A model generated the notes under the pieces. It ran no database searches. It saw only the letters and a program-made list of their open reading frames with translations, and had not been told where the DNA came from. From contig NW_024704873.1 of the NCBI RefSeq assembly GCF_018977255.1, positions 62,001-126,000 on the forward strand: DNA of 64,000 nt, written 5' to 3'. Shown here in pieces: positions 1 to 64,000 of this stretch (position 1 is the stretch's first letter; every line of letters begins with the position of its first letter). This DNA is from Callorhinchus milii (Eukaryota). The position numbers and the translations under genes are program-made.

Positions 1-379
1 ATGAAGCTAGTGCGGAGTCTGTACCATATGTTATAAAGGGGCCCTAAATAAAATAAAAAACGTAAATATTAAAAACATTATATTTTTTACTTGCATAGCA
101 AAGTAATTTGATTTTTTCATTTGCTATACGGCCAGATAATACGACAAAGTCGCTAACTTTAAACACCCAGTCGTTCATAAAAGTTGAAGGCCGTATAGTA
201 CTACAGTAATAGAGCAAGTGCAGAATCACTGAACCGGAATTGATAGCTTGAAAGCATTTAGCGCAGCGCCATTGAATGTGCGGGGCCCTAGCATACGATA
301 TTTTTGCTACGAGGATAATCCCGCACTGAGTCTCACCAATGTCAGACCAGAGAACGCCAAGAGGCGAACAGTTCAACAT

Positions 380-550
380 ACATGCATGCCCACAATACAG
401 TGGCAGCCAAAGGCGGAAAGACACCCAAGAGCACTACCGCTGATATAGGACAACAAGATCAGCTGATGCACAGGAGGGGCAAGATGGATTGTGGCCATCG
501 CCGAACCATGATCTATCCAGAAGTGGATAGATCATGACTGCAGACGACGA
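380..550 (+). mobile_element. Decayed 3' end of an RTE-clade LINE
   Basis: Translates to IQWQPKAERHPRALPL..DNKI..G.RW, resembling the RTE C-terminal W.P..KR.RGRP..W motif; ends in a short (GAC)n tail. Confidence 0.3.
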
Positions 551-841
551 TACATTTTTATCCTCAGCATGGAGCATAATAGGTTGCAGAGAAGATGCAT
601 TTTCATCACAGACAGGAAGTTTCCAAAAATAAATGTACCCCCCCCCCCCACCTTGTGGTCAAAATGACTGCATCCACCAATTGTGGGTTTGGCCAGGGGA
701 CATTGCGTATGCCTGTCGCCCCAGGGTCCCTGAAATATATGCTTCCTTCGTCTCTCTGTGGTGCACGTGATTTTGGCAGAGGTGAATGCCCCAAGAGGGC
801 AATCAGCTGACTAATTTATAATCAGCCTCTCCCCCAAAGGC

Positions 842-1124
842 ACAACAACAATGATTCACCCGTATAGCCTGAACAGACTTTTGGGGCAAATGCTGTTAGC
901 GAGCACCTATGAAGGCCGGCACGGTACACGAGGGGGTAGGTGGCCAGCACCATGCCCGGCCACCTTTGTCTCTCCAGTGGCGATGTTTAAACACCGCACT
1001 AGTTACTCATCTTAGGCTGAGTCGACCTAGGGAAGACCTAGGACCGGTTCAGATTAAACGTCACTGATGTTGATCGTGAGCGGGTTCGTAGCACAGCGCA
1101 CTAACCGCTATACTACTGCTCCCC
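842..1124 (-). mobile_element. tRNA-derived SINE (family B of this window)
   Basis: Minus strand starts GGGGAGCAGTAGTATAGCGGTTAGTGCGCTGTGCTACGAACCCG (tRNA-like head). Body aligns by eye with 13745-14027, 46650-46820 and 57210-57503. (TTG)n-like tail. Confidence 0.65.
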
Positions 1125-3329
1125 AATGGCACACACATAGATTCACGTGCATACATTACAATTATACACTTCAGTGCCCTTAAACATAAGGCTGCATGTT
1201 GTTAGTGCTGCAGCGATACAGAGTACTGCATACGAATGCATTTATCTTTAATAACATGCTCGTTTAAGTGTTAAATTGCATAAACCTTTTCAATAGACTG
1301 ACTTACATTGCTGATAAATGCTCTAAGCAACAGTGATTCAAACATATAAACTTATTTGAATCTTACCTTTAAATTATACGCAATTATTTTTACACTTTTT
1401 TCACGTTTGTAAATAGTATCGCATACCAAAGTAAAATGTTATTTCCTTGTCGATGGCACAGGTTTAAATTACCCATGAAAGTGCCAATGACCTATGTCAG
1501 CATTATGAGCTCGAGAGCCAAAGGCTTTGTTAAAATAGGGGTGAAACGCATTTCCAGGATGAAATGCCACTTCAACAAAATTGTCAAAAACGTAAAATGT
1601 CCATGACTACGATGAAACGGCACGTGTGTTTAGACAGGGGTGACACTGAACCACCTTGCACACGTTTTCATCGAGTTCGCTGCTGGTAAACCATCCCGTG
1701 CAGGCGATTCTCGGAAAGATTGCATCTACGTATGTCGGCCGTGTTACTCGGTTAGTGCGCAAACCAAAAAGCCCAGTGGAACCCAGCTCAGTGCCCCGAG
1801 TTAGGACCACAATGCCGTTGTTTTCTTCCTGGAATGAGACGAAAAATCAGTTATTCGGTCATGCAGATATGGACTTAAATTCGTTACTGAAAAAAAAAAC
1901 GTCTGCGTAACCCAAGTGATAAGTGATAACATTAATTGCATCTATCATAATTAAATGGTGGTTGAGATACTCTCTACATTTATGTACATCGCTCAAAATA
2001 TCAGCAAGCCCCAGATATACTTTAGTTTTATCGACCGAACATTGACACAGAAAGTGGATAACTATGCAACATTAGTCATGAACTCACGTGTTAACCTTAC
2101 TCTATCGATAAAAAAAAATCACAAAGAAATCCGAGGCCCAAAAATTCACTTCACAGCCAGCAAAATGACCACCCACGTGATGGCAACGAATATTTTCAAC
2201 TCCAGTTGATTCAACCGATGCATTTTTTTCTTAACAGACATGGACGATGAAAAATATTTTGTCTAATTCACATATCAATTGGCACCCGATACAGGTGATA
2301 TGCATTTGTTTACAAATGATTATCTAGCGGTGAAAGCTGGGCAATGAGGGTAGGGGAGGCCTTGGGATTGTAGCTACTTTGCCATGGGCGCCTTCTCAAC
2401 GCGTCGACTTGAAGGCGCACGCACGGCGCGTTGCTCAGCTGAAAAACAACTACATTTCTCCGACGATAGAGCGTTTCAGAAAACGGTTCTTTAATCGTCA
2501 GTGATGCAGAGAAATCACGTGAATAAGTGGAATCTGCAATAACAGTAATGATAATGGTGAACAGAGGTCCACAATTTCTTATGCTTCCTCATTAGCCTTC
2601 CGCGTTTGTGCGTTTTGGTTTTACGTAATGCACACAACGACATATGCTACCATTTATGAAAATATTTTATTTTATAAGGCTCTTTTACACCTGCATTTCA
2701 TCTCTGCGTGGCATCTATGTCTAGTCGGTGTAATTATACAACAAAGCCAAAATGCAAGGCACAGCATTTTACAATTCCAATGTCTGAGATAACTTTCTGA
2801 CTCCATTGGAGGTCTTGTAAGAATGAATTAAGATTAAATGGCTTGGATGAAAAGTCCAAATGGATCACCCGGCAAGAATAAAAAAAAATCCACAATGTGT
2901 TGTAAGTGTCCGTGTGTGGTGCTAATCAATTCAGCACTAGCCTGTTCGAAAAAAAATGTAGGTGTGTGTGTGTGTTTTTATTCATCTTATAAAAGTTCTA
3001 ATTGTTCCAGGTTGTACTTTTCTTCTGCTAAAGGGGAAATAAAAGTTCTAGTGGCCACTGGAATAATAATATTTTTAGCACACCCCAACTCTCAAATATT
3101 ATTGCTGTGCCTATCCAACATTAATAAACGATTGAAGTCTGACGTCTTAATACGCCTGGAATGTCCTTGTAAATGTTAAAACAACATCTTAACTGGCTCG
3201 AATAATCATTTAATAATGATGTATTATTCAGCCTAGTCTTCTTCAAAAGGTTTTTTTTACACTTCATGAAATCTACAAGAGGGCGACATCACACTCAACG
3301 CCTTTGAAGTTGCCACATATCACCATCAC

Positions 3330-3760
3330 TTCCTTCCTTCTGCCAAATCCTATAAAATGTTCACAGTCCACATCCAATCACAAAGGTACGCTCTCACAGT
3401 ACCCCCCCCCCCCCTCTCCACCATCTGGCTTTCGGTCTCCTTCGCAAAAAACGCCGAATTCTGGGTGCCACATCAATAAACGTTCCGGAAACTTACTCAT
3501 CACCTTATGCCGCATGTCTTCCATGCTCATCGCAACCTAATTTGTCCGAGCAACGGCCAAACTTGCTTCTTGAAGAATGTGTCCTTATGTTGCGTATTTA
3601 TATGAAACTCTGTAAGTCTCGATTTCCCTGCAATGGGATCAATCATCAGGTAATTTGCATCAACCATTCGGTCAAGTTGTGCATCTTGCCCTTCGGCAAC
3701 AATACATTTCATCTGCATTCTGCTCCAAATTTACAATCTGCTTACCCTGCCTTGCTGCGT
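3330..3760 (-). mobile_element. Decayed RTE-like LINE 3' fragment
   Basis: Frameshifted minus-strand peptides QIRLR*HG.. / PERLLMWHPEFG.. / RRRPK match the RTE ORF C-terminal pattern. Confidence 0.35.
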
Positions 3761-5982
3761 CATTATTAGCACGTGATGAGGTACTTCAGCCCATTTAACA
3801 TTTACAAGTTGTGAACTGCTGACAGATGCTTGTTATGGCAGAACATCAAGTCATTCCAAATAATAACAGAAACTTCTACAAAACCATGCTACGGTGGGCC
3901 TAATAACTAAAAAACATGACCTGTGGTTTTGCTCAAATAGTCTTACTATGAATTTGAAGAGATGTTACCAGCAATTATTTTACATTTTAAACATTGGTTA
4001 AGCTTCATTAAAACATCATCCTTACAATTGTAAGAATGAAATGAATATAATTATAGCAATAGTAAGACGATATTATTAAAATGTCTTCCATTTTACGGGG
4101 AAGTCAACAGGGGCTGTGTTACGGATATAATCACCCCCATCATAGGAACATGGAATTTCTACCGCTGGCTGAGGCCTGCAAGTGGGAAATGACTTTTGTA
4201 TGGTGAGGCTGGGGGGTAAAGCAGGTCGGAGTGTTTTTGTAAAATAGAATTTGATCATATAAAGCAATGCGCCTCAAAAGTATATTTTCAATCAGTGCAT
4301 ATTACCTGCTATTACATGGATTGGAAACATCATGACTGACAAAGATAATGGAACATGAGCTGCAAAGTGTCCAAAGCATTGAGATATGCATGTTGAGGAT
4401 TATAATGAGAGAAAGGGGAACATGTGAAATACAAAATAAATATAAATTAGAAATGTGACATTGACTAATAATGAAAGTAAGTGGGCTTGTGGAGATTAGC
4501 AGTGGCATTGCAACACCAGGGAGGATAGAATACGGCTTGGAGAGGTGATGTCATTCTAAACTGGGGTAATTATTTGTAGTTTTAAAATAATTACAAAGGA
4601 AGTAAAATGTACTTTTAAAAATATATTTTGTAACAATGAACTGCGCACTAGCAATTCAAAGTGGGTTTCATCTCATTATGGGTGCTTTCAGCCCTCAGCT
4701 TGTAATGTAAAACTTAAAACGGTGCTCATTTTAATAATCATGGCGAAAAGAAGGCCTGATTCAAGCCATTACTAAAACTTGACCACACCATTTCCAATTT
4801 TCCTATGCAGGCTTCATAAACCTGCCCTCGTATTTAGTCTACTTTTATATTAATCAGCAACCTGTACAACGGCTTTTACAATCGCTGGCGCTTGTACCCC
4901 ACGTGGATTCTAAACCCCAAGTAGCAAAGTGTTATGCTTTATATATTGGCATGCTCTCTTTCATAAATAGCAACGGACTGCGCATTCGCAGTAAATGGAG
5001 AAACATCATCATTATCAACCATGGTCAATCTGATGCGTGATGAAGTCCTCCCTAATCTACCACCATCCCAAGGAAAGCTGTACTGCCTTCCCTGAATATA
5101 CGGTACAGCTATTATTGCAAACACTGCGAGGACATGAACGTAATGCAGATGAGGTGCGGAACTACCTCAATGTAACAGGTTAAATGGAAAGACAGTAATG
5201 GATTCGCAGATATGTAACAAACTTACGAAGGAAATTTAAAATATTCGCCAAGGTCGAGTTTAAAGTTGATCATCAATAGAGCTCAGTAATCAGCACAATG
5301 TCGTGTCTTTCCAGCAAGAAATATTTTGCTTGGATGATGAGTATTCAGTCGAACAATGTCAGAGTGTTTTAGCTTGTGTCTGATTAGACTTTATTGCTTG
5401 ACTCATACAGGGGGACAAGCCCTGCCACAATGTACTGATTTAATTTAATACCTTAAGTCAGGCGCGTGGAAACTTCAGACTGCATGCATTTGTAAATGAT
5501 GGCTTCCTGTATAATCTGTAAGTGAATGGTGCAACATGGTTCATGGAAGAATATGAATATAGTGCATACAGAACTTCGAAACTTGGAGTGCATACTCATT
5601 CAATGTCATTTAGTCGTAAAGAATGTGGCAGCATGTGGCCTGGCCAGCCGAGTGGAACCGTCATTGGCCGACGAGTATCGACCCGTTTCCAGCCAGGCCA
5701 AGATTGAACAAAATTTAATATGGCATTGGCACTTTCACTGGGACTGCCACTGAGACCATTGGGATCACTAGACAACAATTCTCACCACCAGCTCTACCCC
5801 TAGGGTTGCCTCCTGTCTGGGCTTGAGCCAGACGGTCAAATAGTTGGTTATCTGTGTTTGGGTGGTTGGAATTCATTTGTTTCGAGATCTGGTACTGGTA
5901 TTATGTTGAACATTATGACGGTTATTCTTTGGTTTTTTCGGTAAAGTCACGTATAAAAATAAAATAATAAATTAAATAATAG

Positions 5983-6024
5983 CATACGACTTTTCGATTG
6001 CAACACAAGCAATCATCAGGTATA
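5983..6024 (-). ncRNA. Degenerate hammerhead copy in the inverted arm
   Basis: Minus strand TATAC-CTGAT-GATTGC-TTGTGTT-GCAATC-GAAAA-GTC-GTATG: 3 nt missing from the core and GAAAC>GAAAA relative to 6629-6673. Confidence 0.55.
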
Positions 6025-6628
6025 AGAATAATTCCTGCAGTCACGAAAGCTCCAAAATTAAGATTGAACCACTTCTACGGGGAAGTTCCAAGTTTACCTT
6101 TTTCTCTCTCTCTGGGTTTTTTGTTCTCTCTCTCTGCCTGTATATTTAGTGTAATTTTCTCTGTCTACACTCGTTTTGTATCGTTCTTAGGTTCTGCTCT
6201 GTCTGTGTGTCTCCGTTCCTCTTGTTTTTTATGTTTTGTCTTTCTTTGGAATTTCACACTTAAATTCTAACTTAGCAATCTTTGAAATACGTAATCGACC
6301 AGGCAATGCGTTAATTGTGTGTTGACCGACTCTCTGTGTCGTTTTACATAACATTTCGATACTTTGCTAGGTTATTTAATTTAGTGTGTTCTGTCTCCCT
6401 CTAAGCCTGCTTACCTTACTCCCCTCCCTTCGTACTCATTGACATGTAAATGTTTTCCCTACCCCCTCCCTCTCTCTGCCTCCGCCCCCTCTGTCTATTT
6501 AAGGCCACCCCACAGAGACGATCACCTCTCTCTGTACCTGGGTTGCTCTCTCTATGTATCTTGGTGATATCTGTCTGCTTATATGTCTGTCTATAGTTTT
6601 CTGGTTATATTCTATGTCGCTATTTCAT

Positions 6629-6673
6629 TATACCTGATGATGATTGCTTGTGTTGCAATCGAAACGTCGTATG
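6629..6673 (+). ncRNA. Minimal type-I hammerhead ribozyme (PLE-type, palindromic helix III)
   Basis: TATAC-CTGATGA-T-GATTGC-TTGTGTT-GCAATC-GAAAC-GTC-GTATG: intact CUGAUGA/GAAA core, 6-bp stem II, stem I TATAC/GTATG, loop-less ACGT helix III. Predicted cleavage after C6668. Confidence 0.8.
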
Positions 6674-8634
6674 CTATTATTTAATTTATTATTTTTTCTT
6701 TATACGTGACTTTACCGAAAAAACCAAAGAATAATTCCTGCAGTCACGAAAGCTCCAAAATTAAGATTATGACGGTTGTAACTCCACCGTTTGGACAGAT
6801 CTCGGCTGACGAATACATGTTCTGGGAAGAGACCGGCAACCCTAACTACCACTCAGATCAATGGGCCTAGAGGGACTACTTACGGAACAACCAAAACTAC
6901 CAACAGGACCACTATATTGGTTGTGTGACATCATTATGTGATGTGTGCTGTGTGTGTAACTTGCATGTTATTTGTCATCATCCTCTTCATTGTCATATGT
7001 TTTGGTTTTTTCACCATAGTCAGTACGGTAGTTCTAATGGTCCCGATAGTCTTAAGTGATAAGAAGGGTCGTGCAGGCATCAGTGGCAGTGGTGCTGGTG
7101 GTCTCGGTGATAGATCTGGTGGTTCAGGTATTCCAAGTGGTAGTCTGGGAGGTCTCAGTGGTGGTCAGTGATCGGCTCTGATACCAGCTGACCAATATAA
7201 ATCAGAAACGCCATTGAATAATGTATGGCTGACACCTAGTGCATGGAATTGGCGCAATTCTACCTTGAATCCAGTCTGTGTGCTGCTATAATGTGCCATT
7301 TGGGAAAGTGCACTCCAGCTAGTGGTCTCATTAACCCATATGTGCAGACATTAACGTTGTCATTACCTTATATGTGTTAGTTTCTCCCGATCATATTTTG
7401 GACATTTTTTAATTTGTTTATTCATTTTTTATTTTGCTTGGTTGTGAGGTTTTCACTTGCTCGGTATTTGTGTGTTGGGTTTCTTTAAAGCCGTGTGTAG
7501 CCAACCGCGTATATGGGATTTGATCCTGATATATACTTAATTAACAGCTTTGTGGAATTCGGTTGGCATGAATACTAATATATAAACACCCAGCTCTGTC
7601 ATTCTGTGACTCTGTGATTCTGTGATTAACGCGGCATGGATTGGTTGAAGTGCGTCACGTGACCGCAAGCAAGAGACGGGTGAGTAACTTACAGTATCAC
7701 CTTCTTCTTTTGCATCTCCACTGCATCTGGCCATAACGAAAGGATGCTCTGAATTTGGGGTGGCATGGGGGGAATATGGGTCAAAAAGGTAGCACACAAA
7801 TAAAGCACAATATCTTGGCATGCCCTCTCAGCGTTCGCTAAGCAGGTCACGACCACACAAAGTTATTGACAAAATTCAAGCCAAGGCAGAATAATGGCCC
7901 AAACACTTGGACCGGATGCAACAGTTGTGAAATATGACAGTTAAAGGAAGTGATGGTGTGGTGTTTTGAGTAACATCATCTGTGAACGAGTGTTCACCAT
8001 AACACAATTTATGGAAATTACAATATTTCCTATATGTATCTTGACGAAACTTTCAGGGGCTTCATGGTTATCTGGTTTGCACACAGCTTGGCACGCCAAA
8101 GAATTGGCATTCGTGGCAATAAAAATGGCAAATGCATACCGCCTTCCTTTAAATGAAGCCCAAGGTTACATTTATTCGTGGAAAAACCTTTCATTCCATA
8201 AGACCTAGGATTAATGTCACGACATCCAATTACACCACTGTCATGACATGATGAGAAAAGGGGATTTGTTTACACACAGATCATGATTCATTACAATGTA
8301 AATTAGGTTAATGTTGACTGTGCCAGGATGGCCTTTAATTGTAATAATTATTCATGTTTCCTGTGCGCAAATTAGTCTCTTGAAGACTGTGAATTTGTGC
8401 ATGGCTTGGGGGGGCTTGGGTTTAAAATATCGTCCCTGATAAGCTGCACAGTGAAAAGGATTTTCAGGCTCACTAAGGCACACCAATGCATTAATGAACC
8501 TGTCCTCATTATTAATTGTAAATGAGACAACAATGCACACATTCCCAGCAGCCCCACAGAGTCCATACTCAAGACCTCGCTCAAAGTGATTCCTGCCGCT
8601 CCAATGAACATCGAGGCAGCGCTCAACCCCCATT

Positions 8635-8850
8635 TTACAGCCCTGAGCCAGTGGTGGAAATTCCCCATTCCCATTGCGGGTGAGAAGCTGTCCGCGAGAC
8701 AAAGACGCTTTGACTTCCCTACAAAATGGTCCCAATTTTATCGACCCCTAGAAGGATGATGGGCTGAGTGAACCCCGACAAACAAGAGTTGAACTCGCCG
8801 ACCTCTGATTGCGAGCCGCTCGCTCTACCACTGAGCCAGTTGGCTGGATC
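8635..8850 (-). mobile_element. tRNA-derived SINE (family A)
   Basis: Minus strand GCTCAGTGGTAGAGCGAGCGGCTCGCAATCAGAGGTCGGCGAGTTCAACTC (A/B boxes), then TCACTCAGCCCATCATCCTTCTAGGGGTCGATAAA. Related copies at ~4095-4175, 14455-14625 and 43900-44115. Confidence 0.65.
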
Positions 8851-9741
8851 CACCTCTGACTGGCGACTTTTCCTGTCGCGTTCCTGCCGCGACCTCCTGA
8901 CTCTTCCTCTACCATCAACCCAGCTGCTCCCAGCACGATTCTCGAACTTTTTCAGATCATCTCGAGATGCGATGTCGTTTAAAACTCTCAATGCATCGAA
9001 ATATGTTGTGCGTAGTCGAACGAGCAGTTCTCAACCATCTTATATGTGAATGTGAGGGCCAGACAATTCTTTGTGTTTTATATATATACCCAAAAATTCG
9101 CAGATAAGATGGATGTAGGACATTCTTCCTGGCCATAATGCTACAGACACAATGCCGTATCTGCTGTGCGGATTAGCGTTGCCAGATTTTCTGTTATGAC
9201 TCACGCCCCACATCGTTGGCGTGATCGACCCAGGGCAAGTATCCATCCATACGAAAACATTTAAGGTGAGGACTGCCTTTGTCAGTGCGCAGGCACAGAA
9301 TAGCCAAGACATGATCATGTCAATTCATCGCATATGACTTGCATTCATCTGTGAGCAAGAAAAAAGACGAGCGCAAAATACTTACAGCAGCGTTGCTCAC
9401 CGGCAAGCTGCTCCTGGGATTGCACTCTGGCGTTATTGCTAAACAGTGGTATCCTCGTGTTAACTCTAACCGTGCGCAAACGCTGTTGTGGCGTGTGCAC
9501 ATGCAAATTCGCATGAAGTAAACGATGGAAAAGTTCATGACGACCTCACTTGTAGGAAATTGATGTCAAGGGGAATGGACCGCGACATCGTCTGGTGGTG
9601 ACCGTCACCTGAGATCTGCGCGATGAAGCAGAATGCCATGGAGAGGAGCAGATGTTAGGAAGTTGTGAGGTGGAGCTTATGGAGCAAGGAGGAGATAGGT
9701 TGGTGCTGAAAGTGTAAAGAGAGAGACTCAAGTGATATATA

Positions 9742-10414
9742 AGGGCAGGTGAAGAGGGCAGGTGAAGAGGACAGGTGAAGAGGGCAGGTGAAGAGGGCAG
9801 GTGAAGAGGGCAGGTGAAGAGGGCAGGTGAAGAGGGCAGGTGAAGAGGGCAGGTGAAGAGGGCAGGTGAAGAGGGCAGGTGAAGAGGGCAGGTGAAGAGG
9901 GCAGGTGAAGAGGGCAGGTGAAGAGGGCAGGTGAAGAGGGCAGGTGAAGAGGGCAGGTGAAGAGGGCAGGTGAAGAGGGCAGGTGAAGAGGGCAGGTGAA
10001 GAGGACAGGTGAAGAGGGCAGGTGAAGAGGGCAGGTGAAGAGGGCAGGTGAAGAGGGCAGGTGAAGAGGGCAGGTGAAGAGGGCAGGTGAAGAGGGCAGG
10101 TGAAGAGGGCAGGTGAAGAGGGCAGGTGAAGAGGGCAGGTGAAGAGGGCAGTGAAGAGGACAGGTGAAGAGGGCAGGTGAAGAGGGCAGGTGAAGAGGGC
10201 AGGTGAAGAGGGCAGGTGAAGAGGGCAGGTGAAGAGGGCAGGTGAAGAGGGCAGGTGAAGAGGGCAGGTGAAGAGGGCAGGTGAAGAGGGCAGGTGAAGA
10301 GGACAGGTGAAGAGGGCAGGTGAAGAGGGCAGGTGAAGAGGGCAGGTGAAGAGGGCAGGTGAAGAGGGCAGGTGAAGAGGGCAGGTGAAGAGGGCAGGTG
10401 AAGAGGGCAGGTGA
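9742..10414 (+). repeat. 13-bp minisatellite (AGGGCAGGTGAAG)n, ~52 units
   Basis: Near-perfect tandem array with four GGACAGG variants and one 12-nt unit near 10150. Accounts for the spurious PLHLPSSPALFTC ORFs. Confidence 0.97.
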
Positions 10415-12924
10415 GGGCTGGGGGACTTCCTGGTGTTGCTGCTGGGTGGGGGCTGGAGGTGTCCTCGCACAGTCACAGCTACGTGCAAAAGCATTCGCTA
10501 AATAAATAAATAAAACTAATTGACCAGAGTCACTCATTGGCCACGGTCACTAATTGCAGCTTCTACCGGAGCTGGAGTAAATGCAACTTGGCATGAGAGG
10601 AGTCAAAGGGCAGGCTGAACACAGAGCAAGGGGTTGTGTTAGAGTAGTGGCTCTGCACGCAAAGCGACCAGACCAGGCGGTCAGGGAATAGCACGCTCTG
10701 GCTTTCAGGAGTAGAACTCACACACACACACACTGTGCTGTTATGTGCCGCATCACCATATACCTGGCAGTGCAGACCGATGGCGAGGTTGGAAAATGGG
10801 CGCGCTAAACGATATTTTGGGTGTCAGCTCTTCCACGTAATTATTTTAGAAAATATATAATTAAGAAGAGAATCATGCTCATGGCGTGCCACGTTCTTTT
10901 TATATGAATTTTTACGTACATTTACTATGGAATTGTTTTTTGCATTTCTGTACACAATCACTTGAATACATTTACACGTGGCAAAAACCATTGGGGATTG
11001 CTTAGAAATACTCCTTGTTATGTCACAGAATGCGCGAGATATATACAAAAAGGTTTAGTTATTCAAATTGTAGCCAGCTGTACTTTATTATTTTTTTCCA
11101 AAGATGAGACATTCTTGAAACCGTTATCTGCAGTACAACTGATAATAGGGTTACAAACTCTAACCAAAACTCTTGTTATCCAAAGATGTGTTGTTGTTGC
11201 TTCTCTTTATTTTCCAAACCACAACAGCCAGGGAATGTATCAATAGAGATAAGAGACGTCTATCACACGTACACTACGTTCCATGTTTTACATCAACAAT
11301 AGGCAAATTTAATTATAATAAATGGCTTTTAGTGTCTGTGTGTGCCTGACAATAACGAATGTGGCTTAATTATTTACATTTTACCAATGCATTGTAAAAC
11401 AGCCTTCAATTCTTTGGTCTTTCATCGTTGGTACGGATAAGCGTCCTAACCTGCGACACTTCTAATGTAAGTCTTCTCTGTGTTGTGCAACCTTCTATCC
11501 ATTCATGAGTTCTTGTCCACAAATAATCAGAATTGGAGAAACATACTTTAGCATTTGCTCATGGAGAATAAACTTTTTTTGTGGTTGTAGCAACTGCGTG
11601 AAAAGGCGCGAGAGTGGAGGGGCTGAGTGCTTATCCAAGGTTACCTGACAAAATAAAAATTGTCCGCTGCGTGTACAGAGCACATCAATTAGGAAGCATT
11701 GTCAGGCCTTTCAAGATCTCTCAAGCACAACCATCTGTTGCATTCACCGCGTAAGCTATTCATGTACGTATCCAATGAAGCTCCGAGCAAGTGGAGCGAA
11801 GTGTCCGGGACGTTATGCTGAAGAACACGCGACGCACCGCAAAAAAACAACACCGGGGGAGCATTTCCTTGCACATCGCCGCATTTTCTTTTCAACTTTA
11901 ATCCCCCGATGTTCCCCATATTTGCAGTCGAGCAAACTCATCTTGCGACGCAACCGCCCTGCGACTGACCAACTGAGCGTGCGTTGCAGCTTCGTTCAAT
12001 GGTCAACATCCACGGCTCTGTTTAGGAGGGAACAGGGAGGCGATTTGGGATGGAGAAGAGGGGCAGGGAGGTGGTGGGGTGTTGATCTGGTGACTTGACA
12101 TGATGTACGAATCTCAACAGTTGCATACCACAGACGTGCCGCCACAGTAAATCATAGGGGCTTTATCATCGCAATTCTAAGAGCAAGGAGGGGACAAAGC
12201 TCTGCCTTGTTTCACTTTGGAACATCTTCCATTAGTGTCCCCACCCACATCTGGATTATAAATATTTTGACTATAGTAGATAGCAACTCATCTTTATTAA
12301 AAAAAAAAAACTATAGACTTAGCGATGAGACCAGGCTTCACACAATAATGTTGCGTGGGAGAGAGAAAAATGTTTTATACCTTCAACTGGAAGATTACTG
12401 TGTCGGGCTTCGGATCCAAGGCAGCTCACATGGAGATATTCGTTCCAATGATGGCTCTTTTATGGTAAATGATTACTCTTTCCCAAAATAGTGCAACACG
12501 TTTGGTATGAGTGCCTGTGAATTGCAGCATTTGTCAACACACGTGACATTTTACACGTACAAATCTGCACAGAGTGGTGGAGCAGTGGTTGTCGCACTGC
12601 GCTGTGAACCCAGCAAACTGAGTTTGGTTCTGACACACGGCCTAACATCAGTGGCGGAATGATATAAGGACCAGTTCTGGGTCCTCTTGCCTTTACCCAC
12701 TCACAATTACCAGCGTGGTGAAGTATGGTCACACAACCCCCACTTCGACACAGCATGAAGAGGCCATTATCCCACAGTGGATTGACAAAGGCTGTAAATT
12801 ATTGTTGTTGCCTTCACAATAAATCTTTAACCTACTGTGTAACGTGCTTTGTTTAACCTAAACGATATCTCGTGTGAATTCTAAACAATATGTAGTACAA
12901 TACAGAAGAAAAAGTGTGCACAAG

Positions 12925-13350
12925 AATGTATGTATGTTTTTTAACTTATTTCGCACCGTACGAGCTAACCATGCGAATCGGAGGTGCGGGGTAAGGACAA
13001 TAACCTAAACACAAAAAATATGAGTTTGTTAATCTAGATTATCTAAAAGTGCATATCCCAGTTGCTTCCTAATATCGGAAGGAAGAGCGTTCCAGGCGGC
13101 CGCAGAAGTGCATCTGAAAGCGCGCGACCGCCTGTGTTCGGTGGCCAGCCAAAGATCGCTGCGAGAGTAACAGGCTCTTATATTGTTGTGTTCAATTTGA
13201 GTTCACCGTAGCGTGACGGAGCGCCTCTGAATCTATGGTGCCACGACGATGGAAAATATTGCAGAGAGGGGAGGTGAAAAATCGTGGAAATATTGATTAC
13301 CGTGAATCGTTTAGTTTTTGTTCCAAATTAAACGGCACTTAAATTGTGCG
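12925..13350 (-). mobile_element. L2-clade LINE 3' end
   Basis: Carries the recurrent tail CCCCGCACCTCCGATT..ACGGTGCGAAA(G/T)AAGTT..CATAC plus decayed ORF2 C-terminus (AAWNALPS.IR). Tail also at ~20461, 26150, 30385, 31145, 46050, 50725, 53215, 54960 and 57880. Confidence 0.6.
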
Positions 13351-13744
13351 GAAAATCCATACTTTCCACAGCAAGTGCCGCAGTGTCCCCTCAGCGGCTG
13401 TTACAAGAGGCCCCTCAGCCGTTGAAGTCCGGCCCAGTCCACACAGCCACTTCACGCACGGCACGAGTCAGCTAGGAGCCGGGATGATGATGCAGCCAGC
13501 CCCCCCTCCCCTCCTCCGGAGCCCTCGTGAGGGCCACGACCGTCCGCGACGCGTAATTGCCATCGTGAGAAGAGCACGAGAGTTCATCGCACTTGAAGGT
13601 GGAACACATTTAGAACGCTGTTACATTTGAAAAAAGCGACGAGTGGCATCGGCGCAAGTTGCTTGTCGAACGTTTTCAAGAAAATTGCCTGTAAATTTGA
13701 ACACAATGTTGTTGATTACCTGTTACTTTCAGCATGCAGTTAGC

Positions 13745-14027
13745 CCAGACAAAGATTCACCATGTATCCTCAGCAAATGTTTGGGGAAAGTGCTGTTAGC
13801 GAGCGCTTATTAAGGCTGGCAGGGTGCACGAGGGGGTGGGTGGCCAGCACTACACAAGTGGAAATGTTTACACAAAACTCCAGGTGCTCATTTTAAGCTG
13901 AGTCGATCTATTAGAGGCCCAGGACCGGTTCAGATAATCGTCGCTGATGTTGGCTGCCGAAAGCGGGAATTTAACTCAGGTGGCCGGGTTTGTTGCACAG
14001 TACACTAACCGCTACACTATCGCTCCC
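13745..14027 (-). mobile_element. tRNA-derived SINE (family B)
   Basis: Colinear with 842-1124; includes the B-box region. Confidence 0.65.
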
Positions 14028-14454
14028 ACACCAGAAAACACACACAACACGAGCATGTGCCTGCAACGGGCAGTGGCCACTTCATCTGCGGTCAAAGTCA
14101 CCCTGGCACTGGCGTAGGTTCACCTCGTAATAGCTGTGCAGCTCGAAAGGTCAGACAAGGTGTGATCCAGAAACTTTCCTTGATCTGCAATGTAATGGGC
14201 CTAGGAAGGACCGCCAAACTTGTGAATACGCTCGTACGTGTCCTGGGAAAGCAGCGTCATACAAGCGTCCTGCCTGCCACCCCGAGGAGGGTGAACACCT
14301 TCCGCTGCGTTGTCTGAATACAGATTAGTTCACCAATGGCAGATGTTATAGAATCTTCTAGTTTTATGCAAATGTTACAACAAGCATCTCAAGTCTAAAG
14401 TCAGAGCGTTCTCCTGCTGAAATGAGCATGGAAGCAGCAGTACTCATCTTCTGT

Positions 14455-14625
14455 TTACATCCCTAAGCCAGTGGTGGAAATTCCGCATTTCTATGGCGTG
14501 GACGAGCCTACCTATAGAGCGACCACTGTTGACTTCCGTAGGGATGATGGATTGAGTCAACCACCAATCAGAATTTGAACTTGCGACCTTCCAACTGTGA
14601 ATCACTCGCTCTGCTGCTGAGCCAC
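14455..14625 (-). mobile_element. tRNA-derived SINE (family A), partial
   Basis: Shares AGCCAGTGGTGGAAATTCC...GGATGATGG.TGAGT with 8635-8850. Confidence 0.55.
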
Positions 14626-15534
14626 CTAACAGGTCTGAGCCAACGTAACATTTGTTTACGTAATGTTTGCTCTCTTCAATGCCTTTTACAAACACTATCA
14701 CCAGACAGAGGAGTTAAATTAGGAATCAGAATATTTATTTGTACTGAAGGAATCCGATAAGCTATAAAGCTTCTTTTTCACACATGTCCAGTCGGGGGGG
14801 AGGGGGGGGGAGAACGTTACGACAACAAACATTACAAAACACGATAGGTGTGCAAAGTACAAAAAAGGTAAACACATCTCCCAAAAACATATAACTAAAA
14901 TAGTTCAGGCACTTGGCATGAAATGGATATGAACCGACATTTACAATTGGTTACGCTAGTGAAGCAAGGCACTGTCGATCTTTGCAGAAACTCCTTCCCG
15001 AGCGCGTCAAACATGCACACACTGGCTCACCAGGAGAAGTTCACTAATTGCCATTTGTTTCCATCTGTAGGGGGATAGAGCATTGCCGCTTTGCTTTGGC
15101 GGGTTTCCTCCGGGTGCTCCGGTTTCCTCCCACACGTATAAGCACTCATCACTAATTGTCTGAAAGCATCTTAAATATCTAAACCTAATGCAGGACCCAA
15201 TGGAAAAATAATCATTGGGCTCAGCATGGCTTTGATGGATAAATAAGGATTAATTGTATTTTTATAATACCAAAACTGATCATGCTGAGACTGTGTATAT
15301 GATTTACACTTCTGCCTCAAGCATTATGGCTGTATCTCGTACATACAGTATTTGGTATGTGTTTAACTCATTACACATTCATATCGTATTTGATGATGAC
15401 CCCACTAGAGGTGGGGAAGGTGTGGGGTGGGGTGATGGGGAGGGGGGGAGGGGCAATGGAGCACTGAACCTCTCGCCCTTATTCCTGAAATGAACTCTCC
15501 AACTGAACAGGTCAAACAAAAAACAACTTAACTA

Positions 15535-15822
15535 TTTTTTATTTTACCACGTAAAGCCCACTGAGCTATAAGCTCTTTTTCTCTAATCTGGCCACAAATA
15601 ATACCTCGACGAAGTGGCTCATGATGTGGACATTGACAGCGGCCAAATACTCTAAACGCACGTTGATTTTAAATGTGGAGAAGAAACTGGAGGGTCCCCA
15701 AAAGAAATACACGCGACCACGGAGAGAACCCGCACACTCCAGATATACAGCAGCAGGCGTCAGGGTCGGGATCGAACCCACGACCTTCTGTATACCTGGC
15801 GAGGCAGGTAACATCTCCCATT
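15535..15822 (-). mobile_element. tRNA-derived SINE with V-domain-like core (family C)
   Basis: Minus strand has GGGTTCGATCCC B box, then GGAGTGTGCGGGTTCTCTCCGTGGTCGCGTG..CTCCAGTTTCTTCTCCACA. Copies at 21490-21745 (+) and 33665-33968 (-). Confidence 0.65.
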
Positions 15823-17889
15823 AGCAGCTGCCGGCAGCTTGGTTGCCTGGAGCCGGTCACAGGGGATTGTCTTACTCCGCACACAGAGCGTCTTGTGCTG
15901 CACGCACGGTGCCTCGGGGGATGAATATGCGAGCCGAGGTTTTCTCCATCCACTCGTTGATTTTGGGAAGCGATCGGCTCCCTTCAAGCACTCATCCACG
16001 TGGCTGTTTATTCACGTGTTGCTTGTAATGTGACCGCAAAATGGCATTTTATTTTTGGTTTGGCAATTTTATTTCATTCCCATATCTTGCATGGAAATAT
16101 ATACGAATGTAAACAACTTTACTGTTGTTATTGGTGTCCTCTGAAAAAGTGTACAATCTCTTGCCGGGGCGTAATTTGAAAGATAATACTCTCCAATTAT
16201 AATTAGTGCACAGCCATAAATGTGATAATGTGATACAAAAAAACGTGTTCAAACCCAAACAAAGCTGCACTGACCTCTGTTTAAAGCTGATATTCTTAAT
16301 GTCAAACGCTCTGAGAACGAGCCCAAGGCATCGCAACCCAAACAGCATCGATCTACATTGCGATCGAACTCACAACCATTAGGCTCTGCAGTTAAATTAC
16401 TTAATGTTGCATAATTGTGATTTTGCTTATAACTAAAAATTATCAGGTGACTTAATAATAATCTGCATAAGGATACAATAAGACAATGAAGGAAAACAGT
16501 GACTAATGCTCGTAATGTATGTCACTTATAATCGTAGTAAAACATTCAAAGTGTTATTTATTTTCTTAAAAGGTGTGTTATTATCATGGGACCTTTAATT
16601 GCCGGTATCAAAGTTTGAAAAATAAGAATAGGTTTTACACTTTCTGGCAAAAAAAAACAGTTGTTAAGATGTTTAAACGCCAAATAGAAATCTTTTTCAA
16701 GGAATCAAGTCTGCATTGACCACACGTGCTTGTGGTGAACATGCAAACAAGCATGCTCTGATGATATATGCATTCTTTGAAACTGATTAGCCTGCACCAG
16801 AGACAGCTTTCTCCTTGACAGACAATGCATCTTCTTTTTTTTCTTTATATAAAAGTCTCCGCGCGCTCGCGCTTACGGGGGATTTGGCTCTCGGACGGTG
16901 GGGTTTAAGACCGAAATAATTTGCCGGGCGGCACGCCCTAAGCCCCGTGGTGGGAATAGGCTATTCCGTTTTCCCGTCCGTAAACTTTAAAGTAGTTTAA
17001 TTAACAGATTTGTGACGTTTCTATTATTCATTATTTACTTATTGCACGACATCGACCGTACCAAGTGACGCCAATTGCGTGGGGGGGCGGACCCTACCAA
17101 GTCATGCGCCTTGGCTCCAGCTCACGGTGGACATTTTCTTTTACGCGTTTTACAGCCAACACATACACACATCACGCTGCGGATATTTATTCACAGTGTC
17201 ATGTCCTCTTCGCGCCCCCCCCCCCAACACGATGCGTCCAGTTTATACTACAGACTCCGTAGATAATAATATTTTACTGCTTACATAGCATTGTTCTTGC
17301 ACGGGCAGGGGATGCTGGGGAGGGGGGGGGTAGCGGCCCAGCCCCTAGCCTGGCAACGTGCCAACTCCGCCGCCTCGCCAATGTAGGCCAGGACGGGGGC
17401 TACGCATGGCACAAGGCCTCAACACGCCTATGGTAAGTACAAAGTTCCTTGCTTCTTACGCTAACAACTCAAGTCAATTGTTTACTATTGTTAAACACAT
17501 TAGTTCACAAACATTACAATCATAATGTTTGTGCGCAGATCAAAACTCAGCTTCATTGTTCAACATTATGAAACAAGTTCACAGATGTTACAATAATTAT
17601 CTTTGTGTGAAGATAACTCAGGTTCATTGTTTACCATTATGAAACAAGTTGACATGTTACAATAATTATGTGTGTGTACACGAAACTCTTTTTGGATTTT
17701 TGGGTTGCTCAATTTCCCCTTTTTTTGCTGCGCTTTTAAAATGCTGCCACGGTCTACTGGCAGTCTGTGATTCCTGCTTATTTCTTAAATGCATTTCTAT
17801 TGTTTCCATCGCTCGCGTCACTCTATTTACTCATACGTAGTACTGCGATACTGATAGCTGTGCCATCATCGGGGATTGCTGTGCCCGTC

Positions 17890-18890
17890 GATGTGTGTTT
17901 GTGAGTCCATGTGTGTGTCTTTGAGTCCATATGTGTGTGAGTCCATGTGTGTCTTTGAGTCCATGTGTGTGTGAGTCCATGTGTGTGTGAGTCCATGTGT
18001 GTGTGAGTCCATGTGTGTGTGAGTCCATGTGTGTGTGAGTCCATGTGGGTGTCTTTGAGTCCATATGTGTGTGAGTCCATATGTGTGTGAGTCCATGTGT
18101 GTGTGAGTCCATGTGTGTGAGTCCATGTGTGTGCGTGTAGAGCCATGCGTGTCTTTAACTCCATGTGGGTGTCTTTTTCGAACGGACAACGTCAAAGTGT
18201 TTATGTGTGTGTGTTAGTCCATGTGTGTGTGTCAGTCGATCTGTGTGCGTGTACGTCGATGTATGTGTGTAGGTCAATGCGTCTGTGTGTGAGTCCATAT
18301 GTGTGTTAATCCATGTCTGTGTATCTAAAGTAGATATCTGTGTCACAGTCCATATGTGTATGTGTGTGTAGGGCTATGTGTGTGTCAGTCTATGTATGTG
18401 TAAGTTCATGTGTGTGTGTCTTAGTCCATATGTGTGTGTGTAAGTACATATGTGTTTACGTCAATGTGTATTTTAGTCCACGTATTGCTGTGTGCGAGTC
18501 GGTGTGTGTGTGAGTCGCTCTATGTGTGTACGTCCATATATGCGTGTGCAACTCCATGTGTGTATATCTCAAGTGGATGTCTGTGTGACAGTCCACATGT
18601 GTATGTGTGTACGGCAATGTGTGTATCACTCTATGTATGTGTCGCTGTATGTGTGTACGTCGATATGTGTGTGTAACTCCATGTGTGTGTATCTCAAGTG
18701 CATGTCTATGTATGTGTGAGTCCATATGTGTGTGTCTGTAAGTCGATGTGTTTGTGTGTGTCAGTCCATATGTGTGTGTGTGTCTCAGTCCATGTGCGTG
18801 TGTGTTAGTCGCTGTGTGTGCATGCCTCCATGTTAGTCAGTGTAACTCCATTTCTTTGCGTGTCTGTAGGTCCATGTGTGCATCTTAGTC
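17890..18890 (+). repeat. (TG)-rich satellite, unit ~GAGTCCATGTGTGTGT, progressively degenerate
   Basis: Directly visible; resumes at 20181-20265 after the RTE insertion. Confidence 0.9.
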
Positions 18891-20181
18891 CATGCGTGTG
18901 CTTTATTGACCTGCTCAAGGCCTATGATACCATCAGTAGGCCTGGCCTCTGGGTTGCTCTTCGTGCTTTCCGAGTCCCGAACCCACTCATCACCATCCTT
19001 AAGGACCTTCATGATGGTGTGCCTGTACCGGAAGAATTCCCATCTGCTACAGATACAATGGGAGGCTGATCGATGCCCGGGTGCGGTCAAGGGATGGCTC
19101 CCTATTGCTCAACCACGTTATGTATGCCGATGATCTGCTAATGGCTGCTCACTCGGAGGAGGAGTTCGAGGTGCTGCTGCTGAACCTGGAGCTTGCCACC
19201 AACAGGTGGGGCCTTACCATCAGCCCAACCAAAGCTAAGCACCTGCCTGGCTATTTTGTACCATCGGACACTCCACCCCCACAACTCCCAATTGGTGATG
19301 GGGCAGTTGTGGAGACAGTGGAGAGTTTCCCTGGGCAGTGTGCTAATGACCGGCTCCGGTTTAACAGCAGAGGTCTCACTCCGAATCAGTCGAGCTGCAG
19401 TATCTTTTCATTGGCTGCGTAACGCTGTGTGGAAGCTACCTGGTCTATCACTCCGTACGAAGCTTCAGGTCTTCTCGGCCACGGTCATTCCCTCCCTTCT
19501 CTACGCTTGCGAAACTTGGACCCCCTAATGGAACATCTTCGCCGGTTAGAAACATTTAGGCTGGCCTGCCTACGATCCATCCTGGGTTTAACCAGGCTGC
19601 ATTGTGTGAGGAGCTCACAAATCCTTGAAAGATGTGGACAAAGTCCCATCGGTGACCTCCGGCAGGCAAGGCTGCGTTGCCTGAGTCATGTAGCCCGCAT
19701 GGCCAGCCACCGCATGCCTAAACAGCTTTTGTTCCGCCGGATCGAGGGGCTAAACGGGCGCGGCACGGGCTGGAGAAGACATGGAGTGATGTGCTACAGG
19801 AGGACTTGGAGCTGAGTCCACTTGCGGATGACTGGTACCAGCCGTGTCAAGATCGGCCACTGTGGAGGAGGCTCCTGAAGGACGCTACTGGACAGTTGGA
19901 GGCAGTCACCCTCCAACAACAACGGAGGGCGGAGGAGCGACGCTCACAACAACGAGTGGAGCGCCGGGTGGCTAAAGCACAGAAAGTTGCCACAGTAGGG
20001 GCCACAGGTGGTGCATCAGCCAGTCGTCTCAGTCAGTCGACCTGTGACATCTGGGTTTGCCCCGTGACCTCTTGCCAGCGGGTGTTCGACACTTCACGTG
20101 GCCTCAAGGTGCACATAGCCTGGCACAAGCATTGTTGTGACGTCACCGCCACTTAGTGGCGAATGGCGGTTGTTGTTGTTC
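18890..20181 (+). mobile_element. 5'-truncated RTE-clade LINE; frameshifted RT pseudogene with C-terminal C2H2 finger
   Basis: Peptides CFIDLLKAYDTI, MYADD, LLYACETWT, RLRCLSHVARM..RMPKQLLF and CPVTSCQRVFDTSRGLKVHIAWH in shifting frames; (GTT)n tail. Confidence 0.92.
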
Positions 20182-20594
20182 AGTCTATGTATGTATGTGT
20201 GAGTCCATTTGTGCGTGTAACTCTATGTGTGTGTATCAATGGATTTGCGTGTGTAACTACATGTGTCTGCCTTTTTCGCTCGGGCAACGCCGGGTACTAA
20301 CCGCTAGTATATTATAATCAGAGGACGTTTGTGTTTCACTTTCACCACAAGCACGTGTGGTTAATGCATATTGAATTCTTGAAAAAGTTTCTATCTGGCG
20401 TTTGAACATCTTAACGCCTGTTTTTTGCCAGAAAGGATAAAACCTATTCTTATTTTTTCATACATCGAACTTCTTTCGCACCGTACGTAGCCCACCACGC
20501 TAATCGTAGGTGCAGATAATATATGAGTTTTGATGCGACACACACACGAGCAGAGAGACACGGAGATTCTGGGGCACTCGCTGTGTTTAAAGCA

Positions 20595-20733
20595 CAGCTG
20601 TGTTGCGATCAAAACGTTGCAGTTTTTTTTATTATTATTTTTTGTTATTTTCTTTGAACCTATCTACGTGACTTTACCGAAATACTCAAATAATATTTAT
20701 TCCTGCAGTCACGAAAGCTTTAAGTCAAGATTG
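20595..20733 (+). mobile_element. PLE 3' tail remnant with half hammerhead
   Basis: TGTGTTGCGATCAAAACGTTG, then T-rich tract and TACGTGACTTTACCGAAA..TTCCTGCAGTCACGAAAGCTTTAAGTCAAGATT. Confidence 0.7.
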
Positions 20734-21489
20734 TGTTATTTCTGTTTCCTTGTGCCCATTTGAAGACACCCCAAAAAAGACACTGTGCTTGGTCAAACGT
20801 TACGTGATAGCACGATGCTGAACGCCAATCCGTAAAGGTGTTCAGATCGATGCTTTCATTGCACATAGTTGCTGCGCTCCTCACCGTAGCCATGATAGCC
20901 TTGAGGCTCAACATACGAGGTGACGTGACTTCAAAATGTTGTCGGACACAATGAGCCGACGAACTCCGTTGTGTGCGTTCTGCGCGATGCTGTGCAGCGT
21001 GCAGGAATGTTCCGCGTGCGCGGCAGTGCAGGAGCTACTCGCGCGGTAGCCTCCACTTTGCTCTACCATTTTAGGCGACTCAACAAGGTGTCACCATGAG
21101 TCTGGACTTAGAGGGGAAACACACAGCGCTGTGTTATTGGCTCGCGGTCTGGATGCAGTCTGTTCAATTCAACAGCGAACTCCCTCTGACTCCCATTCCC
21201 TCCGAGTAGAATGATCTCGACTCGTTCTTCCTTACTCAGATATATCTTGGGCCTGCAGAAACAAACATATATATTGCCTAGTTATTTTTCCCTGTGATTC
21301 CAGACCTATGGGCCACCCTGTAGTTTGATATCGTGCCACCCACATCAAGTGAACAAAGGGGGGAGTCCCCATGCTTGACGAGTTGTGGGGCAGTGCTCGT
21401 CTCGTTTGGCGGCCGTGACTTCTCAATGGGAATGCCACAGTGCCATTGCACAACTCAGCTCGACCATTGAATATTTTATTGTATTGATC

Positions 21490-21745
21490 ATGGGGCGCCA
21501 CGGTGGCGAGATGTTAACTACCTCGCCTGGTATACAGGTGGTGTGGGTGGATCCCGACCCTGACGCCTGCTGTATATTTGGAGTCTGCATCTCTCTCCCC
21601 ATGGTCTCCGTGTCCTCAGGTTTTTTCCCTCCACATTTAGAGTCAACATCACACGTTTAGAGGATATACATTTCAACATGATAAGCCGCTTCGTTGAGCT
21701 ATACAGCTCGGTGAGCCTTACCTGGTAAAATTAAATAAAAATGTA
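21490..21745 (+). mobile_element. tRNA-derived SINE (family C)
   Basis: Reverse-complement match to 15535-15822 and 33665-33968. Confidence 0.65.
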
Positions 21746-21921
21746 GTTTAGTTAAAAATTGATGGGCTCAGTTAATCTCCAGTGTGGTTACAGGAAAAGG
21801 TAAATGTGCAGCCCTGAAATGTCCTGCTCGTGCCAATGCTGACAGAAGGGCTTCAATGAGTGGGAGCGCTGGAGAGAAACTCAAAATGGTACTTTAGCCT
21901 AACTTTTTCATGCTGGTCAGA

Positions 21922-22221
21922 CATATATATAAAAAAGTCAAAAATTGTGGGTTTGTGGCTTTGCGGGTTTGTTTGTGGTCGCTCGATTGGCTTTCCAACG
22001 GTGGGGTTTATGTGGAAAAAAAATAGCCAGACACTACGCCCTAAGCCTCGCGGTCAGCAAGCGGTCGGTATGCACTGCTGTAATCATAGCAGGTACCACC
22101 ACAGTATGCACTGCTATCATCCTAGCAAGTACCACCACAGTCAGTACGCACTGCTGTTACATTTTTAAGAGTAGCTTTGAAACATTTTAAGACCCGGGCA
22201 ACGCCAGGTACTTCCTGCTAG
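21922..22221 (+). mobile_element. Short non-autonomous Helitron (~300 bp)
   Basis: 5' (AT)nAAAAAAG; internal ACGGTGGGGTTTA..ACGCCCTAAGCC shared with 16895-16945; 3' CCCGGGCAACGCCAGGTAC..CTAG|T. Confidence 0.7.
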
Positions 22222-24550
22222 TTTTGTAATCAATCGAAATACCCACAGTTTACCCCACCACATGTGAACTGCCAATCAAATAAATGTGGTGTACCCATTT
22301 ATATTGCTGGGTAGAATTAAGAAACTTACCAACAGTTTCCACTGCCGTTCTGTGAAATCTAACCCGTGATCAGTGCGCGAACCACTACAACATGGCAACA
22401 TGGAGCCCTCAACACAACCAAGTGAAAATTGTGGCCAAACATTCACAACTTTAATTCGAACTAATGTGGATTTGTTTTTGTATTCATGTGTCCTCTTGTA
22501 AATCTTAAAAGGGCGAAAAAAACTCACCACACCGCTTCATCATTGGAAAATATGACATCATAATGTCCCAAATTTCAAAACATGTGTCTCTGTGCACTAT
22601 TGCCAATAGTCCAATAATGTTACTAGATTTATATTCGTTTATAAGTTTAACCTTGTTACTGGAAAACTCAGACCATCATCTCTCTGAGGTCAATAACGTA
22701 AGTACTGCTATTAGTAGTCAAGAGTGATCCGATGGATAGACTGGTCCCCGTCATATTATCGTGGAATTTACACCACTTTCTCATGCCGCTTAGTGGAGCA
22801 TTGACACACTGGCTCTTTGACTTTACTAGCGAAGTGCCAAGCAGAGACATCCCAATGTGTGCAGCTGTTGCCACTTTTATCTTCTCATGAGGACACTCAG
22901 ATGCACTCAGATACAAATGATTGATGTGACCAAGGAACAACTGAATAGAAATGGAAACATTGCTTTTTTCTGGAAAATTAGCTGCCTCGCTGTTGTAATT
23001 GCACATTCTTACTGCTCAGGGAGACATCCTGTAGGACTCGCCGCTTCTCATGCATCTTCAAAACTAAAGTGTGCACCCGAGGGGATTTCATCAGAGCTAT
23101 GCAACTAGCTTCAGCGCTTCAGCGATGTGCCTGAACCTGAGAGTGCGAGATCTCAACAATGCACAGCATGGTCCACGACTGCGTGTGTGTGCGTGTTTGA
23201 AGGTTTCCTATTCCATGGGCTGATCATAGTGGCTCAATTTAAGCCCTTGCTGCCCACAACGCCAAAGCAGACTTCGTGTGTCAGGAAAACCTGGTATTTT
23301 TTATTTGAGTATTTATGACCGCTGTGGAAGAGTAGGCCAAATACCCTCTTAAAAGGGGCTCTATAGAAATCTCTCGAGTGGACGCGCTTTTGTCAGCAGT
23401 GCCTTGGGTTCCACCATTACTTTCATTTGATTTGAAACCTCACTGAAGCACCAATGGCTTATTTCAACCCATTGACCACTCTGAGTGCTTTGGTATGGAA
23501 CAATTACCGACATAAAAAAAAAATCTTAATTCCAGTGAATAGTGAGATTTGATCTGGTCTCTTCTTTTTTAACCAGGCTGAAGTAACAGACTTGTAAGTT
23601 ATTAGCGTGTAAAAGTTCCACGTGATCGTAGAAGAGCTGACACCTTAGACACGTCACAACTAAAAATACAACTGAATACATGCTCCTCTGATCTCTTTGA
23701 AGCCTTGATTTTGCGTTGTTTGTTCGTTAAATAGGGGCTAGTGACAATACACGATATAAACCACAAAAAAAACTTGCCATCTAACAAACACTGAATTACA
23801 TAAGAGGCAAGAGGAAGCCAGTCAGCCTGCTTACACTAGACAGCCCTATGTATAGTGTTGCCGGATAGTATTACAGCACCAAGGAAAACATGTGTCAGCA
23901 AGCCCCAGTCGTTGTGGTTTGTGAATCACATGGCCCAGAGTCATTGCTTATGGTAGAGACTCAGATTAGTAAACAATTTCTTCGTCAACTGAGCTCATTG
24001 TGCATCTCTCTCTAGCTTCCAAAACAATTAAGGTCTCTACTTACTCAGCATAGGAACACGGCATATGTAGGGACAGTCCCTATAATACGTGCCAATGCAC
24101 AGTGTCATATATTTTAGCCGCTTGAGGAACTATATACAAATGCATCCTTGCAGTAGGTGTGATTTGTGGCCCATGCTGGAATCACGTGTGAGATAGGCGC
24201 GTGCATGCAAGTGCAAATGGGGTTCTTGTAGCAGTATATAGTGCAGTAAGTAGGCTCATGACCCATCTGTAGAGTTGGAGATTCTTTCCTCGTATGCATG
24301 GAGTCATGGAGGTCAATTTCCTCCCAAACGAAAAATAATCCCGAACAGGATCTTCCTGAAAAACAAATCTTGAGACTCCGTCAGATGTTCATGAGTAAAC
24401 ATGTTTATAATATTGCAAATCTTAGAAAAGTTAATATTGCAAAAATATAACCAAGCTCTTTAACAGGTAGGCTTCCTGCTAACACTCTCCCAGTACGTGT
24501 CTTTGCTTCCTCTTAGTACCTTTCACGGGCAATGGTATGGTGTACAGCAG

Positions 24551-24616
24551 ATTGTATAATAATAAATAATATGAATTCCTGCAGTCACGAAAGCGTTAAG
24601 TCAATGTTGCATGCTT
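24551..24616 (+). mobile_element. PLE tail-only micro-insertion
   Basis: ATGAATTCCTGCAGTCACGAAAGC flanked by direct repeat TACAGCAG (24543-24550; 24617-24624). Confidence 0.55.
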
Positions 24617-25812
24617 TACAGCAGTGCAAATACATAAACTATTGCACTCATTTGAAACATACAAAGTAATGCGACATATTAACACGATTCAAATGTAATT
24701 TTTTTTATTGTAGAATATTACTTATATAGGGCACAATACACATCTGGCCAGGGAACAGCATACCAAACAAAAAATGTGTCCAATGCTGTGCTTGCTGTCT
24801 GCGCCATGGCGCAGATCCTCAAAACACAGCAGCCAGTATCGCAAATTGATCTTCCTCGAATTACCCAGCAGCCAGTCACGTGCCGGGAGTTGTGCCCAAC
24901 ACGTGTCCCATCGGTGAGATGACATCGGAGTCAAAGTGTCGAGATATCGTGATGTGTGTGCAGCACCCCAGATGGCAGCATCTTGATGTGGCTCAGCAAG
25001 GCCACAGACACGGGCAGCTGAAGCAGCGACGTTGACCCACGGGGGTACCCGGCAGGACAGAGGGCAGGGCGGGCAAAGAGCTGGCCAGGCAGATCAAAGA
25101 GTGGCTGCCTCTATGGAGCACACGGAGGATTTGTTGCCCGCAACGTGTGCGCCGCCCTTTTGCTCCCTTGCTGTCACTCCCTGGCACAACTTCGAGTGGC
25201 AGCCAGCGCATATTAAGCTCCGGGCGTTTAAACTCGCATCGCCAATTGCTGCGCGTTACCCCGACCGAGCCCACTTTAGCAGCAGCGCCGCTTACTGCAT
25301 CAGCTGATTATTACGAGGCGCATGCTGAATTTCTCGAGTCATTTTTTGTTATGCAAAACTCTCAGCTAATATTACCATTGCTGTTAGTCGTCTCCAAAAA
25401 CATCCATACATTCCCCCAGCAAGTAATGATGTGTTCCTTCAGTGTATTATTACATTCGAGTCTTCATGGCGAAATAAACATGTCTTTATGGCCTGTTATA
25501 TGGTTTGAACAATTCGTGTACACGTTTGTTCCGGACTGCAGTGTGGTGGCTGTTTGCCCTCTATAGCAGGTGCCTACTGCTACTGCACGAGTAGATTGTG
25601 TGTGCCGAGGGTTCCCATGAGGACATATTTTTATACCTTTAGACACCGTAACCTAATTTCAAAGTTGGCTACTCTCGCTGCTATACGGCTAACGATTGGC
25701 GACTGGTTACATTGAGAGATATTAGAACCTGGTGTGTATTCGTTATTTCATTTTGGTAAACCCATAATACACTTAGTGCACTTGATCTTTTTTATTATAA
25801 TGGTTGATTTAT

Positions 25813-26000
25813 TTTGATTTAAAGCTTTCGTGACTGCAGGGATTCATCTTCTTGGTTCTTTCGGTAAAGTCACGTAGAAGGGAAGTAATAAAATAATAAA
25901 AATAAAACATAATAAAATTATTTTATTATGTTAAAATAATTTTATTATGTTTTATTTTATTACTTCCCTTCTACGTGACTTTACCGAAAGAACCAAGAAG
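25813..26000 (-). mobile_element. Palindromic PLE tail insertion
   Basis: 13-bp TSD ATGGTTGATTTAT (25800-25812; 26001-26013); arms CATCTTCTTGGTTCTTTCGGTAAAGTCACGTAGAAGGGAAGTAATAAAATAA and its reverse complement. Confidence 0.8.
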
Positions 26001-27564
26001 ATGGTTGATTTATCTTGAATAAATTAAAGCTCACTGTCTGATCTAAATTCTAGAAGTGTTGTGTGATTATTGTATGATAATTTCAGATCGTGTGCATATT
26101 GTATGTATGTATATTGGACTTCTTTCGCATCGCACGTTGCCAGCTGTGCTTTTGTGTGTGCATTTTATCGTCTTTCCCCGCACCTCCGATTCGCACGGTT
26201 AGCTACGTACGGTGCGAAAGAAGTTCAACATACGCACATAAATTTAAATCTGAGGTAAGGGGGAAGGACAACATTTTACACAACAGTAGCATATGTAGAT
26301 TATATCTGTGGAACAAACCTTCGACCACATATGATGCAGTACAAAACATCTAATGCCTGACCTTGTTATTGCTAACGGCAAAGTCATAACACCATTAAAT
26401 AATCACGCGCCGTGAAAAAAACGTGGATCACCTGAGATCTGTCGGAGGTCATCCGAGCGTCTGTAGTCGGTTTTTTTTTTTGGGGGGGTGGTATTTTATG
26501 ACATATCTGCGAAATCAAAAAGTCTGCGCCTACTGATTTGTTTTGTTGGATGGGTGTGAAAGATTTGTTTTTCTGTTGCCTTTAATTTTGACAACATTAT
26601 CGGTGCTGGGATCTCCCTTGAAGAGATGGGGAAGGGTTGAGCTTGTGTTCGCGAGAGTGAAAATGCGGTCCTGCCCAGCGGGGACAGATCAGCATCTCTT
26701 CTTTGAAACAGAAACCCCACCTTGTGCTTGTTTTAATATACAGTCAAGGTGAGAAGAATCATCGAGGTTTTGGATTCGTTTTTTGCTCTCGCATACTTGT
26801 GTTGTTTCCATAGTGCTCAAACTCACACATTGCCAAACGTAATGTCACGCGCACATAATGCACTCTTGGAAAATATGTACTTTACGGGTAACATTTGCAA
26901 AATTCTCTTTTGTGTGTTTATCAATTCTAAAAAAAAACAGACAACACCTTTTGTTGCTGTACCTTTCGATTAAAACACGCACGGGTATGCAGTGAAAAAA
27001 AAAACCACCGTGGTCACAATGTATGAATATGTTTCCCATCGCTTAAAGTTCCTCTTGAAAATGTAATATGTACAACTATTTAGTTTTCCATGATACGTGA
27101 ATGTACAGCTGCAGAGTTTCATTGTCAGAATGCAGTGATATTCTCTTGAGATGTTCTTCTTAATGTATAAAAATGCTTGATAAGCATTATCCTCAGGCAT
27201 GCTATCTTCTCGGTATGCCCTCGTAGTTTTTAATTTTTGCTTTATGAAGTGTTTTAAGAGCAGAGTGTGATCACGAAATTTACTTTTGTGAAGGATGAGC
27301 ATTGATGGCCAATCTAAAGTTAAGTATTTTATGTTACGCTGTGAATGAGGGCCATTGCCAAACTGTCATCTCTTCTTATTTTTGAGGGCAGTGTTATGCT
27401 TGATTTGTGCACCACTGCCAAAAAACCATCAAAAGAAACTTTAAAATATAGACTTTGGTTCTAAAATGTTTTATTTTCTTCATATTTTTACAATCAACAG
27501 GTTGACAATAAATTCGGATTTCTCGCATGAATATGCATAACAGTTCTACGATGTATTACAATTG

Positions 27565-27730
27565 TATGGTGGCATGGAGTGGTGATAACACTCATTCTGC
27601 ACAGCAAGAAGGTCCTAGGTTCGAATCCCGACTCAGGCACCTTTCTGTTTCGAATTTGTATGTTCTCCCCATGTTCTGCGTGCGTTTCTTGTGGATTCTC
27701 TGGATTCCTCCCACAGCTAAAAATACGTAT
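27565..27730 (+). mobile_element. V-SINE-like tRNA-derived SINE
   Basis: CACAGCAAGAAGGTCCTAGGTTCGAATCCC head, then TTTGTATGTTCTCCCCATGTTCTGCGTG..TTCCTCCCACAG (V-domain-like). A cleaner V-domain fragment GGGTTTCCTCCGGGTGCTCCGGTTTCCTCCCACA is at ~15101-15134. Confidence 0.7.
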
Positions 27731-29782
27731 AATCGTAACTTGTATTGGCCAAAAAAATCCTCCTGAAAAAGAGTTGTGAGACTCAGTGAGGCGAATAAAT
27801 TAATATAAATGGCCATTTTCATAGAACAATACTCATGCCTTGTACTGCCAATGTCGACATGGTTACACATGTATGCAGTGTATCTAACAGGTATTGACTA
27901 CAACATGAAAAACACAGCCAGGCTAGAAACACGACGTTCAGCCAAATGAAGTTTATATTATACATTACCAAGTTAATCGTGAAAACCTGCAAGCCTTTTT
28001 TTAAAGTTGGTGCAATGTTTAAACGTCACTGCTATGTTCTGCATCTTGTTAGCGTTTTCATGTAAAAGTGTAAAGTCTCAAATGGTTCATGTAACACAGG
28101 CTTTCTCTGGGCTCTCCTTCGGATACTTGTCCCTTCGTCAGAGCAATTTCCTTGGCCATTGTGAAACGCGGTGCAGTTGACCATATTTATACAAACAGTA
28201 TTCTACAAAACCAGTCGTTATAAATGACGTGCAAGGAGTGTTGCGGCTTGTCAATGTATCATTTGCATATGTGTATCAGGCATGTCTTGACGGATTGACA
28301 CGTGTATCTAAAGAGCTAAACTCACATGGGGCGAGATTCGCAATGCTTACATAAGGGCCTTGACATGAATACAGCTCTGTGTGCATGCGCTGGGTGTAGG
28401 CTGTGGCCAGGTATAACCGTAATTATTTATAGGTTTGCTCTACCCGCACGCACAATGGCATGCTCTCAGTGCCACATTGTATGCAGTGGGACAACACGCC
28501 AAGCTTGCTGTATTTTTCTCAGACGTGTTTACCTTTAAAGATTGATGGATTTTTTTTCTATTTTCCCGGGAGAGGGAGTCATTGGGAGAAGGACTGAGAT
28601 GAGAAATAAGGAGAAGAGGGTGAGAGGGAGAGATTTTTTTTTGTTTACACACAGTTGTGATGTATAAATCTGTCATCCTCAGCCTGGACCCGTGGGCTAA
28701 ATGGATCAGGTTTACCAAGGTGATACAAAGAGGCCACACGGGAAACTCACGTGGCCGTGTGAGCGACCGATCCGTGGACTCCCGCCCCCGCGGGCTTCGC
28801 TTTGGCGGCGCTTCCCACGAAATGGGTTGTTAAAGTAATTTCAAAATAAACTTTGCGGCAGTCAGTCCATCAGAGTCCGCCACGGGTCTCGCGCCGATTG
28901 TAAGATACAACATCCATTAATTTCTGGGACGTACACGAATGTCTTCGTTTGGCGGTGAAGAAGGTAACAACATTATTGTTGTGTTCTTTGTTAGGAGGAT
29001 TTAAAAAAAAACAATTGTTGGTGTGGACTTTGTTGATCGTGTTTTGCCCCAGGATATGCCATTCATATGCGACCACTGGGGTCATTGTCCAACAGCGGTT
29101 CAATGAAAGGAAAATGTTATTTTTTTCAGTCAACATTTATTTCATCGACGTGATAGACTATATTTCTCAACTTAACTCTTCCAAAAGCCACACTTGCCAC
29201 AGCAGTCTACAGGTGCATTAATGCCATCGACACAGAAACCTTGTAAGTTGGTCCTGAAGCAACGACTGCACCAATGGTTGCATAACCTCGTCATTGTCAA
29301 ACTCCCTTTCACGTACAGCTTCTCTCAGAGCTCAGCGCAGATGGGAGACTAAAAGGGGATAGGAGGTATGGGCCGCGTGATGGACGTTCGCAAAACTTCT
29401 GTGTTACATGCAGAGTGTAGACGTGTAATGTCGTGTTGAGACACCCTTTCTTAACAGAACACGGCATTTGCAACTCACCTGAGGTTTCATTTGGTCTCCA
29501 ACAACACGCAGCAGGAGGGAGCACTGGTGACTGACTCTGTCTATTTTCTTGGAAGGCAACTTGTTATCAGATCCTGCATCCCCCGCCCACCCTGCCCCGC
29601 CAAAAAAAGATATCTTCAATACTTTTCCAGAAGAAGTTTGAGACTCGCTTTTTTTTCTTAACTTAAAGAGACTGGGCGTAATGGTGAATTCAAGTTTCGT
29701 TGGCGGTGATCATTCGAGACGAAAACGTATTTCCTTGATATAGGTTCCTGGCTGATAAGGCACTACAAACACAGTCCACATT

Positions 29783-29864
29783 ATATTCTTTGTTCTTTCG
29801 GTAAAGTCACTTTACCGAAAGAACCAAGAATATGAATCCCTGCAGTAACGAAATATTTAAATCG
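29783..29864 (+). mobile_element. Palindromic PLE tail micro-insertion (82 bp)
   Basis: ATATTCTTTGTTCTTTCGGTAAAGT-C-ACTTTACCGAAAGAACCAAGAATAT hairpin plus tail; TSD ACAGT(C/T)CACATT (29771-29782; 29865-29876). Confidence 0.75.
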
Positions 29865-30379
29865 ACAGTTCACATTTTTGGCACTCAATGAGCGTACAAT
29901 TTTTTAAATGCATCATGTCAGGAATTTACTGAATAAACTGTTCCTACACTTATTCTTATGACTGCCAAATTGTGCCTTAATTTGTACTGGCTGGTCATGC
30001 AAACATTGGCTGGAGTTGAATCATCAACGTACTATTTACATCACAATTGTTGTCCTTGACCGCAATATCTAAACATTGCCATGATTAAGAATATTTGAGT
30101 TTGATGATTTAATCAATTTCACTTGCCTTTCGCATTCTCTGAGGACAAATCAAATAGCTCCCTTCTTTTCTAATGTGCAGTTGTACAAGTACACCACCAT
30201 CTTTTATTACGTGACATGTCCACTGGCTCTAAACTGTGGATAAAGTTTTTTTACCGGTATCATGCTTTGGCATGTAGTTTTTTAATATCGAAATCACACG
30301 AACATATTCTGCATATTATCTATATCTTAAATTATTGAAATTTCCTTTTTACATATAAACACGATGTGCCATCATCCAT

Positions 30380-30625
30380 AATGTATGTATGTTGAATTTT
30401 TTTCCCACAGCATGTAGCTAACCATGCTAATCGGAGGTATAGGGGAAGGACCATAAACTAAACACAAAAATCAGTTACCAAGAGTTTTCACTCTAGATTT
30501 AAAAGTGTATAGCCTCAATGTCTTCCTAACATTGCAAGGAAGAGCACTCCAGATGGCCGTAGATGCGCATCTGACAAGCGCGTGATGCAGTGACTGTCTT
30601 TGTTCGATGGCTAGCCAATGAATCC
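30380..30625 (-). mobile_element. L2 LINE 3' end
   Basis: Same tail as 12925-13350; decayed ASTAIWSALP.NVR peptide. Confidence 0.55.
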
Positions 30626-30666
30626 ACTGCTGGGTGAAGACCTCCCGAAGATGTCACCATCACTCA

Positions 30667-31345
30667 TGCCGTCGTGATGTAACTGTCGGCACACTGGACT
30701 TGCAAATTTAGAGGTCCACGGTTCGATTCGAGCTCCCGAGGCAGCGGTTGAAACAACGATGCGAGTTTTTTCAATCCCCCGCTGCTGTCCACCCAGCAGT
30801 ATCAACGGGTATGACCACAGTGAGTCGATCGGTTAAAATGTGAGTGCGCCCACCTCTTCCAAGACGTCTGGACCCACCCATTACACACACAAAGTGCTTG
30901 CCACAAATGGATCACAATGCCTTGCTGATCTCGTTAAGGAACATCAACCATCACGCGAACTCCGGTCATCCTCGCAGCGGCTTTTGGCGAGCCAACGAAC
31001 ACGATGGTTGCTGCATTGCACGATTTCGGAAGTGCTTCTGCGGCCGTCTGGAATCATCTTCCTTCAAATATTAGGAGGCCACTGGAGCTATGCACTTTTA
31101 AAATAGATTTTAAAAACGCATTTATTTAAAGCTACTTTTTTGTGTTTAGTTTGTTGTTGTTCTTCCCCCGCACCTCCGATTAGCACTGTTGGCTAAGTAC
31201 GGTGCAAAAGAAGTTCAACAACGTTCAGCAACATAGAAGAGTAGGCCAAGAACCCAGCAGAGAGGCTCTCTGGAGCTCCCTCTAGCGGAGGCCCTTCCGC
31301 CAGCAGTAGCGTGAGCGAGATATTGCAGGGCTGCACCTTTACTTT
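30667..31345 (+). mobile_element. tRNA-derived SINE (family D) interrupted by an L2 fragment
   Basis: Head with GGTTCGATTC B box (~30720). Segments CTTCCAAGACGTCTGG and GGGCTGCACCTTTAC are also found, without the L2 insert, at ~53305-53435. Confidence 0.5.
30880..31225 (+). mobile_element. L2 LINE 3' end with ORF2 C-terminus
   Basis: HQPSRELRSSSQRLL..SASAAVWNHLPSNIR..FK..LKTHLF, the typical L2 ORF2 end, followed by the shared tail. Confidence 0.75.
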
Positions 31346-33664
31346 TTTAACCATATGTACATATCACGTAAAGTATCGGTGAGAGCATATATGCCATATG
31401 CCTGTAAAGGAAACCACGCATTGATTGATCTGTGGGTGGACTGACCCCCCCCCCCCCAACATAGGAACGTGTCATTTCCACCATTAGCTCGAGGGCACAA
31501 ACGAAGATAAGCGCCCGCTTGAGCGAGAGAGACAACGTCGACTTGAATTGTGTACAATGAGATGACAGCTCACACCGTTTGTCATTGAGATATAATTGGC
31601 GACAATCGAGTCGCAACAAGAACAACAACAACAAAGGCCGCATTGATCGAGCGAAGGCGAGTCCATCGCCCATCTGGAGAAAGATGCTGGCGCTGGTCTC
31701 CGCTCATCGTACGTTGCTCAGAGCGGCGCGCCCCACCGCTAAGACGACCTTAAAACAAATGTTGCATTCCGCGGATAATTAAAATCCCATGTCTGACTTA
31801 ATAACGACTACGTTCGTGAACGAGTGGAAGCGTGCGCTTGCGAACATCTGGGAGGTACCATTTGTAGCAATCAGAAGCAGTGTTCGTCTTTTAAGGGCTG
31901 CGTCCCTGTGTGCAGTAGCACAGCTGCGAAAATCCTACGCGGTAGCGTAATCATAAAATTTGCATTTTACATGGCAATATTCAACGTGAAAGCTCGGTCG
32001 ATGTGCCGGGTTTTTTTCTTCACAGCCGCTTGTAATTCAAGTTCCGTGGTCTGGGTCGGGCTGTGTGTTTAAGCGTCCCTTCTCACAAGGTTTCGCCTCA
32101 CACTACCGCAGGGCATCTTCGGGACAGATTGAAATATTTGGCCAAATTTCAGGAATGAGAGTGTTGGAATGAAATCAAACCCCAAATCCGAGCCTGCGTG
32201 AAGCGTTATTTTAAACGTACCTTTTTGTTTTGTTTTGGAAGATCGCTTTCCACTGGGTTGCAGAGGGCGGGGCAGGAGGGGAGTCGAAAGGGGAATTGAA
32301 ACGGGAGGACATGGGCACTGACAGCGCGGCCCTGTTGCTGGCCCTTTCATGGCCCAGGGCCATACCTAGGCGGCCAGGACTGGTTCCCAGTGGGTATGAG
32401 GACGTAGCAACAATGGCTTTGTGTACTCTGGTCGTGTGACCAACACGACTGAACTGGCCCACTGGGTGACCAGGTGTTACCTGGTAAGCCAGGATGGTGT
32501 TACACTGACTCACTTCGCAGAGATGTTTGCCAGCCAAATGCCAAATTGCTCGTGATAAACATCTAAACGTTTAAAACTTATGGATAAAGTACACCTGTAT
32601 CGGGCTATGTTGATAGATTATTCGCTACGATCTTAGCAAATAAACGCAAAAATAATTTAAAGTTGCCCATGGCTGAATGTACCTATGTACGATTACATTG
32701 ATATGATTTTCGTGGAATATTAAAATAAAATTCTACGTGTAAATACACATTCATAATATTCAGACATAGTGACATGGCTTTGTCGTGAGAGTTTTAAGCA
32801 TTGTAGCAAACGACTTCATCAACTCTGAGAGTTTTCCATTTGCTTCAGCCGTCCAACCAAATACACCAAAGACCGACCTCCACCAAGTGTGTCCAGAACC
32901 GACTCCTGTTCATTCAGTGCGGTATAACAAATGTTTGTACAAGATGTAATGGCAAAAGTTAAAATAACACTCAAAGAAGGCACAGGTAAACCCATTCTTT
33001 TTTTTTGCACAAATAAAAGGTGAATAGAAGTAAACAGACCGGTAACAATACGCAGGCAAATAGCCTTTTTCTTGTCACTGGTGCCTTTTTGGCTTTGACG
33101 CTGCTGCTGCTGAAGCCATGCACTCTCAATCGATAAATGGGCGTCCGTTCTCATTGCCGTTTGTTACAAAACCATCGCTTGTGTGCACTTAAATCCGTTG
33201 TCGAAATGTGCATAAAGACTGCGCGGGCAGGTGAATCAACAGATGACGACTCTCCGTGGCTTCAAATTCCAAGCGCAACAACAATAACAGAGAGACTTGC
33301 ATAACGACCCATGGGATGATGCACACACGTGTTACACACACACATGCACGCTATGTGCACTGCGCACACAAACATTGGACCCGTCAATCGCCCTTTGTAG
33401 TTCTGCATGCGACACACTGATGGAATTTTTTTGTATCTGGAGCAGTTGTGTTTATAAAATAAAAGCTGTACTCTAAAGCGGTCTCATATTTCTGCCCAAA
33501 AACTCGTGTCGTTATTTCACGACCTTTGTTGCATGTATCTGCGAGAGCGGTGTTATTCTGAGTAAATTCATCTTGGGGCTGCGCAGGCAATGTGTGAAGC
33601 GTATATGTTCAGTGGTGCAGCTGTCACCAATGGAATTGTGCATCACTCCTGGTTAGACTACTAC

Positions 33665-33968
33665 TCTTTTTATTTTACCAGGTAAGGCCCACTGAGCTAT
33701 TTAGTTCTTTTTCAGAAGCGATCTGGCCACAAGTGATAGCTCAACGGAATGGTGTATCACGTGGAAATATATAGCGTGCAAATACTCTAAATGCATGTCG
33801 ATTCCAAATGTGGAGGGGAAAAACTGGAGCACCTGGAAAAAAATCCACGTGACCACAGGGATAACATACAAACTTAAAATATACAGCAGGCATCAGGGCT
33901 GGGATCGAATTCTCGACCTCCTGCATACCAGGCGAGGTAGTTAACATCTCATCACCGTGGCGCCCCAT
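33665..33968 (-). mobile_element. tRNA-derived SINE (family C)
   Basis: Colinear with 15535-15822. Confidence 0.65.
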
Positions 33969-36900
33969 AGTACGTATATACATAGGTACTTTGCAACTAT
34001 ACCAGTTTCATTACGATGTGGGACAGAGGCACCTGACAGGCTCTTACGCATTTTTTCTCGTGATTCTGGGCTCGAATTTCAAATGCAACAGACAAGAAAT
34101 GAGATTTAATTAGCAATCATTTCCTTCTGGTGTTTGGAAGATTTTATGGGGTTTTTTCTTTTGTCACCAATTATTGCACCATAAATGTTTGCAAATGTGG
34201 TGTTTGTACCAGCTCAAACATAATTGCATAATGAGTGCCCTTGTTCTAGTCATCTAGTGTGAGACATGAAAAGAGATTATAAGCCTTAGATGTTTAAAAC
34301 GCCAACCGTTAAACACTATTTTACTCTCAAATGAGCACGGGAAGGTGCTTATCTCCTGTTTAGAGCTCAGCACCAGTGTGCTTAAACTCTACATTTATAT
34401 GGCAGGACTGAGTCAATCCATAGCATTGCTTTCTTTTGTTCTAATGCCAACAAGATAAAAGACTTACTCAACTGCTGACCTGCAAATCATTGTGCAAGAA
34501 TTAATCACTGTGCTGCCTGACCATACCATATAATCAAAATTGAGACTAAAGATTAAATTAAATAGTACAACGTTTAGCCATGCCGTTAACCTTAATCTAA
34601 TTTAGGACACAACACTGAGAGAAATAAGTTGTATATGGATATGTAACTTTCTTTTCAAAACAATATGAATGAATGAGGTCATATGGTTCAATATGGAAGT
34701 GACAATTATGGGATGACATGGATATGTTTCAATAAAAGACTGGGATTGATCTCCCTTCATAAATGTAAATAATATACATTTTTATTTTACAATTTTTATT
34801 TTAGAGTTTACTAAATGTTACTAATGAACTAAGCAGGTTGTATGTTCTTGTGTACATTCCTGCTGCCTTTGTGTGACCTCACTGCGCTGGGCCATCGAGG
34901 CAACAGTGGAGAGATGACACTTGTGCCTCAGATCTTCATAGGTTCTACTGGGCCAAGAATAAGGCTCCAAGTTTGGCACGCTATTTTTTTGTGAAATATG
35001 TGTCTAAGGTGCAGGAAAAAACACAATAATGCATAGAAATATCAAAGAATGGTGTGCAGCGGTGCACCACCTAAAAGTTTAGCTACTTTCCGGTAATTTA
35101 GTGTGTTAGCAATTGTTTCTAATTAAATAACGTTAAAAAGCTAAGTAGATCATTTGTAATTTTCATTTGTATTATTATGACATTTTGAACACATTTATTT
35201 GAATAGAATAAATTACAGAAATATTTTAAATATGGGGGTGCCCTGTGTGGTTTTGTGAAAGTCCGTATGTGCTGTGCAGTACATCAATGCACGTGTGTAC
35301 ACCAGCGTGTGATAACTGAGTTGGGCCTGTGGGTGGCTGGAAGGGTTATTGATTAACCGGACTTGTACACCAGTCACGTGGTTAATGGCGACTCGGTTGA
35401 GGATTGCAGTGTGTGACACACGTGCTGTTACATCTTACAGGTAAAGGACCCAAATGTTGTTTTTGATCGTTATAGAAATGTTCTAGACTTGTTTTACACT
35501 TCAAGCTTGGCTTTGAATTGTTAGTTTGTGATATATCTAATAGGGGGATTTTAGCAACGTGCACTGTAAAGGATGATGTACTGCAATTACGTACTATAAT
35601 TATAATTTTCTAACCCTAATACTGTTTATTCTATAACCATGCCCATGCACCCAGAGTATGACTACTTGCAATACTATTGAGAATAGAACACATGTACAGT
35701 CGTAAGTTGTACAATGGTGACAATTACAGTACTATATTGTACACATACAGTACAGATAATGGGTGTAAGATACCGATATAGGTCGATGGTATAGATAGAC
35801 ATACAGCTTAGAATTAAAGTAATATGCGAATAGTGAAGTGCAAACGTTACTCTCAAAGACAAAGATGGTTTATCAGTAGTAGAATTGGGTTTAAGAGAAA
35901 CTGTGATTGATTAACAGTACTTGTACACCAGTCACATGGTTAATGGCGATTCGGTTGAAGATTGTGTGACACACGTGCTGTTGCATTTTACAGATTAACC
36001 ACAATAAATGTGTTTGCCCTCGATTTGGAGCACCTGCCCACGTCCTTCATTTCAAGTGTGCAACACCTTTTTATCCGTAGATACAGCCCTATGGGCCTTC
36101 CCCCTAATCAGGCCAGTCTGGCTATTGTAGCAACGCGGGCTCAGCCCACACATCGAGCCAGAACGCTCCCACATTGGTCTTGGTAACACTCTCTCATGAC
36201 TGAAAAAAATAGACGTTCATGGAAGCACCTGTTGCACTGTGTGAAGTTTATTTTCTGTGGTTATTGAACGTTACGCTACGAATACAGAAGCAGCCGTGGA
36301 TTACCGTGTAAGGTTATCGAATTACCGTAAGTGGGCGAAGGGTGATTATAACGTAACCTGTTCAGGTAAGGAACCATCCATTTAGTATGTACGCATGGAC
36401 GGGAGAGGGGGGGGGGGTAACCCAAATGTGTACACTTGCGTATGGGGGGCCTACTGAGAATGTACGTACGCATAGGAAACGGGGGGGGGGGGTTGAAGCC
36501 TCAATAATCTGGAAAACATATTTACTGTTTTTTGGACCAATGTTTCCTGGTGCATCGTCACAATTTAATGTGAACACGTCGACTGAATTCACAATGAGCA
36601 GTGCCCATTGATGTTTACATTTTAATTGTATAGCCAATAACCATTAGCATCCTGCAAGCTCTCAGCTTAGACCACACAGCTCGAGATGGCCTGTGACAAG
36701 GATTTTCCAAAGCCACCTCTCATTCCTTTTGTGTTGTCATTCCAAAGCTTTGAGCCCTGAACAAGGACAGATTACACTGCCTCACCCTGCCTTCATGCAC
36801 AATTGGTCGACAAAAAGCCAAATACTTGCGATTAGAACAGGTTACCTAATGTTTAAACCCATTAATGTATTATTTGAGCAATCTAAAACATTGAGAACAC

Positions 36901-39900
36901 TGCTTGTGATGTTTTCGGTTTGTGTAGCTTTACATTGCAAATTACAACGAGAAGCCTTACGTAAAATATTTAGTAAATATTACACTTATATTAAATGTTG
37001 TGGGGGTAATCATTTCAAAAGCGATTTTAATCAACACGTTCTGAAATAGAGCTACAAATAGTGCAGTCTGTAAAACTTAGCTTTGTTAGATAACACTTTA
37101 AGTTTACTTCATAATTGTTCTTAATGTCTATCAATTGTCCAAAAATATACTCGCATGTGGCCAAAGGAAAATAAAATTGGGCCTTATTTATTGCAAAAAA
37201 ATCTATACATTTTAGTTAAACTGTAGCTTAACAGCTTCTTGAAACCTATAAATAAATAAAAAATCAAGTAAATAAAATAGTGGTCACATTCAACTGTCCC
37301 CTCAATACAGACCTGTGCTCATCATGTTTGGTTGATGTCTTGCAGCATTGTGGAAAGGCCCAAAAGTCTGAGAAAATTATTCTGTTCGCGACATCGCTTG
37401 TGTAAAACACACGACACTGAAATAGCCACGTCACAACATGTACTCGATCTGATAAATGCTGTTTCTCAGATCTCAAATATATATTTATTTATACAGCACT
37501 TGGTTTGAAAATATCAGAGGAAATAAGATAGTTCACCTTGCCAGCCATAGTATCGTTAGTATTGAAGGCCAGCATATGACCTATGAAGACTGGATGTCAC
37601 ATCCATAATTGTATTTAAATATATATAATTTCCATTACAGCATTCTTTTGTCTGCATTTGTTAATAGATCAGCAAATAAAAAGGGCATTTGTTTGTATAG
37701 TATAACAATGTGCAGCTCTACTATGCTGGTTTTCATCAGACTATTAGGGGCATCATGTTTTGAGGTGCCATTTTTTTAGACGAGGGGACCAATTCATGAA
37801 TGGGATTGTTGAAATATCCGCCGATCATACTAACTTCCTGAAAAAAATCCACTCCATCATTATCATGAACTAACGTTGAACACCATAGGCCCCTGGAATG
37901 GATAGGGTGCTTATCTGCTATATTAATGCATTAGTAAGATGTGATAGCATCAACAGCTTTGGCCACGATGACATCTTGAGCTTGAAATTTACGTTCGGGG
38001 CAGGGCGAGGGACTATCATGTTACGGCATGATCCCCACCCTACTGCCAGAAGCCAACAGACTGGGCTCCGATTCTGATTTGTTCTGATGAGCACACCGAT
38101 ACGTGCAGGTAAGTTGTTTGCAAGTGGAGATAAATGGAGCTCCATGAATTGCAAACTGTAACATTTTACGAAGTTTTCACAAAAATTGCCATTTTTCCAG
38201 CAAACGCTGGTCGAATAATGGTTAAAAATTCGTAATGAATTGGATGCTCGAAGTGAAATCTGAAGTTTGTTGAGTGAGAAATGCTTAAAACAACTTTGCC
38301 TTCCCACTTGTCTGCGATTCCTCCTCGTGTCTATGAGTCATTGTATCTCTTTGAGAGCGAGTCAACACTGTATGGAGCATTACAAGTTTAAAATGAAATT
38401 ATTCCAATGAGTACCACTTTGTATAGTGGCAGCCTTAGAGGTTGGCCGCCATATGTGGGTTCTTCGTGCAGAACACTTCAAGGGTAGGATACTCCACACC
38501 AGTTCTGACTGGGGGAAGTTAAAAGTGCCTGTCATCTGGATACCCTCTCCCTAGCCATAGGAATATAGAATTTCCACGAATATGACTCAAGTTGCCAATA
38601 GAAGATATTTTTGGAGAATAATAAATATTGAGACGTTGTGTTTATTACCCAAATATAACTTAAAACAAAGTTTGTTTCTCGTCAAAACTGAGATTTGTTT
38701 TCTCAATCTGCAGCTTAACTCACTCTGCCTTGATAGGCTATATCATACAAATCTTCCGCTAATGCCCTTAAAATCCAGGTGATGCATAACAAATTATAGT
38801 ATCTAATGCACAAATGTACGTCTTATTATGACCACATTTTTACATATTTTCTACATTTGATCTCACCAACTGCGATCGAAATAGTACTGTGTGTTATAAT
38901 AAATGACTCATGCAATCAAATGGGTAAACAACCAGGAAAAGCCATCACTCATGGAGATGACCTCATTGTCCACCCCCCCCCCCCCCCGAGTAGTTTTTGG
39001 CATAAGTCTTATCTGAGGTTACTTCTGAAGTCAGCGATTGCGTGCTCGGCTTTGGGTTTGAAATCATTCCACACCAGATATCAACACTTGCTTTTGTAAG
39101 TGGCCGTAGAGTCATCTTCATTGGCAGTGCTCTGTCTGATACCATCTCTCGTGATAGCAAGTGCAAAGGCTTCACAAGGACAATACTGTTTATATGATTA
39201 CAAAATCTACGTTTTTTTTTGTCTTGATGACGGATGGACCATTTCTTGGCATGAATACGGACTGACGTACTGCTTGTTTCGCATTTTGTGAATGTTTAAA
39301 AAAGTGGATCTTTAAACCAAGACATTTTCCTATAGTGTGTGAAATTATAATAGGAAGTGGTAAGAACACATCTATAAATTGAAAACTACACGGCTTACAC
39401 CATTTGCCTAAGAGAACACTCTTAGTACATTTGTTATTTAGTTTACATAGCCTAGAGGAATTGAGTCATTTTAAAGTATGTAAAAATTGTTCGCTCAACG
39501 GTGATCACCTAACATGGTCTCCATACAACTTGTACAGGTGTTCACAACGGTAGTCTTAATGTTTAAACCGAGCTTGAATCATATACAGGGCAGCCTGAAC
39601 GTTTCAAGCTGGTGCAGATGTTCCTATGGGAGGGGTCCGTGTTTCACAAGCGCAAAGAAGATGGCGCATGATGGTAACTGAATGGGACTTCAAGTATAGC
39701 GACAGGCGAGACAGCTTCCAAGTGGCATTACATAGCCAATGAAATTACACTTTATTGATTCAGAGGGAGACATCTGCTTGCAAGTAATCAGAGGGCCCAC
39801 ACATGCACACACATAGAAAGCGCGACCTGATAACGGTTTTCACAATGGATATTTATCCCTTCCGAGATAACACCGGGAGCAACGCCCTCCACGAGCTTCA

Positions 39901-40029
39901 CGTTTATTATTCTGATAAGTGTGGCCACCCGTGCATGCAGCCCAGGTGGATGTGAATTTAACTTATCCAATCTTGATTATTTAAGCTTCCTTGTCACATA
40001 TTTCTCTCTCTCACCCAAGCCTTCTCTGA

Positions 40030-40215
40030 ATTGTATCCGCACCCTCTCGCCCCTTTACGGCCTCCCCTCCCCCTCTGTATAATGTCTCGTCACAGAGGCA
40101 TGTTTCTCTTTTCACCTGAGGACGATCGCTTGTTGTTGCGATCTAAACGGCGTTATCTATTATTTTTTTATTTTCCTATCTACATGACTTTACCGAAAGA
40201 ACCTAAGAGTATGTT
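40030..40215 (+). mobile_element. Older PLE 3' remnant with degenerate hammerhead
   Basis: CAC-CTGAGGA-C-GATCGC-TTGTTGTT-GCGATC-TAAAC-GGC at ~40103-40151, then TACATGACTTTACCGAAAGAACCTAAGA. Confidence 0.65.
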
Positions 40216-42249
40216 TGACTTGGCCAGTTTTGGCAGAATGGTATCGTACATTTGTTGGTGGGAGAAAAAAAAATCAAACGATCAACATTGCGTTTCTTTG
40301 GCAACAAGCACACAACTCGAGATGATACTCGTATTCCAATTCTGCTTAGGAAGCGTTGTGCAATAATCTTCAGCATGCAATTAAATGTAGGCGCATGTCA
40401 TCTCTTTTAATTCGAGGTTTTATGTTGCACGTGTCTTCATGCCGCATCATGGACACCATGTGCCAGGAAGCATGTCAACTCCCCACTGCGCGCTGATGCT
40501 TCGTAGCGAAAGTGAAGCTTTGGCTTATCTGTGAATTATCTGTGGTACCGGAGACCAAAGAAATATGTGGCTTGTGTTTGGCCCATCCTTGCAAAGTCAA
40601 TTAAATGAGTACTGCTTTGAGGAAAGTCAACATAAGTTGTCCTATCGAGCGGTGACCATTGCCAGAAAAAGGCACGCTTGCCGCAGCCCATCTAATTTAA
40701 GCGGAAAACTGCCGAAATTTTATTTGGCCACGTCCCCGATTTTCAAAGCTAATCATACCGCTTTTTTATATATAAAACTTTTTGAACGAAAATGTTTTTT
40801 ACGATTAATAGTTTTCTGTGAAAATGTGATGTGCAGTTAAAAAAAATTCAAAAATTGGCAGTGAACCACTTAACTCGGTCGAGTTGGCATGTCTGAAAAT
40901 GTGGCTTGGAGATGTGTGTTTCCAGTTGAGTCGTTTTGGGAAAGGGGATACTGATTCGAGTGCAGTAACAGCGTCATGTTTAAAAGTATAACTCAGCAAA
41001 GTTATGTTTTCCATGAGAGCACAAATTTGATTTATAATATATACGACCTTGAGACAGAGAATAATAACAAACTGTGCCATGAACAAGTAGTTTTGACATT
41101 ACAATGGAATCTGCACCAAGCTTGAATTAGCTTAGAATAATACTTATACACACAAACGTACACTTCACGGGGAGTGGTGATATGGTGTTCGACCAGCGTA
41201 CTGATCCTAGTAACTTGCACACTCGAAATCAGTTCCCGATCTGAGACTTGGCCTAACCAAGATAAACCTCGCCCTCATTTTACCCATACCACATTTAAAT
41301 ATGTGGGCGATTGATAACATAATTGCTCCAAACATGCATGAGGTTAACTGCGTCTGATGCAGAAATACAAACTTCACACACAATCACAATAACAAGCATC
41401 TTTCACCATGACACTAGGTGTGACAGGTTAATGTATTCAAAGAATTATAGCGCGGGCACTAGCAACAACAGCTTTCATCATTATGTGCTGGTTGCCTTCT
41501 CTACATCTTGTGTGCCAGAGTTCATGCAGAGCAAGGCCAAGTAGAGTGAGGGCCATTTTTTGATTGCAATCCAAAGAATAGACTTCACATGGGAGGTGGT
41601 TACAAAAGATTTCCCATACCAAAGTACTCAGCTTCATCATCATGGTCGTCATCAGCAGCCATAATATACTGCTGGATAGGTCACCACAATCCCTCTTGTT
41701 CTGACGATGTAATAATCCACCGAGCACGTGCACACAAGTTGGATTAAATGCTCCTCTGTGATGCGTTCCATGCCTTGGCAGTCACTCCATCATTATTCTT
41801 GACAATTGGCCATCATCCCTTCGAGTGATGACCTGTCCTACTCAAGACTGCTTGCTTTTCAGACTAGGCAGCCAACGACGATTAAACCAGGTCTTTAAGT
41901 GTAGCACATAGATTACATTGAGAGAGAAAACTTAATTAATCATTTTCAACTAATACTGCATGTTTCAGCTTTCATAAAATTTTAGTTGGTTGTGTGACAA
42001 ATATTTTACAGGGCAGAAAATTAGAGCTATTTGGTAGCAGATATGGGCAAAATAGTGAAGTAATTTCCGAAGTAGTTTTGTAATATTATCTTCTGGTGGC
42101 CATTCAATGACATGATATGGATTTACTTCTCACTGTGGGCAATCCAGAAGAGCATTTCTCCATATCAGCATATGTAACCAACAGACAAGTTTGGAAGAAT
42201 AATATTTTTTTATTCAAATAAAACTTTTTTAAATAGCCAGAACAAAGCA

Positions 42250-42975
42250 TCATGGGACCTCCTTTGGCAGTACCAAATAATGATAATAGGCTTTCCCCAT
42301 TTTCTGGCAACAAAACAGGTGTTAAGATGTTAAAACACCAAACTGAAACCTTTTTACAAGAAATCATGTCGGCATCCTCTGGTCTAACACCGTTTGAGAC
42401 AAGGCTCAAAAGAAAGCTGTCTCTGGTGTGGACCAATTAGTTTCAAGGATAATGCATATAGTATCAGAGTATGTTATTTTGTTTGCATTCTGACCACACG
42501 CATTGTGGTTAGGGGCCGTCCATAAATGACATCACGCACCTGGGGGGGGGGGTCAGACATTTGTGACGATGTGTGACGGGGGGGTTTGAGAAATGTGACG
42601 TCACATCAAAATACGCAACTTTAAATAAATATAGACAACAAGTTCTACTTAATTAAATAGACTTTTTAATGAATGTTTTCTCCTACAACATCAGACTGCA
42701 GCGGCACATTAAATACCCACTACATAGACAATAGTTAAAAGCGATTTGAAGCATGTTTTATTTTTTGGGGGGGGGGCAGAGCTTTGTGACGTCATATTTG
42801 AGGGGGGGGTCTGACTTGTGACGCCGTGTGACGATGGCCAGGGGGGGGGGGGTCGAAAATCGTCCAAAATCGCGTGACGTCATTTATGGACGGCCCCTTA
42901 ATGCAGACATGATTCCTTGTAAAAAGGTTTCAGTTTGGTGTTTCAACATCTTAACACCTGTTTTGTTGCCAAAAT
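42250..42975. mobile_element. Fold-back/MITE-like element (same family as 16585-20463) hosting a Harbinger MITE
   Basis: ~42305-42376 is inverted at ~42900-42972; ~42410-42510 matches the reverse complement of ~16715-16815. Confidence 0.55.
42512..42897. mobile_element. PIF/Harbinger (Tourist-like) MITE, 386 bp
   Basis: TIRs GGGGCCGTCCATAAATGAC / GTCATTTATGGACGGCCCC; TTA TSD on both sides; internal TGTGACG repeats. Confidence 0.85.
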
Positions 42976-43899
42976 AAACTCCTTAAAAAAGTTTTTTTTT
43001 AAATAACGGTTTTATTTTAAAGTGCAATAAAAAGTAAATAACTCGATTGGACAACGGGAAGTGGACGACATCTTGATGGCAAGAGACACGTGGCGTCTGC
43101 TTGTTGGGCGAGGCGATTCCAGAGTTTAGGGACCGCGGCGTTTTTGACCTACCCAAATAAATATTAAATTAATAAGCCGTCTATACAAAATGTTATTTGC
43201 TTTAAAATAGCCAATTAATTGATCTATTGATGCCAATTTTGATACATGCATGCAGTGTCACCGAATCTGAGCACGTGTGCAAATTTTGGAATTCATTGGA
43301 CAACAGGAAATTTTGATTACAAGATTTGACCACGACAAACATAGGAGTCAAGTAAAACCATTGAAAAAGGGGAAAACCATATTAACAGAACAAAGCAGTT
43401 ATAGGTGATTGACAGTAATCTGAACCGATGTGCCAAGTTTTGTGTTTATTATGAGACCAAGCAGCTTCCTCAAAGTCAAATGTCGTCAATGAAATTAGGT
43501 CCCAGAATATCCTGCATAATCAGAATCATAATTTTTATTTAGATTGGAGGAATCAAATGAGCCATGAAGGTTTGTTTCACGTATGTCTTGTATGGGCGGG
43601 TCAGCACGTTACAACAACAATAAATGTAACGCTACGCAACGATCCTTACGTCGGACACCAAGTAAGCTACCCAGCTGCTATACAACTTTATAATTTCTCT
43701 GAGTAAGTTTTCCTGATAGCAAAGGCAGCTAGAGTGGAGGGCCCATTGGTGCAACATACTCGGGCAGGTGCAGCTTTATGGAGAATTTGACGGGAAGCAG
43801 ATATCTTCATTATCAGCGGCACAAGGGAGCAGCTGTTTCCTTACAAGTGTTTGACCGGAGCAGATTTAATTCTCTGGCAAAATGTGGCATTTGGTCAAA

Positions 43900-44115
43900 A
43901 CCAGTCAATAACTCGGCGGTAGAGCAAGTGGCTCGAAATCGGAAGGCTACAATTTCAAATCCTGGTGTAGGGTTGGCTCAGCCTGCCATCGCTCTGGGGT
44001 CGATTAAACGACTACCATGTTGTGAGGAATTCAATAGCAGTTGTCCCATATGTATACTCGTCCCGTCATAGGAACGTGGAACTTCCACCACTGGCTCAGC
44101 AAGAGCTGTAACAGG
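43900..44115 (+). mobile_element. tRNA-derived SINE (family A)
   Basis: Reverse-complement match to 8635-8850. Confidence 0.6.
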
Positions 44116-44452
44116 AGTTGAGAAGAAAATCACTTTCATGACATGGCTGCTGAAAACCAGAGCCAATTGAGGCAGAGCACATACTGTTGTACTTTTCTCA
44201 CACATTGAGTGAGGGAACTGGTTACATTTTTGTTTAAACTAAAGTTAAAATTAATACAATTGTTCTGGCATTAATATTGACGTGAGTATTCCTAATAAAA
44301 ACGATTAAAAGATTAGTGTGATGGGAGGAAAGGGATATATGGTTTGAAACGATGTTGCATATATTCAAATTTCCACGACTGATATTCTTAGGTTTTTTCG
44401 GTTAAGTCACGTAAGTAAAACATCAAAATAAAAATAAAATAAAAATAAAAAT

Positions 44453-44493
44453 CACGACGTTTCGGAGGCAACACAAGTCTCCGTCATCAGGTG
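44453..44493 (-). ncRNA. Minimal type-I hammerhead ribozyme (intact core)
   Basis: Minus strand CAC-CTGATGA-C-GGAGAC-TTGTGTT-GCCTCC-GAAAC-GTC-GTG. Confidence 0.75.
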
Positions 44494-44617
44494 GGACCGT
44501 CACAGCCGAATTAGCTGCATCAAGTGAATCAATGATTCAAGATGTAATCCCTTATAAGCAAGTTGAAGGGAGGTGGAGAGGGGGGGGGGTTGGAGAGCTT
44601 ATCAGACTGTGGTAGCC

Positions 44618-44935
44618 AATGAATGGAAACGTATCGGGAGGAGGAGGAGCGGTGATCAAAGACTGCACGCAGTGCTCAACACAATGAATGGAAACGTATC
44701 GGGAGGGAGGAGGAGCGGCGATCAAAGACTGCACGCAGTGCTCAACACAATGAATGGAAACGTGTCGGGACGGAGGGTGAGCGGCGATCAAAGACTGCAC
44801 GCAGCGCTCAACACAATGAATGGAGACATGTCGGGACGGAGGGTGAGCGGTGATCAAAGACATCACGCAGTGCTCAACACAATGAATGGAAACGTGTCGG
44901 GACGGAGGGTGAGCGGTGATCAAAGACTGCACGTG
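44618..44935. repeat. 66-bp tandem repeat inside the PLE (5 units left arm; 3 units right arm at ~45495-45670)
   Basis: Unit AATGAATGGAAACGT.TCGGGA.GGAGG..AGCGG.GATCAAAGACTGCACGCAGTGCTCAACAC starting at 44618, 44683, 44749, 44815 and 44881. Confidence 0.9.
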
Positions 44936-45216
44936 GGGATGTTAACACTCGGTGAAGTAAATTAAAATAGTGCCTGTCAGATAAGATGGTCCAAAAAAGT
45001 GTAATTAAGTCTTTTTTGCGTGGTTAATAACATCTTTCCAATGATTACTGAGTTTGTACCCATCATCACGGTTGAAATTATGTCTGTGTTTGTATATTTG
45101 TATGGATTCGTGTACAAACCTTTGATGGTAGCCAGGAGGTTTGCAGAGAACCTTGGTCTCGGAAAAGACAATTTCATGAGAGCCCGCCGAGTTGTAGCAA
45201 TGATCGGCAATGATCG

Positions 45217-45410
45217 GCCGATCATTGCTACAACTCGGCGGGCTCTCATGAAATTGTCTTTTCCGAGACCAAGGTTCTCTGCAAACCTCCTGGCTACCAT
45301 CAAAGGTTTGTACACGAAGCCATACAAATATACAAACACAGACATAATTTCAACCGTGATGATGGGTACAAACTCAGTAATCATTGGAAAGATGTTATTA
45401 ACCACGCAAA
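45217..45410 (+). pseudogene. C-terminal fragment of Penelope GIY-YIG endonuclease domain (mirrored on minus strand at ~45015-45208)
   Basis: Hand translation ADHCYNSAGSHEIVFSETKVLCKPPGYHQRFVHEAIQIYKHRHNFNRDDGYKLSNHWKDVI has the H..H, R..EAI.I and N(F/L)NRD.G..LS..W motifs of PLE endonucleases. Confidence 0.85.
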
Positions 45411-45790
45411 AAGACCTAATTACACTTTTTGGACCATCTTATCTGACAGGCACTATTTTAATTTACTTCACCGAGTGTTAACATCCCCACGTGCATTCTT
45501 TGATCACCGCTCACCTCCGTCCGACACGTTTCCATTCATTGTGTTGAACACTGCGTGATGTCTTTGATCACCGCTCACCCTCCGTCCCGACACGTCTCCA
45601 TTCATTGTGTTGAGCGCTGCGTGCAGTCTTTGATCGCCGCTCACCCTCCTCCCGATACGTTTCCATTCATTGGCTACCACAGTCTGATAAGCTCTCCACC
45701 CCCCCCTCTCCACTCCCTTCAACTTGCTTATAAAGGATTACATCTTGAATCATTGCTTCACTTGATGCAGCTAATTCGGCTGTGACGGTC

Positions 45791-45831
45791 CACCTGATGA
45801 CGGAGACTTGTGTTGCCTCCGGAACGTCGTG
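45791..45831 (+). ncRNA. Hammerhead copy with core mutation (GAAA>GGAA)
   Basis: CAC-CTGATGA-C-GGAGAC-TTGTGTT-GCCTCC-GGAAC-GTC-GTG. Confidence 0.65.
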
Positions 45832-46649
45832 ATTTTTATTTTATTTTATTTTGATGTTTTACTTACGTGACTTACCGAAAAACCTAAGAATATGAATCTT
45901 AGCAGTCACGAAAGCTTCAAATCTAGAATTAAATCACGACTGAATGTGCTGCTGAAGGTCTCTTGGTGATAATACAATATTTGATTCGCATCACAAGCTA
46001 TAATCGGAGGGAAGTAAATGAATCCATCTCATTTCAATTGAATGTCTAGTTTAGTTTGTTATCCTTCCCCTGCACCTCCGATTAGCGTGCTTGGCTTCAC
46101 ACTGCGAAATAAGTATGGCTTGTTGGATTTTTTTTACAAATTTTGAGATCCAAAGTGGAAGTAAGTAGGGAAGGTAAGTCCAGGGAAGCTAGGGAAAGAG
46201 CGGCTCAGATGCTTCTTGTCTCTATCTACGGCAAGCAGAACACACTGTTTTCATTCCCCAAATGAAACTGAACTTATACGGCAACTGAAATCCAGTGTCG
46301 AGCCCACTCATGTCGGCATGGCATATGAACACATGCTGCCACTCGGCAAGCCTTGCGTGACGTCAAGCCTGACCTGGTGTTGACATGGCATTCAGCCACG
46401 TGTGTCCTCAGTATAGGCTGGCACTACTGCCAGCTTTCATTTTGATACGATTCCAGATATATATTGGAAGTACAATAGCACCTCGTTATACGTTATCGTA
46501 AACCTCGGCTGTGCTGAGGTAAAAGGTTCTCTCCATTCAGATTTCCTGTAATTGGGTACGGAATTGTTGTGTAACAATAACCGCATATAAAACCCCGTTT
46601 GTTTTCAAAGGGCATTGATTTAAATGCCTCATATAAGTGCAATGGCAGA

Positions 46650-46820
46650 GAAAATGGTCCCCCTCTATAACCTGAACAGATTGTTGGTGCAAGTCCTGTC
46701 TAGCGAGCACTTATGAAGGCCCGCATACCACGCGTGGGGTCGGGTGGACACAAACAACACGTGGCCATCTTTGTCTCCAACAGTGCTCATGTTTGCACAC
46801 GGCACCAGGTACTCATTTAT
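46650..46820 (-). mobile_element. SINE family B, partial
   Basis: TAGCGAGCACTTATGAAGGCC..CTTTGTCTCC..GGTACTCATTT shared with 842-1124. Confidence 0.55.
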
Positions 46821-47775
46821 ATACGTGCAGCAGTGCCTTAAAAAACACATAAAAGTTGAGGGAGAGTTATTGTTACTAATAGTTAAGGTATATGTTGCAT
46901 AGTTTAACTGATTAATGTTGCATGTGACATGTAGTTTGTGGAGTTGTAGTGTGATCTTTCACTGCACAAAAAATGTGCTGAAGACCGCACAGACTTAACG
47001 CTTGCTGATACTTTATATGAGCTGTAGTTGCAATGAATTGTCATGAATGCCTATGAATTTAGGGTGGCTGAATCAAAACCTTTATTGAATCAGCTCTCCT
47101 TAAGGTTACGTTCGTTTTAGGTTTATTTGATGTATTAAACGAATTATATTATTCCGATCGGCTAGTTTCCCAGATATTTTACACGGGAGATCCGTGGTGC
47201 TGCTTGAGCACAGCAGCAACTACAAAAACAGTTCAGGACGAGTTCAGGCTTCTTCAGGAATATTGCACATTGAACAAAGAAGGTGTTTGATGACCGTAAA
47301 AGAAACACCCGTGAATCATTAACAGTGCACTCCGCAGAATATTATTACCTCTGGATAAAGAATAAAATGGCTTTACTATCTTAGAAACAATCATTGGTAT
47401 GTTATGCTTATTGCAGCAGAAAATGTATTATACTAAGGGCTGTTCAATTCAGAATTATTTTGTAGAGTATATTTATTGTGTGCATATTTACGATCAATCA
47501 TTACCAAGTTTGCCCCAGAAGACTAAGTTCTTATAAATGTCCTGATCATAGCAGATAGTTACGCATTAGAATTTTGTATCATTTTTTACACATCTCATTG
47601 ATATGGAGTGACAGATATAGGTTGGAGGTGGATTGTCTGATTATGGTTTTTGTTAATTAAAGTCTCCACCAAGATGGAAATACTTTTTTGTGTCATGTGT
47701 TATATAACTAAGAGCATGTTCAGATAAATTAGTACGTTTCACTGATGAGCATAGTGAGGAATGCACCAAACATTG

Positions 47776-48913
47776 CCACCATTTTGAATCTCTGATGACC
47801 TCCCAGCCATACTCATCATACTTCAAGGCATCCAGCAAGGTCTTGAAGCTGTTGTCATCCTCTTTGAGGTGCACCGAGTGAGCCCGGGCAAGAGATGGGT
47901 ATTTGTTACCATTATGGAGCAGCACGGCTTTGAGGCTCCTGGTTGAGCTGTCAATGAGGAGGAGCCACTCATTCTGGTTACAGGCGATTTCGATTGCCTC
48001 GAACAGACTGGTCACATTGTGGCAGAAGCAGAGCCCATCTTGACGGGTTAAGAAGCTGCAAAAAGGTTGGTGAAGCTTCCTCTGATCTGCGACTTGCACA
48101 CTTTTATCCAACAAGTTCCACTGCTTGAGCCTAAAGGTCAAAAGCTCGGCATTGGACTTGGTGAGACCAAGATCTCTGATCAAGGCGTTGAGGTATTTTT
48201 GGTTGGGATAGTATGGGTGTCTCCCCTCAGCTCCACCTCTGAAATTGTCATCTGGATCTACAACGTCTTCCTCACTCTCTGACTTGCTGCTCTCTTCTAA
48301 AGATGGGTGCTCTTTCTCCAGAGGAGTGGGTATGGGGAGCTCATGGCAGTGTGGCACCGGGGCGATGGATGACGGAAGGTGAAAGCAGGTGCATTCTTGC
48401 CAGTCCGACGTTTGGAATGGTCCACCATGGAGAAGTAGCAGTTGCTTGAGTGGTCAGTGGGTTCCTCCAAATTCTTGGGATAGTGAACTTCATGGCTCTC
48501 TTTTCGCCTCTGTACCATCCTACAAAAATACATTTATTTCACCCATAACTAATGTGTAAGAGATTCTCGCAACATTTTTCATATATTATATATTTTTTCA
48601 ATACATTGAAAATTGTAAACATATTAAAATAAAAAACTTTTCCAATTTTTTTAAATTGTAACAAATTTTATAACATAAAATTCCAACAAAAATTGTCCAT
48701 CTTACCTTCCAGAGTTTTTTTGCATTGCTCGCAGGTGAAATGACGTGCCTAGGGTTTGTCTTCATCCCTGACAGGCATGCCGAAATATGCTTTGTAGGCC
48801 TCGCACATCTTAGTAGATGCTTCCACAGAGTACTTTTTCGCTCTTGTCTTGATAAATTGGCCGCAGACATAGCAAAATGCGTATGCCGGATTCTTGCAGC
48901 CTCTTGATGCCAT
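47776..48913 (-). pseudogene. Chapaev transposase pseudogene with one intron (48520-48705)
   Basis: MASRGCKNPAYAFCYVCG..AYFG..KKTLEG^WYRG..EPTDHSSNCYF..LIRDLGLTKSNAELL..RLKQWNLL..IDSSTRSLKAVLLHNGNKYPS. GAAG|GTAAG..TTTTTGTAG|GA splice joins the frame. Frameshifts and truncation present. Confidence 0.85.
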
Positions 48914-49228
48914 CTCAGAAAAATGCAGATATGTATCCACTTAGCAGCTGTAACTAAACTGAACTGGTTGGCTTAAGGCCCTGTATTTATACTACTATCT
49001 ATGTTACTGGAAAGTTCTAAAATGTTCTAGAAGTTACTGCAAGTTTACTCAGCACTGAATCTATCTGGAATGCTCTTGAAAATAAGTAAATTTCTAAATA
49101 TCACTGTCCTGGTCACCAAAACAAAGTTTGTGGGGAATAATCGCCATTTTCTGTACTTTTGAGGCACAGGCAATTAGGAAATAACACTTACAACCCAGGA
49201 CCAAAAAATGAAAAAAAGTTACACAATG
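47776..49228 (-). mobile_element. Chapaev (CMC superfamily, Chapaev3-like) DNA transposon, 3'-truncated
   Basis: 5' terminus CATTGTGTAAC at 49228 (CAC-type TIR with one change); transposase remnant (next feature). Confidence 0.8.
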
Positions 49229-50958
49229 TATAATTAACGAACGCACAAATAAAATCACAGTTAAAATAAGCTTAATTTGTATACGCAATTGCAGGTGCCC
49301 AATATAGTCGTAGAAATTGCTTAATACCGTGTGCTCCTCCCCTAATGGGCCACACAGGGCAAGAAACGTGAGCCGTGAAAAAAAAGTGACCCGTTGGGTT
49401 AATGCCCACTTCCGCCCCCGTGCTGCCGCGATGTGAAAGGACGGAGTCTCCGGTTTTCTCAGCCCACGGGGTAGGGCAGCGCTCACACAATCGCAGCGCG
49501 TGGAACCCGAGAAGATCTGCGATAACAAGTTTCTTTAAAAAAAAAGCAAAGAAAAAAGGAGCTCCGCAAGAATGCCTATATCCTACGGCCAACCCTTTCA
49601 GAAAAACAACAAATGAAAGAGAACAGAAAGTACATTCACAATAACTGTGTTAAGCGTGTGTAACTGGGCCCTCACTTTGTCTCTGTTTTCAATGACCTGC
49701 GTGTTTCCTTTCCGATGACCATTATCCTGGCGGGGCATTCTTTTTTTTGTGCGCACGGCATTTCGGTTACTCTGTAGCAGTTATGCATTGCGCGCAACTT
49801 AAGGTTTGACATGCAATGCGATCCAGGTCATTATTTGCTCCTTCCTTACCAAAGAGGGGTCACAGATTTAAGTTGATTTTTTTTAGTTTATTGCTGTGGG
49901 AATGGGGTGCTGATCCGTCGTGGTTCATCTGTAAGTGCGATCAGACCCCAGCTCCATGGAGATCCAGGGCCAGGGTCCCCGTGTGAAGTCCATTGTCCGG
50001 GCCACCCTGAACCCAAAATCCTCTCCTCCCACCCACCCACCTCATAACCTTTATGAACCTAACCCCCCCTCCCCCCCAGCTCGTCTTGCACCTGAAAAGG
50101 TTAGAGTGTGAGAGTTGCTTAACATTTGTATTGAACAGCTTGCAAGCCTGTGCATGGATGGGGTTTGTGGAGCCTTTGCTGATCGTTGGACACAGAACAA
50201 GACGCTTTTCACCGAACACCAAACACCTGTGTAGCTCCATAGAAAGTGGTGGTGATGGCAGCACAGGTGTGGAATATTTGATTTGGAGTGGCCCTTCTTT
50301 GTACATCACTGACAAGGGTGGGGGGGGGCAAACTTGTCTCACTACGAGTCTGGTATGCTGTTCTTCTCCATTGTCAACGTATTTCCCGTTGGCTGTATAA
50401 ACTAGGCGGCGGGGATGACGGGGGATATATATTTATTTACTCACTTCATATTTACTTTATGTTTGTTGGGATTGCTTCAATGATGCACTCTCTGGATGTG
50501 TGCACTCATGAATGACCCTGACTAAGCCAATGTGGTTCGGGAAAAAAATCCAATAAATGTGGTTCCATTCCCTCCAAGAACACCCTTCTTATATCGCATA
50601 CACACCAACAAGAATATTACAAACATGGGAAGCCATACACACAAACCTATTTTACACGTACACGTGAACTCTAGATTGAAAATTAATTTCTTCTTAGACT
50701 GAAAACTAATTTCTTTAGAACTGCGTTTTGTGTTCAGTTTGCTGCCCTTCCATCCGCACCTCTAATTAGCAAGGTTGCCTACGTATGGATGCGAAAGAAG
50801 TTCAACATACATGTTCCTGTAGAGTCATACCAAATGTTAGACCATCGTGGAATGCGAAGAGGTGTATGAAGCATTAATGCGGTTGATGACAATGCAGCGT
50901 CACACCATTATCAGCAACGTTAATGTGTTGAGACCTTGATAGTAAGCAAATGAGTGTA

Positions 50959-51169
50959 CAGGGTGCTTCAAAAATGTTAACACTTCTGAGAATTTGCAAC
51001 AATATCACAAAAATGTTCCTCCGGGCCCTGGAGACCACCTGGAGAAGATTCCAGGCATGTGTTGACAATGATGGTGAACAAGTGGAGACTTTTTGAAGCT
51101 ATTAAATACATTTGTTTTCATTAAAACGATAGTTTCATTTAGGTGTTCGAATTTTTTTAAAGCACGTTG
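50959..51169 (+). mobile_element. Internally deleted Tc1/mariner element (211 bp)
   Basis: TA|CAGGGTGCTTCAAAAA..TTTTTAAAGCACGTTG|TA; retains transposase C-terminus RRFQACVDNDGEQVETF*. Confidence 0.65.
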
Positions 51170-54100
51170 TATTTCTACCAAAATAGTTTATTACTCTGCT
51201 TGCAACATGAACACACCATTTACACAAGCACACACGCATTAGAAAAACAACCACGCACGTAAGTCTCGCACTTAAATGTCAATAATGTGGAGTGCCCATT
51301 AAGCCTTTTTTTTTTACTTGAGAAGACTTTTTTTGCCATGAAATGTTTGACATTTTGGAAGCATTCGATGTGAGCCTTCTGAGCTGCAGTAGAAATGTAG
51401 AGCATTCATGTCGTTTATTTTTCAAAGCCCATTGGAGTCAGAAGATTGGAGTTGCCACTAACTCAGGTGGTTGCAGATGACATACATTCTGTTACTTTTC
51501 AAACAGTTCCTGAGCCAGCTTTAGTAAGAAGGCAAATTAGGCAGCCTGCAAGATCAGAAGTCGAATAGCGGCAGTCAGGCCAGGTCGACAGATATAATGG
51601 AGAATCCAAAGGGCAGAAAGGTAAAATGTCTGTTATATATAATTGTTTTTTATTCAACAAACTCGTTATATAGATTTGAGTATAAGATACTTTGTAAGTC
51701 TTGCATAGAATGTCAAAATCACTCAAGAAGAAAGTCCTTTGTGAAGATGTCCAGACTGTATAATTTCCAATATACACACACTTGTTGCACCAAGGCATTC
51801 GCAAAAGTAAATATCACCCAATAATTCCCATGTAACTTTGAAACGTCAAAGAATTTCTATCTTTCAACTTGCAGTTGCAATGCAAAGGAATGTCACCGTT
51901 TTCAGCCATTGTATGAGTCAACTGCGCGTATGTACATGTTGCGATGCTTCCTTTTACGGTGGAATTGTGGCCAACAGAAGTTTTGACTGTGCAGAGGCGT
52001 GGATAGGACACACCACACAAATGTTAGAAAGCATGCATGATGTATAGGAGGCCATATTCTGCATTGCAATATAACTTTAAAAGTGGCAGTCAAGTTTCAA
52101 GTGAACTGTTACTCACTTGCCACACAATTCAAAGTTGAAAATGTCAGTGCACAACGTACTGTCTTGACTCGTACTCAATAAAGTCAGTCATCAGGGTGCT
52201 TTTTTGACAATAAATGCTTGTCCAAACTCATGAGAGTTCAATTGACATGGGACTCATAAAGTCTTTACTCAAACAAAAAAAACATTCCCCACCGCTATAA
52301 GGGCTGTGTGACCGGGCAAATGAAGTGGGAAAAGGTTCAACCAGACATGGGCCACGAATGTCACTAAAGTAAACCCCATATAAGTCTCAAAGCGACCACA
52401 GCCCACTTCAAACAAAAAAATAACAACACCAAAGAGACCTCAGGTAATACACACAACGAAATAAATACAATGCATTTAAGATTAATAACCCCACCCGCCG
52501 CATGCCGGCTTCCCCGATTATCCCTTCGGAATTTAAAGTTCCATTCCATCCTCTCCCCGACGTGATGTCCCCACTTGGTTTGAGCACCTCTCTCCCCCCA
52601 CCTCTTATCCCACGCACCTATTTTATATGGTTCAGTAGAGTCGGGACTGTCCTCCGGTGGTACTGTGACATATGTACCATGCTCACGTTTTGCTACAACA
52701 AACTAAAAATGTTTTTTTTTAACACAATTAGATTCCATAGCGTTCACTACGTGCAAGCTCATGCAACCTGGCGCAAAGCAACATAATGGTGAATTAGAAT
52801 TCTCATTTATTAGTGCTTTGTCTTCATCCGTATACCTGTATATAACAGGTGCTGTACACAATATGCTGTTGGCTGATCTCGATTATAACTTTATATCACA
52901 TGCTCTTGGTTCACTGGGAATGCCTTGAGGTGAAGTCGTCAAATACTGAAGTGATCAGTGCTGTTCCTTAACATGCACACACAGAAAGTGTTATATAGCA
53001 TTTATTATTGAAAAAATCTGCTTAAAAAAACACCCTCAACTAAATTAGTTGTTTCAAATCAGTGGTTTGATATCTCTACCAATGTTTTCATTCATTTTGT
53101 ATGATGATATTTTAATGCTGCCGTGGTGCAATGGTTATCACACTGTATAAATGGGGATACACTAGTTTATCTATAGATAGGTCATCTTGGTGGGGAAAAG
53201 TGTGGGTATATATGTATGTTGAACTTCTTTCGCACCGTAAATAGCCGACAGCGCTAATCAGAGGTGGGGGGGGGGGCACAACAAAGGTAACACGAAAGGC
53301 AGGGTACTCCCACTTCTTCTAAGACGTCTGGCCGGCCTGGAAGTCTCAGCCAAAGTCCCCTCTAGAATGGTTGTCGAGAGCTCCGTTCCACCAGCAGCGG
53401 AGTGAGCAAGCCTTTGCGGGGCTGCGCCTTTACCTTGAATGAAAATGCCATGAGCACTTTACTCTAAAATACTTCGTACCAAATCTGCATATCTGTAGTC
53501 AGTGTTATGCAGAGACACGAATGTGCAGTTACGTTATTTTATAATCACGAAAAAATGACGTTCTTATTCGCATTCTATTCAACGTCCATAAATACATTTA
53601 ATATATAGCCATGGCTTATTATAAAACAGGTCAATGCATTGTTTATGCAATATTTGCACTCCACGCATACTGGCAGTTATGGTTTCAGTGTGACATTTAC
53701 AAGTGCATTCAAATGTAGTTTCATTACTCCTTGGTTACAATTGTGGGAAATTGAAGGGTCTGAGCACACTATGACATTAATATATCTGTGGCCACTCATC
53801 GAAAGAAGGCATCTCATTTAACATTTGAAGTTTATGGCATTATTGAATAATATGTAATATTTCTCATGCTTTGTAATACACTCGTTAAATGTCATGCTAA
53901 ATTGTTTAGGTATTTCAAGGTCAAGGTTAGGTCAGAAGTGTCAATACATGGAACTGTATCGCAATTTCACATGAGTCCATGACGTTTGGTTTGGTTCAGT
54001 AATTAAAAAAAGAGTAATAATTCATGGAAAGATCAATGCCTGGCTTGACACGGGAGACTCGCGCAGAGTGATTCATTGGCATGGGTTCTGTATGAAGCAG

Positions 54101-55109
54101 TCTTGGGTACTGTAGATTATGACACTAATGCAATTCAGTCAAAAGTGAATTTCCACGGTAATTTAACGTGGCTTGAATGCCCTCTACTTGGGCATGATCT
54201 CACCGTGGCCAGCCTCGCTAGACCTCAATCAGGGCAGCTTCCTCCACCTGGAAGCAATTTCAAGACTTGAGCTTTGTGGCGCCCAGACTACCCGTCCCTG
54301 GCTGCATTGTCTGCCACGTTGACTCCGCGATGTCGGTTCCCCCGCATCGACTCCGCAATGTTGCCAGCAAAGTAAATGGGGCATCTCCATTTACCCTTAA
54401 TTGACAGCATTCACAGACTAGAGTCATTATAAGAGGAGGAGGGCAGGGGAGAGGGAGTCAAATGCACCGCCGTCCCAAACAGCACTGGATTTACACAGAG
54501 CAGCCACCTATGAACTACGAACGATGTGAAATATCTCGCCGTCTGTGCTTCTTTGTATTCTGCATTTCACGAATTAACATGTGACGTTGCCAGTGCAGCA
54601 TTAATGCAGCAGGTCATCGTAAAAAAGTGCATTCTTTTGCTATGGTTTATAATCACGTAGACGCATACAAAATACACGCAAAACTTGGACAGTGGGCTCA
54701 ACTCATGATGCACGCTGAGCTGTCATTGTGCCTCTGTTTGGTGGAATGACGATTGTGTTTTCTGGAATGTCGGCTCCATTACGCAATTTGCAATGAAAAT
54801 GCGGCCCATTCCACTATGCGGGAGGGGGGCCTTTCCATTGCGCCCCCTGAGGAACGGGGACAGAGTGGCCGCCGCGAAGGTTCAGGAGCCACAAATGTGC
54901 AGCATACGACAACTCTGGGACGTGTGGTAACTATAGCATTGCAATGTGTGTGTACGTATACTGAGCTTCTTTCGCGCCGTACGTAGCCAAGCGTGCTAAT
55001 CAGATTGTGCTATCCAGGGTTGTAGAGGTCACAGGTTGTCCCTTTCAGAGTTGGGGAATTGGTGCAGCAGTCACCATGGATGAAGTGTCAATCTCACATT
55101 CACCCTTGC

Positions 55110-55340
55110 TTCTGTGTCTCCTTCTCCGAGTCCCTTGGCCTTTTGGGACATTGATGCGTGACCACGTCCTCCACTTCTCTCTGTCACCGCATCGTTCAAA
55201 TGAGACGGCTTTCATTACCCTCCAATGTTTTATGTTTGACGTCCACTCAGATCGCGGTCTTCCTCCTACCTTCAAATCTTTGCAGTGTGCCCTCCCTTTC
55301 CATTCCTTGCAGCCGGTTACCATGCTGGTCACGGGTCTGA
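55110..55340 (-). mobile_element. RTE LINE 3' end
   Basis: GRPRSEWTSNIKHW...DREKWR..NVPKGQGT followed by a GAAG-rich tail. Confidence 0.6.
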
Positions 55341-56419
55341 AATCACATCGCATTTTCCTGCATTTGACGTCACTTGGCAGCCTTAATTGATTTGTCGACG
55401 TCTCTCGTCTTTTCAAAACGTTCTTGTTCGTTGCATTGCTCATAAGACATTTTCAGAAATACCCAGAAGGCTTTCATTTTGAAGGCCAGTGATTCTCCTT
55501 CCTTTCTTTCTTTGCAAGCCCCAGTTTCACAGAAAGGCATTTCGACTGTCGGCAGCTGGGTAAATGGAGGAGGTTTTATGGGGGGGGGGAGGTGCACAAT
55601 GCAGCTTGTGGAATGGAAAGCGCTAGAGCAGAGGGCTCTTAACTCGTACATTTCACGATTACATTCAATTGTAACGGTCCTTTATCTATCGTGCTACGGG
55701 AAAAATGCTTTGTGTTTAATCACAAAAACATTTTCCCTGCACTGCGCAAACAAAAGGTAATTTTCCCCCTGCATTTATATTTAAAAATATCAAAATCCGG
55801 AAAGATTTAGCAAAGCCATCAGCAGTTATTTGAAAAATAATTCAACATTTTATAGTGCTGGAGAGTCTACATTATATAAATGTGATTTCTCCAGTGAAAA
55901 GCTATTTCCCAGACAAATCTGTAAAAATAGTTGCAAAGTTTCATAATCAAGCATAAGTCTGAATGTTTACCAATATATAAATAAGTAAAAGGAAGATACA
56001 TTGTATTTATACACATATAAAGGCAACACAAACTATTTAACTTCCAGCTTTTACATCTCCTTTCAATGGTTGGTCAATGCCACTTTGGCAAATCATTAAA
56101 TAAATAACAATTGTATCATTGTCCTTTGTCCCCACTCCGTGTTAATCGTGTCAGCTTACTAACTAAACTCGCCCCAAGTTGGCTTTGTCAATTTTCTTAA
56201 TTACAAATTGACCGACAAACAGAAAGATACTTGTGAGTGAAAAATAACAAACTTCGCTACGTTTTTATTTTTTAGTCTATTTTTCAAATAGATGAACTTA
56301 AAATACTTTATTTTATACGTGGAGGGATTTCTGCTTATATATTTTGTTACTTATGTTCTCCACAATAATGCTAATGATTATTTTATGCATGATCCAAGCA
56401 CCATCCACCTTCAAGCAGA

Positions 56420-56650
56420 ATCTCACTTGTTCAGGCACTCACCCATTCAGGCCCTCACCTATGCATAATCTTACCAATTTGTCCAGGCTCTTACCTGTTC
56501 AGGCTCTCACCTGTTTATGCTCTCACCTGTTGAGGTACTCGGGCATTTACGCACTCACCTTTTCAGGTTCTAACCTGTTGAGGTGCTCATGTGTGCAGGT
56601 GCTCACCTGTCCAGGCTCTCACCCGTTCAGACTCTCACGTGTTCAGGTGG
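56420..56650. repeat. Degenerate ~16-bp minisatellite (CTCTCACCTGTTCAGG)n
   Basis: About 14 imperfect units visible. Confidence 0.7.
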
Positions 56651-57209
56651 TATACCAGGGATGTTGAGTTTATTGAAACACATGGCATAGGTTTCAAAAT
56701 AAATAAATAAACCCGTTGGTAAAAGTCGTTCTTGAAATTGTGTCTCTCCTGGTGCCAATTCTCACGCATGCCCTCTGTGTGTACAAGAATCGTTTGTTCA
56801 ATTAAAAAAAAACTTGAAGAAATATATGCACTCTCACGGGGGCTGATGTATTATGTATTTTTACGTGCAGAGCAGCATATCGTATTGCTTATATTCTCTA
56901 CCATGACTCAAATTATTATGTTGTTATATTTTCATATAACCCTGACCTGACCAAATTGATGGGAACCGATAATAATTTTAGGAAAGTCCATACATTGGCC
57001 ATCCAACAATGGATGAAGGCCTTTCTACACCATATTTGATTGCAGGGGGTTGTCATACTTCACTGCACCACGCTGGTCAGTACAGGTTGATGAATGGTTG
57101 GGAGGGGATATGGGATTGAGGTAGACAGGGTCGGTTCTGATCTCACTCGCGAATGACGTTGGTCGTGACTGAGGATTGAATTTGGGTTGCTGGGTTTGTA
57201 CCAAAGAAA

Positions 57210-57503
57210 AAAGATCCCCGAAAAGCCTTAACATACTGTAGGGGGCAGTGCTGTTGGCGAGCACCTATGTAAAAGTCGGAACAGCACACGAGGGGGTGGG
57301 TTGCCAAGATCACGCCCTCCGCCTTTGTCTCCCTAGTGGCGATGTTTACACACCGCATCAGGTATTAATTTTGAGTCTGAGTCGACCTCGGGGAGGCCCA
57401 GGATCGGTTCAGATAATCGTCACCGATTTTGGCCGTGAGCGAGAATCGAACTCGGGTCGCTGGATTTGTGGCACAGCAGGTTAACCACGAGATTACTGCT
57501 GCC
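57210..57503 (-). mobile_element. tRNA-derived SINE (family B)
   Basis: Colinear with 842-1124; GAGTTCGATTC B box on the minus strand. Confidence 0.65.
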
Positions 57504-57919
57504 GGGTTCAAAGCGCAGTAACCACAGCACAAGTCAAAGACAATGAACTAAACAGAAATTCTGAATGTGAGTTGGGCCCATTTGTGGCATGAATAGAACA
57601 AGATTACGTTGTGTGCCGTGCACAACAGGCAGCGGCAAAGTGGCGTCACGGGAGAGTAGAAAATAGGCTGTGGACACGTTTGGTCCATAGCAGCGCTGGC
57701 AAGTAAACAAGCTTTGAGACCGAGCGAGCATATTGACGTCAATCTCAATATTGAACGGATTTGATTTTGAAAGCTTGTGGTAACTGTTCCGTTTGAACTC
57801 CATGCAACAATGTTTAATATGAGTATGATTGAATCATGTATATTGTTACAATACACGATTGGTGAACTCCGAATAACATGCTTGGCTACGTGCGGTGCAG
57901 AAGAAGTTCAACATACATA

Positions 57920-59522
57920 AAGTGAGGGAAAAAAGTTTTTGATCCCCTGCTGATTTTGTACGTTTGCCCACTGACAAAGAAATGATCAGTCTATAATTTT
58001 AATGGTAGGTTTATTTGAACAGTGAGAGACAGAATAACAACAACAAAAATCCAGAAAAACGCATGTCAAAAATGTTATAAATTGATTTGCATTTTAATGA
58101 GGGAAATAAGTATTTGACCCCTCTGCAAAACATGACTTAGTACTTGGTGGCAAAACCCTTGTTGGCAATCACAGAGGTCAGACGTTTCTTGTAGTTGGCC
58201 ACCAGGTTTGCACACATCTCAGGAGGGATTTTGTCCCACTCCTCTTTGCAGATCTTCTCCAAGTCATTAAGGTTTCGAGGCTGACGTTTGGCAACTCGAA
58301 CCTTCAGCTCCCTCCACAGACTTTCTATGGGATTAAGGTCTGGAGACTGGCTAGGCCACTCCAGGACCTTAATGTGCTTCTTCTTGAGCCACTCCTTTGT
58401 TGCCTTGGCCGTGTGTTTTGGGTCATTGTCATGCTGGAATACCCATCCACGACCCATTTTCAATGCCCTGGCTGAGGGAAGGAGGTTCTCACCCAAGATT
58501 TGACGGTACATGGCCCCGTCCATCGTCCCTTTGATGCGGTGAAGTTGTCCTGTCCCCTTAGCAGAAAAACACCCCCAAAGCATAATGTTTCCACCTCCAT
58601 GTTTGACGGTGGGGATGGTGTTCTTGGGGTCATAGGCAGCATTCCTCCTCCTCCAAACACGGCGAGTTGAGTTGATGCCAAAGAGCTCCATTTTGGTCTC
58701 ATCTGACCACAACACTTTCACCCAGTTGTCCTCTGAATCATTCAGATGTTCATTGGCAAACTTCAGACGGGCATGTATATGTGCTTTCTTGAGCAGGGGG
58801 ACCTTGCGGGCGCTGCAGGATTTCAGTCCTTCACGGCGTAGTGTGTTACCAACTGTTTTCTTGGTGACTATGGTCCCAGCTGCCTTGAGATCATTGACAA
58901 GATCCTCCCGTGTAGTTCTGGGCTGATTCCTCACCGTTCTCATGATCATTGCAACTCCACGAGGTGAGATCTTGCATGGAGCCCCAGGCCGAGGGAGATT
59001 GACAGTTCTTTTGTGTTTCTTCCATTTGCGAATAATCGCACCAACTGTTGTCACCTTCTCACCAAGCTGCTTGGCGATGGTCTTGTAGCCCATTCCAGCC
59101 TTGTGTAGGTCTACAATCTTGTCCCTGACATCCTTGGAGAGCTCTTTGGTCTTGGCCATGGTGGAGAGTTTGGAATCTGATTGATTGATTGCTTCTGTGA
59201 ACAGGTGTCTTTTATACAGGTAACAAGCTGAGATTAGGAGCACTCCCTTTAAGAGTGTGCTCCTAATCTCAGCTCGTTACCTGTATAAAAGACACCTGGG
59301 AGCCAGAAATCTTTCTGATTGAGAGGGGGTCAAATACTTATTTCCCTCATTAAAATGCAAATCAATTTATAACATTTTTGACATGCGTTTTTCTGGATTT
59401 TGTTGTTGTTATTCTGTCTCTCACTGTTCAAATAAACCTATTAAAATTATAGACTGATCATTTCTTTGTCAGTGGGCAAACGTACTAAATCAGCAGGGGA
59501 TAAATACTTTTTTCCCTCACTG
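57920..59522 (-). mobile_element. Full-length Tc1 transposon with ~200-bp IR/DR-type TIRs
   Basis: 57920-~58124 is inverted at ~59322-59522; outer and inner DRs GAGGGAAA.AAGT.TTTGA.CCC; TA at 57918-57919 and 59523-59524. Confidence 0.97.
58137..59159 (-). CDS. Tc1-family DD34E transposase, intact, 340 aa
   Basis: Start [10 protein letters not shown] (ATG at 59159); paired-like HTH region; [15 protein letters not shown] and SPDLNPIE motifs with exactly 34 residues between the second D and the E. Confidence 0.97.
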
Positions 59523-61624
59523 TACGTGAAAAATCAAGTCTCAGTCATCCCCCTAGGATTTGTGGGGTCTTCCAATGCCAATTTTCCCTCGTTGAGTTAG
59601 AATTTATGGGAGGCAGCTTGGCCTGATGATCCACGGCAACCATCCACGCAGCAACGCAATGTTTGTCAAGCCTCCGCCAATGATGTCCTCATGCCTAGAA
59701 TCCGTGTTTACAACGAGAATGCACACATGCATTGAGGTTTCATTTATCCTGTCCAGGCATTGTCATTTTGGGGGGGGGGGGGGGTTGGCATGTGGTCGAT
59801 TGCACCTGGAAGTGAGGGCGGCTTCTCGTGAGGCGACCCTGACTCAAGCTGAAAGCGGGCAGATTAAACACGGCGCGTTCATGTCTTCTCGCGCAGTTGG
59901 GCCTCTGGTGAAAGATTCCCACAGAGATTTAACATAAACTGCCAAAGTTTTTAAAAGGACATGTTTTACAAACTACAAGCTGAGAAGAAGCAGTTTTTTC
60001 TGCAACTGATAAATATTTTTTGCAAGTATAAAAGGCACCAAAAATGTCTGCTGAAATGTTGAAGACCACCCACATAAATATCATTCATATTTTGTCACTC
60101 AGCGTTATTCCATGCTGATAAATAATCTGCCAAAGACAACGTGGGCACCTTTGCTCTTGGTGATATATTGGATCACGTGGCAGCAACAGTGGAGGTCGTC
60201 CAATGAGCATGCGTTTTTTTACTCCAACGTAACAGTGGACTCTAAAATAAAATGCATTTCATTTTATGCTTGAGTAAACGGTGGATGTCTTGCCAATATT
60301 CGTATGAATCTGAAAAATATGGGCCTAAATGCAAAATTGCATATGATACGAATGAAAATAGTTTCGGACTGATCCAAAAACGTCAAGGTCACTGGAGATG
60401 GCATAACTACATGGCGTGACTTACATTAATATTACTCATTTGCCGCTGGAGAGTAAAAACAAACAGTCAGTGATTCATATTTATAATATTCAAAATATTT
60501 ACATTTTGTACGTTAACAATAAACATTTGGTATAATCTCAACAAACGAACATACAAAACCTGAGAATCTGAGAACTTAAAAATGTTTCATCCCAAACACA
60601 GCTGTGCTAATTGGGAATGTCCAATCAGCGATCATTCGTGTGACTCAACGAGTTTTCCTACAATTCTGACCTGAGAGGATTGGTTCAAGACAGACAAGGC
60701 GGTTTATAAGCCACCATTATTGTTCGAAGTGGAGTGACCTCCCTGATGTTATGTCATCGCATGCTATTCACTGGCACAGTGCATTCTCACAATCGTCGTA
60801 GAAAAGAAACACTGGAAGTATCCACGAGCTCAGCGGTTTCTCCTGGGTGTGGGGAGCTCACTCCCTGTGCCGTCCTCTCTAAGGCCCAGAAAAGGTATTG
60901 CAGAGTCAGTTATGACCACACACTGAAATGTCACCAACTCGGCACACTCTGCAACCACATCAAATAATCCTCAACTGAAGGTAAAAGATTTCCTCATGCT
61001 ACAATCACCTTGAAATGCACTGCACGGGATTTGTGATGCACATAATCAACTTCACGATGATTACAAAATATGTAAACAATGCTTGAACAAATTTACTAAA
61101 GTTCTGCTTCATATATATGACCTTTATTTTATAACTTTCATATGTTATTTTGGCAAATGTTAGGAAGACAAATACTTTGTATATGAACTTGCAAGTTCAT
61201 GAAAATTGTGAAATTATCAGTAAGAATTGAACAAGCAAATCCAAATGAGATGCGCATTCTATATTTAACAGGCATTTAACAATGCTTCAATTCATCTATG
61301 AAAATCTGTTGTTATGACCATGGTAGGTGCATTGCATGATGTTTGCTTGAGAAGCAATTATTTACATAGAGTATATGATAATTACATGCAAAGTACATAC
61401 TGTTACATTTACGCTACTGATGGGGTACAAACCTGCACAAATAAGACAGAAAAAAGAATCGGTTCTTAAATCAATTACTCCACTTAAATCAATATTGTCA
61501 AATTGCGCTTTTGTGTCCTTTGGTGAAATCTGTGCACCAGGTGAGGTGTGCATCAAAACTGGAGATGAGATCCACTCTGAGGGTGCAGTCCCATGGACCT
61601 ATAACAATAATAATACATTTATTT

Positions 61625-61915
61625 ATTAGGTGCCTTGTAAGATTAAGGTTAAGGAAAGGCAAAGAGAGAAAGAGAGCTACATATAATACAGGGAATAAAG
61701 AAAATGTGTTTTTAGACGTGACTTAAAAGTGTCCACATTGTCGGTTAGATTAATTTCCAAGGGTAGGGAATTCCACAAGACATTGTGAAGCTTCGTGTTC
61801 ACTCGCAGGCATGCACATGTGAGACAAGGCCTCCTGTATAACGGTGTAGTCTCAGCGGAGCAGGAGACAAGGTTTTTCAGGATCACCTTTATTAATACCT
61901 TTAGGTTCACAGGTT
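61625..61915 (-). mobile_element. L2 LINE 3' end
   Basis: LWNSLPLEI..DTFKSRLKTH peptide; A-rich tail. Confidence 0.7.
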
Positions 61916-61951
61916 CACCCTCGCACTCTCCCTAATTGTCTAGCCTAGCCT

Positions 61952-62032
61952 TAAATTTCGATTTAAAGCTTTCGTGACTGCAGGGAATTAATAATATTAT
62001 TATTGTATTACTTCCCTTCTACGTGACTTTAC
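61952..62032 (-). mobile_element. PLE tail micro-insertion with inverted junction
   Basis: AAAGCTTTCGTGACTGCAGGGAAT (reverse tail) joined to ATTACTTCCCTTCTACGTGACTTTAC (forward); same subfamily as 25813-26000. Confidence 0.65.
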
Positions 62033-62974
62033 AGCCCTGACCATTTTACACTAACGGCGCCGACCGAGACAGCTAACAACTATCCGGCCACGCAATATCT
62101 AGCAAAGACGGCAGCAACGAAGGCAGCGAAGACAACAGTGATGACGAGACGAGTCCACTTCCCAGAACCGGCAGCCACGAGCTCAGCTGTTTATGCTACC
62201 CGGTGCGGTCTGGTTCCGCCCTGGCCACGCGTCCCTTCTCGAACCCACTAGCGGGTTCCAGGGGCTTCCAGATGGGGTTTTCCATGACCCTTGCCCTAGT
62301 TTCTCCACCCTGCCGACACACCCATGTATATGCTCACCGGCGTGTGTACTGCTCGTCTACCGCAGGCCGTTGCTGGACAACAGTCGGCGCTATTACACTA
62401 CACATGTCACATCATTACAGTAAGGATCTTTTTTACTTGGTACATCAAAATACAGCGATGCTTCATGCTATAATTGTGCAGTGTAGTAAATTATATTCTT
62501 CGGTATTCAATCACAGGAAAAATATGTTTACGTTTCAAATGTACACCACATTTATTACATATCGTAATCAAGGCTATTAAGTGCTACCTTATTTCTGTAA
62601 TTACTACCTCATCACTTTAATAATTCAGTTGAGATAAGCAATGTTCCTAATAAAGTGTGTTACTGAAGGCATTTATGTATATGATATTTACTAATTATAT
62701 TTAATCAGTTTCCACTGTATCAAATTCCATTGTTATAGTCTACAAAAACTATGCAATTGTAATTTGTGTTTTCCAGAATGTGAATGGCGGAATATGCGTG
62801 GTTGATGGTAGAGAAACCTTTCCTAAACCTTGGTCACACGTGGTTGATTGGCCTCCAAATGTTCTGTTATTCTGTTCTCAACAATTTTCGTGAACAATGT
62901 ACATCCACGCAACAAGATGGTAATGCGTGTGTAATTCTGTTAGTCAGTTTTAGCACCACTGTGGAATAGAATAA

Positions 62975-63330
62975 TTATTGGGATTCATTGACAATTGGAA
63001 AAAAAGCTTGCATGCAAAAAGAACTGAATTACACAAGAGACACTCTTTCACCCAAGTTAATAACAGCGATGTTTCAGAAAATGGTTAAAGAACATTGGAT
63101 GGGAGAAACTAATGCACAAATATAAATGGATACAACATTAACCATTCCATATTGGCCGACGACCATATTATTATAACGTCCAATGGGCAAAAACTACTGT
63201 GCTTGATGGAAGAACTTCGTGAGGAGGCGAAGTTGGACTCAAGATAAATATGGGTTAAATAACTGTTACCGACAACAAACTGTCCAATACAACGGGGATA
63301 TCTATCAGTGGAATACCACTGGAACACAGC
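62975..63330 (+). mobile_element. Decayed RTE-like RT fragment
   Basis: DTLSPKL..AMF, INGYNINHSILADDHIII..LMEELREEA..GLKINM in shifting frames. Confidence 0.65.
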
Positions 63331-63336
63331 AGAATA

Positions 63337-63699
63337 CAGGCAGTCCTCGCTTTACAACTTTACAACGCGTTCTTAAAAACCCCGTAATTGTAAATCGGAT
63401 CGTCGTAAGTCGGACTCTATTTTCCCATAGACTGTAGAAACAGTAGAAACTTCACTTGCTGATGTGTTTTTTTCCTTTAATCAGCCATTTTAACAGGATT
63501 TAAAAAGTAGAAATCCACAAGAACACTTAAGAAAAACAAAAGCTACACACCAAGTCACATCGGAAACCAGACTGACTCTGTTCAAATGCGTTCAGAGTCA
63601 TGTCGGAAGATGTGTCGTAAATCAACACATGTGGCGTTATATAAACATCGTAAATACGGATCATCACAAATCGGACTGTGATAAACGAAGACCGCACTG
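63337..63699. mobile_element. pogo/Tigger-like MITE
   Basis: TA|CAGGCAGTCCTCGCTTTAC..GATAAACGAAGACCGCACTG|TA imperfect TIRs; subterminal GTAA.TCGGA repeats. Confidence 0.6.
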
Positions 63700-63707
63700 T
63701 ATGTACA

Positions 63708-64000
63708 TGTAGTGTGTTAACTTAGGCACACACTTGTACTTGGAGGCAACACGTTTATTCAACACAACGGGTAACTCTAACAAGATAACAGCATAGGGTG
63801 GCGACCACCACGGCTAACTAAACTGACACTCAGAGAGACAATTCTCTAGTCGGACCAGGACAGCTAACTGGCTGCCTGGTCCACGCGTGCAGACCGGAGA
63901 CTGAGGACCGAGGATCGAGGATGGCGACTTCATTCCCAGAGTTGAATGCCCCAATCCCTCTCGGGACCGCGCTTATAACTCCCCTGGCGTGACCGGCCCA
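63708..64000 (-). mobile_element. Possible LTR, continuing beyond the window
   Basis: Abrupt start at TGTAGTG; minus-strand TATAA (~63975) upstream of AATAAA (~63755), the U3-R-U5 order expected. Other end not visible. Confidence 0.3.

Follow-up and report, generated by a model that had tools for sequence, protein, structure and literature searches.

The locus at 5912-6777 carries the ends of a PLE and a hammerhead ribozyme, and raises the question of whether it was copied from a dedicated circular RNA, as in retrozymes, or from the ordinary linear transcript of a Penelope/Poseidon element that had lost its ORF. The question is addressed herein within the window, i.e., the whole 64-kb stretch of DNA analysed, with reference to the boundaries of the element, its content, the template that it implies, and its position among known PLEs and retrozymes.

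Boundaries and layout of the insertion

The features of the locus are as follows.

5912..5923, + strand: left TSD, 12 nt, the final 2 nt overlapping the inverted arm
5922..6025, − strand: inverted arm, a copy of the hammerhead-to-site-1 region (6628-6734)
6024..6065, + strand: 5′ tail copy, 42 nt, the same as the 3′ tail, without the ATG present in 4 of 6 neighbouring tails
6042..6087, + strand: degenerate Poseidon ORF N-terminus, approximately codons 33 to 47 of P0021, with a frame break at about 6069
6088..6627, + strand: pyrimidine-rich non-coding body, probably the 3′UTR/pseudo-LTR of the parent family
6449..6517, + strand: C-rich stretch with a TATA-like TATTTAA at 6496-6502, resembling the region upstream of the hammerhead of the 40-kb PLE
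6629..6673, + strand: intact minimal type I hammerhead of PLE type, with predicted cleavage after C6668
6705..6748, + strand: predicted stem of 7 bp, 6705-6711 pairing with 6742-6748, between the post-ribozyme region and the tail
6727..6768, + strand: 3′ tail copy, ending at the codon 40 equivalent
6766..6777, + strand: right TSD, starting with ATT and overlapping the element end

The insertion is delimited by the TSD ATTATGACGGTT, the two copies of which (5912-5923 and 6766-6777) are identical at 12 of 12 nt; by chance, a 12-mer was shared between like-sized neighbourhoods in 38 of 200,000 random coordinate pairs. The inverted arm (5922-6025, 104 nt) is 94.4% identical over 107 columns to the reverse complement of 6628-6734, from which it differs by three substitutions and one 3-nt deletion, and the tails at 6024-6065 and 6727-6768 form a direct repeat of 42 nt with 100% identity. 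The TSD and the tails together differ at 0 of 54 sites. The TSD, the inverted 3′ copy, and the repeated tail were all described in the earlier note and are confirmed here, except that the spacing of the tails is 703 nt and not 702. The two arms start 34 nt apart, at 6734 and 6768, and the end of the 3′ tail falls within the RT start window mapped in Anolis Poseidon (codons 37-40); four of five two-armed loci have one arm per start site. An ORF-start tail, a 3′ end at an internal RT start site, an inverted 5′ arm, a TSD of about 8-12 nt, and homology to the Poseidon ORF start and pseudo-LTR, the stub being weak in unanchored tests, are the marks of a Penelope/Poseidon-derived insertion, and all are present.

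The direct part of the locus amounts to 1.06 units with one intact ribozyme, and the GC content of the unit is 39%. No tandem array with a 703-nt period was found in the 64-kb window, and the only tandem repeats within the unit are two short arrays, AT-rich or 12-nt. In the inverted arm, the hammerhead has lost 3 nt after the core, carries a C-to-A substitution in helix III, and is thereby broken, a feature absent from the earlier description. The possibility that the flanks are the inverted ends of a host transposon was rejected, as 21 of 488 tiles were equally good.

ORF stub, non-coding body, and ribozyme

The element had been regarded as ORF-less, which does not stand. The tail together with 6066-6087 reads HESSKIKIE, a one-base frame break, and HFYGEV, matching the register of full-length Poseidon ORFs at their N-terminus. 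The anchored profile score of this degenerate ORF start (the tail and approximately 22 nt) ranks first among 127,880 positions, the profile columns having been picked after the resemblance was noticed. The portion past the shared tail alone is equalled at 16 of 127,920 positions, and the same-register profile score at the 3′ flank is −9. Pairwise alignment of the short stub to relatives was significant for one of seven (3 of 1000 shuffles), that of the ribozyme-to-tail stretch to the N-termini of the relatives for none of seven, and an unanchored N-terminal HMM over 1,284 six-frame tiles yielded nothing significant, with the element outside the top 20. The reported absence of an RT or endonuclease remnant is upheld: a whole-ORF HMM scored −0.8 bits or less on the element and about 60 bits on a control (44.4-45.9 kb), and tblastn of 126 proteins gave matches on the element only with E > 5. 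The single ORF with RT and C-terminal GIY-YIG of an autonomous Penelope/Poseidon PLE is absent, and the longest stop-free frame of the element is 95 aa. A junction-spanning frame, compared with 1.84 billion proteins in a weak test, had a single match to an unrelated 1,788-aa repeat protein, which was rejected as compositional.

The loss of coding capacity appears to be older than the insertion. The start codon is missing from both tails and present in four of six neighbours, an in-frame TAA is common to both ribozyme arms, and the stub is frame-broken while the TSD and tails are free of differences; these observations suggest a template that no longer encoded protein. A post-insertion origin of the frame break has a probability of 0.07-0.24, and the missing ATG could also be characteristic of a parent subfamily whose translation begins at another site.

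At about 6088, the stub is joined to a non-coding stretch of approximately 540 nt, which is 69% pyrimidine over 6093-6627, in agreement with its first description as pyrimidine-rich, and which resembles the 3′UTR of a neighbouring PLE (65% pyrimidine, 376-496 nt) in length and pyrimidine content. The opposing case named in the earlier note, the UTRs of an autonomous PLE joined by a deletion, is found by half, as an ORF start joined to a probable 3′UTR. The 3′ third of the body aligns to the upstream region of the 40-kb copy with a score of 42, the maximum in 614 other tiles being 39, and the pseudo-LTR match of the body is modest (nhmmer E 0.72). The body did not match significantly the 45-kb copy (160 of 602 tiles equally good) or the upstream regions of the 45-kb, 44-kb, and 20-kb copies (38, 40, and 19 of 300 shuffles, respectively), and its 5′ two-thirds has no match anywhere in the window. 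From its sequence, the stretch at 6449-6517 may have a promoter role.

No second copy of the body or of the junction occurs in the 64-kb window, where seven other PLE ends share the 3′ region; the five that were aligned are 75-84% identical. One neighbouring end retains a GIY-YIG C-terminal remnant, which is 78-84% identical to four named lamprey proteins of a family that includes an 836-aa Anolis ORF, and the junctions of the neighbouring copies are erratic. Sister copies were sought by pattern-scanning the contigs of bacterial genomes for contaminating host DNA (0 found) and via the minus-strand frame of the body (no candidate), both of which are weak tests; literature searches returned nothing on lamprey Poseidon and nothing relevant on twin priming in Penelope.

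The hammerhead at 6629-6673 is intact, as first proposed, with a complete core, a helix I of 5 bp, a helix II of 6 bp, an extra nucleotide after A9, and a palindromic ACGU. These traits agree with the minimal type I hammerhead of PLEs, in which helix II is long, helix I has 4-5 bp, an additional base follows A9, and G10.1-C11.1 and a palindromic 15.2-16.2 are present. Among four window copies, which are few and related sequences, three of the six helix II pairs are changed on both sides, and none of 500 shuffles attained the covariation score. An ATG at A9-U-G10.1 (6640-6642) lies 26 nt before the predicted cut, the same as in Anolis Poseidon. Rfam returned no match at gathering or E-value thresholds, with two chance matches in one scan. 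Both arms of the predicted stem at 6705-6748 recur in window copies, and its fold (z = −1.6) is weak on energy alone. An intron between the ribozyme and the tail, proposed by eye, was dropped, its donor not being conserved among copies.

Template and mode of insertion

The derivation from a PLE, the insertion in trans, and a template longer than one unit, all proposed in the earlier note, are supported: the element encodes no protein, so that insertion in trans was necessary, and both arms run through the ribozyme cut site, and therefore the template was not a cleaved linear monomer. The step from tail-body-tail to a dedicated circular or multimeric RNA does not follow, because the standard Penelope layout itself comprises a tail at the ORF start and at the 3′ end and an inverted arm, from a linear transcript that starts in the upstream pseudo-LTR; the layout therefore demonstrates a longer-than-unit template and not a circle. 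We think it somewhat probable that a mini-Poseidon inserted here recently and as a dead end, and that this element was already non-autonomous, its ORF having been lost from around codon 47 to a point past the stop and its cis-acting ends kept. In the best reading, this mini-Poseidon was copied in trans from uncleaved linear RNA.

The master copy of the mini-Poseidon would have comprised, in order, a pseudo-LTR, tail, ORF stub, 3′UTR, hammerhead, and tail, and would have been transcribed from the upstream pseudo-LTR into a linear RNA of at least 1.06 units, or of 1.2 units if the inverted arm derives from the same molecule. The ribozyme site is continuous in both arms, so that the RNA was uncut or rejoined; the former is preferred by analogy with the Anolis Poseidon protein, which uses uncleaved RNA in vitro. 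By a similar analogy, the RT/GIY-YIG protein of another Poseidon copy may have made staggered cuts, 12 nt apart, in the two strands of an AT-rich target. The first strand would have primed at the downstream start site (6768) and copied 745 nt back to the upstream tail, the second would have primed at a point of the repeat lying 34 nt farther upstream (the equivalent of 6734) to produce the inverted arm, and the two would have joined at a 2-nt microhomology, in each case in the register observed at the locus. With one intact ribozyme, the present copy would be unable to make a unit circle itself, and read-through RNA would probably bury the ribozyme in a duplex with the inverted arm.

The layout is equally that of an ordinary full insertion minus its ORF, and a one-off deletion, in which the RT skipped from the 3′UTR to codon ~47 or the inserted copy later lost its ORF, would require no 703-nt family. 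Many Adineta Penelope copies are disabled by microhomology deletions, and the lack of a second body or junction copy in the window and the erratic neighbouring junctions also speak for such an event, which would nevertheless have had to excise almost exactly the ORF while sparing approximately 20 nt past the RT start, a coincidence possibly inflated by selection bias. The shared ATG loss and the frame break further suggest decay before a young insertion. We regard a one-off deletion as unlikely, though as a serious competitor. A far smaller share of belief is given to the capture of host or unrelated DNA as most of the body between two PLE ends, carried in trans: non-coding captures between pLTRs with TSDs are known in Adineta and the 5′ two-thirds of the body is unmatched in other PLE copies, but the body starts with ORF codons, ends like a pseudo-LTR, and fits a Poseidon 3′UTR in length and composition, which makes capture very improbable.

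A retrozyme cycle would involve a tandem 703-nt unit cut by dimeric hammerheads, circularised, and reverse-transcribed 1.2 times round by a Poseidon protein. The direct arm stops a few bases from the upstream start site (approximately 3% by chance if truncation is uniform), a position consistent with two primers sharing a template that exceeds one unit; moreover, both arms extend across the cut site, the 3′ ribozyme is intact and shows covariation, a circular template was proposed for PLEs, and fish retrozyme units are of similar size. However, a linear partial-tandem RNA explains all of these points equally well. Minimal hammerheads are poor cleavers, only 1 of 9 Xenopus dimers was cleaved, the Anolis element does without cleavage, with no RNA-seq reads ending at its cut site, and the circular unit has no folding advantage over shuffles (z −1.0, equalled by 5 of 40). 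The arms differ at four places, which is also compatible with post-insertion decay (Fisher p 0.30). A retrozyme cycle is thus considered improbable, and similar doubt attaches to its fullest form, an amplifying 703-nt minimal-hammerhead retrozyme with the Poseidon ORF deleted to the RT-loading site and RNA-circle replication, both RT starts lying on one template through the ligation junction.

Relationship to known PLEs and retrozymes

The present layout, an internally deleted copy with a TSD, and mobilisation in trans all have precedents in PLEs. The element shares with the Penelope/Poseidon clade, which includes Anolis PAc, D. virilis Penelope, and Adineta Pen2/Pen2a, a minimal hammerhead that overlaps an ATG located 26 nt before the cut, a 30-40 nt tail at the ORF start and 3′ end, an end at codons 37-40, a TSD starting with ATT, and an inverted 5′ arm overlapping the direct part by approximately 10 nt, whereas it lacks RT/GIY-YIG, retains only a broken ORF stub, and has a unit of 703 nt as compared with about 3 kb. 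The Anolis element requires RNA up to +172 in vitro, and the present stub ends short of this position. Chlamys MRC1 and the internally deleted Adineta Pen2 are likewise protein-less PLE derivatives that form pLTRs and share their ends with autonomous families, although they belong to a different clade or host; MRC1 is a demonstrated active multi-copy family, whereas the present element is known from one copy in a 64-kb window.

Animal retrozymes are derived from PLE ends according to a preprint (Li, Clavereau, Pollet, 2026), which gives a mean consensus of 650 bp in ray-finned fish and a range of 51-972 bp overall. The earlier view that the unit is longer than usual monomers is not borne out by these values, and the 703-nt non-coding unit with a type I hammerhead and PLE-derived ends resembles the vertebrate retrozymes described therein. 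Their "active" class has two or more consecutive units with complete ribozymes, in contrast to the 1.06 units and one ribozyme found here; dispersed monomers are also described, and the present locus would count as a monomer in those terms. The present locus also displays an ORF stub, its TSD, and the two RT start sites, features beyond those analysed in the accessible part of that preprint. The retrozymes of Cervera and de la Pena (2020) similarly have a type I hammerhead, a GC content < 50%, a TSD > 4 bp, and a suspected PLE dependence; however, they comprise canonical ribozymes with loop contacts in 150-450 bp tandem units, with circles demonstrated, whereas the present locus is non-tandem, has a minimal ribozyme without loop 3 and a 703-nt unit, and is known from sequence alone. 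It therefore falls outside the canonical retrozymes, defined by a type I hammerhead in 150-450 bp repeats.

If true, an amplifying, circle-replicating retrozyme would directly document, in genomic sequence, the mobilisation of a retrozyme in trans by a PLE protein, and would provide both the missing link from PLEs to retrozymes and a natural map of the cis-element that a PLE minimally needs; the locus would matter more if a multi-copy junction or circles were found. On present evidence, the locus adds a further PLE derivative to those described, unsurprising to specialists and of modest worth as a clean worked example, and represents a known kind of parasite-of-a-parasite rather than a novel class of element with circular RNA. 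The geometry of its ends agrees with that measured for RT starts in the lizard element, the short natural RNA that it offers could serve to test mobilisation in trans and the importance of ribozyme cleavage or circularisation, and it illustrates how a retrozyme-sized unit can arise from Poseidon through ORF loss.

Anatomy of the element and its hammerhead

The layout proposed in the earlier note is present in the sequence, namely a target-site duplication (TSD), an inverted arm, identical tails, and an intact hammerhead, and neither a reverse transcriptase (RT) nor an endonuclease domain is left in the element, as was also claimed. Hammerhead nucleotide positions follow the standard numbering.

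Features of the 5912-6777 element
5912-5923 and 6766-6777: TSD of 12 nt, flanking the element
5922-6025: inverted arm, copy of 6628-6734 with three substitutions and a 3-nt deletion
starts 6024 and 6727: tails, an exact 42-nt direct repeat
6629-6673: hammerhead, with all traits of minimal Penelope-like element (PLE) ribozymes as listed by Cervera and de la Pena

The TSD begins with ATT, and a 12-mer is shared by chance in 38 of 200,000 random coordinate pairs from like neighborhoods. In repeat coordinates, the starts of the two arms (6734, 6768) are separated by 34 nt, and the arms overlap the TSD by 2 nt and 3 nt. The tail repeat stands as described, at a measured spacing of 703 nt rather than ~702 nt. 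The trait list and covariation together confirm a PLE-type minimal hammerhead: in an alignment of four window copies, a small and related set, 82.7% of cells pair, both sides are changed in three of six helix II pairs, and the covariation score is reached by 0/500 shuffles and by no slid register. An Rfam scan did not detect the hammerhead. The cut falls after C6668, 26 nt downstream of the ribozyme ATG at 6640; the ribozyme copy of the inverted arm contains two breaks. A 7-bp stem predicted for the element (6705-6748) and for neighboring PLE copies would join the tail to the sequence after the ribozyme; both its arms are among the best-conserved motifs across PLE copies, and it is a candidate protein-binding or RT-positioning element.

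Probable Poseidon origin of the stub and body

The unit is an ORF-deleted derivative of Poseidon, a PLE clade, inserted via the ordinary PLE route. Its earlier description as ORF-less was not upheld, since profile and geometry reveal a degenerate Poseidon ORF start (the stub, 6042-6087) that spans the latter part of the 5′ tail and the bases after it. The tails of the element and of neighboring copies translate as ...SHES(F/S)K..., full-length relatives have HES and then LYGE close to the N-terminus, and the 5′ copy beyond the tail reads IE, one extra base, and HFYGEV. The stub ranks first of 127,880 positions with a 15-column profile of 23 N-termini, allowing one frame shift, the columns having been picked after the resemblance had been noticed. 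The seven columns past the shared tail are equaled at 16 of 127,920 positions, and in identical register the 3′ flank scores -9 and the stub +12. The stub is not detected by an unanchored HMM, and its pairwise alignment is significant with one of seven relatives (database relative P0021, residues 33-46; 3/1000 shuffles). In PAc, the biochemically studied Anolis Poseidon, the ORF begins at helix II, the cut lies 26 nt past the start codon, and the RT start was mapped to +111 to +118, as reported by Frangieh et al. (PMC11167929). The 3′ end of the element is equivalent to codon 40, inside codons 37-40; this end and the ATG-to-cut distance match PAc, thereby providing independent, geometric support for a Poseidon origin.

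Past ~6088 no coding sequence remains and pyrimidines make up 69%, compared with 65% in a neighbor's 3′UTR (376-496 nt). Within the body (6088-6627), 6449-6517 aligns upstream of the ribozyme of the 40-kb copy (42, against a maximum of 39 in 614 tiles; 0/300 and 2/300 shuffles as good). The nhmmer match to the 40-kb pseudo-LTR is weak (E 0.72), alignment of the body to the 45-kb copy is not significant, and the remaining body has no match within the 64-kb window. The membership test places the element among Poseidon-derived insertions.

Neighboring PLE loci and other repeats

The window resembles DNA of a fish or jawless fish. A 3′-end profile identifies seven further PLE loci in it; the five that were aligned share 75-84% identity with the end of the element.

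PLE loci in the window
20.6, 24.6, 25.8-26.0, 29.8, 40.1, 44.4-45.9, 62.0 kb: other PLE loci, by 3′-end profile
5912-6777, 25800-26015, 29771-29875, 44374-45943, 61956-62032: two-armed loci, the first four with TSD-like repeats (9-18 nt)

In four of the five two-armed loci, the 62-kb locus being the exception, arms end at model 105-111 and 139-142, one arm per RT start site. In each of these four, one arm stops close to the ATG of the ORF, whereas its partner stops 3-7 codons beyond HES. Minimal footprints comprise a ~90-nt two-armed palindrome (29771-29875) and a tail-only insertion (24564-24607). The 44374-45943 locus is a fold-back palindromic Poseidon insertion with an ORF remnant (the last ~65 codons, GIY-YIG), 66-bp tandem repeats in the 3′UTR, a hammerhead on each arm, and a 9-nt TSD. 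The remnant has seven protein relatives, five being named lamprey proteins, and four of these relatives span nearly the whole query (78-84%); the closest named relatives of the insertion are lamprey and elephant-shark proteins. One of the four, P0006, contains an RT and a GIY-YIG match slightly below the Pfam cut-off, and its search yields full-length ORFs including P0021 (Anolis carolinensis, 836 aa). Since the start of P0021 agrees with the published geometry, we infer that it represents the ORF of PAc/Poseidon or of a closely similar copy. In the neighboring subfamily (45797-45940, 44380-44487), the ribozyme ATG frame spans only 11 codons and a second ATG lies at the tail start, in frame with HES, differing from the Anolis element.

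The window also contains an apparently intact transposon at 57915-59527, which we take to be Tc1-type (open transposase frame 58137-59276 on the minus strand; 207-nt inverted ends, 95.7%), a presumably RTE-like LINE remnant with a broken frame (19015-20156), a 266-aa open frame at 47653-48453 that seems to us to resemble a common fish DNA-transposon protein, and a highly homogeneous 13-bp minisatellite (9742-10414; 51.8 copies, 98% matches).

Insertion template and status of the unit

Because both arms are continuous across the ribozyme cut site, the template had either not been cleaved there or had been religated. At 745 nt, the direct arm agrees with the proposal of a template longer than one unit; it ends at most a few bases from the upstream start site (~3% by chance). 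A circular or multimeric template, as the earlier note had deduced, is not required, since linear RNA suffices given the Penelope layout and PAc behavior. Active Penelope copies have a 34-bp repeat at the ORF start and, in many cases, another at the 3′ end; their transcript starts within the upstream pseudo-LTR. PAc takes unprocessed RNA, integrates normally with ribozyme mutants, and prefers ATT for cutting (Frangieh et al., PMC11167929). Poseidon protein from another copy would cut both target strands. Priming may then occur at both internal sites of one RNA (ribozyme-tail-stub-3′UTR-ribozyme-tail), a twin priming analogous to that of L1; alternatively, the inverted arm might derive from fold-back synthesis and subsequent deletion, a route hinted at by the palindromic neighbors.

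The unit is probably, if by no means surely, an established non-autonomous one copied on linear RNA. The ATG is missing from both element tails and present in four of six neighboring tails, a TAA in frame with the ribozyme ATG is common to both ribozyme arms, and the stub is frame-broken, yet tails and TSD differ at 0/54 sites; these features count for decay before insertion, and the probability that the stub frame break arose after insertion is 0.07-0.24. A one-off deletion is a weaker candidate. Indirect sequence searches for sister copies of the unit found none. A circle-replicating retrozyme family is improbable, since linear RNA is enough and the predicted fold of a 703-nt circle is no better than shuffles (z -1.0). 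The arms (4 events in 104) do not differ significantly from the tails (p 0.30), so this comparison does not discriminate between circle and tandem. Capture is very improbable; non-coding captures mobilized in trans are described for Adineta in a paper that also reports a derivative with an internal deletion, flanked by a 10-bp TSD. Adineta Pen2a, as described there, has the same plan as the element (inverted pseudo-LTR, ORF between direct pseudo-LTRs, 31-bp tail, 9-bp TSD), with ORF codons likewise within the pseudo-LTR and tail.

Our literature search found no description of this unit's family, which Repbase, Dfam, or preprint consensus tables may contain. According to Li, Clavereau and Pollet 2026 (10.64898/2026.07.22.740005), vertebrate retrozymes derive from PLE pseudo-LTRs and occur partly as dispersed monomers; consensus lengths are 51-972 bp, ray-finned fish averaging 650 bp, and one of nine tested dimers was cleaved. 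The 5912-6777 locus tested negative both as an active tandem retrozyme and as a canonical-ribozyme retrozyme. Non-autonomous PLEs, e.g., MRC1, are already known. Further sources for the comparisons made here were PMC4209133, PMC3846280, PMC8557442, PMC7229834, PMC8969392 and PMC2377424. In its mode of action the element resembles a non-autonomous PLE. This particular locus appears to be a dead end, with a sole intact ribozyme that the inverted arm sequesters in the predicted read-through fold.
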